The translations under genes were made by a program, and so were the position numbers. From assembly GCA_010909165.1 (NCBI GenBank), contig MU008213.1, positions 188,402-252,401 of the forward strand: a stretch of 64,000 bases of DNA, given 5' to 3'. This document shows positions 1 to 64,000 of the stretch, in pieces. Under the pieces are notes generated by a model, which did not search any database, had not been told where the DNA came from, and saw nothing but the letters and a program-made list of their open reading frames with translations. Position 1 is the first letter of the stretch. Each line of letters starts with the position of its first letter. This DNA is from Anthoceros angustus. Lineage: Eukaryota; Plantae; Anthocerotophyta.

Positions 1-419
1 GTCGCGGCTCGGGTGTCTAGACATGGCGGGCGGTCAAATCTTCCTCCACTCCCGCCGACATTGGGCGGGAGATGCAAGGTTTATGCAGGCGTCCGGTGCC
101 ACCACGACCCTCCCACTAATGTAGAGGGTGACCATGACGGTGGACACCGACTCAACACATATGGATTTTCCATTGCGCGTTTGCATTTTGTTGTCCATAC
201 AAAGTTGCCACGATTTTCAAATCTGCGTTTATAGGCAATGTACCGTTAGCCAAACTAATATGAGATGAGGACATACAAATACGGAAAAGCAGATCCTCTA
301 TGATTTGCTCCTAGGTTTAGGGGTTTTTAATGAAATCAGGAAAACATGGTTTTGGGTGGCTTTTGTATACCTTTCGACCCGGTGTACACCCTTCCAACTA
401 GTGACCAGGAGCCGTCACC

Positions 420-767
420 AGTCCTAAGGAGACCTTGTTCAAGGCGGACATCGTCCTGAAGATGTCGCGGGAGGCACCGAAAAAGGCGCGGACACGGGAA
501 GCGCGCTTCGTACAAAGCCAGAAGATGATCAGACTGCCCCTGAAGCCAAAGCCAAGAGTCCGGAGAGGGCCCAAGAGGGGTACTTGGGGCCAGTGGGACA
601 GCAGTGGAAGTAGACGAAGACGCAAGTCGCAGCTGAGCCTCCCAAGTCATCTGATCAAAATCCTTGTGGACCCGACCTATGTGGTTCCTGACTCCGCGAG
701 GCTTGAATAATTTCCCACACACGGGACATGGAGTGTCCCTCACAGGGACGGGAGAAGAGGGCCCCAT
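420..767 (-). mobile_element. 5' fragment of a CRE-like (RLE-type) non-LTR retrotransposon ORF with an N-terminal C2H2 zinc finger, truncated
   Basis: The ORF from ATG 767 reads CPVCGKLFKPRGVRNHIGRVH (C2H2 finger), then LLALYEARFPCPRLFRCLPRHLQDDVR, which resembles the N-terminus of CRE-like elements. Other parts of such an element occur at 32.1-34.2 kb and 63.2-64 kb. Assigned by recalled family similarity, not a search. Confidence 0.5.
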
Positions 768-3700
768 GCATCGAAAAAAGGAAAACCTAAAAAATTCCCC
801 ATGAGTGTCTTAGTCTCTTCCGTTTAACAACAGGATGGTTCTACTGCCTAAGATAGGGGCCGCGAGTAAGAGCTTTCTAACCCCTTAATGAAGGAACGGC
901 TGAAATTGGGTCCTTTGCACACTATTTAGGTTCATGCGTGCCAATAAATCGGTTTTCTTGGCTAGGGTTGTGCAGCATGGCCTTCCTCCTATCTCAAGCA
1001 TAAAAAAATTAGACATCGGATGCATATTTGAATCAAGGAGAGAATACATCTGAAACATGGATCAGCTTCTTTGCAGACCTCAAAATTGGAAACGGAGACA
1101 TAGAGACCCTAAATTTGAAATCATGAGAAAGGGGGGCGTGTCCCGGTTCCTCGATGACCACACACCGCACTCCACTCAGCCACCTCACCTTACTACCTAG
1201 TAATCTAGCCACTGGAGAGAGTCTAGGTGGCGTGCCAACGTTAACCAAGGCATGGTGGTTGTGCACATGGAGTCCTGGTGCGTGGACGCATCTCCTCAAC
1301 ATTGTCTTGCAGTTGTCGTGTCCCACATGTTTTGTGTCAAACTCTAGCGTTTCGATCAAGCAATGGAAAGTTGGTTCGTCTCCACTCCAATGTATCGTAT
1401 TGTGGGCACTTGGTTATATTATGGCTCATGCAATTTGTGCTCGTCAAACTCACCATTCAAGGAAAGATATGGGGGTGTCTTGGATGATGGGTTTTATGCT
1501 GTTCGGCTCAACGGATGTGGTGATTTCGGACACGGTGGTACCTCGTTGGAAGCAAAATTCTCGATGAAATCTTGTTCTAATTCTTCCGTAATTTCATTTC
1601 ATAATTTTGGACAAATTTTTTTAAAATTACGTTTCGATAAATTTCCTCAAGAAAATAGCGCAGAAGGGGCCGTCCTTGAGGGGTTAACCTGATTAATTTA
1701 AGCACGCTAGAAACATGCTTTCTACTAAGGCTTGTCGTGGCCCTAACCTAATTCAGCGTCGGGATGATGACACACTGCTAAACTGTTCGAAGGTTGCAAG
1801 AAGAAGAAGAAGAAGGTTGCAAGGGGCGGGGGACTCTGGAAGGGAAAGCATTGGCCCTTGTCCGATGTGATGGGCCATCGAATGCTGCTGATATTGCAAG
1901 GCTGTCCGAAATTGCTGGCCGATGCTGGTACTACTGCTTTCGATTCGTTTGAGGCGAGCATCCCCGCAGAGGAACAAACAGGCGCAGATATGAGGGCGTC
2001 TCCGAGGTTTGTGCTTGGCTCGGTCTCCGCCTTCCTCCTTTCATTGGCATTGCGTCTGTCTCCGCCGCGCTTTCTCCGAGTTGTGATTCCCTTTTTCCCT
2101 CCGAATCTCACTCCAATTGGCTTGTCAGCTGGATGCTTCCAGCGAGGAGCAGTTCACGAGGTCTCTCATCATACAAGCTGTTCGGCAAGTGATCGTGTGT
2201 AAGAGGCATGGTCGCAGCAGCGTCCTCATTACGCCATAGACCATAAGGGGCCTGTTGTCGGTTGTTCAAAGATGCAGGCACGGGTATGGTTTGACTGAGT
2301 TCTCTGACAGCCTAAAGAGGCAGCCGAATGGTTTGGCCAGGAAATGCTGTCTGCCTGCAGTTGAACATGGATGGCAGTGGCAGAGCCGCTCTCGGCGCCA
2401 CACCGCGTGAATTGTTGGCGGGCTAGAGGAACTTCGAACGGCTTGCAAGGGCTTGCTTGCAACAGTATCCAATACTTTGGCGGTGCAGCAGAGCTAAGCG
2501 TTACTGGAAGCCGCGAGTCACACAGCGGCACATGCAAACTGCAAAACGATGCCCTTTGCAGCTTTCTTTCGTCCGTGCTGCAGTTCTTTTGTGTGCTCTC
2601 CGGTTTCTGACCCAGGCAAGTGGCGAGGGAGGCAGCAGGAATGTGCTAACAAGGGCCAGTCTCCAGAAGCGAGTCCGGAGACCGAGACGTGGCTCATGTT
2701 GTCACCTTGAAAGGAGTATTCTATGTTGGCACGGTTAGCCCGGGCCCAGTGTCCGGCAGGGTGTGAGAGCAGGGGAAGCGGGTACTGATGTCATGGGGCC
2801 AGCTCGGGATGGACTCGAACCTTGACGTCATGGCGGCCCTGGAGAAGGAGGAGTGTGCTCTCTCTCTCTGCTGCCAGTGCCACTGCGGCCCTGCCGCAAT
2901 ACACGGTACGGCGGAGAAGCGGCTCAAGGCTCGAGCTTCAACCTCACATGACGCCGCGCACCGCTGGGGTCCCTCCAGCGGAAAGGAATTGGTTGTTTCC
3001 ACCATCTTCGAGCAAGCGATAGGTTTGGAGCGCTAGTGCTGCAGTCAGTCGTCAGATGGAAAGCATTTAGTTTATGGCTGCATCTTCAGGCTGTGCGCCT
3101 TTTCCACACCTCTATGTGGCATAAGTTTTTCTCACGTCCACTTCGATTATTGCTTCCTCTTTCGGTTATTACTGTGCTGATCTTGCCGATTTTGGGTGCA
3201 GGTTACTCATCATTCGTCTGGGGACTCTGGACTCCTGGGTCGCGGCCTGTCAAGGATCCAGCTTTTGCTTTGCGTCCACTGTTCCACAAACGGCCTTCAA
3301 TGCACTTTTGTTTCGAGCTGAACACTGTGCATGTCGGGCGCAGAGGAACAAGCGGAAACAGTGGGCAGGGGGCCTGGAAAACTACAAGCAACGAGCTGTT
3401 TAAGAGTTTTCTGTCGGAATTGCCTGCTGTTTATAGCAGATATGGAGATGGTCAGCAGCATCATTGGCGAGTGATGAGTGACCTTGTCCGATAAAAGTCC
3501 TTTTATCATCAAAGAAGTCCTTCCCGATATGGATAACAGGCTACAGTGCCGTGTATTACATCTCTCAAATGACTCGCCTGGGAAGCTCTCAGGTATGTGG
3601 AACGTGTATGTGATAGCTCTGTTTTCATCCGTGGAGGATGGCTTTTCCCAGTCATGGGTGGGACATGGAACCATCTAGTTGGCAAGCTGGCTGACTTGTG

Positions 3701-6166
3701 TTGGTAGCTTGAAAGCCATGTAAGCTGTCAAAATTTTGCAGAATTATCTTGCGAGATTCTTGTGCTCAACGGTATTTTAAGGCTGAAATATGGGCTATGT
3801 TGGTGACGCAGTGTGGAGAACAAGATTCAAGCAGAACATCTCCAATTGGCGTATTGGCGTGGTACCCTGGCAAGGTTTCAACCCAATCCTGGCTTTGGTA
3901 GAAGTCGCCGAGAGCGGAGGCATCGCCAGCTGTTGCAGCGAGCAGAGGGGAAAAGTACTTGGATAGCAAGGCAGGGGCATTCATTTCGGCGAGCATTCCG
4001 CCTCCGTTCAAGTTGCGGTCACGCCAAAGCAGAATCTTCGGCCGAGAGCTTTTAAGCTTGAGGAGCATGCGTTGAAGCCGCGGCTGCCACATTGATGGGG
4101 CATGTGCTCCATCCTCCAGAATGTGCGTCCGCACTTCTGCAAAAAGTTGGATAATCTATAGTAATGGCCTCAGGAAATTGGGAATGCCCTGGCACTGCTG
4201 TAGAGATTTTTGTCTAACCTCAACTTGCTGTGGCGTCAACGCAGCTCTGTAGCTGCAAGTGGCAAGAAGCCTTTACCCATAGGATGCAAATTGGGTCGGG
4301 CGAACAGTGCTTGCGCCGATGCCTCATGCGTATTCAGGGACTGCAGTGGCGTCATTCTGTTTGCAGATTGAAGAAAACATCCTCATGCGCCATGCGTTAT
4401 TGATATCTGGGCTGCTCCTTGCAGTCGCACATGGTCTGGGGTAGCTTGGACAGCCCAGCTGAGGCTGAGTGTAAAAGCGGAGATATGATGGACACGAGCA
4501 AGGCGGGCCATGGCGAGCAGCACGCCCCACCGAGAAGCTTGCAGAGAAGTGACGGACTGACAAGAGGGGAGAGATTGACGAGGCAATTGTGTCAGGGCAA
4601 TGAAGAGGTCACATGATCCCAAAAGCTGGTTCCTCCGGAAGCAGGCACTGCCTCGGAGTGTGCGTGTCCGTCAGCTGGAGGTGAAGCTGCGGCTGCTTTG
4701 CTGCTGCCCAGTGCCGGTGCCCCGCAGACGACTCCAATGCATAACGGGCGGCATAATGCCGCGGCTGCCTCGGACCTTGCATGAATCTGTTGTGTATTGT
4801 GGCTGCGAACGGTAGTGGCAGGGGCAGTGGTGGAAGAGGCAGTGGCAGTGGCAGTGGCAGCCCAGAGGGGGTGTGGGCCGCCTGCGGTGCCTCGGGGAGT
4901 TACCACCTGTGCGAGCAGCAACCTCGAGATGGGCAATTTTGGTGCCTTGCTTGTGCAGGCAAGGCGAGGTGGTAGAAGTTGGCCCCTATTGCGGCTGGTA
5001 GATGTGTGGCCTAGCTGTGGAAGTAGGTAGCTGCAGTGGCCCAGCTGACGGTTTCCACTCGACTAGATGCTTATGGCGCACGTCAGGCTGAATGGAAGAG
5101 AGAGCATGAAGGAGTAATGAAAATGGCAGCCAGCTCTGGTGCTTTGTTTGTGTGAGGAGTAATATGAAGTTACATGATAGAATAGAAGTGATGGTGGTGG
5201 CGTCAGTACGAGGACGGCAGCGTGGCCAGGTGTCCGAGTTGTACAGCAGGGTTGACGACGACTTTAATACGAATACATGTACAATGAATGGTGGTTGCGG
5301 TGTGACAATAACTTCCAGGGAGTTTGAGACCAGCCCGCAATCAGAGGCAAGATTTGGCCGTAGCAAAAAATATCGTGACAGAGGTAAGGTAGGTGGGCAG
5401 TTGAATGCAGTGTGGAAGCAGCAGGGTCATAGGGCTCGAGAGTGAACGAGCTACTACATATGGCGCCGAAAATTCTGTTGTTTACACTACAGTCGCGGAA
5501 AGCACGCATAAATGGAAGGAGTACTTGCTATGATCTCAAATGATTGACCAGGCTACTTCCTGTGGGCTGTTCCTGCCCGCACTCTCAGCCCAAATTTCAT
5601 ATGTAGGGTGTGAAGTGTGAAGAGGAGGAGACACTGGACAGGCCAGGCATGGTCAAAGCCTGTGAATGTACCTAAGCGGGATCGAATCGACTGTCACCGA
5701 TCAGTTATCGTTACCTATCTATCTGCATCTTTTGCAGTCTGGAGGTGGCAGTCAATCTTTGTGAATCTCCCAGCCATAACACGCGGGTCAGAGACTATTA
5801 AGCAATGTACAGTGTACAGTATAAGTAAGCGAAGAGGAGTCTACGCTGGCCGGATGTGTGCTGTACAAGAACGGATGCAGTTATGTATACTGTTCCTGGA
5901 AACCACCATCCGAATCCGGTTCCGATTCCTTCACATGTGTGGTTTGACATTAGAGTAAGCGCAGCGGGAATCTGATCCGTGGCGGTCGCCCTTGCTGGAG
6001 GACAAGGGCATTGCGTTCTCCGAGGCGGAGGCCTGAATCAGGCTGCTGAGTAGCTTGGCTTTGGCCCCATACATATCATGGAGCAGCAGCCGCGGCAGTG
6101 GCAGGTGGGCTGGGGCCCCATGTCTGGAGAGCGAAAGCGAGGTGGTGGCAGTGATGAGAGCAGAGA

Positions 6167-6214
6167 GGCAGTGGCAGTGGCAGTGGCAGTGGTAGTGGTA
6201 GTGGTAGTGGCAGT
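6167..6214. repeat. (GTGGCA/GTGGTA)n hexamer microsatellite
   Basis: Read directly from the sequence. Confidence 0.9.
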
Positions 6215-6904
6215 GTGTGTGGTGACTCCTCTCATGTCATCTGTGATGAGCGGCGAAACGATCCTCCTCGTTGCTGGCACCCTGGCCACCGTAGCAGCAC
6301 TCCAGCAGTCGGACTCCAGCTCGGGCTGTATGCGGCTGCCTCCACTGGTGAAAACACACAGTCGGTGGCCTGTCAGGGGACGAAATGCCAGTGTGGAGAG
6401 TCCACGCTGGAAGCTCACATGGAGCCCTTTCACACGGGTTGGTGGGGGAGAACGTGGGTCTCTCAGAATTGGATTATAGTCTAGACCAAATCAGTGTGGG
6501 AAAAGAAGCAGCGGAGGCTGATGGAAGGGAATGGAGCCTGAGGGAAGAGGAAATGGAGCGTATTGTACAATAAGTGCACCTGAGCGCGCACATGCGCGGG
6601 GGCAGGGTAGTCTGCCTTGGTGGCTTTGGCCGCGACCCGAAGTCTGGGGTCCCATGGTTTGTTTCACTCGAGAGTCGGGCCTCGGCCGACCCGACCCAGC
6701 CCGACCCGGTTCCCCGGAAGTGAAACATGGCATGTCGCGACTGACAAGGCGCGGAGTCCCAAGCGCCAGCTGGCGGTGAATGGCTCAGCGCCGACCCACG
6801 ATCAGCTGGCAAAGGCATGCCCATCGCCGGGCCTTGGGCCTGGGCACTGGGCAGCCGGCTTCATGAATGAAAGAGGCAGCCTGCAGGGCAGGAATGATGG
6901 GCGC

Positions 6905-6950
6905 TGGGGCCGGGGCCGGGGCCGGGGCCGGGGTCGGGGCCCGGGGGCCG
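6905..6950. repeat. (GGGGCC)n hexamer microsatellite, G-quadruplex-prone
   Basis: The sequence reads ggggccggggccggggccggggccggggtcggggcc. Confidence 0.9.
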
Positions 6951-8187
6951 TCCCGCTCCACCCGTTCCCGTTCCATCAGGAATATTATGGTCCGGACACA
7001 ACAGTATGTTTGGAGGGTGCGGGTGCGGGGCCCCGAGCGTGGTGACAACGTAACGGTACCCGGATACCCGCCCACAAGCACAAGCCGTGACCTCACCTTT
7101 CCACCTCAACATGCCATGCCATGACCCAAGGGGCGGACCATCTTTGCTCCTGGGCGCTGGGCGGTGAGAAATAATCACTCCGGGGGCCCCCATGAAGGCT
7201 GTGGTGTTCGGGGTGCTCATGTTCAGGTGAGATTCATCATGAACCATGATACTCGCGCCATGCAGAATATGCATAATGCAATGTTATGAGAGGGGTCTTG
7301 CAGCCAGGCCAGGCCAGCCCAGGCAAGGCCAGGCCAGCTGCAGTGCACAGGCCTGATGAGGCCGCCCCCGAGGCGATAGGCGATGAGGAGAAGCGAGCAG
7401 ACAAGATAATCATTTGGTGCAAGCTGGCCTGTTGCAGCTGGGGCCCCCTACGTGCTGCGTGCTGCGGCGGTACACAGTCCACACATGCATATGCACGGCA
7501 GACTGTATGTTCCTGTACATATGTATGTGCACAGGATGTTACATGTGCACATACATACATATGTACATGGTATGTAACACCAGTGCCAGGTGGCATGTAC
7601 ACATGTAGGCCGGGCATCTTGGGTATGGTATGTGCATCGTGGTTATGTTGTGAGGAGGCGGAGGCGTGTCTTTCGACAGGATCAAGACAAGGGGGAGGTT
7701 GGGCAAAATCTCGTCGGGAATCGGAATGGAGAAGCAGGCGGCAGGATGAAGGCAACACAATTGCAAGCAAGGAATCATGGAGGCAGCGCTGGCAGTAGGC
7801 ATCTCAGATTTGGGGGGCATCAGCATCGATATCCAGATCCCCGAGAACAAAATCAAGCCCGCGTGTCTTAAGTCAAGCGTCCTGATGCCCCATGAATCCA
7901 CGTGAAGCCACGGCTTGCTGAGAATAGGCGGCCCGAGACGGGCCGGGCCCGGTTCGCCCTGGCCCCCAGGCCCCTGGCGCTGTGGGAAAGTGGAGGTCAC
8001 GCCATCCCGTGGCCACACAAGCGACACTGCTTCCAACATCAATCACGCAAGCAACGCCAGTCTTCACCGATTAGGAGACACGAACACATTCATCTGTTCA
8101 AATCAAATGCAGAATGCAGGCACAAACACACATACATACACATACATATGTTCATACCATACGTCATATGGTGTGTGACAGTGAGAT

Positions 8188-8231
8188 CCCTGCCCCTGCC
8201 CCTGCCCCTGCCCCTGCCCCTGCCCCTGCCC
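8188..8231. repeat. (CCCTGC)n hexamer microsatellite
   Basis: Read directly; about 7 units. Confidence 0.9.
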
Positions 8232-8700
8232 TTCCTTCCATGACCTGTACGGTGGGAGTACGGGTGGAAATAATATTATTACTGTATTACGCAGCCGGGC
8301 GCTACATAAACGTTGGGCAGCTCCTTTTGCCAGGCAGTCAGCTATGACCCAATGCCAGGATGGGCATACACATGTAGTCAGGCTGCTTGTACCTGCTGCT
8401 GCTTTTGTGGGCTTGTTTGTATTGAAACTCCAAGGGATTCTGGCTTCCCTTCACGTGATCCAATTCAATGGCACATATGTAAATCGGAATCAGGGTCCCT
8501 TGGCAATGCCACATCCACAGCTTGGCCCGGACCCGGACCCGGACCCCGGCCCACCCATGCTTCTTTGTGTGTGTGTACCTACCAGCCTCCTCACCTCCAA
8601 AGCCTGCTGCCTGCTGCCTGCTCCTGCTGCCTGCTGCGCTTCCTACAGGTCGTATACACCCATGTGACTAAGGAATCGGATTCCAAATTTTGTTGAGGGC

Positions 8701-9004
8701 TGGATGTGAATTGAATTGACTACAACTTTTCAATAAAATTCAATGTCCCACCACGGTTACACACTGGTATCGCCCTCACCGGGATGTGAATCGAATTGAC
8801 CACCACTTTTCCATACAATTCAATGTCCCACCATGGTTAGACACTGGTATCGCCCTCAGCTGGATGTGAATGGAATTGACCACCACTTTTCAATACAATT
8901 CAATGTCCCACCATGGTTACACACTCGTATCGCCCTCTTCTAGATGTGAATTGAATTGACCACCAATTTTCAATGCAATTCGATGTCCCACCGTGGTTAC
9001 ACGC
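8701..9004. repeat. 80-bp tandem minisatellite, about 3.8 copies
   Basis: The anchor GATGTGAA recurs at 8703, 8783, 8863 and 8943 (exact 80-bp period). The whole unit repeats, with no unique spacers. Confidence 0.92.
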
Positions 9005-9769
9005 CGCGATGTGCATGTTGCACACTCTCGTGCTTTAATTTTTCTCCTGAATCCATGGCCACATCCATGTGCTGTCTGACACCACATGGATGCATCCGCC
9101 ATGTTCTTCAACGGAATATGGATGGCCCATCTCACACACGTTCCGTATATGTATGTATGTACGCAGGGCTGCCCGGCGCCGTAACTTGACTTGCATCCCC
9201 ACCATCCCATGACCTACCGCTGGCTCTAGTCCCCATGCCCTAATCATACCGCTACGTATTTGTACGTGTATACTATATATGCATAGAAATTTACCGTGCG
9301 TGGTGAGGACCCCGTGGCCAATATATTGTTGTTGTTGTTGTGGCTTAATTCAAAAAAGAGAAAGGAGTTGGTATGCAGCAGTATACCAACGCCTTTTGCA
9401 ACTCACGCTAGATTCTGGGTTTGATCCCAGCGTGGTCCAACACATAAGGCGTGTTCTTTTTGTTTAGTGAATTCGGAGACTTTATAGATATTTCAAAGTG
9501 CATACATATTTCAAAGTGCACCACATGAACCCATGAGTGGCCGCCGCACCACTCCTGGGCCTCTCAATTGAGGCAGCTTGAAACCGCGGAGCGGTTACAC
9601 TCTCTAGTGATGCCGCTCGAATGCGCGGAGCAGCAACATCCTCAACTGAGACTGCTCAAATGCGCGAAGCAGCTGTGGGAACTTTTTGAACATCCCATTC
9701 TGTTTAGAACATGGCGTGCGTGATGCAGCACTGTTTGCGCTAATCATGTCCTATTTGGATTTATGTGTT

Positions 9770-10700
9770 GTAGAGTGAAGACCAGTATGTAATTATGGAG
9801 TGGAGGATGTTTGGCTGGATGTAGGCAATGTGGTGGCCCATCTTGTGGTGAAGTGGGAGGAGCCATCGTGGTAGTGTGGGAGTTGGAGGTGTGCCGGAGT
9901 TGGAGGCGTGCCAGAGGTGGAGGTGTGCTGGAGTCTGAGGTGTGTTGGAGTCTAAGTTGGTGGCATCATAGTTGTGCTGGTGGTGGATGAGGCTGGAATA
10001 CCAGCTGCTCATGTGGTGGATCTGGGCTGGAGATGGACCTGGCAAAGGGCTGGAGATGGACATCTTGGTTGGAGAGAAGGAAGTGATTGATGAAGGGATG
10101 TTCGTTGTGGTTGCTAGAAAGAAGGGTGTGCAAGATGGGAGCTCGTTGTCTTCTATTACAATTGTTTGTGGTTTTCATGGATTTGATGTAATCCATCTTT
10201 GCAGATCCGGTGCTGACTTTGGTTTCTGCTTTCAGTCTTGCAGGATTGGATAGCCTAACAATATGGCTGATTTTGAAGAGGAGCTTGAGTTTGTTTCGAA
10301 GAAGGTGCTTCAGAAGAAGCTGGAAGTGCGTGAAAGGACCGAACATGTGAAGAAGTTGTAAGTAAAGCCTGTGAATGTCTGGGACTGGAAAGAAGGAGAT
10401 GGCACACTCCGTCGTGCAGGTTTTAATGTTAGGGATATTTCATACACTGATATTCTCAAGGATCTGATTGGTGGTGACGAGTTTATTGTTAGTGTGTTTG
10501 GGCCGATAGCTGGGAAGAACGAAGGGTTCAAGTGGTCTCGAAAACGCGTTGCAAGGGAAGATACTTGCAGTTGCCTGGATTCTCCATCGGAGGAGCAAAT
10601 GGAGTCAGCTGCATAGGTAGTGTGGACACCATGGTGCTCCACCTGCCACAGACTCACCTTGCTCACCCCTTGCAGCAAATTTGACAACTTGAGGGTGCGC
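9770..10700 (-). mobile_element. Highly degenerate L1-type LINE ORF2 remnant (tentative)
   Basis: Minus-strand frames contain EISLTLKP...TGFTYNFF (like the pre-RT K-S-P-G-P-D-G-F-T motif) and NILHSIITYWSSLY (like the post-RT SVLSSIPxYW motif). There are multiple stops and frameshifts, and no clear YADD. Confidence 0.35.
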
Positions 10701-11753
10701 ATTCTGCTTTACTCCTTGTCCAGCGCAAATCGAAGAGGATTGGCCCACCAGGCAACCGAATTCGCTAGACCATCCTGCTGCTTGGGCCCGAGAGCATCCA
10801 AGCCTAACCTCTCTCGTACGACCTCTATTCCTGGCTCCTAGATCGCTCCGTCTTCATCAAACCCAGATCCTGCCCCACTCAAAGCCCAAAATTCAGCACT
10901 CCCCAATCCACTTCAATCCAGAGGGACCCGGAACAAAGCCCTACCAACAAATCCAATTCACGGGGCCTTTGCAGTGGTAGCGGAATTTCGAAATGTGCGT
11001 GTCGAAGTGTGTGTAACAATCTCCAAATCGGCCGTATTGGGAAAGGCGTGGTCACATGGCAAATAAGGAGGCAAACTGCAATTTGTGACCCGAATTGCTG
11101 AATGTAGGGCAAACCACCAATCCGGTGGTGCCCTCGGTAAGAACGTTCTCACATAGAGCTTGTGCCCACTTAGTGGGACGATGCTTATATTTTTTATAAC
11201 GAGGGAGAACACTCATCCCTAGTCCATCGTAAAGATGGCTCTAATTGTTTAAGTTTGCATCTCATCTATGCATATATGTCTCCCTATATAATGATAAACA
11301 TATAATCACATGTTAGGTATAAGATTCTTTGTTCCATACACAAAAATTGTAGTTATACCAAAATGTTGTTTATAAAATGTTAGATATAACTGAATATGTT
11401 TACAATTGATTTTGAATAATAATTATTTGATTTTTCAATAATAAATATTTTTATTCGTATACAAGTCATGTTAGGGCTCAATTCTTTACCACTTCACAAA
11501 CAGTTGCAAACAATTAATTATCATCCATCCTAGGATCTTATGTATGACGAACATTATTTACAATGAACCAAGTAATTCTTGTTCCATAAAAGTTTAGGTT
11601 TCCTCATTCGTGTGACCTATGGAACATGCAGGCTATTATTGAACATTTCAATCAAATATAACGTGGTATGGAAAACCTCTAAGTGGCTTAATTTCAAATG
11701 ATGGTCATAAGAATCAAAATACATAGAAAATACATTCAACATTTCAAGACATA

Positions 11754-11908
11754 GATCATACTAGACTAGACTGACACTTCGTTATGGGATCATACTAGAC
11801 TAGACTGACACTCCATTCTCTCTGACACTCCATTCTGGGATCATACTACACTAGACTGACACTCCATTCTCTCGAATCATACTAGGCTAGACCTGACACT
11901 CCATTCTT
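11754..11908. repeat. 34-36-bp degenerate tandem repeat (GATCATACTAGACTAGACTGACACTCCATTCT), about 4 copies
   Basis: Unit starts at about 11754, 11788, 11839 and 11875, with one extra partial CTGACACTCCATTCT. Confidence 0.85.
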
Positions 11909-13689
11909 TCTGCACTATGTGAAAAATTGATTGAGAGTACTGGAAATAATGTTGTCAGATCTAGAAGATATGGATGATATTATAAAGAAGGGAGACCAAC
12001 CTTCTAAAGGCTCTTCCCCGACAGAAGTTGTTACCAGATAGGTTGTTACCATACAGGTCTCTTCATATGTAAGTACAAGAAGGGAGTAAAATAGAGATAA
12101 AACTTAATAGTAAGTACACTTAAAAATAAAATAAGTTGGGTTTCCAAGCAATTCTTGGCGTACCCGAGGGAGTTGTTTGGTTTGGACAAGGGGCTGTGCA
12201 AATGTTGGAGTGTGGGCGCCTATCTTCCCTCCGGCCCGACCAACAAGTAATCTTTGATTCCTTGGCGACAGAGCATTTGCGCTGCAAAATCATATCTGCA
12301 TTCTGACATCCGGCTTGAGTGTAACTCTTGGGGTGCTTTGGCGTTCATTTACGCTGACATGGTGAGTCCCAAGAAGATCAAGCCCAGTGATTGTGCCCAC
12401 TTATGCTTACGCAGCAGGACATGGGCAGGCTGCTGGAATGTAATTTCCTCATGGCCCAAAATGATGAGCTAAGCGGCAGTCTTGTGGGCGGCGCGCGTCA
12501 GAGGATCGGTGGAGCATGCGGCGCGAATTAGAAGCGATTTCATTGCGCTGGATTAAGATTACATAAAGAGGCGGCCAGAGGGGTAACGGTTTTGGGGAGA
12601 CGGGAGCGGGGCAGGCGTGGTTCCATGGGGCGCCCGGAGCCTTGCGCCGACGAAGACGACGAGGAAGGAGGAAGAAGGAACGAAGACGAACGAAACGCGC
12701 ATCACGCGGCGATGCCCGCCGTTTACACCTGGTGGGTGATTCTGGATGCCGAGTCTGGCGTCGGCGTCCGCGTCCTGCGCGCCCGCCTCGGGGCCCGCGC
12801 CCGGCGAAACCTCGCATTAAACATTGCAGGCTTAAGATGGTGAAAATCGGGCTTATAATAGCAAGCAAATCGGGGCAGGATCCGGGCAGCTTACAAATAG
12901 CAAAGCATTACCCATTAGCCGCGCATATGATGTGGGATTAGAGAGAGGATGTGGCATGGGATTTACGCTAATGCCCGTCCGTCTTCTTCCGCTTCGCAAA
13001 AGCGGGCTCCTGTCCAGCGTCTTCCGTTGCTGCTGCTGCTGCTGCTGCCTTGACGACGCCACCTCAAGCCTGCTTTCCTGCTTCCCATTCTTCACTGCTA
13101 CCGCTCTCCTGCTTTTGCTTTTGCTGCTGCTGCTAGTCGCGACTCGTTTCTTCCTCGAGAGCTCAAGCGGGCGCTGGAGCAGCAGCCCGCCAGGCCGGCC
13201 ACAGCCCGGTCTTTGTAGCAGCAGCAGCAAAGAAGGCAGGCATCGCCATCCTCTCTCTCTGCTCGACTCTGTCCTTTGCTGCAGGAGCCTCCTTCCTTCC
13301 CTTCTCTGCTTTGCCTCGTCTCGCCTCGCGTCGCCTCGCGTCGCGCTGGCCTCGCCTCTCTCTCCCCCTGCGCATCCCCCGGTGGGATAAATAGAGGCGC
13401 AAAGGCCGGGAACGCCCATTCTATTTCCTGCTGTTCCTTCGCCCGCTGCTGCTGCTGCCTGCCGCTACCGCTGTCTGCTGCTGCTGCTGCTGGGCTCTTC
13501 ATCCTTCGCCTGCCGCGTGCTGCTGCTGCTGCTGCCGCTGCTGCTTCGTGCGGCTGCCTGGGTGCGGGCAAGGATGTTGGGAGGGCTCAGCTGAATCTCG
13601 CGAAGATTTCGGCTGGTGCTGTGTCAGCGTTGCTGCCGCTTGCCGTCGGGGAAGCGTGTTGTTGCCAGACGAGAAGGACGGAAGGATAC

Positions 13690-15219
13690 ATGGAGATTGC
13701 TAGGATGCAGCAGCAGCTGCTGGATTACACTGAGAGCTTGTTTGCCGAGGTGATACTTCCTGGCTTTTCTTCCCGCTCTTCTGGGTCGAAGACTAGGATT
13801 TGCCGGACTCTGCCTGTGGTGGGCTGTGGGCTTGCCTTCCCCAGTATCCTGTTCCCCTTGCTTGTGGCCTTCTCTTCCCTCTGGCTGCGCTTGAATCTAC
13901 TGCGATGGCTGCCCGGGCGCCTGGGTCTGGGAGGGGTGAAGGCGGGATTGTTGGCTGTGGTTGAGGAATTGAGGATGCGCGCTGTCCTGCGAAATTGTCC
14001 GGTGTTTGTCCTTTCAATTCTCCTCTCAGTGTGCTGCATCTGTGCAATTCTCCGGAGCAAGTGCTGCCCCTCAGGGATATCATCCGGGCGTGCTGTTGCA
14101 GAATTCGGTTTTGGTAGTTTGTTGCTACAGGTGTCGGTCCGATGTCGGGGTTGGGAGAACCCGCTCCCCGTGCGCAGCCCGCGGTGTTGTCTAGGGTGCT
14201 TAGGTCTTACCTCGGCTGCATGTCACATTTGCCGGTGTGTCTTGGTTCGTTCAGATCCCTACCCTGGGTGTCGTGCATTGGATGTGTGTGCGCGGAGGAT
14301 GCGAATTTTGAAGTCCTCCTCTCAGCGAGCCTGCCTGTTCTGCAGGGATGGCTTGACGATCAGTTCGCGCAACTTCAGCAATTGCAGGACGCAAGCAATC
14401 CTACCTTTGTGGAAGAGGTAGTTACCTTGTTTTTGGAGGACTCGGAAAGAATTCTTGCGGAATTGGCGGAAACTGTGTAAGTCTTCCAGGCCCACCTGCC
14501 AGCGGAGCTGTCACAACCGTCGTGGATGTAGTCCCTCTTGTGACAGTTGTTCCAAGTCCCTCTTGTGACAGTCCCTGCGTTTTAGAACCGTTGGCTTGCT
14601 TGCTCCTGTGCTTATCTGTTCCAGTGCCCTCTGCAGTGATAGTGAGCCAACTGACTATAAAAGGATCGATGCTCAAGTTCATCAGTTCAAAGGCTCTAGC
14701 TCCAGGTAGAGAGAATTGTGTCGTTTGGGCAGTGACCTTTGCTCTGTGACCTGCCTGCGAGGCTAGCCTGGAAGGTTGGTTATTACGATCCGCTAATGAG
14801 CATTCCGTTCTTGCAGCATCGGTGCACAACGCGTGAAAACCGTCTGTGTGAATTTTCGTGCCTTCTGTGATGATGAAAACCGTGAAGGGTACGTGTGCTA
14901 GACCACAGACTCGGTCAACCTTCTCGCATCTTCTTTGTCTCTGTTATGCAATGCAATCGTTGACGGCTGCTTCTGTTCTTGCCTTGGGCAGATGCATACA
15001 GGCACTGCAGCAATTGAGACGCGAGTTTGCTCTGGTCAGAAACAAGTTAGAGACACTACTCCGGGTAAGTCCTTCCTCCTGTTGTCGTTGATTGTCTTCT
15101 CAAGTCCAACAGGTCTGGAAATATGCAGGCAGCGAGGGAGCCTCTCTCACGCCAGTTGTGTTTTGCAGCTGGAACAAGAAATCCTGAAAGCCGGTGGCAC
15201 CTTGCCGTACAACGTGTAG
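13690..15219 (+). CDS. AHP: Histidine-containing phosphotransfer protein (AHP-type HPt, cytokinin two-component relay), 151 aa, 6 exons
   Basis: join(13690..13749,14346..14476,14637..14705,14817..14888,14992..15064,15169..15219); all introns GT-AG and phase-consistent. Protein: MEIARMQQQLLDYTESLFAE-GWLDDQFAQLQQLQDASNPTFVEEVV...DAQVHQFKGSSSSIGAQRVK...LEQEILKAGG. The phosphoacceptor His in VHQxKGSS is retained. Confidence 0.95.
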
Positions 15220-16326
15220 GGATGGAGCAAGTGGTATCCGCAAGTACACTCCACACTGAAATCGCCTTTCAGCTAGGAGTTTGGTGTGAACTGCGCTGAT
15301 GGGTGTTTTGGGATGCACCTCCATTTTTTTCACAAGTCTGTACAGTCTCTCTTTGGACATGACCGATGGATCCTCAAAATGGTGAGAACGACGACACACA
15401 ACGACCCACTTGGAGATGCAGCTTCAGTATTAGGCAGGCCAAGCGAGGACCTTCTGCGGACTGTCATGCCGTGGCATGGTAGCCAGCAAAACGTGTGGAC
15501 CTCGCACATAATTATATTCTCTTTGCTCGTGACATTTTGATGCATCGTGAGAATGTTTTACAGTATCTTACTTTTTCCCCTGACGTGCGCTGTGGCATCT
15601 AAGTCTATGCTGCTGGTGTGTAGCGAGAAATAGTGAGCAAGAACTCGCATGCCATTGTAGACCAGGGGAACAGCTCAGTGTAGCATGAAAGTAACCATGA
15701 TTTTCTCGTGGTTTTGTTGGATCGTCAGTGTATACATGAATGGATGTTGACTGTGCCCAATGATGGATGAGAAGGGAAAGAGTGTCCCTTAATACAAGGG
15801 CAGTCCACGACTAAGAAGTTGAAAACGTCACGGCTTCCTGTATGGCTTGCCGAAATGTCTTGCTGTCCAATATCCCCACTGAAGTCTTCAGACAGCAATG
15901 CTACCTGTCACGTCTACAAACTGTGCCATCATACTGTGATGCAACCTACCAGGAACCACCCAAATCCTGTCTGTTACGCTCCACTCCCCTGCAGTATCGA
16001 CTCTCACGCGTTCCGAGCATCAGGTCCGAAAATGTAGAGGATCAATTCGTCACACTTTTGTTCAGTGTCGAGGTGGTTTTGCCACAGTCCACGACGGGTT
16101 CGCACCGAAGGACATGATCAGTAGCTTGAGACCTGACTTGGTACAATAAATTCTTTGATCAAGCAAGGAGGGAAACAGGTGGAGACATTGCGCCAAAAAA
16201 TGGAAGATGCTGCCTAACTTTCATCTCTCTAGGTGCTAAGAGAACGCAGAGTGATCCGTGAAGAGCGTGAATATTCTAGCTCTTCGCTGAGGAGCTGGTT
16301 CAGAAAGGAGAGCTGCGTGTTGGCAT

Positions 16327-18185
16327 TCACTTCTTCTTCTTAGACTTCAGCTTGGTCGCAATAGCCTTGGTCGCCTTGTTTGCAGTGAAGGCCGTACCCT
16401 GATCCAAATTTGAAGTAAACATTCAGTCGAGTCCAGGAATTCAGAAATCTGAGACCAGACACAGGAAGCAGCACTTGGGAATACCTCTAACCACTCGTTG
16501 ATCGCACCATCTGCTGGAATGGTGCGAGTACCTGTCTCCGATTTCTTTGGCCTTCTTGACTTCTGCAGGTAAGCAGACAAGTGAATACGGTGAGCAAACA
16601 AATGACTGTGGAGCAGCGCCTATCACCCACAGCTGAGTATCAAAAGTGCCAAAGGATGCTGCCCCATCGACAAAAAGCATAAACAAAGTACCCACAGTTT
16701 CACGTACGAGAAAGCGAAAGTAAAGATTGAGAACACAGATTTCAAGAGACCGCACCTTCGAGAGTTTTTGAACTTGGCCATAGACCCACATTCCAAGCAG
16801 ACCTAGTAAACCGAGCCCTAGAGTAGACAGGAATAGGGACTCCCCGCTAAAAACACTGCTAGCTTCTGTTACATCCACAGTCCCATTGAAGAAGACGTGC
16901 TTGTGAATCTGCTCCCCCACATAATAGTAAACATGCCCAACGAGTGCAAAACTGCCAGCCTGAACAGTCCAGCACCAAAGAAACGGGAGTGGTCAACTCC
17001 TCCGAAAAAAATGACCACAGCAGAACAAACAAACTCGAAGAGTTACAATTCTCACTTGCAGGAACTTGCTAACGGTGAAGGAGTAATGAAACGAGGCCTG
17101 AACACCGTGCGGGACAGCAGCATCTTGAAGTTCCTGAAGTCACATCCAGAGTAAACGTAACATCCAGGATGCAAGGGCAAGCAGGGCAGGCACTTAATCT
17201 AACCTTCAGGCACCTATACCAGGTCAAAAGCAGTAAAGGTAGCGGCATCCAGGCATACCTGTGCTGTGAAGTTCTGAATGAAGTATTTATGATCGTAAGG
17301 CGGGAGCAAACTTGCTTGGATAAATGACACCTTCAAATCATCGTCACCTACAAGCCACCATAAGGAGTGTCAGTGCCAGCCATGGTCGTTGAGTCTTCCC
17401 TAAGACCCACCAACAAGTATCCCCCTCACCAAGTACATGGAAACTACGTCACTGCATTGACTAGACCAATGCGATCCGAATGGCAGGCGGGTTGGTCAGC
17501 TGGCGTCACGAGAAAACTACATGGAAACAGAACAATCATCGGCAGAACATACCAAGGTTAGTGATTCCGACGATAATCTCTGCGGGTTCTCCTGCTGTAA
17601 TTGCTGCCAACGATCAGCACACACAACAGTCAGGGGCCTGAAAATCTACAACAAACTGTTCTCGCAGGAATTTCAACCACAAGCAATACTCCTGCCTCAA
17701 ACGAAAAGCCCTAGCAGATCTCGAACCCCATGCGTGCATAGATCAGTGGCAATTCAGAAGCCCAGCAGCAACTTAAAGAGTAGCTCACATCCGTCGGGCT
17801 TCTTGGGCCAAAAGACCGCGGTTTCGACACCGGAAGCTGGTCCGATATCCTCCACAACGCTGCCCTCACTGACGAGGCCCGTTTCCTCTACGGTAGCATA
17901 GGACTCATCCTCAGCTGCATCCCCGCTTGCTTGAGCGTACGCACCTGCGAATCGCCACAATTAGCATCAAGACATGAAAGTCGCAAGGCGAATCTGTCAA
18001 TCAGACGCCTGCAGACGTAGATCTGGTCCTTCCAGCACATCGTAGACTGTCTCAACGACGGCCCAAGCCACAACAGCAGAGCGCATGACCGTACCAGCGC
18101 GGGAAGAGAGGGCGAGCAGCAGCAGCAGCAGAGGCAGTAACAAGGGCAGCAGTGCCTTCCACGGCCGCTGAATTCTGGACGCCAT
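16327..18185 (-). CDS. SSR1: Translocon-associated protein subunit alpha (TRAP-alpha/SSR1), 272 aa, 8 exons
   Basis: complement(join(16327..16398,16485..16562,16756..16959,17056..17133,17259..17347,17553..17603,17789..17944,18095..18185)). It has a signal peptide [15 protein letters not shown], an acidic N-terminus, PASGVETAVFWPK, HKYFIQNFTAQ, VFFNGTVDVTE, a TM helix SGESLFLSTLGLGLLGLLGMWVY, EWLEGTAF and C-terminal KSKKKK. Confidence 0.93.
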
Positions 18186-18605
18186 CGCTGCCGCCGAGCT
18201 GGACTGGCAAAAGGAACCCTGATGCTTGGCCCCCTTTTCAGAGCCTGATTCAGCAAGTGCTGCAGAATGCTTGTCAAACCCCAGCCTCGGGTGGTCCGGG
18301 GCACTGGCAGGTTAATTGCCCCACCAGAGTCCGCTGTTTACGTAGGTAATAACGGGACCGTATTGACCTGAACTGATACACATATGGTCAGGTAGCCAGT
18401 TATCGGTATATTTAATGATTTATATGTCCTCGCTGAAGTATGAAGTGACTTGCTAAAAATTTCTCCTCTCGGTTTTTTATCTGTTTTAAATATATTCAAT
18501 TTATTTTATTTTAAAATATAAAATTATAAAAGATGAAAGAGATCAAAGAGATCAAAGATAAGAGCTTCATAGCACAAGTAACAAGATACAAGAGGCACTA
18601 GTATA

Positions 18606-18702
18606 GATCAAACATACGTAAACGATTACAATTACATGATCAAACTTATGTAGATGATTACGATTACATGATCAAACTTACGTAGACGATTACAATTACA
18701 TG
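18606..18702. repeat. 32-bp tandem repeat x3
   Basis: GATCAAAC(A/T)TA(C/T)GTA... starts at 18606, 18638 and 18670. Confidence 0.9.
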
Positions 18703-20150
18703 GGGCAGTCTCATGCGGAAGAACTCTCTCACAGGAGATCAAACACATCTTGTTCTGTTATTCATTGCAATCTAATTAGATACTTATCTAGGAATCTGAA
18801 GATATTTTCATTCTTCGCAAGTATAGGATCTAGTTGTAGTCCAGCTTATGAGTGAACAAGACTAATGGAAGCCATGTGCTTCATGACAACTTCGTGAATC
18901 CCTTGTTTTTGCTCCCCCACCTTGTTTCTCATGTGTGGGGTTGGGCTGTAAATCTTTGTTTATAAAGCCTAGAAATTTTTTCCTAAAAATGACTTTGCGA
19001 TACAAGTATAGCGTGACAAAGACCATTCCGGTCAAATTAAGAAGGAGCAACTAACCTCCATGTCTAAAGTCACCCATAGCCCCTGCGATATAATAACTAA
19101 GAAGATAAATGGCCTTTGTTATGATCGAAAATGTGATTTATACAAACTAGGTGCTAATATAGAACTACTATGTCGTACCTGGCTATCAACTTTAATTGGC
19201 CAAAGTTGTATTTCACTACATCTATATAACACCCTCTGAGTCATAAGACTAGTCACGAACTAGTCACGATTGTTCTGTTATCTAACTACACTATTCCATT
19301 ATTTGGTCTCGAACCAAAAGAACTTCGTCTCGGTACTAAAAACTATCGCTAGAAACTGCCTAGCCCTTGTGGCCCCCAACCCTTCATAGGATTTCCTAGC
19401 CCCCACATACACCATATCTAGTCCTTGCATACACCACTTAAGCCTGGCACCCATATACCTCACCTAGGAGGCTGGTACTTGGATTTGTAGCCGAGAGCCC
19501 CACCCCCTCCCCCCCAAAAAAACCTAGGAGGCTGGTACTTGGGCTGGTCCCCCCCTCCGCCCCCCCAAAAATATCATTCTGATCATTGACAATGAGTTTT
19601 CAAGCTCCGCCATGCCCACTAAGTAATGAAAGAAAATTTTCTTATGCTCGTAGCGCTAGATTTAAACATGTTAGAGATAAATCATAAATATATTTTCTTC
19701 AGCCGCGCTAGATTTAAACATGTTAGATAAACCATACCCATCAGCCGCTAGACTCAGAGAATGTTTGCATAGACTAGATCTGACCTATCCTTGGAATGGA
19801 AAAGGACTAGATACTCTGTTGCGGGAGCCACCTATAGAAGTTGAAGTTGAGCAAATAGTGATGACGGCAAAAGGAGCGTATAGATGTATATAGATATTTA
19901 AGATGTATATCGAGCGTACTAACACAAGCCTAGAGAAGAAGAAGAAGAATTTTATTTAAGTCCACTAAGGACGGATTTTCGTCATGGGACTTGGTACTTA
20001 ACAACTTGTACCATTGTGTGCCTAAGCTACTTGCACCAAGGGCATCCACTCCCTTTAGGCACCCCATCTAAGTACCGATCTAAGCTCAAGATGCTTAATT
20101 ACGGCGTTCTTATAACTGTGTGTCCATCTGGCCTAAGCCATTTGGCCATG

Positions 20151-20517
20151 CCTAGAGAGCAAGAGGAAAGCCCCTCTCCCCACAAAAACACAAGCCTAGA
20201 GAACAGGAGGAAAGCATATAGAGCGTACTAGCACATGCCTAGAGAGCAGGAGGAAAGCCCCCCTCCCCACAAAAACACAAGCCTAGAGAACAGGAGGAAA
20301 GCCCCCCTCCCCACAAACCTGTATATAGATGTTTAAGATGTATATAGAGCATATTAACACAACCCTAGAGAACAAGAGGAAAGCCCCCCCTCCATGTATA
20401 TAGAGCATATTAACACAACCCTAGAGAACAAGAGGAAAGCCCCCCCTCCATGTATATAGAGCATATTAACACAACCCTAGAGAACAAGAGGAAAGCCCCC
20501 CCTCCCCACAAACCTGC
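20151..20517. repeat. Modular minisatellite (core CCTAGAGARCARGAGGAAAGC), including three near-identical 56-bp units
   Basis: The core recurs about 7 times. TATATAGAGC anchors are at 20341, 20397 and 20453, and a related unit lies near 19900-19950. Confidence 0.88.
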
Positions 20518-21735
20518 ATACTCGACATAAACTTCTTGGCACTTTAGCAATGACATGATTTATCTATTTCAATTTCAATAAACTACATTATCTCCAGATC
20601 AAATAAAGTTTAAAAAAATTAATTTTATATTAAATATAAACATGATCATAAAAAATAATAGGATCAATTTGAACTCTAGTTTGTGTCCCTTCCTCTTCAA
20701 CCATGCTTGCCAGCAAGAATCGTCATAGTAAGAACTCTATCATCGCGAACCACTTCTGAAAGACCGATTGAAAGACCTCTCACTACCTAGTACCCTCGTT
20801 GGGCATTTCAAGATATATCCTCCTCGCAAAGGCACAACTGGAAACACTACCTATTGACCTCACCCCTTTGTCCCCCAATTCTCCCAAGGAACATTGGGAC
20901 CTGATACACAGGTTCACAATTAAATCAGGCTGTCGGAGCTAGGCGGAAGACATGGGCTCAAGCACTATATTTGAGCCATCTTTCCGACACAATGAGAAAT
21001 GCCTGTACCTGAAGTATGATAATGTAGGGGTTAAAGTAACTTAATCCCCAATACCTAGCAAGAAATCACTGCTACAATCAAGAAGAAACAATAATAGTAG
21101 TCAAATCAATCCATCAAACGAATATAAATCTTTCAGACGAATATGAATCTTTCTTACAAAGCCAGAGAGCGCCCCCACATGAAGATACCCACAGTAACTC
21201 CTTGTTCTTGCCGACCACACAGTTCCGTCACCCTTCCGTTTGAAACTTCTCCCCTCCCTTCACACCGTGGCTGCGATACCCCCGGGGCCTTCTCGTACAT
21301 AGTGCATGCGGCAAAAAATTCTTGCTTGTGGCAATTTTGCGCTGCAAGAAATGAATAGCTATCCCTAATCTCCATCCTGGCTCCTTCAAGCATCAAACCT
21401 CCTAAATGTACAAAATGTTCTTAGACCCCTGACCATCCACGAATCAGGGAGACTCATAGAAGCAACGAGTCAAGTGTGTATCTCCTCCACCCGTCATCCT
21501 CAGAAGTCATGTCGGAAAGCCTTCAGGGCCCTCCAGCCTAATAGCGAGCAGTAACATCCCTGCCCTGTTGAAATGGCCCTTCGCAACAACATACAACCCA
21601 ACTTGAAACATAAAAGCCAGGGGAAAAAATCACAAAGAATAGATAGTGGTAACCCCTCCAACAACCACACCGCATCTGACTGAGAGTCAAACATACGTAA
21701 GAGGTCACACATAAATCAGATAACTTGGTCAGGCA

Positions 21736-24644
21736 TCAAGGTAACGTGGCCGGCACTGCAACCTCCGCAGAATTACCCCTTGCCAACTGCTGCCGGAGAA
21801 CGCTTTTACTTCTTGTGAGCTCTTTCCTCCTCTTCCTTGCAGCTGCTGCTGCCGCGGCTGCTCCGGCAGCTTTAGCTGATGTTATTCCAGGCATCACTTG
21901 CTGATGTGAACTGTCGAAGAAAAACTGAGGACCATGTGAGGAGCCCCCTATGCCCATGGCTTTCCCGGCCACCTGAGGCCTTACCAGGCCACCAGCCCTA
22001 TTACCATGGTGTCCAGGTGCAAACGCAAATGGTAAAGTAGTGCCCATCGCACTAGTTTGACCGCCTCCTACTCCATCATATCCAGGCGGCATAGTCATAC
22101 CGGGTAATCCCACAGGAAATGCCGAAGTAGGCAGTGAAGGGAACCCCATGAAGGAAGGATGGTCACTGGCTTTCCCTTGGAAGTCGGAAGACCTTGTCGC
22201 AACGTCTCTGCCCTCAAGTTGGGGCAAAAGTGAAGGCCCGCAGACCTTCCCTGGAGCTGCACCATCCGGATGCCCTCTCTCCAATCCAGCTGCAGCTGAT
22301 GATACATTATCACCTGACTTCATGGACCTTACTTGCATGGGCTGGCCAGCGGCCAGCATGGGTAAGGGTGCCTGTTGATCAGGAGGTCCAGAAACCGCAG
22401 GATATTCAGGAGCCCTAGACGTTGGCACCGGTGCAGAAGCTGCCGCTGAAAGGACATGAGGATGCACCATATTTTTCACAGCTTCCTGCGCCATAACTGC
22501 CGCAAAAGCGCTCCACAGATATGGATTCATGGGAGGTGGGAACATCGGCGGGAACTGGAAATGGGTGATGCAGTTCGGTGGCATTGGCATGCGGACAGCA
22601 TCTGGTGTAGCTAGAATCGGGTCGTTGTTCCCTGTGCGGACAGCAAGCTGCAAGCCAAGGCACGGCAGTTCTGGTTAGATTAAAGACCAAGCACCTTCAC
22701 TCTCAGCAGATAAAAGGGCCAACGACTGAGACTCACATCCTCTTTCAATCGGCGATTGAGATCACAGAGCTGCTGTAGCTCTTTGAGCTTATACTGGTAC
22801 TCCTGCAACCCAAAGGAGCGCAGAAATGATTAAAACATGAATAGACAGATCCAGGTTTCGAAATTGATACTAACTTCTAAGAGTGCATGTCAAACCTGAT
22901 TCAGGCCATCCTGCTCACTTGCCAGCCTTGCAGCTTTCAGTGCCAGCTCTTCACAGTGAAGCTTCAGATCCAAAAAGAACAAGAAGAATACTATGAGTAC
23001 CCTCAGATAGATACACTGCCGGATAGGGCGAAATATGTCACGAACAGCCAACACGATGCATCCAATCAGACAATGTGATACAGGGACAAAAGGTTCATGA
23101 CACATCCCACTCTGCAGGGAAATATATCTCATGACGTCCAGCCAGATGAAGGTGCTGAATAGTCAACATCAACAGCAAACAGCTAGAATACCTGTTTTCT
23201 CCTAATGGTTTGCCTGGCTGACTCACGATTAGCTTGCACTCGTCTCAGCCTCCTTGACTCTCTCTCAGTCTGCAGCCAAGACCAACAACGGGAGATTCAG
23301 GGAAAGAGAAGTACCGTCGCCATGCACCGAGTGTATGGGCATATACCATGAGGGTCAGACGTCAGCAAAATCTAAGAATCAAGAAGAGTTTCTACCTCAC
23401 TGATGACAGGCTTTGACTTGCCCCCACTTCGCTGCCCCGGCTTTTGGTGGCCTGAGACCTTGATTAGGGCCAGCTCATTTTTAGTCTCGTCCTTAACACA
23501 GACAAGAGCCAAGTGTGGCTGTTCAGACCAGTTCACTTCTTGCTCAGTCGCTCGCACGCCGAGATCCCTGAGGCTTGCAGCAGAGACAGTCTCGGAGCTC
23601 GAACCCTCTAGTTTGACAGCGACAGCTGTGACTGGACGCCTGGAAGGCTTGGACTTGCCCTTCCCTACTTGTTTGACTGATCCATCGTGAGGCTTATCAT
23701 CAACAAGCTCGTTCACCTTATCCTCAACCTAATGCACAACAAACAGCATATAGCATCATCAAGGATGTCGAAGGAGGAAGGATCTTGATTCAGAAAGCTA
23801 CGCCTAATTATGATGCGATTACGGGAACCAGGCGCGGGGACCGAATCCACAATAGCGCAGCAATAGCGAGAGGAATCCGGATGAGACACGTTACCTTGGG
23901 CTTTCTCGAGGTTGGGAGCTTCTTGATTGGACGCATAGGCCGCTGGAGAGACGGTGCAGGTACTTCAATACTCTCTAGCTTGGCAAGAATGGTGATGCAG
24001 GCGTCACTGGGAAGGGGAGGCAGAGGAGAGCTAGGGCTCTGAGCGCGAGAATCCGGAATCGCGAAATCCGTGCTAGAGTCGGAGGAGTTGAAACGCAAGA
24101 CCGAGGGGGACTTGTGTTGTCTCTCATTGTCGCTCTGGCAGCCATCTTCACACTTGGCCGGGGCAGCTGAAGCCGGCTTCCCTTGCTGAGAAGAGGTTGG
24201 AGGAGTCGGCGCATCTCCGCTGGTACCCGTGCTTTCCGTTTTCCTTCGCCTTTCAGATCTCTTCCCTTTACAAAGCCAGACCAAGGGCGGGTCAAGCACC
24301 GTAGCAGCACGAGCCTTGGACTTGGCGGGGGAAGCAGGGGCCCCGAAATTCATGGCCCCCATCCCCATGAGCGCTCTGACGGCATCCATCTCCGACGCAT
24401 CATCCTCATCATCCGCCGCTCTCTTCCTCTTTGCTGCCCTCTTCCTCCCTGCAGCTGGCACCCTGGCCGCGGGGACAGCACTCTCAGCTGCACGCCGCGG
24501 CTTCTTGGCTTCCTTCTTCGCGGGAGCAAGTTGTTTCAACCTCTTGGAAACACGCACAGCCTGCTGTACGCCCCCATTGCTACTAGTCGAAACCTGGCCA
24601 TCTTCAGGCGCTGCTGTGACCGGGGCCTTCTCATTCTCCTCCAT
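21736..24644 (-). CDS. Group-J bZIP transcription factor (AtbZIP62-like), about 734 aa, 6 coding exons
   Basis: complement(join(21736..22647,22737..22802,22896..22961,23192..23269,23396..23728,23895..24644)). The basic region is TERESRRLRRVQANRESARQTIRRKQ and the zipper LHCEELALKAARLASEQDGLNQEYQYKLKELQQL. Family motifs: SEMDAVRAL, WLCKGKRSERRRKTES and C-terminal AAAARKRRKELTRSK. The acceptor just upstream of the ATG implies a 5'UTR intron. Confidence 0.9.
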
Positions 24645-25250
24645 CTTAGACTGCACAACAAGGCGGCGGCCATGGTCAAGCCACGCGGGATACTAATCCT
24701 AGGTCACTCCATCACACCACCACACGACAAAAGCAGCAGCAGCCTGTGCATTACCGAAAGCTCCCTACTCCACCAAAGAAGCACACATACGTACTTACCT
24801 TATCCAACAACCCCCGCCGCCGACACTAGACAACAAGACTCCCATCCCATCCCATCCCCGGCCCTATCAGGCCATCCAGAAGCCACGAAGCAGACAAGCA
24901 TCCAACACCCCTGCCTAGCTCACAGCACCGCATTCAACACCAAAGCACCTCTTCTTGCGTCCAAAACCACGACGTACTAACCCCGAGCTACGCCAGCACG
25001 CAATGCTGGCACACAGGCCGGCCAAGCTGACACGAGTCTGTGCCAAGCGCAGGGGGACACAAACCTCATCCAGGTCACGCTCCACGTACCAGAGGTTTTC
25101 CTTCGCCGAGCACCGGACGTCCTTGCCACCAAATTCCGACTCACACCATCCGCCTCATGCAAGAGCGCATTCCAGTCCTGCGCCAGACTCGAATCCGCGC
25201 CACCTGCCTCCCCGATCTGCAGCCACTGCGCTGCTCGCAATCCAGCAATC

Positions 25251-26319
25251 CACGTGGCGGAAATCCACGGAGGATTCCCCGCGGCAGGGCCGGGGTCAGC
25301 CGCCGCCGCTCTCAGCGTGCGCGGGCGGGCTCCGCACCTCCATCTCCATCTCAGGAATTGAGAAGCGGCAGCGGGCTCTCCCGCGGGCTCCTGCGCGCGA
25401 CTCCGGCTCCCGGGCGCTGCAGATCTCGCTCTCGGCGGGGCTCGGCATCCGAGCTCGCGCAGCAGCGAGCGATGGCGGACAGACAGCCACCCGCAGGCGC
25501 GGCGGCAGCAGCAGCAGCAGCAGGGTCAGGAGCAGCAGCGAGGGCAGGTCGCAGGAGAGCAGGAAAGCAAAGCCAAGCCAGGAGGCGAGCCAGGCTGCCT
25601 GCCTCGCAAGTGGAGCAGCAACGGAGACCGGGGCGGCAAGCCGATGCGATTGCGCCCTGCTCTGCCCCTCTGCCCCTCTGCCCCTCGCCCCGCGGGCAGC
25701 CCGCACGGGAAAAGAAGGTATTCGCCCTCGCTGCCCGGCTGCCCGCCGGGCCGCCCGGCCCGCCCCAATCCTCAATGGAACCCCACCAAACCCCTGGCAG
25801 CTTGATGGGAAAGTAAATATCTCCCGGGCGAGCGGCTGCCCGCTGCGCGGCTGCCCGCGGCGGGTAGCCCCGGAATTCCCTGCCCGGTAATTACCGCGGT
25901 AGATTCTTGTCCACGTGTCGCCCGCACGCTCGAGCCCGTCTGAGGACCGGTCCCCGGGCGCGACCAAGACGGGAAGGCGCAGGAAGAGCAGATTCCTGAC
26001 GTGGCCGCCACGCGGCGGGCGCTGGACGGCCAGCCCCGAAGCAGCCCTGTGCCAAGTGGAGGGATGCGCCGGGCCGCGCCTGTTCCCATTGGCCGCCCCA
26101 ATCCGCCCGGCCGGGTTAGGGTTATCCGCTGCGCTGCGAGTGGAGTAGCGGCGGCGCGATGAGCGGCGTGGCACTTTCCGACGTGGCGTTCGCTGGGGCA
26201 CGATCCGGCGATGCCAATTGGCGAACCCGTCCCCCCCACGCCGACTGGGACGCCACCCTGGAAAATACTCGCCTTCGTCACCGTCTCTCCTCCGCCGGCC
26301 CCGGTCTCCCTCCACGTGG
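25251..26319 (-). promoter_or_regulatory. ABRE/G-box-rich GC-rich upstream region of the bZIP gene, plus a telo-box
   Basis: ACGT-core elements: CACGTGGC 25251, CCACGTGTC 25911, GACGTGGC 25998, ACGTGGC 26181, CCACGTGG 26312. TTAGGGTT (telo-box) at 26116. Confidence 0.55.
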
Positions 26320-26699
26320 ACCCCCATATCTCGCATTATCATTACGCGCACGCAAAATCCTCTACATATGTCCCAATTCCGCAAGCTTATACTCTACTTC
26401 CCTTCCCTTCGAAGACATAACAACACACAAGCCCCAGGATTTCTCCGCCCGGCATCGAATTTAACATGAATATAAATATATATACATATAATTGAGAATT
26501 ATATTTTATTAATTTCCTATTGACTTATATGATATTATATAGGAAATAATACATCTCCTGTCACGAAGGTGGGGCCTATCACGAAGACGCGGCCACAGCC
26601 CGCCCTGCCCTAGAGAGGATGCCCGTCATCGCCATGGGAGTCCAGCGTGTTGAAGTTCCAGCTCGCGTGCCCTTCTGTCTCGAAGTGCACCCCCCCCGG

Positions 26700-27400
26700 G
26701 GAAGCCCATGCTGATCTGAAATCCCCCTGCCCGGCCCGGCCCGGCCCGCCGGTCGTTGGCATTCATCCGATCACACATGATGTTCCTGGTGATGGGATCA
26801 TGGCACCACATCAGGGCTCGGAGGTTGGATGGCGATGGTGAAGGTGAAGCACTGTCGGCCGGTGAGGCAGCGCCCTGGGAGGCAGCCTCTCCGTCAGCCT
26901 TTCCAGCTGATTCCAGGCCTGCCATCGTTGTCAAGACTGCTGCGAACATGTACCGCTTACGGCAGTGAGGAGCTTCTGCTTCTCATCCGTCTGAGCCTCT
27001 GCGGCCGAGAAAAGGGAGATAGCCTCCTCGAAGATGATCTGGCCCGGTTGTGACTGAAATTGAAGGAAAACTGGCAGCCACAGCGCTTGCAACCATCTCT
27101 TTCAGCAAAGCATCCTGGAGAGTGAAGACTCGCAGCAGGTTGTGCACTCGCGGCAAAGCCGCTTGACACTCGCATTGCCCCTCCTTGCTGTCAATTGCCA
27201 CTCGCCTGCATTTGCCTTTATGTCAGACGCCGAGACGCAGATGCGGGATGTCAGGAAAACCTTCAGCAAAGTTTCAGCGGTCAGAGCTGGGAATTACCAG
27301 ATGACAGAGGAAGCAACAGGCACTGCATGAGGAAGAGGCGATTGAGAAAGCCGTGAGGGCAGACTCTGAGCGGACAGTGCTCTTTCAGCACAGGCATCCT
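26700..27400 (-). pseudogene. Frameshifted, truncated paralogue of the N-domain/U-box part of the 29157-31776 gene (inverted orientation)
   Basis: AALPRVHNLLRVF..LLKEM ~ [18 protein letters not shown]. After a frameshift near 27095, LQALWLPV..QPGQIIFEEAISLFSAAEAQ ~ [26 protein letters not shown]. The same GTAAGC donor position is kept. TMAGLESAGK ~ [10 protein letters not shown], and LMWCHDPITRNIMCD ~ [15 protein letters not shown]. No EF-hands follow. Confidence 0.75.
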
Positions 27401-27822
27401 CGCATCCAGAGTAAAGTAAAGGGGACTAGTCACCTTGGAAGATACACGTCCCGTTGAACCGAGGAGTCTCTTCAGGAATCGGTGGGGCTTTGGGAGGCAC
27501 CTGGCCTTGAAGGAGTAGCCTGCGCTGAAGAGAAATTCTCTCCGGACAAAATGAAGAGACAATCAAAAAGCTTTGCTCGTTTTTCTAGAAGCATATTTAT
27601 GTGTTACATGGGCTGCCTATGCAAATTGTGAGCGACTTGGACATCCCAGATTTATTGCACAATTTACAATTTTGACAACACTTTATAAAGAGTTTAAGAA
27701 TGCACTTGAGCACAGTGAACAGAATCCGAGGAGAATACTTGTCACCAGAATCCAAGAAACGTGCAGATCGATGGACCAACTAGACTGGAAGTCTCCATTT
27801 ACTAGACTGGAATAATCAACAG

Positions 27823-27905
27823 AGCGGATGGATCTTGTTGCACATATGCAGCCAGCGAAGCGGATGGATCTTGTTGCACATCTGCAGCCAGCGAGCGGAT
27901 GGATC
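27823..27905. repeat. 35-36-bp tandem repeat, about 2.3 copies
   Basis: AGCGGATGGATC at 27823, 27859 and 27894. Confidence 0.85.
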
Positions 27906-29156
27906 AAGTCAAGCTAATCTTGACCTTGAAAATGTCCAAGTATCAAATACCTTGATCACTGCGCATTGATATGTCAGCAGAAGGATCCGCATCCTCTGAG
28001 GTTTTTGAACTTTACTTCGTCTCCACCGGAGTGGCTCTAGCTAGATCATGATGCTCCTGTCGTGCCAGATGATCAGCACTCTCACGTTGAGTGCTCTTCC
28101 GACTACTGGGAGATGTGTGCCCTCTAGCAGCCAGGTCTTGGCACCAGGAAGTGGGCTGTTGACAACACTTGTAGCTACGGTGCTCACACGCAGACGTATA
28201 ATCGCCCCTGCTCACATGAGAGCAAGGCCAGACTCACTGGGATGAATGGCGCCAGGTTTCCTCGTCTGGCTGACTGCCGTCTTCCTGCATCCCGACTCCC
28301 CGCATACTGTAAGAAGGAACCCTGCCTGAACCAAGATGTGGCACCACCTCCTCCTCATGCTCCTCTTGATCATGAGTACACCAAGCACCCCTGTTGCGGA
28401 GACCTAACGAGACCACCGTGACCAGTGGCAGTTGAACCGGCTGGAGCAAATCACTGGAAAAGGAGAGAAGGTCTGCGGCGATGCTGAGCAGAACAACATG
28501 TCCTCGTCAGCGACAGGCAGGGCAGACCAGCCTAGTGCAAAGCAGGCAGGGCACCGGCAGACCGGCGGGAAAAAGGCGCCATCGAAGGAGACGCGAACAA
28601 GGATTGGCATCCATTTCTAGAGGTTTTACAGGGATTTGCTGGCCTGAGCTTGGAGCAGCCTGGACTGGTTGTGCATTGAGATTGTGTGTGTGCTGAAATG
28701 AGCCCGAATCGGTTCTGCATTGCGATTGCGTGAGCCCGAATGCGGGAGGTGCAAGTGGCGTCGGCTGGACGTGCGCGCTCTGGGGCACTGGTACCCACGA
28801 CGACTGTATGTCAGGCAAATGGGCACGGAAGGGAAAGGGATTTTGCCCCCCGACCGCATTGGTGCGACTTGGATCCGTCTGCTGTTTGGTGGGCCCACGA
28901 GACTTGGTCCTGATGCTCTGCTTCCTCCCAAACTTCCTTGCGTGTGAGCTTCATATCAGCTTTGCTTTTCCTACTTTGCCTGATGGAGCTCTCTCGGGGT
29001 GGTCGGCGCGGATCCTGCACCTACGACTGAGCGCCAGGCTGAAATCCCGGTCTGCGGCCGAGCTCGATCGGGCTCTGATCCGATTCCGGACTGGGCTACG
29101 GGACCATAAGACCCTCACGGCTGGTGGATGCGTTCGGTTAGCAAGGGGGTGCAGGA

Positions 29157-30218
29157 ATGGGGCTTCCGGAGGGTCCGGTGAAGGCGGCCATCTCTGCTGC
29201 GGAGACGCTGCTGAGGATCCTGCTCTTGGGCAAGGGATTGTGGGATCAGCAGCATGATGGCGGCGGCGGTACGGATGATGTCGCGGTGGAGCTCAATGCG
29301 TTTATGCGGAATCTGGAGGACAACATCCAGGTGCTGAGTGGCAACACCTTGATGCACAAAAACGCCGCAACATGGGCCAATGGTACGCGCAGCGCCGTGG
29401 GGTTTCACCAATTTTCACCGACCTCGGGCCTGGACGGAAGAGGGCACTTGAGCTGAGGTGTGGTGTGGTTTTGTCGTGCGTGCTTGTTTGCAGAGGCGTT
29501 GCTGGTGGATCTGCGGGACGGAGCCAAGGAGGCGCATAAGATCCTGGGCAAGGGCTTCTTTGAGTCGGTCTGGGATGCCAAGAAGGTGTACTCGGAGCTG
29601 CGGCTGCTGCGTGAGCGCGTCGTCACCCCTTTCCAGATTGCCATCTTGTTCACTGCCTTGGATGTGGGTGGCTTTCACAACTCTTCTAAGCTTGTTGTTT
29701 GGTTGCAAGCTCGGAGGAGGTTTGCGATTCCTGTGCTTGGGTGCACTGCGAGGTGGAGTGACAATATGCTTCTTCGCTTGGTTGGGGCTTGGGTGCAGGT
29801 GGAAATCGAGAACCCTGACAACAAGGAGGAGTTCGAATCCGCCTTGTCTAGGGTTCAAAGCCTTCTCAAGGCCCTGACAAGCAGCAGCGCTGCATCCCTC
29901 AAGGATGTCCTGCAACAAGAGCTGCAAGGGCTGTGGCAACCTGTGCGGGCTGAGATGCAGGCGCGTCCCAACCAAATCGACGAGGCCCTCTTCTTCCTCA
30001 AGGCATCAGACCCTCAGATTGATGCTGTGCGGCAGTTCTTCTCTGGAGTAAGCCGGATAAAGCTTTATCTCTTGCTGCAGCTGGTGGGTTATGGCCACAT
30101 TGCAACACCGTATCCCGTGTGATTGGTACTAATGGGGCTCGTGTGCTGCTGTATATGTTGGAGTGAAGATTGTGGCGGAACTGGAGGCGGAGAAGAGCAA
30201 GAGGGAAGCCACTGCCAG

Positions 30219-30249
<31 letters not shown>

Positions 30250-30929
30250 CCTGCGCCCCACAGCAGCAACTCCTCTAAGAAGATTCCGGCAACAGACACC
30301 CTGAAGTGGTACCACGACCCCGTCACCTGGGAGGTGATGTGCGATCCCGTAAAGGGCAGCGACGGCCGGACATACGACAGATGGACCTTCATCGACCACG
30401 CCAGCAGCATGAAGCGCAGCCCCTTCGACCGCAGGGAGGATCGACCCCTCAAGGTCGAGTTCGACGACATCGACGCCCGCAGCAGGCTCTTTTCCAAATT
30501 CCCGGAGCAGGAAGAGAAGTACCGGCAACGGCGGAAGGAGTACCGGGCGGAGGCGCTGCGGCTGGCCGGGCAGCGGCTGTGCGGAGACGCGCTGCTGATG
30601 CTCCACAACGTGCTCTCCTGGGCGGAGGACGACCAGGAATGCAAGGCCAAGAAGCAGGAGCTGCAGGCCCGGTTCCCGAACCTCACGCCCGAGAAGGTGG
30701 GCGAGTTCAAGGAAGCCTTCGTCCTGTTCGACCGCGACGGGGACGGGGGCATCTCCATCGACGAGCTGGGCGTAGCGATGCGGCTGGTGGGCACCAGCCC
30801 CACCGAAGCGGAGCTGCAGGCCGCGATGCGCGAGGCGGATGTGGACGGGGACGGGAAGATCGACAGCCTGGAATTCCTCAACCTCATGTTCCAGGAGAAC
30901 GAGGGGAGGTCGGGATCGCCGCCGCCGCC

Positions 30930-30982
<53 letters not shown>

Positions 30983-31776
30983 TGACCGTAGAGCAGATGG
31001 CTCGGCTGAAGGAGGCCTTCGACGTGTTCGACAGGGACGGGGACGGGCAGATCTCGGCGCAGGAGCTGGGCACGGCGATGCGGCTGCTGGGCCACAACCT
31101 GACCCCGGCGGCGCTGCAAGAGCTCATGGACGAGGCGGACCGGGACGGGAGCGGGACGGTGGACTTCCCGGAGTTCCTGGCCATGACGCTGCGCGACGAC
31201 GGCGCCGTCACCGACTCGCAGCAGCAGCAGCGGCAGCAGCAGCAGCAGCGGCTGGTGATGACGCCGGACCAGGTGGTGCGCTACACGGAGCTCTTCGCCA
31301 TGGTGGACGGGAACGGCGACGGGAGCATCAGCGCGCGCGAGCTCAGCTCCGCGCTGCGGCTGCTGGGGCACGACGCGAGCGAGGCCGCGGCCGCGGCCTT
31401 GATCCAGGAGGTCGACATGGACGGGAACGGGAGCCTGAATCTGGCGGAGTTCCTCATCTTCATCGCCAAGTACAGCGGCGACGAGGGAGGCGAGACGCCC
31501 ACGCCCACGCCCACGCCCACGCCGCCGCAGCAGGAGGCGGATCCGGCGCTGACGGCGGCGCAGATCGCGCGGTACCGGGAGCTGTTTGGCGTGATCGATC
31601 GGAACGGCGACGGGCTCATCACGGCGCAGGAGCTGGGGGTTGCGCTGCGCCTCGCGGGCGAAAGCGCGGACGACGCCCAGCTGCAGGCTGCCATGGACGC
31701 TTACGACCGGAACGGGAACGGGACGCTGGAGTTGTCGGAGTTCCTGCACTTCATGGCGGCGCAGGAGCGGCCCTAG
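29157..31776 (+). CDS. Helical N-terminal domain + U-box-like domain + TPR-like hairpin + 8 EF-hands (four calmodulin-N-lobe-like units), about 750 aa, 4 exons
   Basis: join(29157..29382,29494..29663,29799..30047,30169..31776), phase-consistent. The last acceptor (GTGAAG|ATT, with TACTAAT branch-like motif upstream) is less certain. U-box: [26 protein letters not shown]...SPFDR. EF loops: [96 protein letters not shown]. The linkers contain polyQ and (PT)n. Confidence 0.85.
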
Positions 31777-32129
31777 CAGGAGTAGCCTCGCCTGAGGCCT
31801 GAGGCCTGAGGTGAGGAGCTCGGCTCACGCCGCCGCAGCTCCGCGACTTTCTCTTTTGAATCAATTTTCACTACTTAGTACATAATAAAAATGAATAATC
31901 ATCTTTCTCTAATTTTGTTTATCATCATCATTTGGAGTATTTTGCATCATATTCTAAATTTTTAATTCATTTTAATTTATTTAGATATAACATAAATATT
32001 CATATATATTATATCTAAATAAATATTTAGATATATCCGTGACTTTCTTCATGTGGTCTATCGGGATGATTTGTGACCACCTCGGGAACTACTTTACTCC
32101 CGAAGATCCTTCAAGTGTTTTTTAGAACG

Positions 32130-34230
32130 TTTTACTCAGGCAGCGACTGTGGCGAGGGTTGAGACTCCCCATCGAATTTCCCAGCTATTGCATGCTACAG
32201 CTAGCATGTTATTGGCTATAGAAAAGCCCATACTAGGGGTGCCCCCTATCGCCATGGGGTAGGCATTCTTACAATCGACTCATTAGCTGCGGCATTGCCC
32301 TCCAACTCCGGGAGCAGTTCCACGCTCATCTTAGCCCCCATCAATTTGGGATTGCCACTCCAAGGGGTTGTGAGTCGGTGGCCTTCGGTGTTGAGGCCGT
32401 TCTTAAGTCACATCCGGATTGGGTTACTCTGGAGGTCGATGTTGAAGACGCTCTCAAAACTATCTCTAGGGCGGCCATTTTCACCGAGCTCAAGGACGCA
32501 GGCGAGCAGCCGGCAAGTCTTGTCCCATTTGTTCGTTTCTTCTGTTGTTCCCCGTCTAACCTTTATTATCACCATGGTCCCTCAACGGAACGAATCTCCG
32601 TGTTGGACTTGGCGACGGAAACTAGGGTCCCTCATAGGTGCCCTCTTCGCCATGGCACACTTCAGGGTACTACCTCCTCAGTTTGGGAGTGTGTATATCC
32701 GGATGATACTCATCTCCTGTGGCCGGGGGATAAGATGAAGGAACAGTGTCTGGATAGAAAGGGTTTCTCCAATAACCCTTTTTTGCAAACAGACTTCCAC
32801 AAACCCCAAACGTATTTGATTTTAAACTTTATCAAGTTCTAAGGTTTCCTAAAAAAAGGTCATTCTCACGACCAGCACATGTACAAACATTTTAGGGCCC
32901 GTGCTATGAATTTGGTACACAAACTTGTTTGTGCACCAATCTTTCACTCGTAATAGTCAATCCTAAGACTATACTCTAGGAATTTGACAGGACTTTGTTT
33001 CTTAGATATTGGGACGATAATATCTTCGCTGACCTAATGCTCTTGATTCGCGTGTAGTGCGAGAATGAGATTGGTATGATCTGCACTTGGAGCTGGGCTT
33101 AGGCCAAACATCTCTTGATTCAAAAGATGCAAAAGGTTCTCACTACTAGTTCAAAGTTTTCATCACTAAGAAAAAAGATGAGGGCTAAGTCAAGATGAGC
33201 ACATATTCGGAATAGGAGGGTGCACAAAAAGGGTTGAAAACGCCAAAAGGAACGCTTTAAAACAAAAAACAAACATAAAATAGAATATGAAAAAATGCAA
33301 AATCTGCCAAAATTTTAGGGCAAGTGCATGCACTTGCCTCTGAAAATTGAATTTTTTGGATATTTTTTGAAGTTTTTGGATTTTTTGCCCCTTTTTTCTA
33401 GGAATGAACCATCTGGGAATGTACTAAGGTTTATATAGTTCATGCCCCTATGGCCTTCTTGACCCACGAAGGGGGCCACGGGAGTCCACATCTCGCTCCG
33501 TCCGTTTTCTAAGAGAAATGCCTCTATTGGATGAACGACAGAACTTCAGAACTAGCGTGTGACTAACGGTTTTAATTCTCTTCACCCCTTCAAAATCGCG
33601 ATGCCCACCCGTGGATGTGGCACATAGTGACTAAATGAACATATAGAGTGCGGCGCCACGGGTTTGAATATCGTATTTAAATTAACAAACACCCTTACAA
33701 ACACCCTAAAAAAAAGCGAATGCGCGTTTTTGCCCAAAATAAGATGAGATTTTAGCCATAACCTGTTTTTGCCAGAGAAACCTCTTTCCACCTAGATGTT
33801 GTTAAGGAAGCTTTCGAACTCTTCTCCGTTGAACTCTCCCGCCCAGGTTTGAAGGTGAAGATCTAGAAGTGCAAGGTCCAGTCCTTGTCGGGTGTTACGC
33901 CCTCTCTTCTATATTCCGAGGGAAATATTGCTTCTCTGCAGGGATTTCGCATTTTAAGGGTTCCAGTGAGGTCCCATGACTTCATAGAGGAGTAGGTGGA
34001 CACTACTTTCATGGAGGACTTAGCGCACACTGGCGACCTTTTTCCATTATGGGTCCCACAAGTGGCGTTTGATATCCTCTCTTCTTGCTTCACGCGTCGC
34101 CTAGGATACCTTATTCGAACCGTGCCTCCCTCTCTGACTTTTCTATCTAGCCTAAGGGACTCCAATAGGAGGCCATCGCATTGCTACACATGACGCAGTC
34201 CAAGACGTCATGTTCTCCATTACAAGGGAG
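32130..34230 (+). mobile_element. Degenerate CRE-like non-LTR retrotransposon RT (plus start of the RLE region), split by an insertion
   Basis: 32130-32722: IALQLREQFHAHLSPHQFGIATPRGCESVAFGVEAVLKSHPDWVTLEVDVEDALKTISRAAIF...YPDDTHLL. It resumes at about 33790: LDVVKEAFELFSVEL...GFRILRVP...QVAFDILSSCFTRRLGYLIRTVPP, then HRIATHDAVQDVMFSITRE at about 34180. Stops and frameshifts are present. Confidence 0.75.
32723..33786. other. About 1.06-kb AT-rich non-coding insertion interrupting the CRE-like RT (probable non-autonomous DNA element)
   Basis: The RT reading stops right after DDTHLL and resumes collinearly at about 33790. The insert contains a perfect 20-bp palindrome GGCAAGTGCATGCACTTGCC at 33319-33338. 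No clear TSD or TIR is visible. Confidence 0.55.
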
Positions 34231-34266
34231 AACTAATGGAATATAGCTTATTTTGGAATAGATATG

Positions 34267-34999
34267 TGTTAAAACATAATGGTGATTTCAGATACAATTA
34301 AATTAGGTTTAGTTTTATTATTTGTTAATTAATAACCATCAATAACCGTTTTTGTATAAGACCCTTTCTTTGTATGTAATTTGTATGATCTTGCGATTCG
34401 AACTTGCTCTCGTCCCTCTTGGTTACCACTTGCATGATCTTCACACATGCGATCCTAGGCTACCAACTTCTTTATGGTATCAGAGCCTTGATTCTGCTCA
34501 TCCCCCAAGTAGCTAATCCTCATGGAGTAGTTATGCTTCTCTCCAAAAAAAAAAAAAAAGGAAGAGGAGAGTACATTCCACTTGCCTCCAATCAAGCAAA
34601 GTAGCAAACATTGAAGCATATAGAGCAACGCAGAAAACAGATGATGAGGGTTGCAACACGACGGGGAGACACATAGGTCGATGAAAGTGCGGACCAACTC
34701 CACTTCCTGGAAAAATGCAGCAGGCGTCCCGCGACATTCTTGCCCGGAAGGAGAACACAAACCGCATGGCAGTTCAGCGATTTCAAGACTTTCGCACGCA
34801 GAGGCCCAGTGATCCGCCCAATCAACCCGGGAATTCGCCACAATTCAAAGGTGATGCTGGCCGTTCTGATCGCGATGTGGGGGCGTATGGCGTCGGTATT
34901 GAGTGGCGGGCACATTTTGAAAATGAGGAATCCGTGTTCGGAAGCATCTCGAGACAATTTTTGCATGTTGGTGACTTGCCACCGTGTTCACGAAGCTAG
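34267..34999 (+). mobile_element. 5' LTR-like segment with an initiator-Met tRNA primer-binding site and a gag-like ORF fragment
   Basis: A TGTT start at 34267 and AT-rich LTR-like sequence are followed by the PBS TGGTATCAGAGC at 34475-34486. The downstream ORF 34715-34999 (PQFKGDAGRSDRDVGAY) is loosely gag-like. No partner LTR is in the window. Confidence 0.6.
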
Positions 35000-35204
35000 C
35001 TACCCGGGATCAAATTCATAAACAAGTAGGTACATATTGCGGGCGCGTAGCGCCACGGAGATTGAGTCACGGGCGATCGCTGATGCCGCAAATTGAGGCG
35101 TCGTGCACCACGGCCCGCACAGGCGCGCGGCTTCATGGCAGCGCGGCCGACGCCCGATGGACTAAATAAATAATTAAAAAAAGGGGTATCAAACCTCAGG
35201 GCTC

Positions 35205-35277
35205 TGCATGTGACGGGAATCGAACTCGGGTGGCGCACGCGAAAGGCTGGGTTACTAAACCACTATACGTTTCTTGA
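35205..35277 (-). pseudogene. tRNA-derived remnant (Asp/Glu-like), tRNA pseudogene or SINE head
   Basis: The minus strand reads GTATAGTGGTTTAGTAACCCAGCCTTTCGCGTGCGCCACCCGAGTTCGATTCCCGTCACATGCA. It has A-box-like and B-box (GTTCGATTCC) motifs and a T7 run about 25 nt downstream. The acceptor and anticodon stems do not pair. Confidence 0.55.
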
Positions 35278-35540
35278 CATACATTTGCTTTTATTTAATT
35301 GATATACACTAGCTTAGTTCCTTTACATCATTGTAGTTGTAATATGCTTCGGTACTAATCATTCCTTTTTATGTATTTTGATCTCAATTATGATAGTGAT
35401 GATAGTGAAGCATTCAGTACATTGTTTGGCAATTTATTTGAAACATTGTTTGGTAATTTATTTGAAACTTTAGAGATAGAAACTCGTGTAGAGTATTCTA
35501 TATGGGATTTTTCTCCACAAGCTGTACAATCTAGATTAAG

Positions 35541-38222
35541 CATGTCGGGACCTTCTCCTTTGCCTCCCGCTTTTCTTACTCCTCTTAGGATAGAGTTCAA
35601 GAATAGAGATAGATTTAATGGAACAGATTACACTATATGGGCAATGCGGGTGTCCCAAATTCTAGAAAAAAATGAATTGATGGGGGTTTGGTCCGAACAT
35701 GCTCCGCTGTGAGCCGCCGATCTCATTTTGGAATGGCAACTAAGGATCGGCAAGAACTATTATTATTTCGCCTAGATTGGAATATGATGACACATACCTT
35801 GTGCCCACTTCAAGTGATGTGTGGAATAACTTTAAGATGATTTATAAGGATAGGAGCTCACCTTAGTACAAGCCTTGAATTTTCAGCCTCCGCATGAAAG
35901 ATAATGAGGTGGAGTCTTACATTAACGTTTCGCACTTGTTGTGCTAACCTTGCATGTTGTGGAACAGATTTGAGTGAAGTCAGCCGTCACTTTGCAACCT
36001 TCTAAGCATATCAATCTTTTGTTTAGCGCACGATAAGAACAAAAGAAGTCAATCAGCCAGGTGCAACTCTTGCTATTACACTTCAGGAGGTGTTTGGAGC
36101 TCTTCTAGCAGAGGAGAGGACTCGTGGACTTAATAAAATGAAGGCCAGCTCAAGTGGTCAATCAAACTCAAGAATTTTGTTCACTGAGGCGTAGGGGCTT
36201 TCGAGGACGCAGGGACGTGGCTTCCCCAACCAAAATTTTCAGCGTTCCACATATAATCCATAGCAAAGACTAAAGGTAAATATGACCTACTATTGGTGCA
36301 AGATACCCGGCCATATTGAGAAGGATTGCCGAAGAAAAAGGCCGGTGAGCCTCGACGAGATATAAGTCTCCCTGAATCAAATGTCACAACAACAAAAGCT
36401 AAGTCACCCACAATCTTAGCTGTTTGTCTTTTATTTGTCCATTCTCAAGTAGAAACTTGGTATTTAGATTCTGGAGCCACTAGTCATATTTGTTTTGACA
36501 GACACTCATTTAAAACTTTCTCACCCACATATGATGCCAATCAGTTTGTGCTTTTGGGTGATGACAGTGGGCTTTCCATCAAAGGCTTAGGCTCAGTGGT
36601 CATACAGCTCCCAGACGAGTCTTCACTTATACTTTATGGTGTTTTATTTGTCCCATCTATGATCAAAAATTTGATGTCAGTGATTAAGTTTTCACATAAC
36701 TCTTGCCGAGTCTCGCTTTGATCAACTGCTTGCACCGTAACGCATGTTCCATCAAGTCGGACCTTTTCATAGGCCCCTTTTCATGATTTGTATTTATTAG
36801 ATGTCAAATCGATAGTGCAACCTCAACCCACTCGATTATCAATGCCATTCAAAGACAAGCTTCAATGCAACTTTGGCATTGTCGTCTTGCCACAATTTTC
36901 AACGCCTAGCATCTCTAACAAAGGGTGATAGTTTTGAGATCCACTTACCTATCTCCTTCTAGTCACCCCTTCTGACGCCGACCTTAGTAAAGCCTTTTCT
37001 AAGCCATATACGGATCTCTACTCAACAAGGGCCTCTGCCCTTTTGGATACTATTCATAGTGACATTTGTGGCCCTATGTCCACGAGCTCATTTGGAGGAG
37101 CTGTTTATTTTATTATATTCATAGATGAATGGAGCCGCTATTGTATTGTTTATGTGTTAAGACATAAAAGCGAGGCTCTTATGTGTTTTCAAACCTATGT
37201 GCGTTTTGCAACCCGGCAGATAGGTCACAAGGTTAAAATTTTACGTAGTAACAATGGTGGCTAGTACATCAGCCATGCTTTCAGAACTTTTGCTCTTCGG
37301 AAGGGATCCATCACTACCACTCAGGTCGTATACTCCCGCCGTAACTCTTGCCGAGAGGAAAAACAGGACACTCCAGGAGGCTACTTTGACATCTGTCACT
37401 TTTGCTAGTGTCTCTCGTGGATATTGGGCTGAAGCGTTGATGGCTGCTAACTGTGTTCTCAACCGACTACCTTCTAAGGAGCTTGGTTTGACTACTCCTT
37501 ATGAGAGGTGGACAAGACACAAGCCCGCATTGGGCACTTGATATTCGGATCACCAAAATTTTATGCTTATGTGCCTAGAGAGGGGCCGACAACGATAACC
37601 CTTCGCCCAATCACCCCTGTAGCTCAACTCCCATTGTTGCGGTGTGACGATGATCACCGGTCTTCCGTGAGGTGATGACACTATTGTACTTGAACTGCGG
37701 ATGAAGTTATCAAGCCAATGAAGAGCCTCCTCAAGTCCTCATTCTACTGACACCATCCTCCAAGGTCGAGTGGAAAGAGCCGTATGTTGCGGTGTATTGT
37801 CAGAGGAACCACTTTTTCCACCTGCTCACGTTTTTAGTGCTGTAGACTCATTAGGTGAACCCGCCACCTATAGAGAAGCTATTGAAGGGCAAGCTTCCTT
37901 TGCGTAAGGCTATTGAGTCCGAATATCAATCTCTCATTTCTAATAAAACTTGAGTTCTTGTAGATCTCCTCACGGTCGTAAACCAGGTTGCTTGTAAGTG
38001 GGTCTTCAAAAAACTCAATACGGATGGTAGTGTTGGTAGGTATATAAGGCTCGCCTCGGCAAAGGGATATAGTCAAGAAGGGGTTAGACTACAATGAAAC
38101 ATTTTCCCATTGTTAAGTCTACTTCCATAAGAATACTCCTTGCCCTTTGCTCACTACAATCTCCTCATACATCGTTAGACGTAAAACGCTTTAATGGCAC
38201 TTAGATGAGGTCATCTACATGG
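35541..38222 (+). mobile_element. Ty1/Copia retrotransposon, copy A (gag-PR-IN-5' RT), decayed and 3'-truncated
   Basis: gag: DRFNGTDYTIWAMRV. Knuckle: YYWCKIPGHIEKDC. Protease: WYLDSGATSHI. Integrase: IHSDICGPM...FIDEWSRY...AERKNRTL. RT: PATYREA...CKWVFK...YKARLVAKG...LDEVIYM. It ends before YVDD and RNase H. Confidence 0.92.
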
Positions 38223-38240
38223 CAAAATATTATACTTATT

Positions 38241-38613
38241 TTAGTATATCCAGTGAGCGATCCTATAAGCAAGATAAAGTTTGAAATTGGCTCCAAACAT
38301 GGTGTGATGTATGAAATTTGTTTATTAACCATATCAACATGGACAACATGTACAAATCCAACAACATGATTGGTGAGAGCTTGATTAATTTCTTTAGTTG
38401 AGGATATAGCTATAATTGAATGTAGAAGATCGTTTAATGATAACACGTTGAACTTGAGCCCGATTAATAAGGGACTTTTGACCTAATGGAAGAAGACCTC
38501 GAGATTTGCATAGTCTTTTGACCCTATAGATTTGAATTTTCAAAATGCAGTTGATACTTGAGGAGTCAATCCATTCCTACTAACATCGTAGAAATAATTT
38601 TTGCTCTTCATAA
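38241..38613 (-). pseudogene. Clp1-like gene, 3' fragment (copy 1)
   Basis: Near-identical to 40831-41213 (HSIIAISSTKEINQALTNHVVGFVHV). Confidence 0.85.
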
Positions 38614-38619
38614 AACGGC

Positions 38620-40812
38620 TAGTCAATCAAATTGCGGTGCAACTCGCTATTACACTTGAGAGGTGTTTGGAGCTCTTCTAGCGAGAGGAGGACTCGTGGA
38701 CTTAATAAAATGAAGCTCAAGTGGTCAATCAAACTCAAGAATTTTGTTCACTTCTCGAGGCAGAGGGGGCTTTCGAGGACGTGGCAGGGGACGTGGCTTC
38801 CCCAACCAAAATTTTCAGCGTTCCACATATAATCCATAGCAGCACTAAAGCAGAAATATGACCTACTATTGGTGCAAGATACCCGGCCATATTGAGAAGG
38901 ATTGCCGGAAGAAAAAGGCCGGTGAGCCTCGACGAGATATAAGTCTCCCTGAATCAAATGTCACAACAACAAAAGCTAAGTCACCCACAATCTTAGCTGT
39001 TTGTCTTTCATCCATTCTCAAGTAGAAACTTGGTATTTAGATTAAGCCACTAGTCATATTTGTTTTGAGACACTCATTTAAAACTTTCTCACCCACATAT
39101 GATGCCAATCGGTTTGTGCTTTTGGTGATGGGCTTTCCATCAAAGGCTTGGCTCGGTGGTCATCTGACTCCCAGGGAGTCTTCACTTATACTTTATGGTG
39201 TTTTATTTGTCCCATCTATGATCAAAAATTTGATGTCAGTGATTAAGTTTTCACATAACTCTTGCCGAGTCTGCTTTAATCAATCTGGTTGCACTGTAAC
39301 GCATGTTCCATCAAGTCAGGACCTTTTCATAGGCCCCCCTTTTCATGATTTGTATTTATTAGATGTCAAATCGATAGTGCAACCTCAACCCACTCAGTCT
39401 ATCAATGCCATTCAAAGACAAGCTTCAATGCAACTTTGGCATTGTCGTCTTGCCGTCAATTTTCAACTAGCATCTCTAACAAAGGGTGATAGTTTTGAGA
39501 TCCACTTACCTATCTCCTTCTAGTCACCCCACCTGGCCTCGACAGTAAAGCCTTTTCTAAGCCATATGGATCTCCACTCAACAAGGGCCTCGCCCTTTTG
39601 GATACTATTCATAGTGACATTTGTGGCCCTATGTCCACGAGCTCATTTGGAGGAGCTGATTTATTATATTCATAGATGAATGGAGCCTATTATTGTTTAT
39701 GTGTTAAGACATAGCGAGGCTCTTATGTGTTTTCAAACCTATGTGCGTTTTGCAACCCGGCAGATAGGTCACAAGGTTAAAATTTTACGTAGTAACAATG
39801 GTGGCTAGTACATCAGCCATGCTTTCAGAACTTTTGCTCTTCGGAAGGGATCCATCACCAGCTCACCGTGTCGTATACTCCTGCTCAGAACTCTTTTGCT
39901 GAGAGGAAAAACAGGACACTCCAGGAGGCTACTTTGACATCTGTCACTTTTGCTAGTGTCTCTCGTGGATATTGGGCTGAAGCGTTGATGGCTGCTAACT
40001 GTGTTCTCAACCGACTACCTTCTAAGGAGCTTGGTTTGACTACTCCTTATGAGAGGTGGACAAGACACAAGCCCCGCATTGGGCACTTGCGTATATTCGG
40101 ATCACCAGCTTATGCTTATGTGCCTAGAGAGGGGGCTGATAACGATAACCCTTCAGCTCCAATCACCCTGTAGCTCCAACTCCCATTGTTGCAGGTGACG
40201 ATGATCACCCTGGTCTTCCAGAGGTGACTGATGACACTATTGTACTTGAACCTGCACAGGATGAAGTTACTGAAGCCAATGAAGAGCCTCCTGAAGTCCT
40301 ACGTCATTCTACCAGACACCATCCTCCAAGGTCAGAGTGGAAAGAGCCTCCGTATGTTGCAGGTATTGCTGTAGAGGAACCACTTTTTCCACCTGCTCAC
40401 GTTTTTAGTGCTGTAGACTCATTAGGTGAACCCGCCACCTATAGAGAAGCTATTGAAGGGCCTGAAGCTTCCTTTTGGCAGAAGGCTATTGAGTCTGAAT
40501 ATCAATCTCTCATTTCTAATAAAACTTGAGTTCTTGTAGATCTCCCTCCTGGTCGTAAACCAGTTGCTTGTAAGTGGGTCTTCAAAAAAAACTCAATCGG
40601 ATGGTAGTGTTGGTAGGTATATAAGGCTCGCCTCGTGGCAAAGGGATATAGTCAAGTAGCGGGTTAGACTACAATGAAACATTTTCCCAGTTGTTAAGTC
40701 TACTTCCATAAGAATACTCCTTGCCCTTGCTGCTCACTACAATCTCCTCATACATCAGTTAGACGTAAAAACTGCTTTTCTTAATGGCACTTAGATGAGG
40801 TCATCTACATGG
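38620..40812 (+). mobile_element. Ty1/Copia copy B (late gag to 5' RT), near-identical to copy A
   Basis: It has the same motifs and shares the same premature stops as copy A (NNGG*Y, NKT*VLVD). It breaks at the same RT position (GTCATCTACATGG). Confidence 0.92.
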
Positions 40813-40830
40813 CAAAATATTATACTTATT

Positions 40831-42122
40831 TTAGTATATCCAGGTGAGCGATCCTATAAGCAAGATAAAGTTTGAAATTGGCTCCAAACATGGTGTGATG
40901 TATGAAATTTGTTTATTAACCATATCAACATGGACAACATGTACAAATCCAACAACATGATTGGTGAGAGCTTGATTAATTTCTTTAGTTGAGGATATAG
41001 CTATAATTGAATGTAGAAGATCAGGTTTAATGATAACACGTTGAACTTGAGCCTGATTAATAAGGGACTTTTGACCTAATGGAAGAAGACCTCGAGAGAT
41101 TTGCATAGTCTTTTTGACCCTATAGATTTGAACAGCTTCAAAATGCACAGTTGATACTTGAGGAGTCAATCCATTCCTACTAACATCGTAGAAATAATTT
41201 TTGCTCTTCATAATGCAATTGAGCCGTAGCTCATCACTTTTGGGTTCCACACCACCTGATATACTCAACTTCACAATATCCACCTTTTATTTTTCATACG
41301 TGATTTTTTACTTTCATTTAGCATGTAGTGTAATTTATCTTTCTCAATCACAAAAATCACATCAACTTTGAATACTTCAATTACTTCTAAGAGAACATCA
41401 TAACCTTCATAGTCTGAATCATTCCATGCTACAGAGTTGATGACCATCCCTGATTTATTATAATTATTTTGTAGTTCGACCAACTCTAAATTTTGAGCTA
41501 GCTCCTTCATCAATTTTTTGTATACAACAAGATTTGCATTCTGAGTCAAATGACCATAATAGTATACAAGAGATGATATCGGATCTATAGGTAGCCCTTT
41601 TTCAGGATTGATAGGTTGCTCGATACGAGTGGCTGTTAGAGTTCCTGGCATCGTTATATCACCTCGCCCAACATCAAGATCAACATAAATTGGTTTCCGT
41701 CCTTCCTCTATAGCCCAATTTAATAACATATGCGAAAATTTAGTCTTTCCAGAGTTAGATGGACCAACTACTAGTACTCTTGGACCAGGTAAAGAATTTT
41801 GTTCAGCATGTTGTCTTGTTCTCTCTAGAACTTCATGACACTTATATATGAACATTGGTGTTGGCTCATTTGAATCTGCACCTGCAATATAGATGAATTG
41901 CCATTCCCCATCCACTTCTATTATTGCCTTATGCCATGTAAGAACAGCGAACTCATGACCAGATGAAAAGGTGAGCCACTTTTGAAGGCACATTTTAGCT
42001 CCAAATATTTCAGCTGTTCCCGCTAAGAGCTGAATTTTTAAAGATCCATGCACACCTACATCTATGCGGAGTTCTTGTTGCGCTCTAAGAAAGAACGTTC
42101 TAGACATGGATCTGGAACTCAT
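40831..42122 (-). CDS. CLP1: Intronless, divergent Clp1 (polyribonucleotide 5'-OH kinase / mRNA cleavage factor, CLPS3-like), about 430 aa; one frameshift near 41280 in this copy
   Basis: QELRIDV...GTAEIFG...PTPM...GPRVLVVGPSNSGKT (P-loop)...VDLDVGRGDITMPG...LVYYYGH...GMVINSVAW...VDIVKLSISGGV...LLHSIIAIS...LIGSLTWIY*. The copy at 45007-45468 reads through the frameshift position in frame. Confidence 0.88.
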
Positions 42123-42419
42123 TTTTGTTCAATAGTTAACTTAGTTGAATAAATTAACAGAACCTCTCGCGTCTCAAGGATTCGCACAAAGTAGACCAAT
42201 GTGCCCTATCCCCCGTATACCAATCTAGCTTAGGCTAGAATAAGAGAGCTAGAAAAAAGCCAAGGAACACGCTATCGTAGTTTTATGATGATTAACTTGA
42301 GAAGTCTTACAATATTAAGAGACAAAACCTCAGGCTGTGGTGCTCACTCAAAGTAGAGTTGTCGTCTTGCAAACCTAGTCTATAAATATCATAGTGTCTT
42401 CACCTATTTTATTGAAATA

Positions 42420-42670
42420 CTATAATAAGAACTTGTACATGACTCCACCTATTTTAGTAAATACCTGAAAAGAAACTAAATATTGTAAGATGAACTTGTA
42501 TATGACCTCACATATTTAAGTAAATACCAGAAAAAAAGATAAATACTATAAGGAGAACTTGTATATGACTCCACCCATTTTAGTCAATACCTAAACAAAA
42601 GCTAAATACTATAAGAAGAACTTGTATATGACTTCACCTGATTTAGTAAGTATATATAAGAATTTGTATG
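42420..42670. repeat. 63-bp AT-rich tandem repeat x4 upstream of Clp1 (duplicated at about 48081-48331)
   Basis: GAACTTGTA anchors at 42429, 42492, 42555 and 42618. Confidence 0.88.
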
Positions 42671-43297
42671 TAATATCCTCGTTTCCAAAGAGCAAAAAAA
42701 ATTTAACCTATTTTATGTATTACGATATTAAAAATACAGCCTGGAAAAACAACATGATGCTAAATGGCCCTACCAATATCTTCGTCTACCCTCATACACA
42801 CTTACAAACCTGATCTATAGTGTCACATATATAGGCAGACGCTTGAGCACATATAATAAACTTGACTTATGGTCCAAGTACGCACGGTCACATTATAGGC
42901 AGACGCTTGATGCTCAAGGTAATTAATTACTTTCTGTCATAGTCACATACAGTATGTAGGCAGACGCACGCTAGGTAGCAGGCCCTTTCCCCAAGCCCAA
43001 GGACGATAAATAAGCGGATAAGGCGGGGATAAAGGTGGATAAGGCGACAAAGTTCTATGGCCTGTGTAGCTCGCTCGTTCTGATCATGGGCCCCCATCTG
43101 GGTTGGGCACCATGGTGAGCACATCCATCGCGTCTTGCAACCTGGGATGCGAAGCATACTTCCGCAGGATGGGCCATACTTTGTCAGCACAGTATAAATG
43201 AGGGACCGGGAAAGACGACAGTCTGTCTCCACCAGTACTCCCAGAGCCTGAACATCCTCATCAGTGAGTACCTCTGATCACAAAGTTTAGTGACAGT

Positions 43298-43682
43298 CTC
43301 ATTAGGTGAACCCGCCACCTATAGAAGCTATTGAAGGGCCTGAAGCTTCCTTTTGGCGAGAAGGCTATTGAGTCCGAATATCAATCTCTCATTTCTAATA
43401 AAACTTGAGTTCTTGTAGATCTCCCTCACGGTCGTAAACCGGTTGCTTGTAAGTGGGTCTTCAAAAAACTGTCTGATGGTAGTGTTGGTAGGTATATAAG
43501 GCTCGCCTCGTGGCAAAGGGATATAGTCAAGTAGCGGGTTAGACTACAATGAAACATTTTCCAGTTGTTAAGTCTACTTCCATAAGAATACTCCTTGCCC
43601 TTTGCTCACTACAATCTCCTCATACATCGCTTAGGCGTAAAAGCGCTTTCTTAATGGCACTTAGATGAGGTCATCTACATGG
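43298..43682 (+). mobile_element. Copia RT fragment (copy C)
   Basis: Copy of 40410-40812 with the same TGA stop and the same breakpoint. Confidence 0.88.
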
Positions 43683-43700
43683 CAAAATATTATACTTATT

Positions 43701-43830
43701 TTAGTATATCCGGTGAGCGATCCTATAAGCAAGATAAAGTTTGAAATTGGCTCCAAACATGGTGTGATGTATGAAATTTGTTTATTAACCATATCAACAT
43801 GGACAACATGTACAAATCCAACAACATGAT
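43701..43830 (-). pseudogene. Clp1-like 3' tip (copy 3)
   Basis: Matches 40831-40960. It ends at an 11-bp microhomology junction. Confidence 0.8.
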
Positions 43831-44243
43831 GCTAAATGGCCTACCAATATCTTCGTCTACCCTCATACACACTTACAAACCTGATCTATAGTGTCACATA
43901 TATAGGCAGACGCTTGAGCACATATAATAAAACTTGACTTATGGTCCAAGTACGCACGGTCACATTATAGGCAGACGCTTGATGCTCAAGGTAATTAATT
44001 ACTTTCTGTCATAGTCACATACAGTATGTAGGCAGACGCACGCTAGGTAGCAGGCCCTTTCCCCAAGCCCAAGGACGATAAATAAGCGGATAAGGCGGGG
44101 ATAAAGGTGGATAAGGCGACAAAGTTCTATGGCCTGTGTAGCTCGCTCGTTCTGATCATGGGCCCCCATCTGGGTTGGGCACCATGGTGAGCACATCCAT
44201 CGCGTCTTGCAACCTGGGATGCGAAGCATACTTCCGCAGGATG

Positions 44244-44762
44244 ATCAAGCCAATGAAGAGCCTCCAAGTCCTCGTCATTCTACGGACACCATCCTCCAAG
44301 GTCGAGTGGAAAGAGCCTCAGTATGTTGCGGTATTGTCAGAACCACTTTTTCCACACTCACGTTCTTGTAGACTCATTAGGTGAACCCGCCACCTATAGA
44401 AGCTATTGAAGGGCCTGAAGCTTCCTTTTAAGGCTATTGAGTCGAATATCAATCTCTCATTTCTAATAAAACTTGAGTTCTTGTAGATCTCCCTCCTGGT
44501 CGTAAACCAGTTGCTTGTAAGTGGGTCTTCAAAAAAAACTCAATACAGATGGTAGTGTTGGTAGGTATATAAGGCTCGCCTCGTGGCAAAGGGATATAGT
44601 CAAGTAGCGGGGTTAGACTACAATGAAACATTTTCCCCAGTTGTTAAGTCTACTTCCATAAGAATACTCCTTGCCCTTGCTGCTCACTACAATCTCCTCA
44701 TACATCAGTTAGACGTAAAAACTGCTTTTCTTAATGGCACTTAGATGAGGTCATCTACATGG
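44244..44762 (+). mobile_element. Copia RT fragment (copy D)
   Basis: Copy of about 40260-40812. Confidence 0.88.
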
Positions 44763-44780
44763 CAAAATATTATACTTATT

Positions 44781-45782
44781 TTAGTATATCCAGGTGAGCG
44801 ATCCTATAAGCAAGATAAAGTTTGAAATTGGCTCCAAACATGGTGTGATGTATGAAATTTGTTTATTAACCATATCAACATGGACAACATGTACAAATCC
44901 AACAACATGATTGGTGAGAGCTTGATTAATTTCTTTAGTTGAGGATATAGCTATAATTGAATGTAGAAGATCAGGTTTAATGATAACACGTTGAACTTGA
45001 GCCTGATTAATAAGGGACTTTTGACCTAATGGAAGAAGACCTCGAGATTTGCATAGTCTTTTTGACCCTATAGATTTGAACAGCTTCAAAATGCACAGTT
45101 GATACTTGAGGAGTCAATCCATTCCTACTAACATCGTAGAAATAATTTTTGCTCTTCATAATGCAATTCGCGAGCCGTAGCTCATCACTTTTGGGTTCCA
45201 CACCACCTGATATACTCAACTTCACAATATCCACCCTTTTATTTTTCATACTGTGATTTTTTTTACTTTCATTTAGCATGTAGTGTAATTTATCTTTCTC
45301 AATCACAAAAATCACATCAACTTTGAATACTTCAATTACTTCTAAGAGAACATCATAACCTTCATAGTCTGAATCATTCCATGCTACAGAGTTGATGACC
45401 ATCCCTGATTTATTATAATTATTTTGTAGTTCGACCAACTCTAAATTTTGAGCTAGCTCCTTCATCAATTTTTGTATACAACAAGATTTGCATTCGAGTC
45501 AAATGACCATAATAGTATACAAGAGATGATATCGGATCTATAGGTAGCCCTTTTTCGTGGATTGATAGGTTGCTCGACACGAGTGGTCATAGAGTTCCCG
45601 CATCGTTATATCACCTCGCCCAACATCAAGATCAACATAAATTGGTTTCGTCCTTCCTCTATAGCCCAATTTAATAACATATGTCGAAAATTTAGTCTTT
45701 CCAGTTAGATGGACCAACTACTAGTACTCTTGGACCGTAAAGAATTTTGTTCAAGATGTTGTCTTGTTCTCTCTAGAACTTC
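44781..45782 (-). pseudogene. Clp1-like gene lacking its 5' third (copy 4)
   Basis: Copy of 40831-41833 with private indels. It ends at the CTAGAACTTC junction. Confidence 0.85.
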
Positions 45783-46357
45783 TTCAAGAGTTAAGCAGAC
45801 TCGGAGGGATGAAGAGACCAGGAGGTTCAGTGACGCAGAGATGATGAAGGACATAAGAACATATACCATTGGCGGACGGAAAACAAAATTTTACCATGCA
45901 GGCGAACAAGCCATTTCCCAGTCAGTTTAACCTGCAGGAAATCTCTCCAGGGCCAAGGCGAAAAATCGGTCAAGGGCGACGGACTTGCCATTTCTCGATC
46001 TGCTCAACCTGCTGGGAATCTGTCGAGGGCCAAGGCGAAAAACCTGTCAAGGGCTAAGAAGCCATTTCTTAGTCAGTTCAATCTGCAGGAATCTGTCGAG
46101 AGCCAAGGCGAAAAACCTGTCAAGGGCGAAAAGCCATTTCTCAGCCAGTTCAACCTGCAGGAATTCTGTCGAGGGCAAGGCTAAAAATCTGTGAAGGGCG
46201 AAGAATCCATTTCTCATCCAGTTCAACCTGGTCACAGTGTCAGGCGAGACGCACTGTGATAGCGTGAACTTACGGTGAGAGCAGCATGTTTACTATGTCA
46301 CCGACCAAACTGATGGCCACAAACACATGAGATTGGCGTCCTCTCTCCTGAATCCAG

Positions 46358-46497
46358 CAATGAAACATTTTCCCGATTGTTAAGTCTACTTCCATAAGAA
46401 TACTCCTTGCCCTTCTTTGCTCACTACAATCTCCTCATACATCGCTTAGGCGTAAAAGCGCTTTCTTAATGGCACTTAGATGAGGTCATCTACATGG
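46358..46497 (+). mobile_element. Copia RT fragment (copy E)
   Basis: Copy of 40672-40812. Confidence 0.85.
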
Positions 46498-46515
46498 CAA
46501 AATATTATACTTATT

Positions 46516-47789
46516 TTAGTATATCCGGTGAGCGATCCTATAAGCAAGATAAAGTTTGAAATTGGCTCCAAACATGGTGTGATGTATGAAATTTGTTTAT
46601 TAACCATATCAACATGGACAACATGTACAAATCCAACAACATGATTGGTGAGAGCTTGATTAATTTCTTTAGTTGAGGATATAGCTATAATTGAATGTAG
46701 AAGATCGGGTTTAATGATAACACGTTGAACTTGAGCCTGATTAATAAGGGACTTTTGACCTAATGGAAGAAGACCTCGAGATTTGCATAGTCTTTTGACC
46801 CTATAGATTTGAAACTTCAAAATGCAGTTGATACTTGAGGAGTCAATCCATTCCTACTAACATCGTAGAAATAATTTTTGCTCTTCATAATGCAAGCCGT
46901 AGCTCATCACTTTTGGGTTCCACACCACGATATACTACTCAACTTCACAATATCCACCTTTTATTTTTCATCTTGATTTTTTTACTTTCATTTAGCATGT
47001 AGTGTAATTTATCTTTCTCAATCACAAAATCACATCAACTTTGAATACTTCAATTACTTCTAAGAGAACATCATAACCTTCATAGTCAATCATTCCATGC
47101 TACTCGAGTTGATGACCATCCCCGATTTATTATAATTATTTTGTAGTTCGACCAACTCTAAATTTTGAGCTAGCTCCTTCATCAATTTTTGTATACAACA
47201 AGATTTGCATTCGAGTCAAATGACCATAATAGTATACAAGATGATATCGGATCTATAGGTAGCCCTTTTTCGTGGATTGATAGGTTGCTCGACACGAGTG
47301 GTCATAGAGTTCCCGCATCGTTATATCACCTCGCCCAACATCAAGATCAACATAAATTGGTTTCCGTCCTTCCTCTATAGCCCAATTTAATAACATATGC
47401 GAAAATTTAGTCTTTCCAGAGTTAGATGGACCAACTACTAGTACTCTTGGACCAGGTAAAGAATTTTGTTCAGCATGTTGTCTTGTTCTCTCTAGAACTT
47501 CATGACACTTGCGATATATGAACATTGGTGTTGGCTCATTTGAATCTGCACCTGCAATATAGATGAATTGCCATTCCCCATCCACTTCTATTATTGCCTT
47601 ATGCCATGTAAGAACAGCGAACTCATGACCAGATGAAAAGGTGAGCCACTTTTGAAGGCACATTTTAGCTCCAAATATTTCAGCTGTTCCCGCTAAGAGC
47701 TGAATTTTAAAGATCCATGCACACCTACATCTATGGAGTTCTTGTTGCGCTCTAAGAAAGAACGTTCTAGACATGGATCTGGAACTCAT
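46516..47789 (-). pseudogene. Full-length Clp1-like copy 5 with several frameshifts
   Basis: ATG at 47789 (MSSRSMSRTFF). It is collinear with 40831-42122 and differs mainly by 1-3-nt indels. Confidence 0.85.
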
Positions 47790-49679
47790 TTTGTTCAATA
47801 GTTAACTTAGTTGAATAAATTAATGGAACTCTCTCGCCTCAAGGATTCGCACAAAGTAGACCAATGTGCCCTATCCCGTATACCAATCTAGCTTAGGCTA
47901 GAATAAGAGAGCTAGAAAAAGCCAAGGAACACGCTATCGTAGTTTTATGATGATTAACTTGAGAAGTCTTACAATATTAAGAGACAAAACCTCAGCTGTG
48001 GTGCTCACTCAAAGTAGAGTTGTCGCCTTGCAAACCTAGTCTATAAATATCATAGTGTCTTCACCTATTTTATTGAAATACTATAATAAGAACTTGTACA
48101 TGACTCCACCTATTTTAGTAAATACCTGAAAAGAAACTAAATATTGTAAGATGAACTTGTATATGACCTCACATATTTAAGTAAATACCAGAAAAAAAGA
48201 TAAATACTATAAGGAGAACTTGTATATGACTCCACCCATTTTAGTCAATACCTAAACAAAAGCTAAATACTATAAGAAGAACTTGTATATGACTTCACCT
48301 GATTTAGTAAGTATATATAAGAATTTGTATGTAATATCCTCGTTTCCAAAGAGCAAAAAAAATTTAACCTATTTTATGTATTACGATATTAAAAATACAG
48401 CCTGGAAAAACAACATGATGCTAAATGGCCCTACCAATATCTTCGTCTACCCTCATACACACTTACAAACCTGATCTATAGTGTCACATATATAGGCAGA
48501 CGCTTGAGCACATATAATAAACTTGACTTATGGTCCAAGTACGCACGGTCACATTATAGGCAGACGCTTGATGCTCAAGGTAATTAATTACTTTCTGTCA
48601 TAGTCACATACAGTATGTAGGCAGACGCACGCTAGGTAGCAGGCCCTTTTCCCCAAGCCCAAGGACGATAAATAAGCGGATAAGGCGGGGATAAAGGTGG
48701 ATAAGGCGACAAAGTTCTATGGCCTGTGTAGCTCGCTCGTTCTGATCATGGGCCCCCATCTGGGTTGGGCACCATGGTGAGCACATCCATCGCGTCTTGC
48801 AACCTGGGATGCGAAGCATACTTCCGCAGGATGGGCCATACTTTGTCAGCACAGTATAAATGAGGGACCGGGAAAGACGACAGTCTGTCTCCACCAGTAC
48901 TCCCAGAGCCTGAACATCCTCATCAGTGAGTACCTCTGATCACAAAGTTTAGTGACAGTCTCAGCCGTTATTGCCCCTGCAGGCCTGCGAAGGTCAGAGT
49001 CATCCACATTCCACAAGCTCCATTGAGATGTAGGGTCACGACCACGAGGACCCACCTCTCTTCCTGAAAAACCTAATGCATTGTGCTCGATTTGTGTCTG
49101 ACGGGTCCACAAAAGCCGTTGCAGCAATAAGAGGCCATGCCGACCTCTGTGGCCAAGTGTCAGATTCGCACATTGTCAAGCATGCATATGGTGGAGGAGG
49201 AGGAGGGGACTTCATCGTCCGTACGTGTATCATCTCATCAATTTGAACATGGTCACAGTGTCAGGCGAGACGCACTGTGATAGCGTGAACTTACGGGTGA
49301 GAGCAGCATGTTTACTATGTCACCGACCAAACTGATGGCCACAAACACATGAGATTGGCGTCCTCTCTCCTGAATCCAGCAATGAAACTGCCAATTCCCA
49401 TGGTTTGAAATGTTAATCACATGGCCTGGTGAGCTACTGCACTCTTTGAGATACGGCAGGCCGAAGGGACTGCAAGATTGAAGAATTGAGATGGTTTAGA
49501 AGAATGAGAGGAAGGAAGGATGGGATCTTGGAGGGGCAGAATTAAACTTGACTAGAACTTCTTCAAGAGTTAAGCAGACTCGGAGGGATGAAGAGACCAG
49601 GAGGTTCAGTGACGCAGAGATGATGAAGGACATAAGAACATATACCATTGGCGGACGGAAAACAAAATTTACCATGCAG

Positions 49680-50055
49680 GCGAACAAGCCATTTCCCAGT
49701 CAGTTTAACCTGCAGGAAATCTCTCCAGGGCCAAGGCGAAAAATCGGTCAAGGGCGACGGACTTGCCATTTCTCGATCTGCTCAACCTGCTGGGAATCTG
49801 TCGAGGGCCAAGGCGAAAAACCTGTCAAGGGCTAAGAAGCCATTTCTTAGTCAGTTCAATCTGCAGGGAATCTGTCGAGAGCCAAGGCGAAAAACCTGTC
49901 AAGGGCGAAAAAGCCATTTCTCAGCCAGTTCAACCTGCAGGAATTCTGTCGAGGGCAAGGCTAAAAATCTGTGAAGGGCGAAGAATCCATTTCTCATCCA
50001 GTTCAACCTGCAGAGAACCTGTCCGAGGGCCAAGGCGAAAAATCTGTGCAGGGAC
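49680..50055. repeat. About 75-bp tandem repeat x5 (partial duplicate at about 45900-46230)
   Basis: CCATTTC anchors at 49689, 49766, 49840, 49914 and 49987. Confidence 0.88.
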
Positions 50056-50142
50056 AGATTTTTAACTTGGCTCTCGGTTATATTTCGTCCAATGAGGGAA
50101 TTTTCTTCGCCATTGAACCAAAACTGGGAAATATTGTTATCA

Positions 50143-50190
50143 AAACCCTAAATTCCATTCTAGGGTTCCGAGACGGCGGCTGCCTATATA
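50143..50190 (+). promoter_or_regulatory. RPL41 promoter: telo-box and TATA box
   Basis: AAACCCTAA at 50143-50151 and TATATA at 50185-50190, about 100-140 bp upstream of the ATG. Telo-boxes are typical of plant ribosomal-protein genes. Confidence 0.7.
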
Positions 50191-50285
50191 TGTGACCTTG
50201 CACACCTTATTCCACTATACTCCTCCCTATCCTTTGGCAGTAGAGCAACAGCTGCTGAGACTTCTTCGACGCGTGTGTTTGGAAG

Positions 50286-50565
50286 ATGAGGGCTAAGGTT
50301 CGTCGCCTCTCTTGATCTGTGTGTGTATGAGTTGGCCTAGGTTTGCAGCCGGTCGTGTGCCGGCTCTTGGCTGCATTGTTTCGTCCCTGTGGAGTACGCG
50401 GGAGCGGCTTTTCTCTGTGTAGGCTTAGGTGCTCCTCTCGGTCTAGCTTGTGTTGTCTTGGAAAAACCCTGACCCTGACCTTGATGTTGTGGCCTGCAGT
50501 GGAAGAAAAAACGTATGCGCCGCCTCAAGCGCAAGCGCAGAAAGATGAGGCAAAGATCAAAGTAG
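50286..50565 (+). CDS. RPL41: Ribosomal protein L41 (eL41/eS32), 25 aa, 2 exons
   Basis: join(50286..50297,50500..50565) gives [25 protein letters not shown], with a GT-AG intron at 50298-50499. It is too short for the ORF track. Confidence 0.98.
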
Positions 50566-51318
50566 GCTCTAGTTCCTAGGGCAAGGTACCTACATGTGCG
50601 CAACTCGATGGATGTGGGAGTTCGTGCCGTGGGGCACCTTAGCCTTGAGTCAGGGTGCGTAGGTATCCTCAGCGTCGTGACGGATAGGCTGGAGACGGGA
50701 AGCAACTGTGGATAAAGTTGACAGGATGTTGGACCTTGCCCTGGGCGAAAGGGATGGCTGCATCGTGGTGCTGCGGAACGCGTTCAGGGATTAGGTCTTG
50801 AATTTTCACAGTTACTCCATACGTCCAATTGGACTGAACTTCCTGCTCCTGTCGCAATGGTCTAGTGCATGGGACATATTCATGTCCCTGGTGGTATGAG
50901 CATGCCACCGTTTCGGCTCTGTGGCGTTCTGCGGCTCTGTCTTCGTGTACACTTGTACCGTCGATCGTTGCTCCAAAAAACACGGGAAGGAGAATTTCTC
51001 CCTTCAACGTTGTACCACAACTGAGTAATCAACTTTTTTGTTGCCTATCCGCCTCGTCTTAGCATTCAAAATCGAAACACAATGGAAATGTTCATCTACG
51101 ATATTTACGTCATTTCTCCGTCTCAGTCTGATTGATAGTACATTCACAAAACTGAGGCAACAACCTTGGCGACTCGTTAGCGTCCGAAACACTGATTTGG
51201 AATAGACATCGGCACAAGTCGGTGCTGGTAGGGGTGTGTGAAAGTTTTAGAATTGGGAGGCTAGCGAGAAGAAGGTACAGATGGTGGAAGCAGATCCGGA
51301 AGTACAGCTCCAGGGTTG

Positions 51319-52387
51319 TTAGTCCACGGGAACGTCTACCTCCATCACCATCCGAGAATTGCCAAGAACCTGCCAAAAACGCTCACAGCATGGGGATACT
51401 CTGGTGTCAACAATAAGGCACCAGGAAAACCCCAACACCCCATGTTTCTGAAAAAAGAAATGGAACGGTGAGTTGCAAGAGCATTGCCAAGGACAGACCT
51501 TGATAAAGTCTTGCACGCTGAGCGTACTATCCTTGGAGAATCCAGAATCCTCTAGTGCTTGAATGACAACTTGCTGCTAGAAGCACGAAACAAACCACTC
51601 CTGTCAATCACCTGCTCCAGGTTCTACAGATCACAGCCTAAGGGCAGAAAGAGGCAAGAAGCAACGTCGTGAAACTGGAGGAAGGAAATGAAGTGGCATG
51701 AACTGGAACCAACCTTCCGTTGCTCTTCCGTGAGATACTTCCCAGACAGGTCTCGAAGAACTTGCAAAATATCCTCAGCAGATACCCTGCCCTTCCCGTT
51801 TCTGTCATACACCTTAAAGATGACTGCAAACCAACAACACCAGAAGAGAGTCACCACCGCCGCAAAAGCAGGCAACCAAATTGATGCAAAACCCTGATTG
51901 ATTCCCGCTTACATTCCACTTTATGCTTGGAGCTGGCATTCGGGCTGAAGGCCGATAACAGCGCCACAAACTCCTTGAAATTCAGACCTTCCAACATGCT
52001 CAGCAATCTCTGCATCCACCAGCAGGGAAACCTTTCACATTACTTCACATCGCCACAAGGCGGGGCTCGGTACTGCTGCTCCAACCACAACCGGATTAGG
52101 GCTTCCCACCTGCGACAGAGGATTCAAGGCGAATTCCGGAACCGCCATGAACTCATCAGCTAAAATAAAGCCCTTCCCGTTCCGATCCAGCGCGCAGAAC
52201 CTGGCGTAGAGCGACACGATCTCGCGCTGCGAAACTGTACAGCCCAGAAGAGAAATCCATCAGGGCCACCGCAACGGTACAACCGCAACCTCAACCGCAG
52301 CCAAGCAAGAAGCTTACAGATCTGCGAGCAGTGGGCCTGGACCTCCTCGATGTCGTACTGCGTCAGGGTGGAGGAGCTGTTCCCCAT
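51319..52387 (-). CDS. Calcineurin-B-like EF-hand protein (At3g18430-type), 176 aa, 6 exons, N-myristoylation motif
   Basis: complement(join(51319..51369,51499..51576,51714..51823,51913..52009,52110..52234,52318..52387)). Protein: MGNSSSTLTQYDIEEVQAHC...LDRNGKGFILADEFMAVPEFALNPLSQRLL...LNFKEFVALLSAFS...IFKVYDRNGKGRVS...EVDVPVD*. Confidence 0.93.
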
Positions 52388-52548
52388 CCCTTGCCCAGCT
52401 TCACGATCTCCACACACTCACACGCATTCACATGCAGCAGGCACCACTCCCAAGTGTGTTTCACGCTCGGCTCAGACCTAAAAGCCTCTCCTTTTATTCC
52501 AGGTGCTGCACACAAATGGCAACAAATGCAATGCTGCGGTTGCTGCCG

Positions 52549-53559
52549 TCACCTGCCTGCTATCTGCCACCCGCCTGCAAGCCGGAGCTGCTCGGGCTTC
52601 AGGACCACATGCTTGATGGAGAACCTGTGGTAGGTGTAACTGACATGCACAAGCCCGTCGGAGCTCTGGATGACGGCGGCGTAGGAGAACTCGGCATCGG
52701 CCTTCTCCGTCTCCTCCTCCAAGGTGAGCACCTGGGTCCAGGAGTCCCCGTCGTCGCCCGAGACGGCGGCCACCAGCACGCCCCGGGATAAGGTGTTGTA
52801 GACGAGCAGGAGGCGGCCGTCCTGCAGCCGGACCCCGTCGAAGCCGCAGTTGGGATTGTCCAGTGAGGTAGGCACCGCGGGAGACCAGGAATTCCTTCCG
52901 TCCTGGGACGAGGCGATGCAGATCTTGCGGATCTCGTCTGATGGGCGCAGCAAAGCGCGCACAGTCCCGTCCCGGCACAGGAACGGGACGGGCTGGATGA
53001 CCCCGCCCGGCCCGTCGCGGACGTAGATCGGACCGTGCTTGGCCCAGCTCCGACCCCCGTCCGGGGTGGCGTCCATCCAGGCTCCCCACGCGTTCCAGCT
53101 CTCCACGGACGAGCCGCACAGCAGGCTGCCGTCGCCCAGCTGCAGGGGCTTGTTCTTGGCCGGACCCAGAATGCCGGGCGGGAGGGCCTCGCGGGGGGAC
53201 CAGCTCCGGCCGTTGTCGCCTGATCGTTTCAGGAACCCGCTCCATTTCTGGACCTCCGGCCCGATCTTGTAGAAGAGCAGGAGCTCGCCGTTGGGCATTT
53301 TCCACAGCACCGGGTTCCACATCGCCACGCCCGGCTCGTCGTCCGCCTTCTCGGGGTTCAGCCATCTCCCCGCTTCGAGCCGGGACGTCCAGATGGCCAC
53401 GTCCGCCTGGCCCTCCCACGAGCCTCCGAAATAGGCCACCAGGAAGCTGTCCGTCTCCAGCTCCACGATGCTGGAGGCATGGCAGCTCCCAAACGGCGCT
53501 TTCCCTACTTCGAAGAGCAATTCTTCCTGCACCACGGCCCAGCCGCGTTCTGGGTCCAT
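52549..53559 (-). CDS. BNR/Asp-box repeat (sialidase-fold beta-propeller) protein, 336 aa, intronless
   Basis: [16 protein letters not shown], four Asp-boxes ([32 protein letters not shown]), [28 protein letters not shown] and VHVSYTYHR. There is an in-frame stop shortly upstream of ATG 53559. Confidence 0.9.
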
Positions 53560-53821
53560 GATCCTGCCGGTGATGCTTGCTGGACCCTAGGGTTTGGGGG
53601 GAGCGGTAGGGTTTGAGGATCGGAGGGGCTCGGATCGCTGTTGTGGTCACTGTGTGGAACGGTGGTAGCACGGCCACATCGAAGGTGGGCGGGGGAAGCG
53701 TGGGAACGGTGATGACGCATTTTTATATTGTGTGAACTCTTGTTAGATTTTGTGCGGCTCAAATCTGCTGCTTCTTCATGGGAATCCGGCGGGCAGCAGC
53801 CTACAGCAGCAGGCGATTTGT

Positions 53822-56222
53822 ATGGCAAGCAACCCTCTGTTGCCAGCAAGATGGCCTGAGACGGTATCGAGGGCATCACGTTGCAGTGGCAGAGCAGTGG
53901 CATGGCTTCCAGGAGGTATGGGAGGTTCTCTCGGCTGCATGAACTGTTTTTCGTGCTACTTGCGGGGTTTAGTTATCTGATGATGAGGGTATTAGTTGGA
54001 TTGCAGACGTGTTGAATGTTGCGGCGGTGTTCGAAGTCGGTCCATGGATTTATGGCAGCAGGAAGGTTCCGGGGAGTCGAGCGTTCTCAGTTGATGCCAT
54101 AGAGCAGCAATGGTTGAGGAGGAGGATGCAAGGAAAGAAGAAGTTTTGCTGCAGAGATGCTGTAGTTCAGTTTCGGAGGGGCAACGATGTGTTGGCGCAG
54201 GAAGGAAGGCAATGGCCACCGACACCGTTTCTGTTGAAAAATCTTCAGGCAGACACTCTTTTGGGTATCCTGAACAGGAAATGTAAGGATGGCTTTCGAG
54301 ATGAAGCCCTTTACCAGCTTGATTTCAGGATCGAGACGTATCATGTGAGACGGATAATTAGATTGCACGACGACGTTAAGGTAGCTTTGAGCTTTTTCAA
54401 CTGGGCCACGACTCTGCCAGGCTATAGGCATGACTCCTCCGCATATACTCTCATGCTCAGAAGACTTGGAGATGAGCGGCTGTTTGAGCTTATGTGGGAC
54501 CAACTGGAGCAGATGATTAGCGATGCCTGTAGGATATCAGACTTCACTGTGACGACAGTGCTCACGAAATTTGGCAAGGGAGGACGCCTCAACTCCTCAG
54601 TCGATGCTTTTCGCAGGTTTCGCGATGCTGGGTTCAAGCACAACGTGGTTACATATAATTGCGTAATCGGATTATTGGTTAAAGGAGGGTACGATATTCA
54701 GGAAGTTCAAATGCTTTTCTATGAAATGGAAAGGGAAGGTTGCCTTCCAAATGTGAACACTTACAACATGCTAATTAACGGACTCGCTAAAGCAGGCTGC
54801 TTGGACGAGGCTTGCAAAGTCTTTGAAACTATGAGTGTAGATCAGAGGTTTAAATCAGCTGTGGATTTGTCTTCCCTTGTTAAGCTGGGATGTACATTGA
54901 TTCTACCTGATGAAAGTGTCAAAGGGTTGTCGTACGCAGACCTGATTGATTTAGCACGTGAAGCTGGTAAAATCTGCGAGGCCGAGACGCTTGCTGCAAA
55001 ATTAGAAGAGATAACTGTGGTGCCTGATGTCATCACATACAGCGTGCTCATCGATGCACTTTGTAAGGCCGGCAAGCTGGACAAGGCTTGTACACTTTTT
55101 TCCCAAATGAAGAAGGGGGGTAACAGACCAAATGTGTTCACATACAGTGCAATCATTTCTGGTCTTGCCAAAGCGCAGAGGTGGGCAGCAGCTGAACAAT
55201 ATTTCGATGAAATGCAGGCTGAAGGATGTACACCCAATGTCGTAACATACACCATAGTCATAGACGGACTGGGAAGAAAGGGAGACGTTGATAAAGCTGC
55301 AGAATTAATCACAGAAATGAAGAGCAGAGGCTGCTTTCCGAACGTCGTTACATACACTTCACTTATTTCCTCCCTTTTTAAAGCAGGAAGAATGGATCTG
55401 GCACGGAAGACATTTGAAGACATGAAAAAAGAACACCAGGAGCCCAATGTCAACACATATAATGTGCTGATCAATGGACTGCTCCAGGCAGAACAGTTTG
55501 ATGAAGCCCTCAAGCTTTGTCGAGGGATGTGCAGAAGTGGTGTGGTACCAGATTTGGTCACACATAATAGTCTCATCTCTGGGTTTGGGAAGGCAGGCCA
55601 GGTCACTGAAGCTCTGGCACTCTTTAACCAGATGAAGGATATGGGCCCTGCCCCAGATACATTCACCTACACTGCAATGACACATTTGCTGGGCAAGGCC
55701 GAGCGCATTAAGGAAGCGCACGACCTCTTCTTACAGATGAAAGAAATGGGCTTCATTCCTGACGTTGTTTGCTACAGCACGCTCATTGATATGTTTGGGA
55801 AGACTGGACAGGTGGAGGAGGCATATAAAATTTTCAATGAAATGAGGCAGTCTGGCTGCGAACCAAATGTGATTACATATACTTGTATGCTTGATGCCTT
55901 TGGCAAAGCGGGCTATGTATCTGAGGTAGTTGGCTTGTTTGAAAAAATGCTGCAAGAGGGTCTGGTCCCAGATCTGCTCAGCTTTAATGTCCTATTGGAT
56001 GCTCATTGCAATGCAGGTGACGTCGATGAGGCCCTCAAGGTCTTTGATAACATGCAAAAGTTAGGGTCCGGACCTGATCTGATTGCTTACAGCACGGTGA
56101 TAAAAGGTCTAGCAAAGGTTGGCAGGATGGCTGAAGCTGCAAGGCTTTTTGACAAAATGAAGCAGAAGCACATCAGAAGCAATCCACAGGCAGATGAAAC
56201 CACGTCTCGCTTGACTTGCTGA
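53822..56222 (+). CDS. P-class pentatricopeptide repeat protein, about 769 aa, about 16 PPR motifs
   Basis: Likely join(53822..53915,54007..56222), a phase-1 GT-AG intron. Tandem 35-aa motifs (PNVVTYTxLIxGLxKAG) are present with no E/DYW domain. The N-terminal extension is compatible with an organellar transit peptide. Confidence 0.93.
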
Positions 56223-56467
56223 AATGGCAAGAACTAAGTGTGGAGCCAAGCTGTGAGCCTTGGAGAGGTACACAATTGAAAATGTCTGCCAACGTCGTAC
56301 CACCTAAATCTTACCTGGAGTAGTTCAGCCAAGAATTGGCACTGTTGGACAGCACTCTGGATTCCAGGCAACCTGACGGTGTAATTAGCAGGACTTTCGA
56401 CAAAAGCCACGCAGCATGAAACGTGGCTTGCAGGAGGTTTGGTAGCCTTTTGGTGGTGTCCATCAGC

Positions 56468-59400
56468 TTACTCAAACTCAGATATCACGACAAGGGAATC
56501 TCCTTGTTTGAAGGTGAGTGGGTCTCTTTTATTGCATGGATTGAGCACCTGATGCATGAAGAGGATGAAATCAGATACTGGCTATGGCTTGGCTGCATGC
56601 AAATTTATGTCTGGAGGACGTACTGTGTTATCACCCTGTCCGTATCCTATGGCAACTTCATTTCGTGAATTGGCCCTCTCTGTTAGCTCAGAAAATGAAG
56701 CCGACTCTCCATCTCGTAGATACAGTCCAATATCCTGAATTAACAAGCAGTGAAGCATGAGGAAGAAGAAACAGATAGTACTGCTGCATTTGAGAGTGTC
56801 AGAGGGGGTAAGTGTGAGCACCTTAACATATATTTCATTACCCCAAGAGTTCAGTAACTCTGTCCACACGTCGTTCAGTTCACTATGCTCCGTTACTGCA
56901 TGAAAAGGTGGGCTTGTTCAAATCATGATCCGTTAATAGTTAAGATGGAAACTGATATGTCTTTAGTTGTGCATTGTGCAGCTTGTTGCAGGGGTTGGCA
57001 ACGTGGGGAACTGGGAAGCAGAGTATTGGCCAGTGGCTTAATTTCACCTTGTGCTGTTACAAGTCCTGTCAATTCACTCGTGCCGATGAATGACAAAGAA
57101 CCTTGGCTTCTCACTACCTGTAGTTGCCACAATTTGGTGGTTAGTACCAGCCAGGGAACCAGGTCCTATTTCCAGCAATCTACTGATGGTGCAAAATACC
57201 TGCTTTCCAAGCTTGGTGTCAACAAATTCCGCAACCAAGCTAGTGACCTGAGGGACGGGATGTTTCCGTCATTAGATCAGTCCCGTTCACAACTCAGGAT
57301 GGAAGGGAGGCATGGTGGACATATATTCTTACTTTGACGTGGTGCTTCTTGCAAAGTGCCTGGGCTAGCAGAAGGGCAAACACAGATTGCTTGTCTGGCT
57401 TTGATGCATCTGTCCAGGTATGTTCTCGGTTAGAGGACGCGATAATGTGCAGCAGGTAAGGACAAAGCTCAGGATATTGCATGGGAGCAGCATGATGCGT
57501 TTGTGAAAAAGAAACACCTCCTACGTGCCACCCTTGATCTGCAACAACAACGACTGAAAGTGGCAGCTGTTCTCTCTCGTCAGCATTGTGAACCGGATGA
57601 GCAGATTTGGAAGTTTTGTGTACTGCATCCCTACCCATGATAGCGCTTTTTAAATCTGTTCGGCTCATTGGGTTACCAATCTGAAACCGTCACACGCACA
57701 TTCCTCATGCTTCTGAATTGCCATTCAACACTGTATCAAGAGCATGACTGCCCAGGGACATGGTCGGCACTGTACCTTGTGGATCACCTGAACGTTTTTC
57801 AAAGGAGTTGTGATGCGTCGGTCCATAGCAATCGTTCTTTGCTCAATTGGTGCCTCCGCCAAGATAATCTAGCCCCACGTCACAGGTAAGGATTTTTTTA
57901 TGTAATGGTTGTCAAATCCATGGATTTTGTCCATCGTCTCTTACCAGTTCACTACCAGGGCCAACATAGTCGTCGTACTCGAGCACCATCTCGCTCACAC
58001 CTGGACGCCATCCCAGCATAACGATACGCTCCTTCTTGGGTGTGTACCAATCGGAAGTCTGTATAACAGAAAAAGATGCGTATGAGATTCTGATAACGAG
58101 TTACAGGTCGAAGGTAAGGCTGCGGTCATACAAGGGGGAAAAAAACAGACTTTTATTGAAGTCCACACTGGACGAGATATGTGCCAACCTTGGAATGTGC
58201 TTTTTCATGTTTCTCGGCAGGAACCGGGTTTCCTAGGTTCTTAGACAACACGGTATCATAGTCATAGACGGCAGGAATACCAGAAGTCGATTTCTCCAGG
58301 TGAGCAATGGTGTTGCGGTATTTAGTTGCCGTTGCCAAGAGGCCAGGAGGGGGCTCGGTGTGTGTGTTCTTAGGGCAAATGAGCAGCAACTGACGACAAG
58401 AAACAACCGGAGAGGTGAAGGATGCGTTATACCAGGGGAAAAAATGATCAGGGCGTGATCAAACAGAGATGCAGAAGTGTCTGATGACGAAGATGCAAAC
58501 CTTGTCTGCCGCTTGCAGAACCAAGTAGTCCTTCGGGTGGAAATCTATTTTGCCATCACGAATCATCCCACAAACAACGGCCTGTAGAGAGTTTCAAGAA
58601 TCAGTTGTACAGCCGTAGGCTGTATGTTACAAAGAAAATGAACACCGACAGAGGAAAGAAAAATGCACCTCTGGAAATCCCCGGCGCACTTGGCGGTACG
58701 GGATGCCAGCAAGGCTTGGATAACTTCTCAGATTGATGTCGACCTCTCCTATAATCAGCGTGGATTGATTATCAGCGGGTGCCGGTGGAATCAACAGCAT
58801 ATTAAATAAAATCTTGCATCCACTTGGGGATAAGACACAAACATGGGACTTTACTTCCGTGATCAAGTAGCTGCTGGTAGACATCAATCAACCCCCGCTG
58901 TCGTGAACACTGTACAAACAACTTGGCAGCCAGATTCTGAACTGGGCTCACTCTGAGACCAAGAAGTGACTTCATAAGATCTGCAGTACTCGCCTTAGAT
59001 ACCTGAAATAGTATTTTGTCAATTAATAAAGGTTCAAATGATGCTTACGTTTGTTGAAACACCCATGCAAGAAACAACCTCCACCACAAAATTTGCAGAG
59101 GACTTCTCCATAAGTGGTTGCAATGCCAAAACCGATAGGACAATATCAGCATCTGCTTCATACCTACAGACAAGTCATTAGGTTCACATGCTTACATGCT
59201 GTGCAACTTGATGAGAGATGCCAGAGGGAGGAACGCAATAGATTCCTATCCAGCTAGCTATGCCAACAAACAGCTTGAGAGCGAGAACACGTACGCGTCG
59301 TCTTTGTTAGCTAACAGCATAACAGAGCGTGCTTTCTCTGCTGCAACTCGTTGGAACGAGCTCGTATCTGTGAGACTACCACTGCAGACCACTATTGTCC

Positions 59401-61200
59401 AGTAATTAAAAATGCTTTACTCTAGAGAGACTGCTGCGAACCAAGGCATTACAAACGTGCATACGTTTTCCAGAGATTTCTAAACCACGCGTGGCATACC
59501 TTCGAGTTAGAATCTCAATTTGGGGGCAGTCCTCTCGGATGGACGCAAGTAGTTTCTCAGTATCCTTTCTTGGTCGTTCTGAGAGGAGCAACACCTTCTG
59601 CGTCCTGTGAGCCGTGTCCATGCCAGAAGGTTAAGGAGAGGTCCTTGCCTCACGTATGCCATAAAGGAGACCCCTTGCAAGTTCAGAACATTCAGTCAGG
59701 TACCTCGCATGAGCAGTGCCGTCCCTTAGAGCTAGTTCATGTGACTTGTTCAGCTGCTGCAAGATTGTAGGCAGGTGATTATTTGCCCCACAGATGACTA
59801 TGTGGCCTTGCTCCATCACCTTTGATCGGGCACCTTCTCTTAGTAGATCAATTCGAGTCTACAGGCAGGAAGCAGCACACACTTTCTGAGGGACGTTCAG
59901 CAGTCATCGTCATCGTGCTAAGGCATGCCATAATGTCTGTGGTCACTCCTCTGTGAAGTTAAGCTATTTGCAACGAGTAAATTCACATGCAATGCGACCT
60001 CATTCAAGAAGGACTCAAAGTGTCAGACCTTGAACTGTGCAGTCATTGTACCGGTGAGCAAAGAATAGAAAAGCAACCCACCAATTGCACATAAAAGCCC
60101 TATTGTCCGCTCAGCCCCTGATTTTTCCTGCATGCCACAAGGTCAAAAATGACTTGACACTGACGCTGTCACAAGAGCTGTGAGACAATAACCAAAACAA
60201 ACCAACCTTTAGGTGCATGCTAGAATTACAGACGCATCCCCATGCATCCCACATGGAATCCCCCAGCGTCTGAGCATCAGGTCTGTTAGACATGGAGAGT
60301 GATCAGAGAGCATCTTCGAAGAATTCAAATATTTTGTACTGTGCTGCATTACATAGCTAAAATTCAAGCACTGGCACAACCGAAGAGAGCACAGTTTTCT
60401 CAATCAGATACCTGTTACTATGGAAGAATATGCCTCCCACAACGATCAAAATAATGCAGGCCCCAAGCAGAAAGAGCACATACCTACAGTGTTCCAACAT
60501 AGAGTAAATTGAACAGCTCCCAGTTGAGTCCAAAGGGTTTCGTGAGAAGCTCGAGCCATTCTTACATGGACTTTAAACAAAATACTGTACACAGGATTGC
60601 CACTTACGACATTGGGTGCCTCTCCAGAAGCACATCCATCATGTACGACATGCGAGCCAGCATAGGACCTGTGTCCCAAGCTGGACATCGAAACTCCCAT
60701 TCAAATGGAATCCTGCCTTGCCATAGCGAAGAAGCCATAAACCCAAGCTGGCTTGAGTCGGTCCTCCAGGCAGGAATATTCTTTGACAGGGAAGAGGCTG
60801 CGTGGATAGCATTCAGGAGCAAGAAGGATGAACCTTGCTGTGACAATGAAGCCAGTACCGCTGCTGGCTTCCTTGGCGACACAGACCTCATTGCACAAAA
60901 GAGTAGACCAGTGTCAATTAGCCTCTGCAAAAGCGTGCACTACCCTTCAAGTTAGTGCTTGCCCAGACATAATCATCAAGGAACCAACTACCAACTGAAT
61001 GAGGTGCAGATCATTACTCTAAAAGGAAATAGATCCAGAAATTGTGTCGTTCTCCTCTTAGCTCTTGCATCACATTGAAAATACTCCACTCCATCAGAAC
61101 CTCTCTGCTGTTTGCCTCTCAGCAACCTTAATGGATCCGTCATTGAGTTCCCATGACTTCTGCCCTGATCTTCAAAACGGCATGACTCTTCGCCAGTCCC
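56468..61200 (-). CDS. CASTOR/POLLUX-family cation channel, POLLUX-like / plastid envelope PEC-type; many exons, 5' end uncertain
   Basis: Exons encode [171 protein letters not shown] and [11 protein letters not shown] (stop at 56468). Not all boundaries were resolved. Confidence 0.88.
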
Positions 61201-61645
61201 ACCTGATCAAAAAAAGTTGCACATTTACTTTAGTCTAGGAGCCATCCAGGAACCATTTTCCTGCAAAGGGGAGCAGTTTTATTCCTAGAAGGATAGATCT
61301 GCACCGTCGAGGGAAGATGCCCTGGCAAGACCTCTCTTACACCTCCGAGGAAGCGTTCTTGAAATACACCTTCGAATCACAGAAAGCCTTCATCACATGC
61401 ACAACCGCCACCATGTTAGCGAATGCCTTTGATGACCACCACCTTCGCTCCAGCGCAACCCGAAAGTTGCCACAAAGTGAACAATTGACTCAAGTGTGAC
61501 AGCAAGGAGCCTTGCCTGTACCTTAGCACAGGAAAATTACACCTCAAGCAAGACTGCTGCGCAAGTAGCTGCCCCCTTTCAAGCACCAGCAGCTGTACAT
61601 TATGCACATGTACCATTGCATCGTCCCGCCTTTACAGGCGTTCAG

Positions 61646-62212
61646 TCATCCTCCTCTTCCTTGTGAGTCTCGGAGTGCGATGAACTTTGATGATACAAAA
61701 AACGGGGGGCTGGACACGGATTTGCCAATGTCAGGCGAGGGCTCCAGCGTCACAGCTCCCCCAAGCGAAAGTAGCGGAACGCCGTGGGCTGTTGGAATGG
61801 GGAATGGGGCTGTGATTAGCGTCTCTTTTTGCATTTCCTGCTGCGTGATTAGCATGGCAAGGATATATGGAGACCTGATGATGCATGCGCAGACAACTGC
61901 GCTATCTCCAGGAATCGTATCCTGGACCTTTGTGACTTGACACATTCCTGGATCTTCGATTGAAGGTTCTGTAGCATACCTAGCTAGCTCGTATTCTGCC
62001 CCAGCGGCCTGGGTGCCTGTTTGAGGGGGCAAGGAATGAAAAACTGGTTTGGAACGCCCAGATGTTGAGTGCCAAGCAACCGAATCCAGCACCACCGGCG
62101 AGGAGTGCACGATCTCCTGGGGTATGGATGTCTCCTCTGCACACCATGCTTGGGTTTCATCGTCTGTTGTGTGTTGTTGGCTTACTTGCAGCGGAGGTTT
62201 GCAACCATTCAT
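61646..62212 (-). other. Unassigned 188-codon open frame, possibly an exon of an unknown gene extending to about 63100
   Basis: A long stop-free, protein-like frame with no recognisable domain. An upstream minus-strand stretch near 62930-63000 (GFTVCVLLPDGRQEDVKALGELELQIK) also looks protein-like. Confidence 0.25.
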
Positions 62213-63244
62213 TTCATTTTCATGTCGGATGTCCTATCGAAGACCGAGGTGGCCACTGGGTGTTGCTTTAGGGTTAATACTGTTCACCTGATAGGCTTGC
62301 ATTGCTACTACCTACCTATGGTGATATGTATCATATGATATGCAGCCTTTACAGTTGTAGGTACCGTAACGGGTGTTTAATACACAATGATACATATTAG
62401 GTGTAGCAAAACTTTGTTCTGGAGACCAAGATGGTTGTGAGATCGGGGACGCTGCCAATGGCGCTGCCACCATCTTCAATCACATATGTACCCAGGCTGG
62501 CTTTCAGGGGCAACCTCCCACAAGTCAGCATGCCACCGTGGCCGGACGCCACACCTGCTGCATTCTTGGATCGCGCACTGTACTTGTTGCCGTCAATGCA
62601 TGGTTGCGGGAGGAGATGCCCTTGCTATCGTCAGACGAGCAGACTGTCATGGCCATTTCCGTTGCAGTTGTGTCAATCTTGCATCCATGAGGGTCTCTCT
62701 CATTGATGGACGGGGCATCGCACAATCACAAATCGCCAGGCACGGCAAAGTGGTACGGCCTGGGCCTGGGCCTGGCAGCTTGCCTTATTGTTCATATCCC
62801 GATCCCAGGCTATCAAGCACTAGCTTGTTTCATGCAAGCTGCTTTTCGTGATACATATATGCTTGCTGCGACTGCTGCAATTGCTCCCACTCCTGCCTTT
62901 CTCCCCTGCCATCTCCCCGCTTGATCTGGAGCTCCAGCTCTCCCAAGGCCTTGACATCTTCCTGTCTTCCATCGGGAAGCAAAACGCACACGGTAAAGCC
63001 CTGGGTGCCCTGGACAAACTAATACACGATTGCGTTCCATACTCGAACGCGCACTTCAAACGTCCTTCTCTAGAATGGCACCCTTCGCCTTGTTGAAGGA
63101 GGTTCGAGCCCATGAGTACGGTAGCCTTCTTCTTTTCCGATACATCTCCGGTCTGCACACCGAAGGCGGTCTATGGGATATCATTTGGCAGATTGAATGG
63201 TTGCGCGGCTGTGCCAGTTATACAAATGTGCGCTAATGGGGACG

Positions 63245-64000
63245 ACAGGTGTCATTCCCTATTGCGTTTGGGGCACCGGTCTTTTGGCTACGGCAGCCTA
63301 TGTGCCCGCAGCTTTCCTTGGGAGTTGGGCCTTGTCTGCTTGGGAGTTGGGCCTTGTCTGCTCCCATCTATGTGCCCGCAGCTTTCCTTGGGAGTTGGGC
63401 CTTGTCTGCTTGGGAGTTGGGCCTTGTTTGCTCCCATCCTCTTCATCATTAGGGATTTCCGCATTTAGTCCTTTGACGTGGGAGTGGAGGAAGGCGGGTT
63501 TCCCTTTGGGCGGCCTTCACTTGGGCTAGAGATTGCCTATCCACAAATCTAGGGCGGCTTTGCCTTCTTCTGCTTCACTCGCCGAGGCCGGATTCCGCAG
63601 CCCTCAAGCGTTTCTCCTATAGAAGCAATATTAGCAGGCGCAGGTGGTCCTTCTTCGGGACTCGTCCATCTCCAGGGCGCCTCGTTCTTGAGAGTCTCCA
63701 CTAGTCCTTCTTCGGGACTCGTCCATCCCAGGGCGGCTCGTTCTCGTCTCCGCTCTTGCTCAGGTAATGGAGTAAGTTCATGGCTTCTTGCGCAGCCTTG
63801 TATCCAAGCTTTCCGAATCGCACTAACCTCTTTTTTTACCGTCATGAGGTTTCGCCTGGACCTAGTCGAGCCTTTGGCATGCTCTCTCCAGGTTTACAGG
63901 TGTGGGGCGCCCCTCGATGACTCGGCTACCCATCTTGTGCACTGCCACACGGACAGCACATTGCTACACATGACACTCTCCCAATCTCTTCCTCATAATA
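63245..64000 (+). mobile_element. 3' part of a CRE-like non-LTR retrotransposon (post-RT region and RLE zinc knuckle), decayed
   Basis: QVSFPIAFG/GTGLLATAAYVPAAFLGSWAL, SWLLAQPCIQAFRIALTSFFTVMRFRLDL, and RCGAPLDDSATHLVHC..GQHIATHD (CCHC/HD region of restriction-like endonucleases). Confidence 0.65.
63298..63438. repeat. 70-bp tandem duplication with an internal 22-bp subrepeat, inside the CRE remnant
   Basis: CTATGTGCCC at 63298 and 63368; subunit CTTGGGAGTTGGGCCTTGTCTG. Confidence 0.9.

Follow-up and report, generated by a model that had tools for sequence, protein, structure and literature searches.

A Predicted U-Box Ubiquitin Ligase of Anthoceros angustus Carrying a Calmodulin-like Array of Eight EF-Hands

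Introduction

The described proteins closest in layout to the gene analysed here are plant U-box proteins of the MCAfunc/UND type, such as AtPUB13 and AtPUB45, in which an MCAfunc domain is combined with a U-box and, in part of them, with Arm repeats ('type I/III') (PMC8049495). The gene under study, located in a 64,000-nucleotide stretch of Anthoceros angustus DNA (the window, to which all coordinates refer), resembles them in that a helical N-domain comes first, a U-box second and a protein-binding module last; MCAfunc and PUB10_N are among the language-model neighbours of its N-domain, and one branch of its paralogues has ARM repeats. However, no Pfam MCAfunc match is among the matches listed for it, its U-box is divergent and Ufd2/E4-like with a conserved TPR-like hairpin behind it, an EF-hand array is present instead of ARM repeats, and its subfamily is limited to non-seed plants among the named members.

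A combination of a catalytic signalling domain and calmodulin-like canonical EF-hands in one polypeptide, the sensor-responder design, is otherwise found in CDPK/CPK and CCaMK proteins. Here the predicted effector is a U-box ligase and not a kinase, no autoinhibitory junction is recognised, and four N-lobe-type pairs (eight EF-hands) stand where these kinases have one N and one C pair (four EF-hands); the likeness is one of analogy only, the catalytic parts being non-homologous. The RING E3s of the Cbl family likewise have a four-helix bundle and an EF-hand beside their RING-like domain. The one EF-hand of Cbl serves structurally within the TKB domain, which binds substrate and lies N-terminal to the RING. 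The Cbl TKB four-helix bundle was retrieved among the fold matches of a Marchantia paralogue, P0004 (6xar, Z 9.3), and homology is not indicated.

Gene Structure and Transcription

The gene occupies positions 29157-31776 of the forward (+) strand and is intact, with 750 codons (a CDS of 2250 nt) that run from the ATG at 29157 to a stop codon whose last base is 31776. Its four exons, 29157-29382, 29494-29663, 29799-30047 and 30169-31776, are separated by introns of 111 nt (29383-29493), 135 nt (29664-29798) and 121 nt (30048-30168), all three with GT..AG borders. The four-exon model proposed in the first-pass annotation holds, since all three joints occur in run X1, in transcript contigs that match the window at 100% identity. 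The joint 30047|30169, for which a check at the RNA level had been proposed, is thus present in spliced form, and it recurs together with 29663|29799 in contigs of two related organisms (X2 and X16; 90-95% identical), with a synonymous ATC at 30047|30169, while the joint 29382|29494 was seen in X1. Hence, spliced RNA was observed in three organisms. An X1 contig beginning at 28974 continues into exon 1, giving a 5' UTR of at least 28974-29156, and another (31318-31912) covers the stop codon and a 3' UTR with a minimum extent of 31774-31912. Transcript contigs break at two repeat tracts, 30208-30260 and 30906-30990; in organism B, one contig spans exon 2 to the U-box and a second one, overlapping by 20 nt, spans the U-box to EF-hand 1.

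Within the U-box and hairpin, 19 differences from organisms B and C were listed, 13 of them in codon position 3. The GC content at this position (GC3) reaches 0.95 in the EF-hand part, against 0.82 for the U-box part and 0.67-0.82 for exons 1-3. Antisense ORFs of 583 and 360 amino acids over 29998-31749 were rejected as unsupported by-products of the GC3-rich sense frame. A second copy of the gene is present in the same genome, and comparison of synteny between the window and L001 revealed nothing shared beyond the gene itself. The notion that a CML-like exon had been fused to the ligase is unsupported as worded, as a single exon encodes both the U-box and the EF-hand array, uninterrupted by an intron; a separate origin of the EF-hand part is hinted at solely by its higher GC3.

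The U-Box and the TPR-like Hairpin

The U-box (residues 43-115 of exon 4; 30295-30513, + strand) was identified in agreement with its initial assignment. Pfam searches with exon 4 gave a match to PF04564 of 31.0 bits against a cut-off of 21.4 (E 2.8e-7). Of the 73 profile positions this match covers only 5-48; the domain diverges in its second half, and the usual L-x-P-N motif is replaced. The AlphaFold model of exon 4 has a pLDDT of 95-98 in this region, and all 20 of the top 20 Foldseek matches are U-boxes, the best of them being U-boxes in complexes with E2. Superposition in VIA on the U-boxes of OsCIE1, Ufd2 and CHIP gave Z 8.0-8.2 with an rmsd of 2.4-2.9 over 69-70 residues. With a shallow alignment of 20 rows, AlphaFold left the U-box of a paralogue unfolded (pLDDT 33-45); the exon-4 model, in which the U-box is resolved, was made with 82 rows. 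The modelled fold is a RING-like cross-brace, and the sequence contains no eight-ligand Cys/His pattern for zinc. The E2-contact loops carry DPV (loop 1) and SPF (loop 2), aligning with DPI/DPL and DPF of the E4A/E4B U-boxes, and D50, P51, M57, D59, P60, V61, G66, T68, Y69, R71, T73 and P85 are near-invariant in 82 family sequences.

The U-box is followed by the TPR-like helical hairpin that had been claimed for this protein (30514-30678, + strand), with helices at residues 112-134, 138-151 and 156-168 modelled at pLDDT 93-98. Residues 124-171 superpose on TPR motifs in VIA with Z 7-7.5 and an rmsd of 1.3-1.9. When the ESM Atlas was searched by features for exon 4, a single weak row (0.75), a TPR protein, was returned. 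The hairpin has a conserved pattern common to every subfamily member, and its helix 1 is basic, amphipathic and conserved. The first EF-hand lobe adjoins it almost without a spacer, and no distinct autoinhibitory junction segment is visible.

The EF-Hand Array

In the remainder of exon 4, Pfam detects EF-hand_1 in eight stretches and EF-hand_7 as four pairs (EF-hand_7 E 5e-58). The earlier proposal of eight Ca2+-type loops arranged in four N-lobe-like pairs is borne out, with all eight loops matching the canonical D-x-D/N-x-D/N/S-G-x-I/L/V-x-x-x-E pattern and all four lobes aligning best to about residues 3-79 of calmodulin, its N-lobe (E 1e-24 to 1e-36). Lobe 1 (30679-30903; loops at exon-4 residues 188-199 and 224-235) best matches calmodulin residues 4-76, lobe 2 (30979-31203; loops 288-299 and 324-335) residues 3-87, lobe 3 (31255-31479; loops 380-391 and 416-427) residues 5-79 and lobe 4 (31546-31773; loops 477-488 and 513-524) residues 4-76, all on the + strand. 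Linkers of the polyQ and (PT)n type likewise occur as described: a Pro/polyQ linker encoded by a CAG repeat lies at 30904-30978 (+), in the tract where contigs break, and a (PT)n linker precedes lobe 4. The array resembles calmodulin and CML proteins in the match of each lobe, in its canonical loops and in its helix A, and differs from them in that all four lobes are N-lobe-like, the central helix is replaced by polyQ and PT linkers, and the whole is fused to a predicted enzyme.

Lobe 2 shares 59% identity with the second lobe of P0001, a related protein with 12 EF-hands, and each of lobes 2 and 3 corresponds position by position to the lobe of the same number there, which indicates that the array is older than the split between the two. 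The number of lobes varies among the related genes (4, 5 and 6), and the linkers hold expandable CAG repeats.

The N-Terminal Domain

Exons 1-3 encode a helical N-domain of about 215 residues that is characteristic of the U-box subfamily and, as judged from the subfamily alignments and the P0004 model, sits directly upstream of the U-box. Exon 1 (29157-29382) specifies the first helices of this four-helix-bundle-like domain and is 33% identical to the start of the P0004 N-domain, exon 2 (29494-29663) specifies the middle part with 48% identity to P0004, and exon 3 (29799-30047), encoding the C-terminal helices, aligns to P0004 and to exon 3 of L001. The start of exon 4 (30169-30294) adds a helix prolonging the N-domain (residues 2-23 in the model), followed by a low-complexity linker, rich in Ala and specified by CAG repeats (pLDDT about 52).

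The fold of the N-domain rests on the AlphaFold model of the Marchantia paralogue P0004 and not on the window protein. For residues 4-126 of this model the Rx CC domain ranks first, with Z 11.9 and an rmsd of 2.0 over 105 of 107 residues, values of Z below 13 being common for helical bundles; the top 35 matches, all with Z below 13, include the MLA13 CC, MLKL (Z 9.1), the NRG1 CC-R (Z 8.6) and the HET-S HeLo domain. Pfam MLKL_N matches six of 27 subfamily N-domains co-linearly, with a best E of 1.4e-4 and 13-18 bits, below the cut-off of 27, and does not match the window's own exons. Exons 1-3 gave no match to Pfam MCAfunc (PF19584) with E values up to 1, and for the 27 subfamily N-domains MCAfunc was absent from the best 25 of 109 families at E up to 5, where at most one member could match. 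The language-model (atlas) neighbours of the N-domain are MCAfunc, PUB10_N, RPW8 and MLKL_N clusters, the MCAfunc-type ones scoring 0.82-0.85 and all of them below 0.9. Other searches were uninformative: Foldseek with the whole P0004 model against the PDB gave a best E of 0.18, the N-domain profile against PDB sequences returned coiled-coil noise only, and an ESM Atlas shape search with the P0004 model gave TM values up to 0.25 except for two short matches (65-77 residues), probably because this model is 436 residues long and partly disordered.

Fold, MLKL_N matches and atlas neighbours, three lines that are each weak and sub-threshold but agree with one another, place the N-domain near the MLKL_N/MCAfunc/RPW8/CC four-helix bundles, so that the resemblance to a UND/MLKL-type bundle noted in the first-pass annotation is borne out at this level. 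The shared fold concerns the first ~125 residues, and the window gene differs from the MLKL, RPW8 and NLR proteins in having no kinase or NB-ARC partner. Bundles of this type also head other plant U-box proteins.

Relatives of the Gene

The subfamily comprises 110 representatives among 1.84 billion proteins, its named members coming from liverworts, a moss and ferns, and 91 of 109 representatives also match the Pfam U-box. The best-matching liverwort sequences are paralogues with 53-60% identity. The fixed core of the subfamily consists of the UND/MLKL_N-like helical N-domain, the divergent Ufd2/E4-like U-box and the TPR-like hairpin, and the C-terminal modules are swapped: the slot after the hairpin holds TPR, ARM, SPRY or kinase domains in paralogues, and one member carries an NB-ARC upstream of the U-box. 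EF-hands in this slot were found in one other cluster only, P0001, among the 1.84 billion representatives. Searches of the full-text literature revealed no description of a U-box protein fused to EF-hands or to a HeLo domain, nor of the U-box subfamily itself, in line with the original statement that no family with such an architecture had been described. The architecture is limited to a few close lineages and could represent a recent fusion whose role is minor.

Interpretation

The reading that we favour, with a probability of roughly 0.6, is that this transcribed nuclear gene of a bryophyte encodes a 750-residue plant U-box E3 ligase whose slot contains a Ca2+-switched calmodulin-like array capturing targets, with E3 activity, Ca2+ binding and target capture all being predicted properties. 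The U-box would bind a charged E2, and upon a rise in cytosolic Ca2+ the eight canonical EF-hands would load, whereupon each lobe would open a hydrophobic cleft in the fashion of calmodulin. The opened lobes would clamp amphipathic helices of target proteins and bring them to E2~ubiquitin, which would render target ubiquitination Ca2+-dependent and make the protein a ligase counterpart of the CDPK sensor-responder design. The slot logic of the subfamily supports the array as a binding or regulatory module, since the same post-hairpin position holds protein-binding modules in the paralogues.

The lobes might instead act in cis, as in CDPKs, where a catalytic domain is fused to a calmodulin-like domain. 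In such an arrangement, Ca2+ would gate catalysis and not substrate choice: the EF-hand lobes, or a helix bound in cis such as the basic amphipathic hairpin helix or one of the N-domain, would block E2 binding or U-box dimerisation at rest, and Ca2+ would relieve or impose this block. The near lack of a spacer between hairpin and array and the basic, amphipathic, conserved nature of hairpin helix 1 fit this arrangement. It is nevertheless rather unlikely, because every paralogue, even where EF-hands are lacking, keeps the hairpin, which hence did not evolve as an EF-hand junction, because no autoinhibitory junction can be seen as a segment of its own, and because the four lobes, with long flexible linkers between them, resemble a multivalent binder more than a compact switch. 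We also consider it improbable that the gene is a young chimera with little or no specific function, in which the U-box is weak or dead and the EF-hand array a passenger or Ca2+ buffer. The narrow taxonomic range, the unstable lobe number with its expandable linkers and the divergent second half of the U-box could be explained in this manner, whereas the intact 750-codon frame, the RNA spliced in three organisms, the third-position bias of the differences, the canonical state of all eight loops, the near-invariant U-box core residues and the lobes positionally orthologous with those of P0001 speak for a maintained gene.

A Ca2+-controlled cell-death or membrane executor, whose N-terminal bundle would insert into membranes like MLKL, RPW8 and NLR CC domains with the U-box and EF-hand array regulating its release or turnover, is quite improbable. 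It draws on the top rank of Rx CC and the presence of MLA13, MLKL, NRG1 and HET-S domains among the P0004 fold matches, on the co-linear MLKL_N matches, on the MCAfunc, RPW8 and MLKL_N neighbours and on the NB-ARC of one subfamily member. All these signals are, however, sub-threshold and the fold was modelled on a paralogue. We know of no role as cell-death executors for U-box ligases of the AtPUB13 type. The initial suggestion of a death-type or membrane-active N-domain thus appears weak, as the identical domain type heads every subfamily member regardless of the C-terminal partner and the domains nearest to it, MCAfunc and PUB10_N, stand at the N-terminus of ordinary plant U-box ligases such as AtPUB13 (PMC8049495).

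Significance

Extending the favoured reading of a Ca2+-switched ligase, we tentatively propose that the protein may decode Ca2+, with four independent, low-affinity, fast N-lobe-type sensors making the ubiquitination of calmodulin-target-like proteins follow the amplitude of local Ca2+ spikes, and with the MLKL/CC-like bundle possibly coupling it to signalling in immunity or cell death within a land-plant lineage that diverged early. To our knowledge, Ca2+ acts on the plant ubiquitin system indirectly, through phosphorylation of ligases by CDPK/CIPK or through calmodulin binding in trans. A fusion of a U-box with a calmodulin-like array would connect a Ca2+ spike with ubiquitination inside one polypeptide, a link directly testable in vitro, and a Ca2+-decoding ligase, if true, would constitute a new class of Ca2+ sensor-responders beside the CDPKs. 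The gene furthermore exposes a U-box subfamily with a variable slot for TPR, ARM, SPRY, kinase or EF-hand modules, and this slot, together with an N-domain near MLKL_N, RPW8 and MCAfunc, makes the subfamily useful material on the role of such N-domains in U-box ligases.

Gene structure and transcription

The U-box and EF-hand gene (29157-31776, + strand) runs from ATG to stop in four exons, with a coding sequence of 2250 nt, or 750 codons. Exons 1 (29157-29382), 2 (29494-29663), 3 (29799-30047) and 4 (30169-31776), all on the + strand and delimited by both the gene model and transcript joints, are separated by introns of 111, 135 and 121 nt, each of the three with GT..AG borders. Transcript evidence came from contigs of four public runs aligned to positions 28900-32100. 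Contigs of X1, a public run of organism A, are 100% identical to the window and lack exactly the three introns, with joints at 29382/29494, 29663/29799 and 30047/30169, and are hence taken as spliced RNA, the run type itself being only guessed. In the related organisms B and C (runs X2 and X16; 90-95% identity to the window), the second and third joints are seen. One contig of organism B joins exon 2, exon 3 and the U-box and has a 20-nt overlap with another that continues from the U-box to EF-hand 1. Thus, the 30047/30169 junction, set beforehand as the critical check, is present in X1 as well as in B and C. Exons 1-3 also align to the N-domain of the Marchantia paralogue P0004 with 33%, 48% and 23% identity, which independently supports the gene model; together with the X1 joints, this bears out the four-exon gene proposed by the first-pass annotation. 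The listed differences from B and C across the U-box and hairpin number 19; 13 of them are at codon position 3, pointing to purifying selection.

X1 coverage extends over 28974-31912, with gaps solely where CAG tracts or other repeats of low complexity occur (30208-30260, 30906-30990 and 31211-31266). No contig covers the entire transcript; assemblies end at the repeats, and every short-read assembly of it is interrupted there. The CAG-type repeats, encoding polyAla or polyGln, coincide with the inter-module linkers and are candidate sites of length polymorphism. A second spliced X1 contig (record 3, 29799-30402), with 31 and 9 mismatches and a differing 118-nt stretch replacing 30044-30276, is probably the transcript of a paralogue. 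Downstream, GC content falls sharply right after the 3' UTR into an AT-rich block with an imperfect palindrome (31880-32010), which may be a transposon end, and it is 0.34-0.50 in every 500-nt bin profiled over 32000-42000.

The U-box and the TPR-like hairpin

The Pfam U-box profile matches exon 4 with 31.0 bits (cut-off 21.4). Since this match leaves the last third of the profile uncovered, the fold was examined by structure modelling. In a first model, built for the Marchantia paralogue from 20 aligned sequences, the U-box stayed unfolded; a second, of exon-4 residues 1-177 with 82 homologous segments, reached a mean pLDDT of 88, with 95-98 in the U-box. Using this model, all top 20 Foldseek matches were U-box domains (E4B, OsCIE1, E4A, CHIP, GmPUB13 and Ufd2 among the proteins; probability 0.97-1.0, E 5e-3 to 6e-2). 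A Foldseek-independent fold search matched residues 43-115 to OsCIE1 (Z 8.2, rmsd 2.4, 70/77 residues), Ufd2 (Z 8.1) and CHIP (Z 8.0), and residues 124-171 to TPR motifs (Z 7-7.5, rmsd 1.3-1.9), which upholds the U-box and the TPR-like hairpin alike, as read from the sequence at first pass. By sequence, the U-box is nearest to the Ufd2/E4 type. A small, degraded piece resembling a U-box lies on the other strand about 2.3 kb upstream (26752-26814, - strand, within the ORF 26626-26949, - strand); it shares 47.6% identity over 21 residues with the gene's own U-box (E 5e-4) and is probably a paralogue remnant.

The subfamily and its domain partners

The U-box part, used in a word search, retrieved 15 proteins, and all 13 with a named source are from liverworts. 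When 1.84 billion representatives were searched exhaustively with phmmer, only 110 proteins matched at E <=1e-3 and 65 at E <=1e-10. Judged by sequence, the subfamily is a small, divergent U-box lineage, apart from the bulk of plant U-box proteins, with named members in Marchantia, Riccia and Calypogeia (liverworts), Ceratodon (moss) and Adiantum (ferns). Most full-length members contain a helical N-domain of ~215 residues ending in a conserved motif, the U-box and the hairpin, followed by nothing, TPR, ARM, SPRY (in some with a ubiquitin-like domain) or kinase, while a few carry a DUF676 hydrolase, NB-ARC or ARM before the U-box instead. NB-ARC precedes the U-box and hairpin in P0030 (Calypogeia fissa), and a DUF676 alpha/beta-hydrolase does so in P0009, whose N-terminal region is, by eye, the same in P0013-P0015; protein kinase domains follow the hairpin in P0023 and P0050. 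The N-terminal domain types reported in bryophyte NLRs also include hydrolases, kinases and CC-like bundles, and this likeness of partners could point to a role of the subfamily in immunity.

Among 119 family proteins, EF-hands elsewhere are found in P0001 only, which has 12 in six pairs with 11 strict loops. Its gene (L001:4606-8301, + strand, on a Logan contig of SRR33208241) has the same four-exon layout and the same N-domain exons. The fifth pair there has one degenerate loop, and ahead of the last pair stands a long Pro/Gln/Ser-rich repeat; automatic gene prediction placed the start within the final exon, so that the N-domain exons were missed.

The N-domain

The N-domain fold was approached by proxy, through a model of P0004, in which residues 1-130 form long antiparallel helices (pLDDT 80-93). 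In a representative-wide fold search, the potato Rx CC domain ranked first (Z 11.9, rmsd 2.0, 105/107 residues), values of Z below ~13 being common for helical bundles, and the top 35 include Sw-5b SD, MLA13 CC, MLKL, NRG1 CC-R and HET-S HeLo. With relaxed Pfam thresholds, MLKL_N was the most recurrent match among 27 N-domains; it aligned with 6 members (best E 1.4e-4) along ~100 co-linear residues, yet scored only 13-18 bits, below the cut-off of 27. By language-model features, the nearest named clusters were MCAfunc, PUB10_N, RPW8 and MLKL_N, all streptophyte, with scores of 0.77-0.85 that serve as leads only. These three lines, each weak and all concordant, suggest one of the plant four-helix-bundle N-domains, as first proposed. 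An MCAfunc/UND domain, one of the types near this N-domain, precedes the U-box in AtPUB13 and AtPUB45, an architecture reported to be ancient among streptophytes (PMC8049495). In its N-terminal half, the gene is therefore conventional, and the accompanying idea of a death domain is weakened because similar bundles head such ordinary ligases.

The EF-hand array and its proposed function

Exon 4 contains eight EF-hand_1 stretches and four EF-hand_7 pairs (Pfam), and each of the eight loops conforms to the canonical pattern for Ca2+ binding. Searched singly against PDB sequences, each of the four lobes aligned best with calmodulin residues ~3-79, the N-lobe, in agreement with the initial description of four N-lobe-like units. 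Lobes 2 and 3 correspond to the same-numbered lobes of P0001 (59% and 48% identity), implying that the array predates the split of the two and that lobe number has changed since.

In paralogues, the slot after the hairpin holds protein-protein interaction modules, and because of its position in that slot the array is most simply a Ca2+-switched target-binding module. Upon Ca2+ loading, the four calmodulin N-lobes, on flexible polyQ/PT linkers, would open and grip amphipathic helices of target proteins, which would then be presented to E2~ubiquitin held by the U-box. We assign a probability of roughly 0.6 to such Ca2+-switched target capture, in which E3 activity, Ca2+ binding and targets are all what we infer. 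The design can also be likened to that of CDPKs, and the main rival is a CDPK-like intramolecular switch, which we consider rather unlikely.

No description of a U-box and EF-hand protein, nor of this U-box subfamily, was found in open-access papers and bioRxiv. We place the gene product with plant U-box ligases of the N-domain-U-box-partner type, its EF-hand partner being unreported in that literature. Tempered by a narrow taxonomic range and an inferred function, this combination is of relevance to the fields of Ca2+ signalling and ubiquitin.
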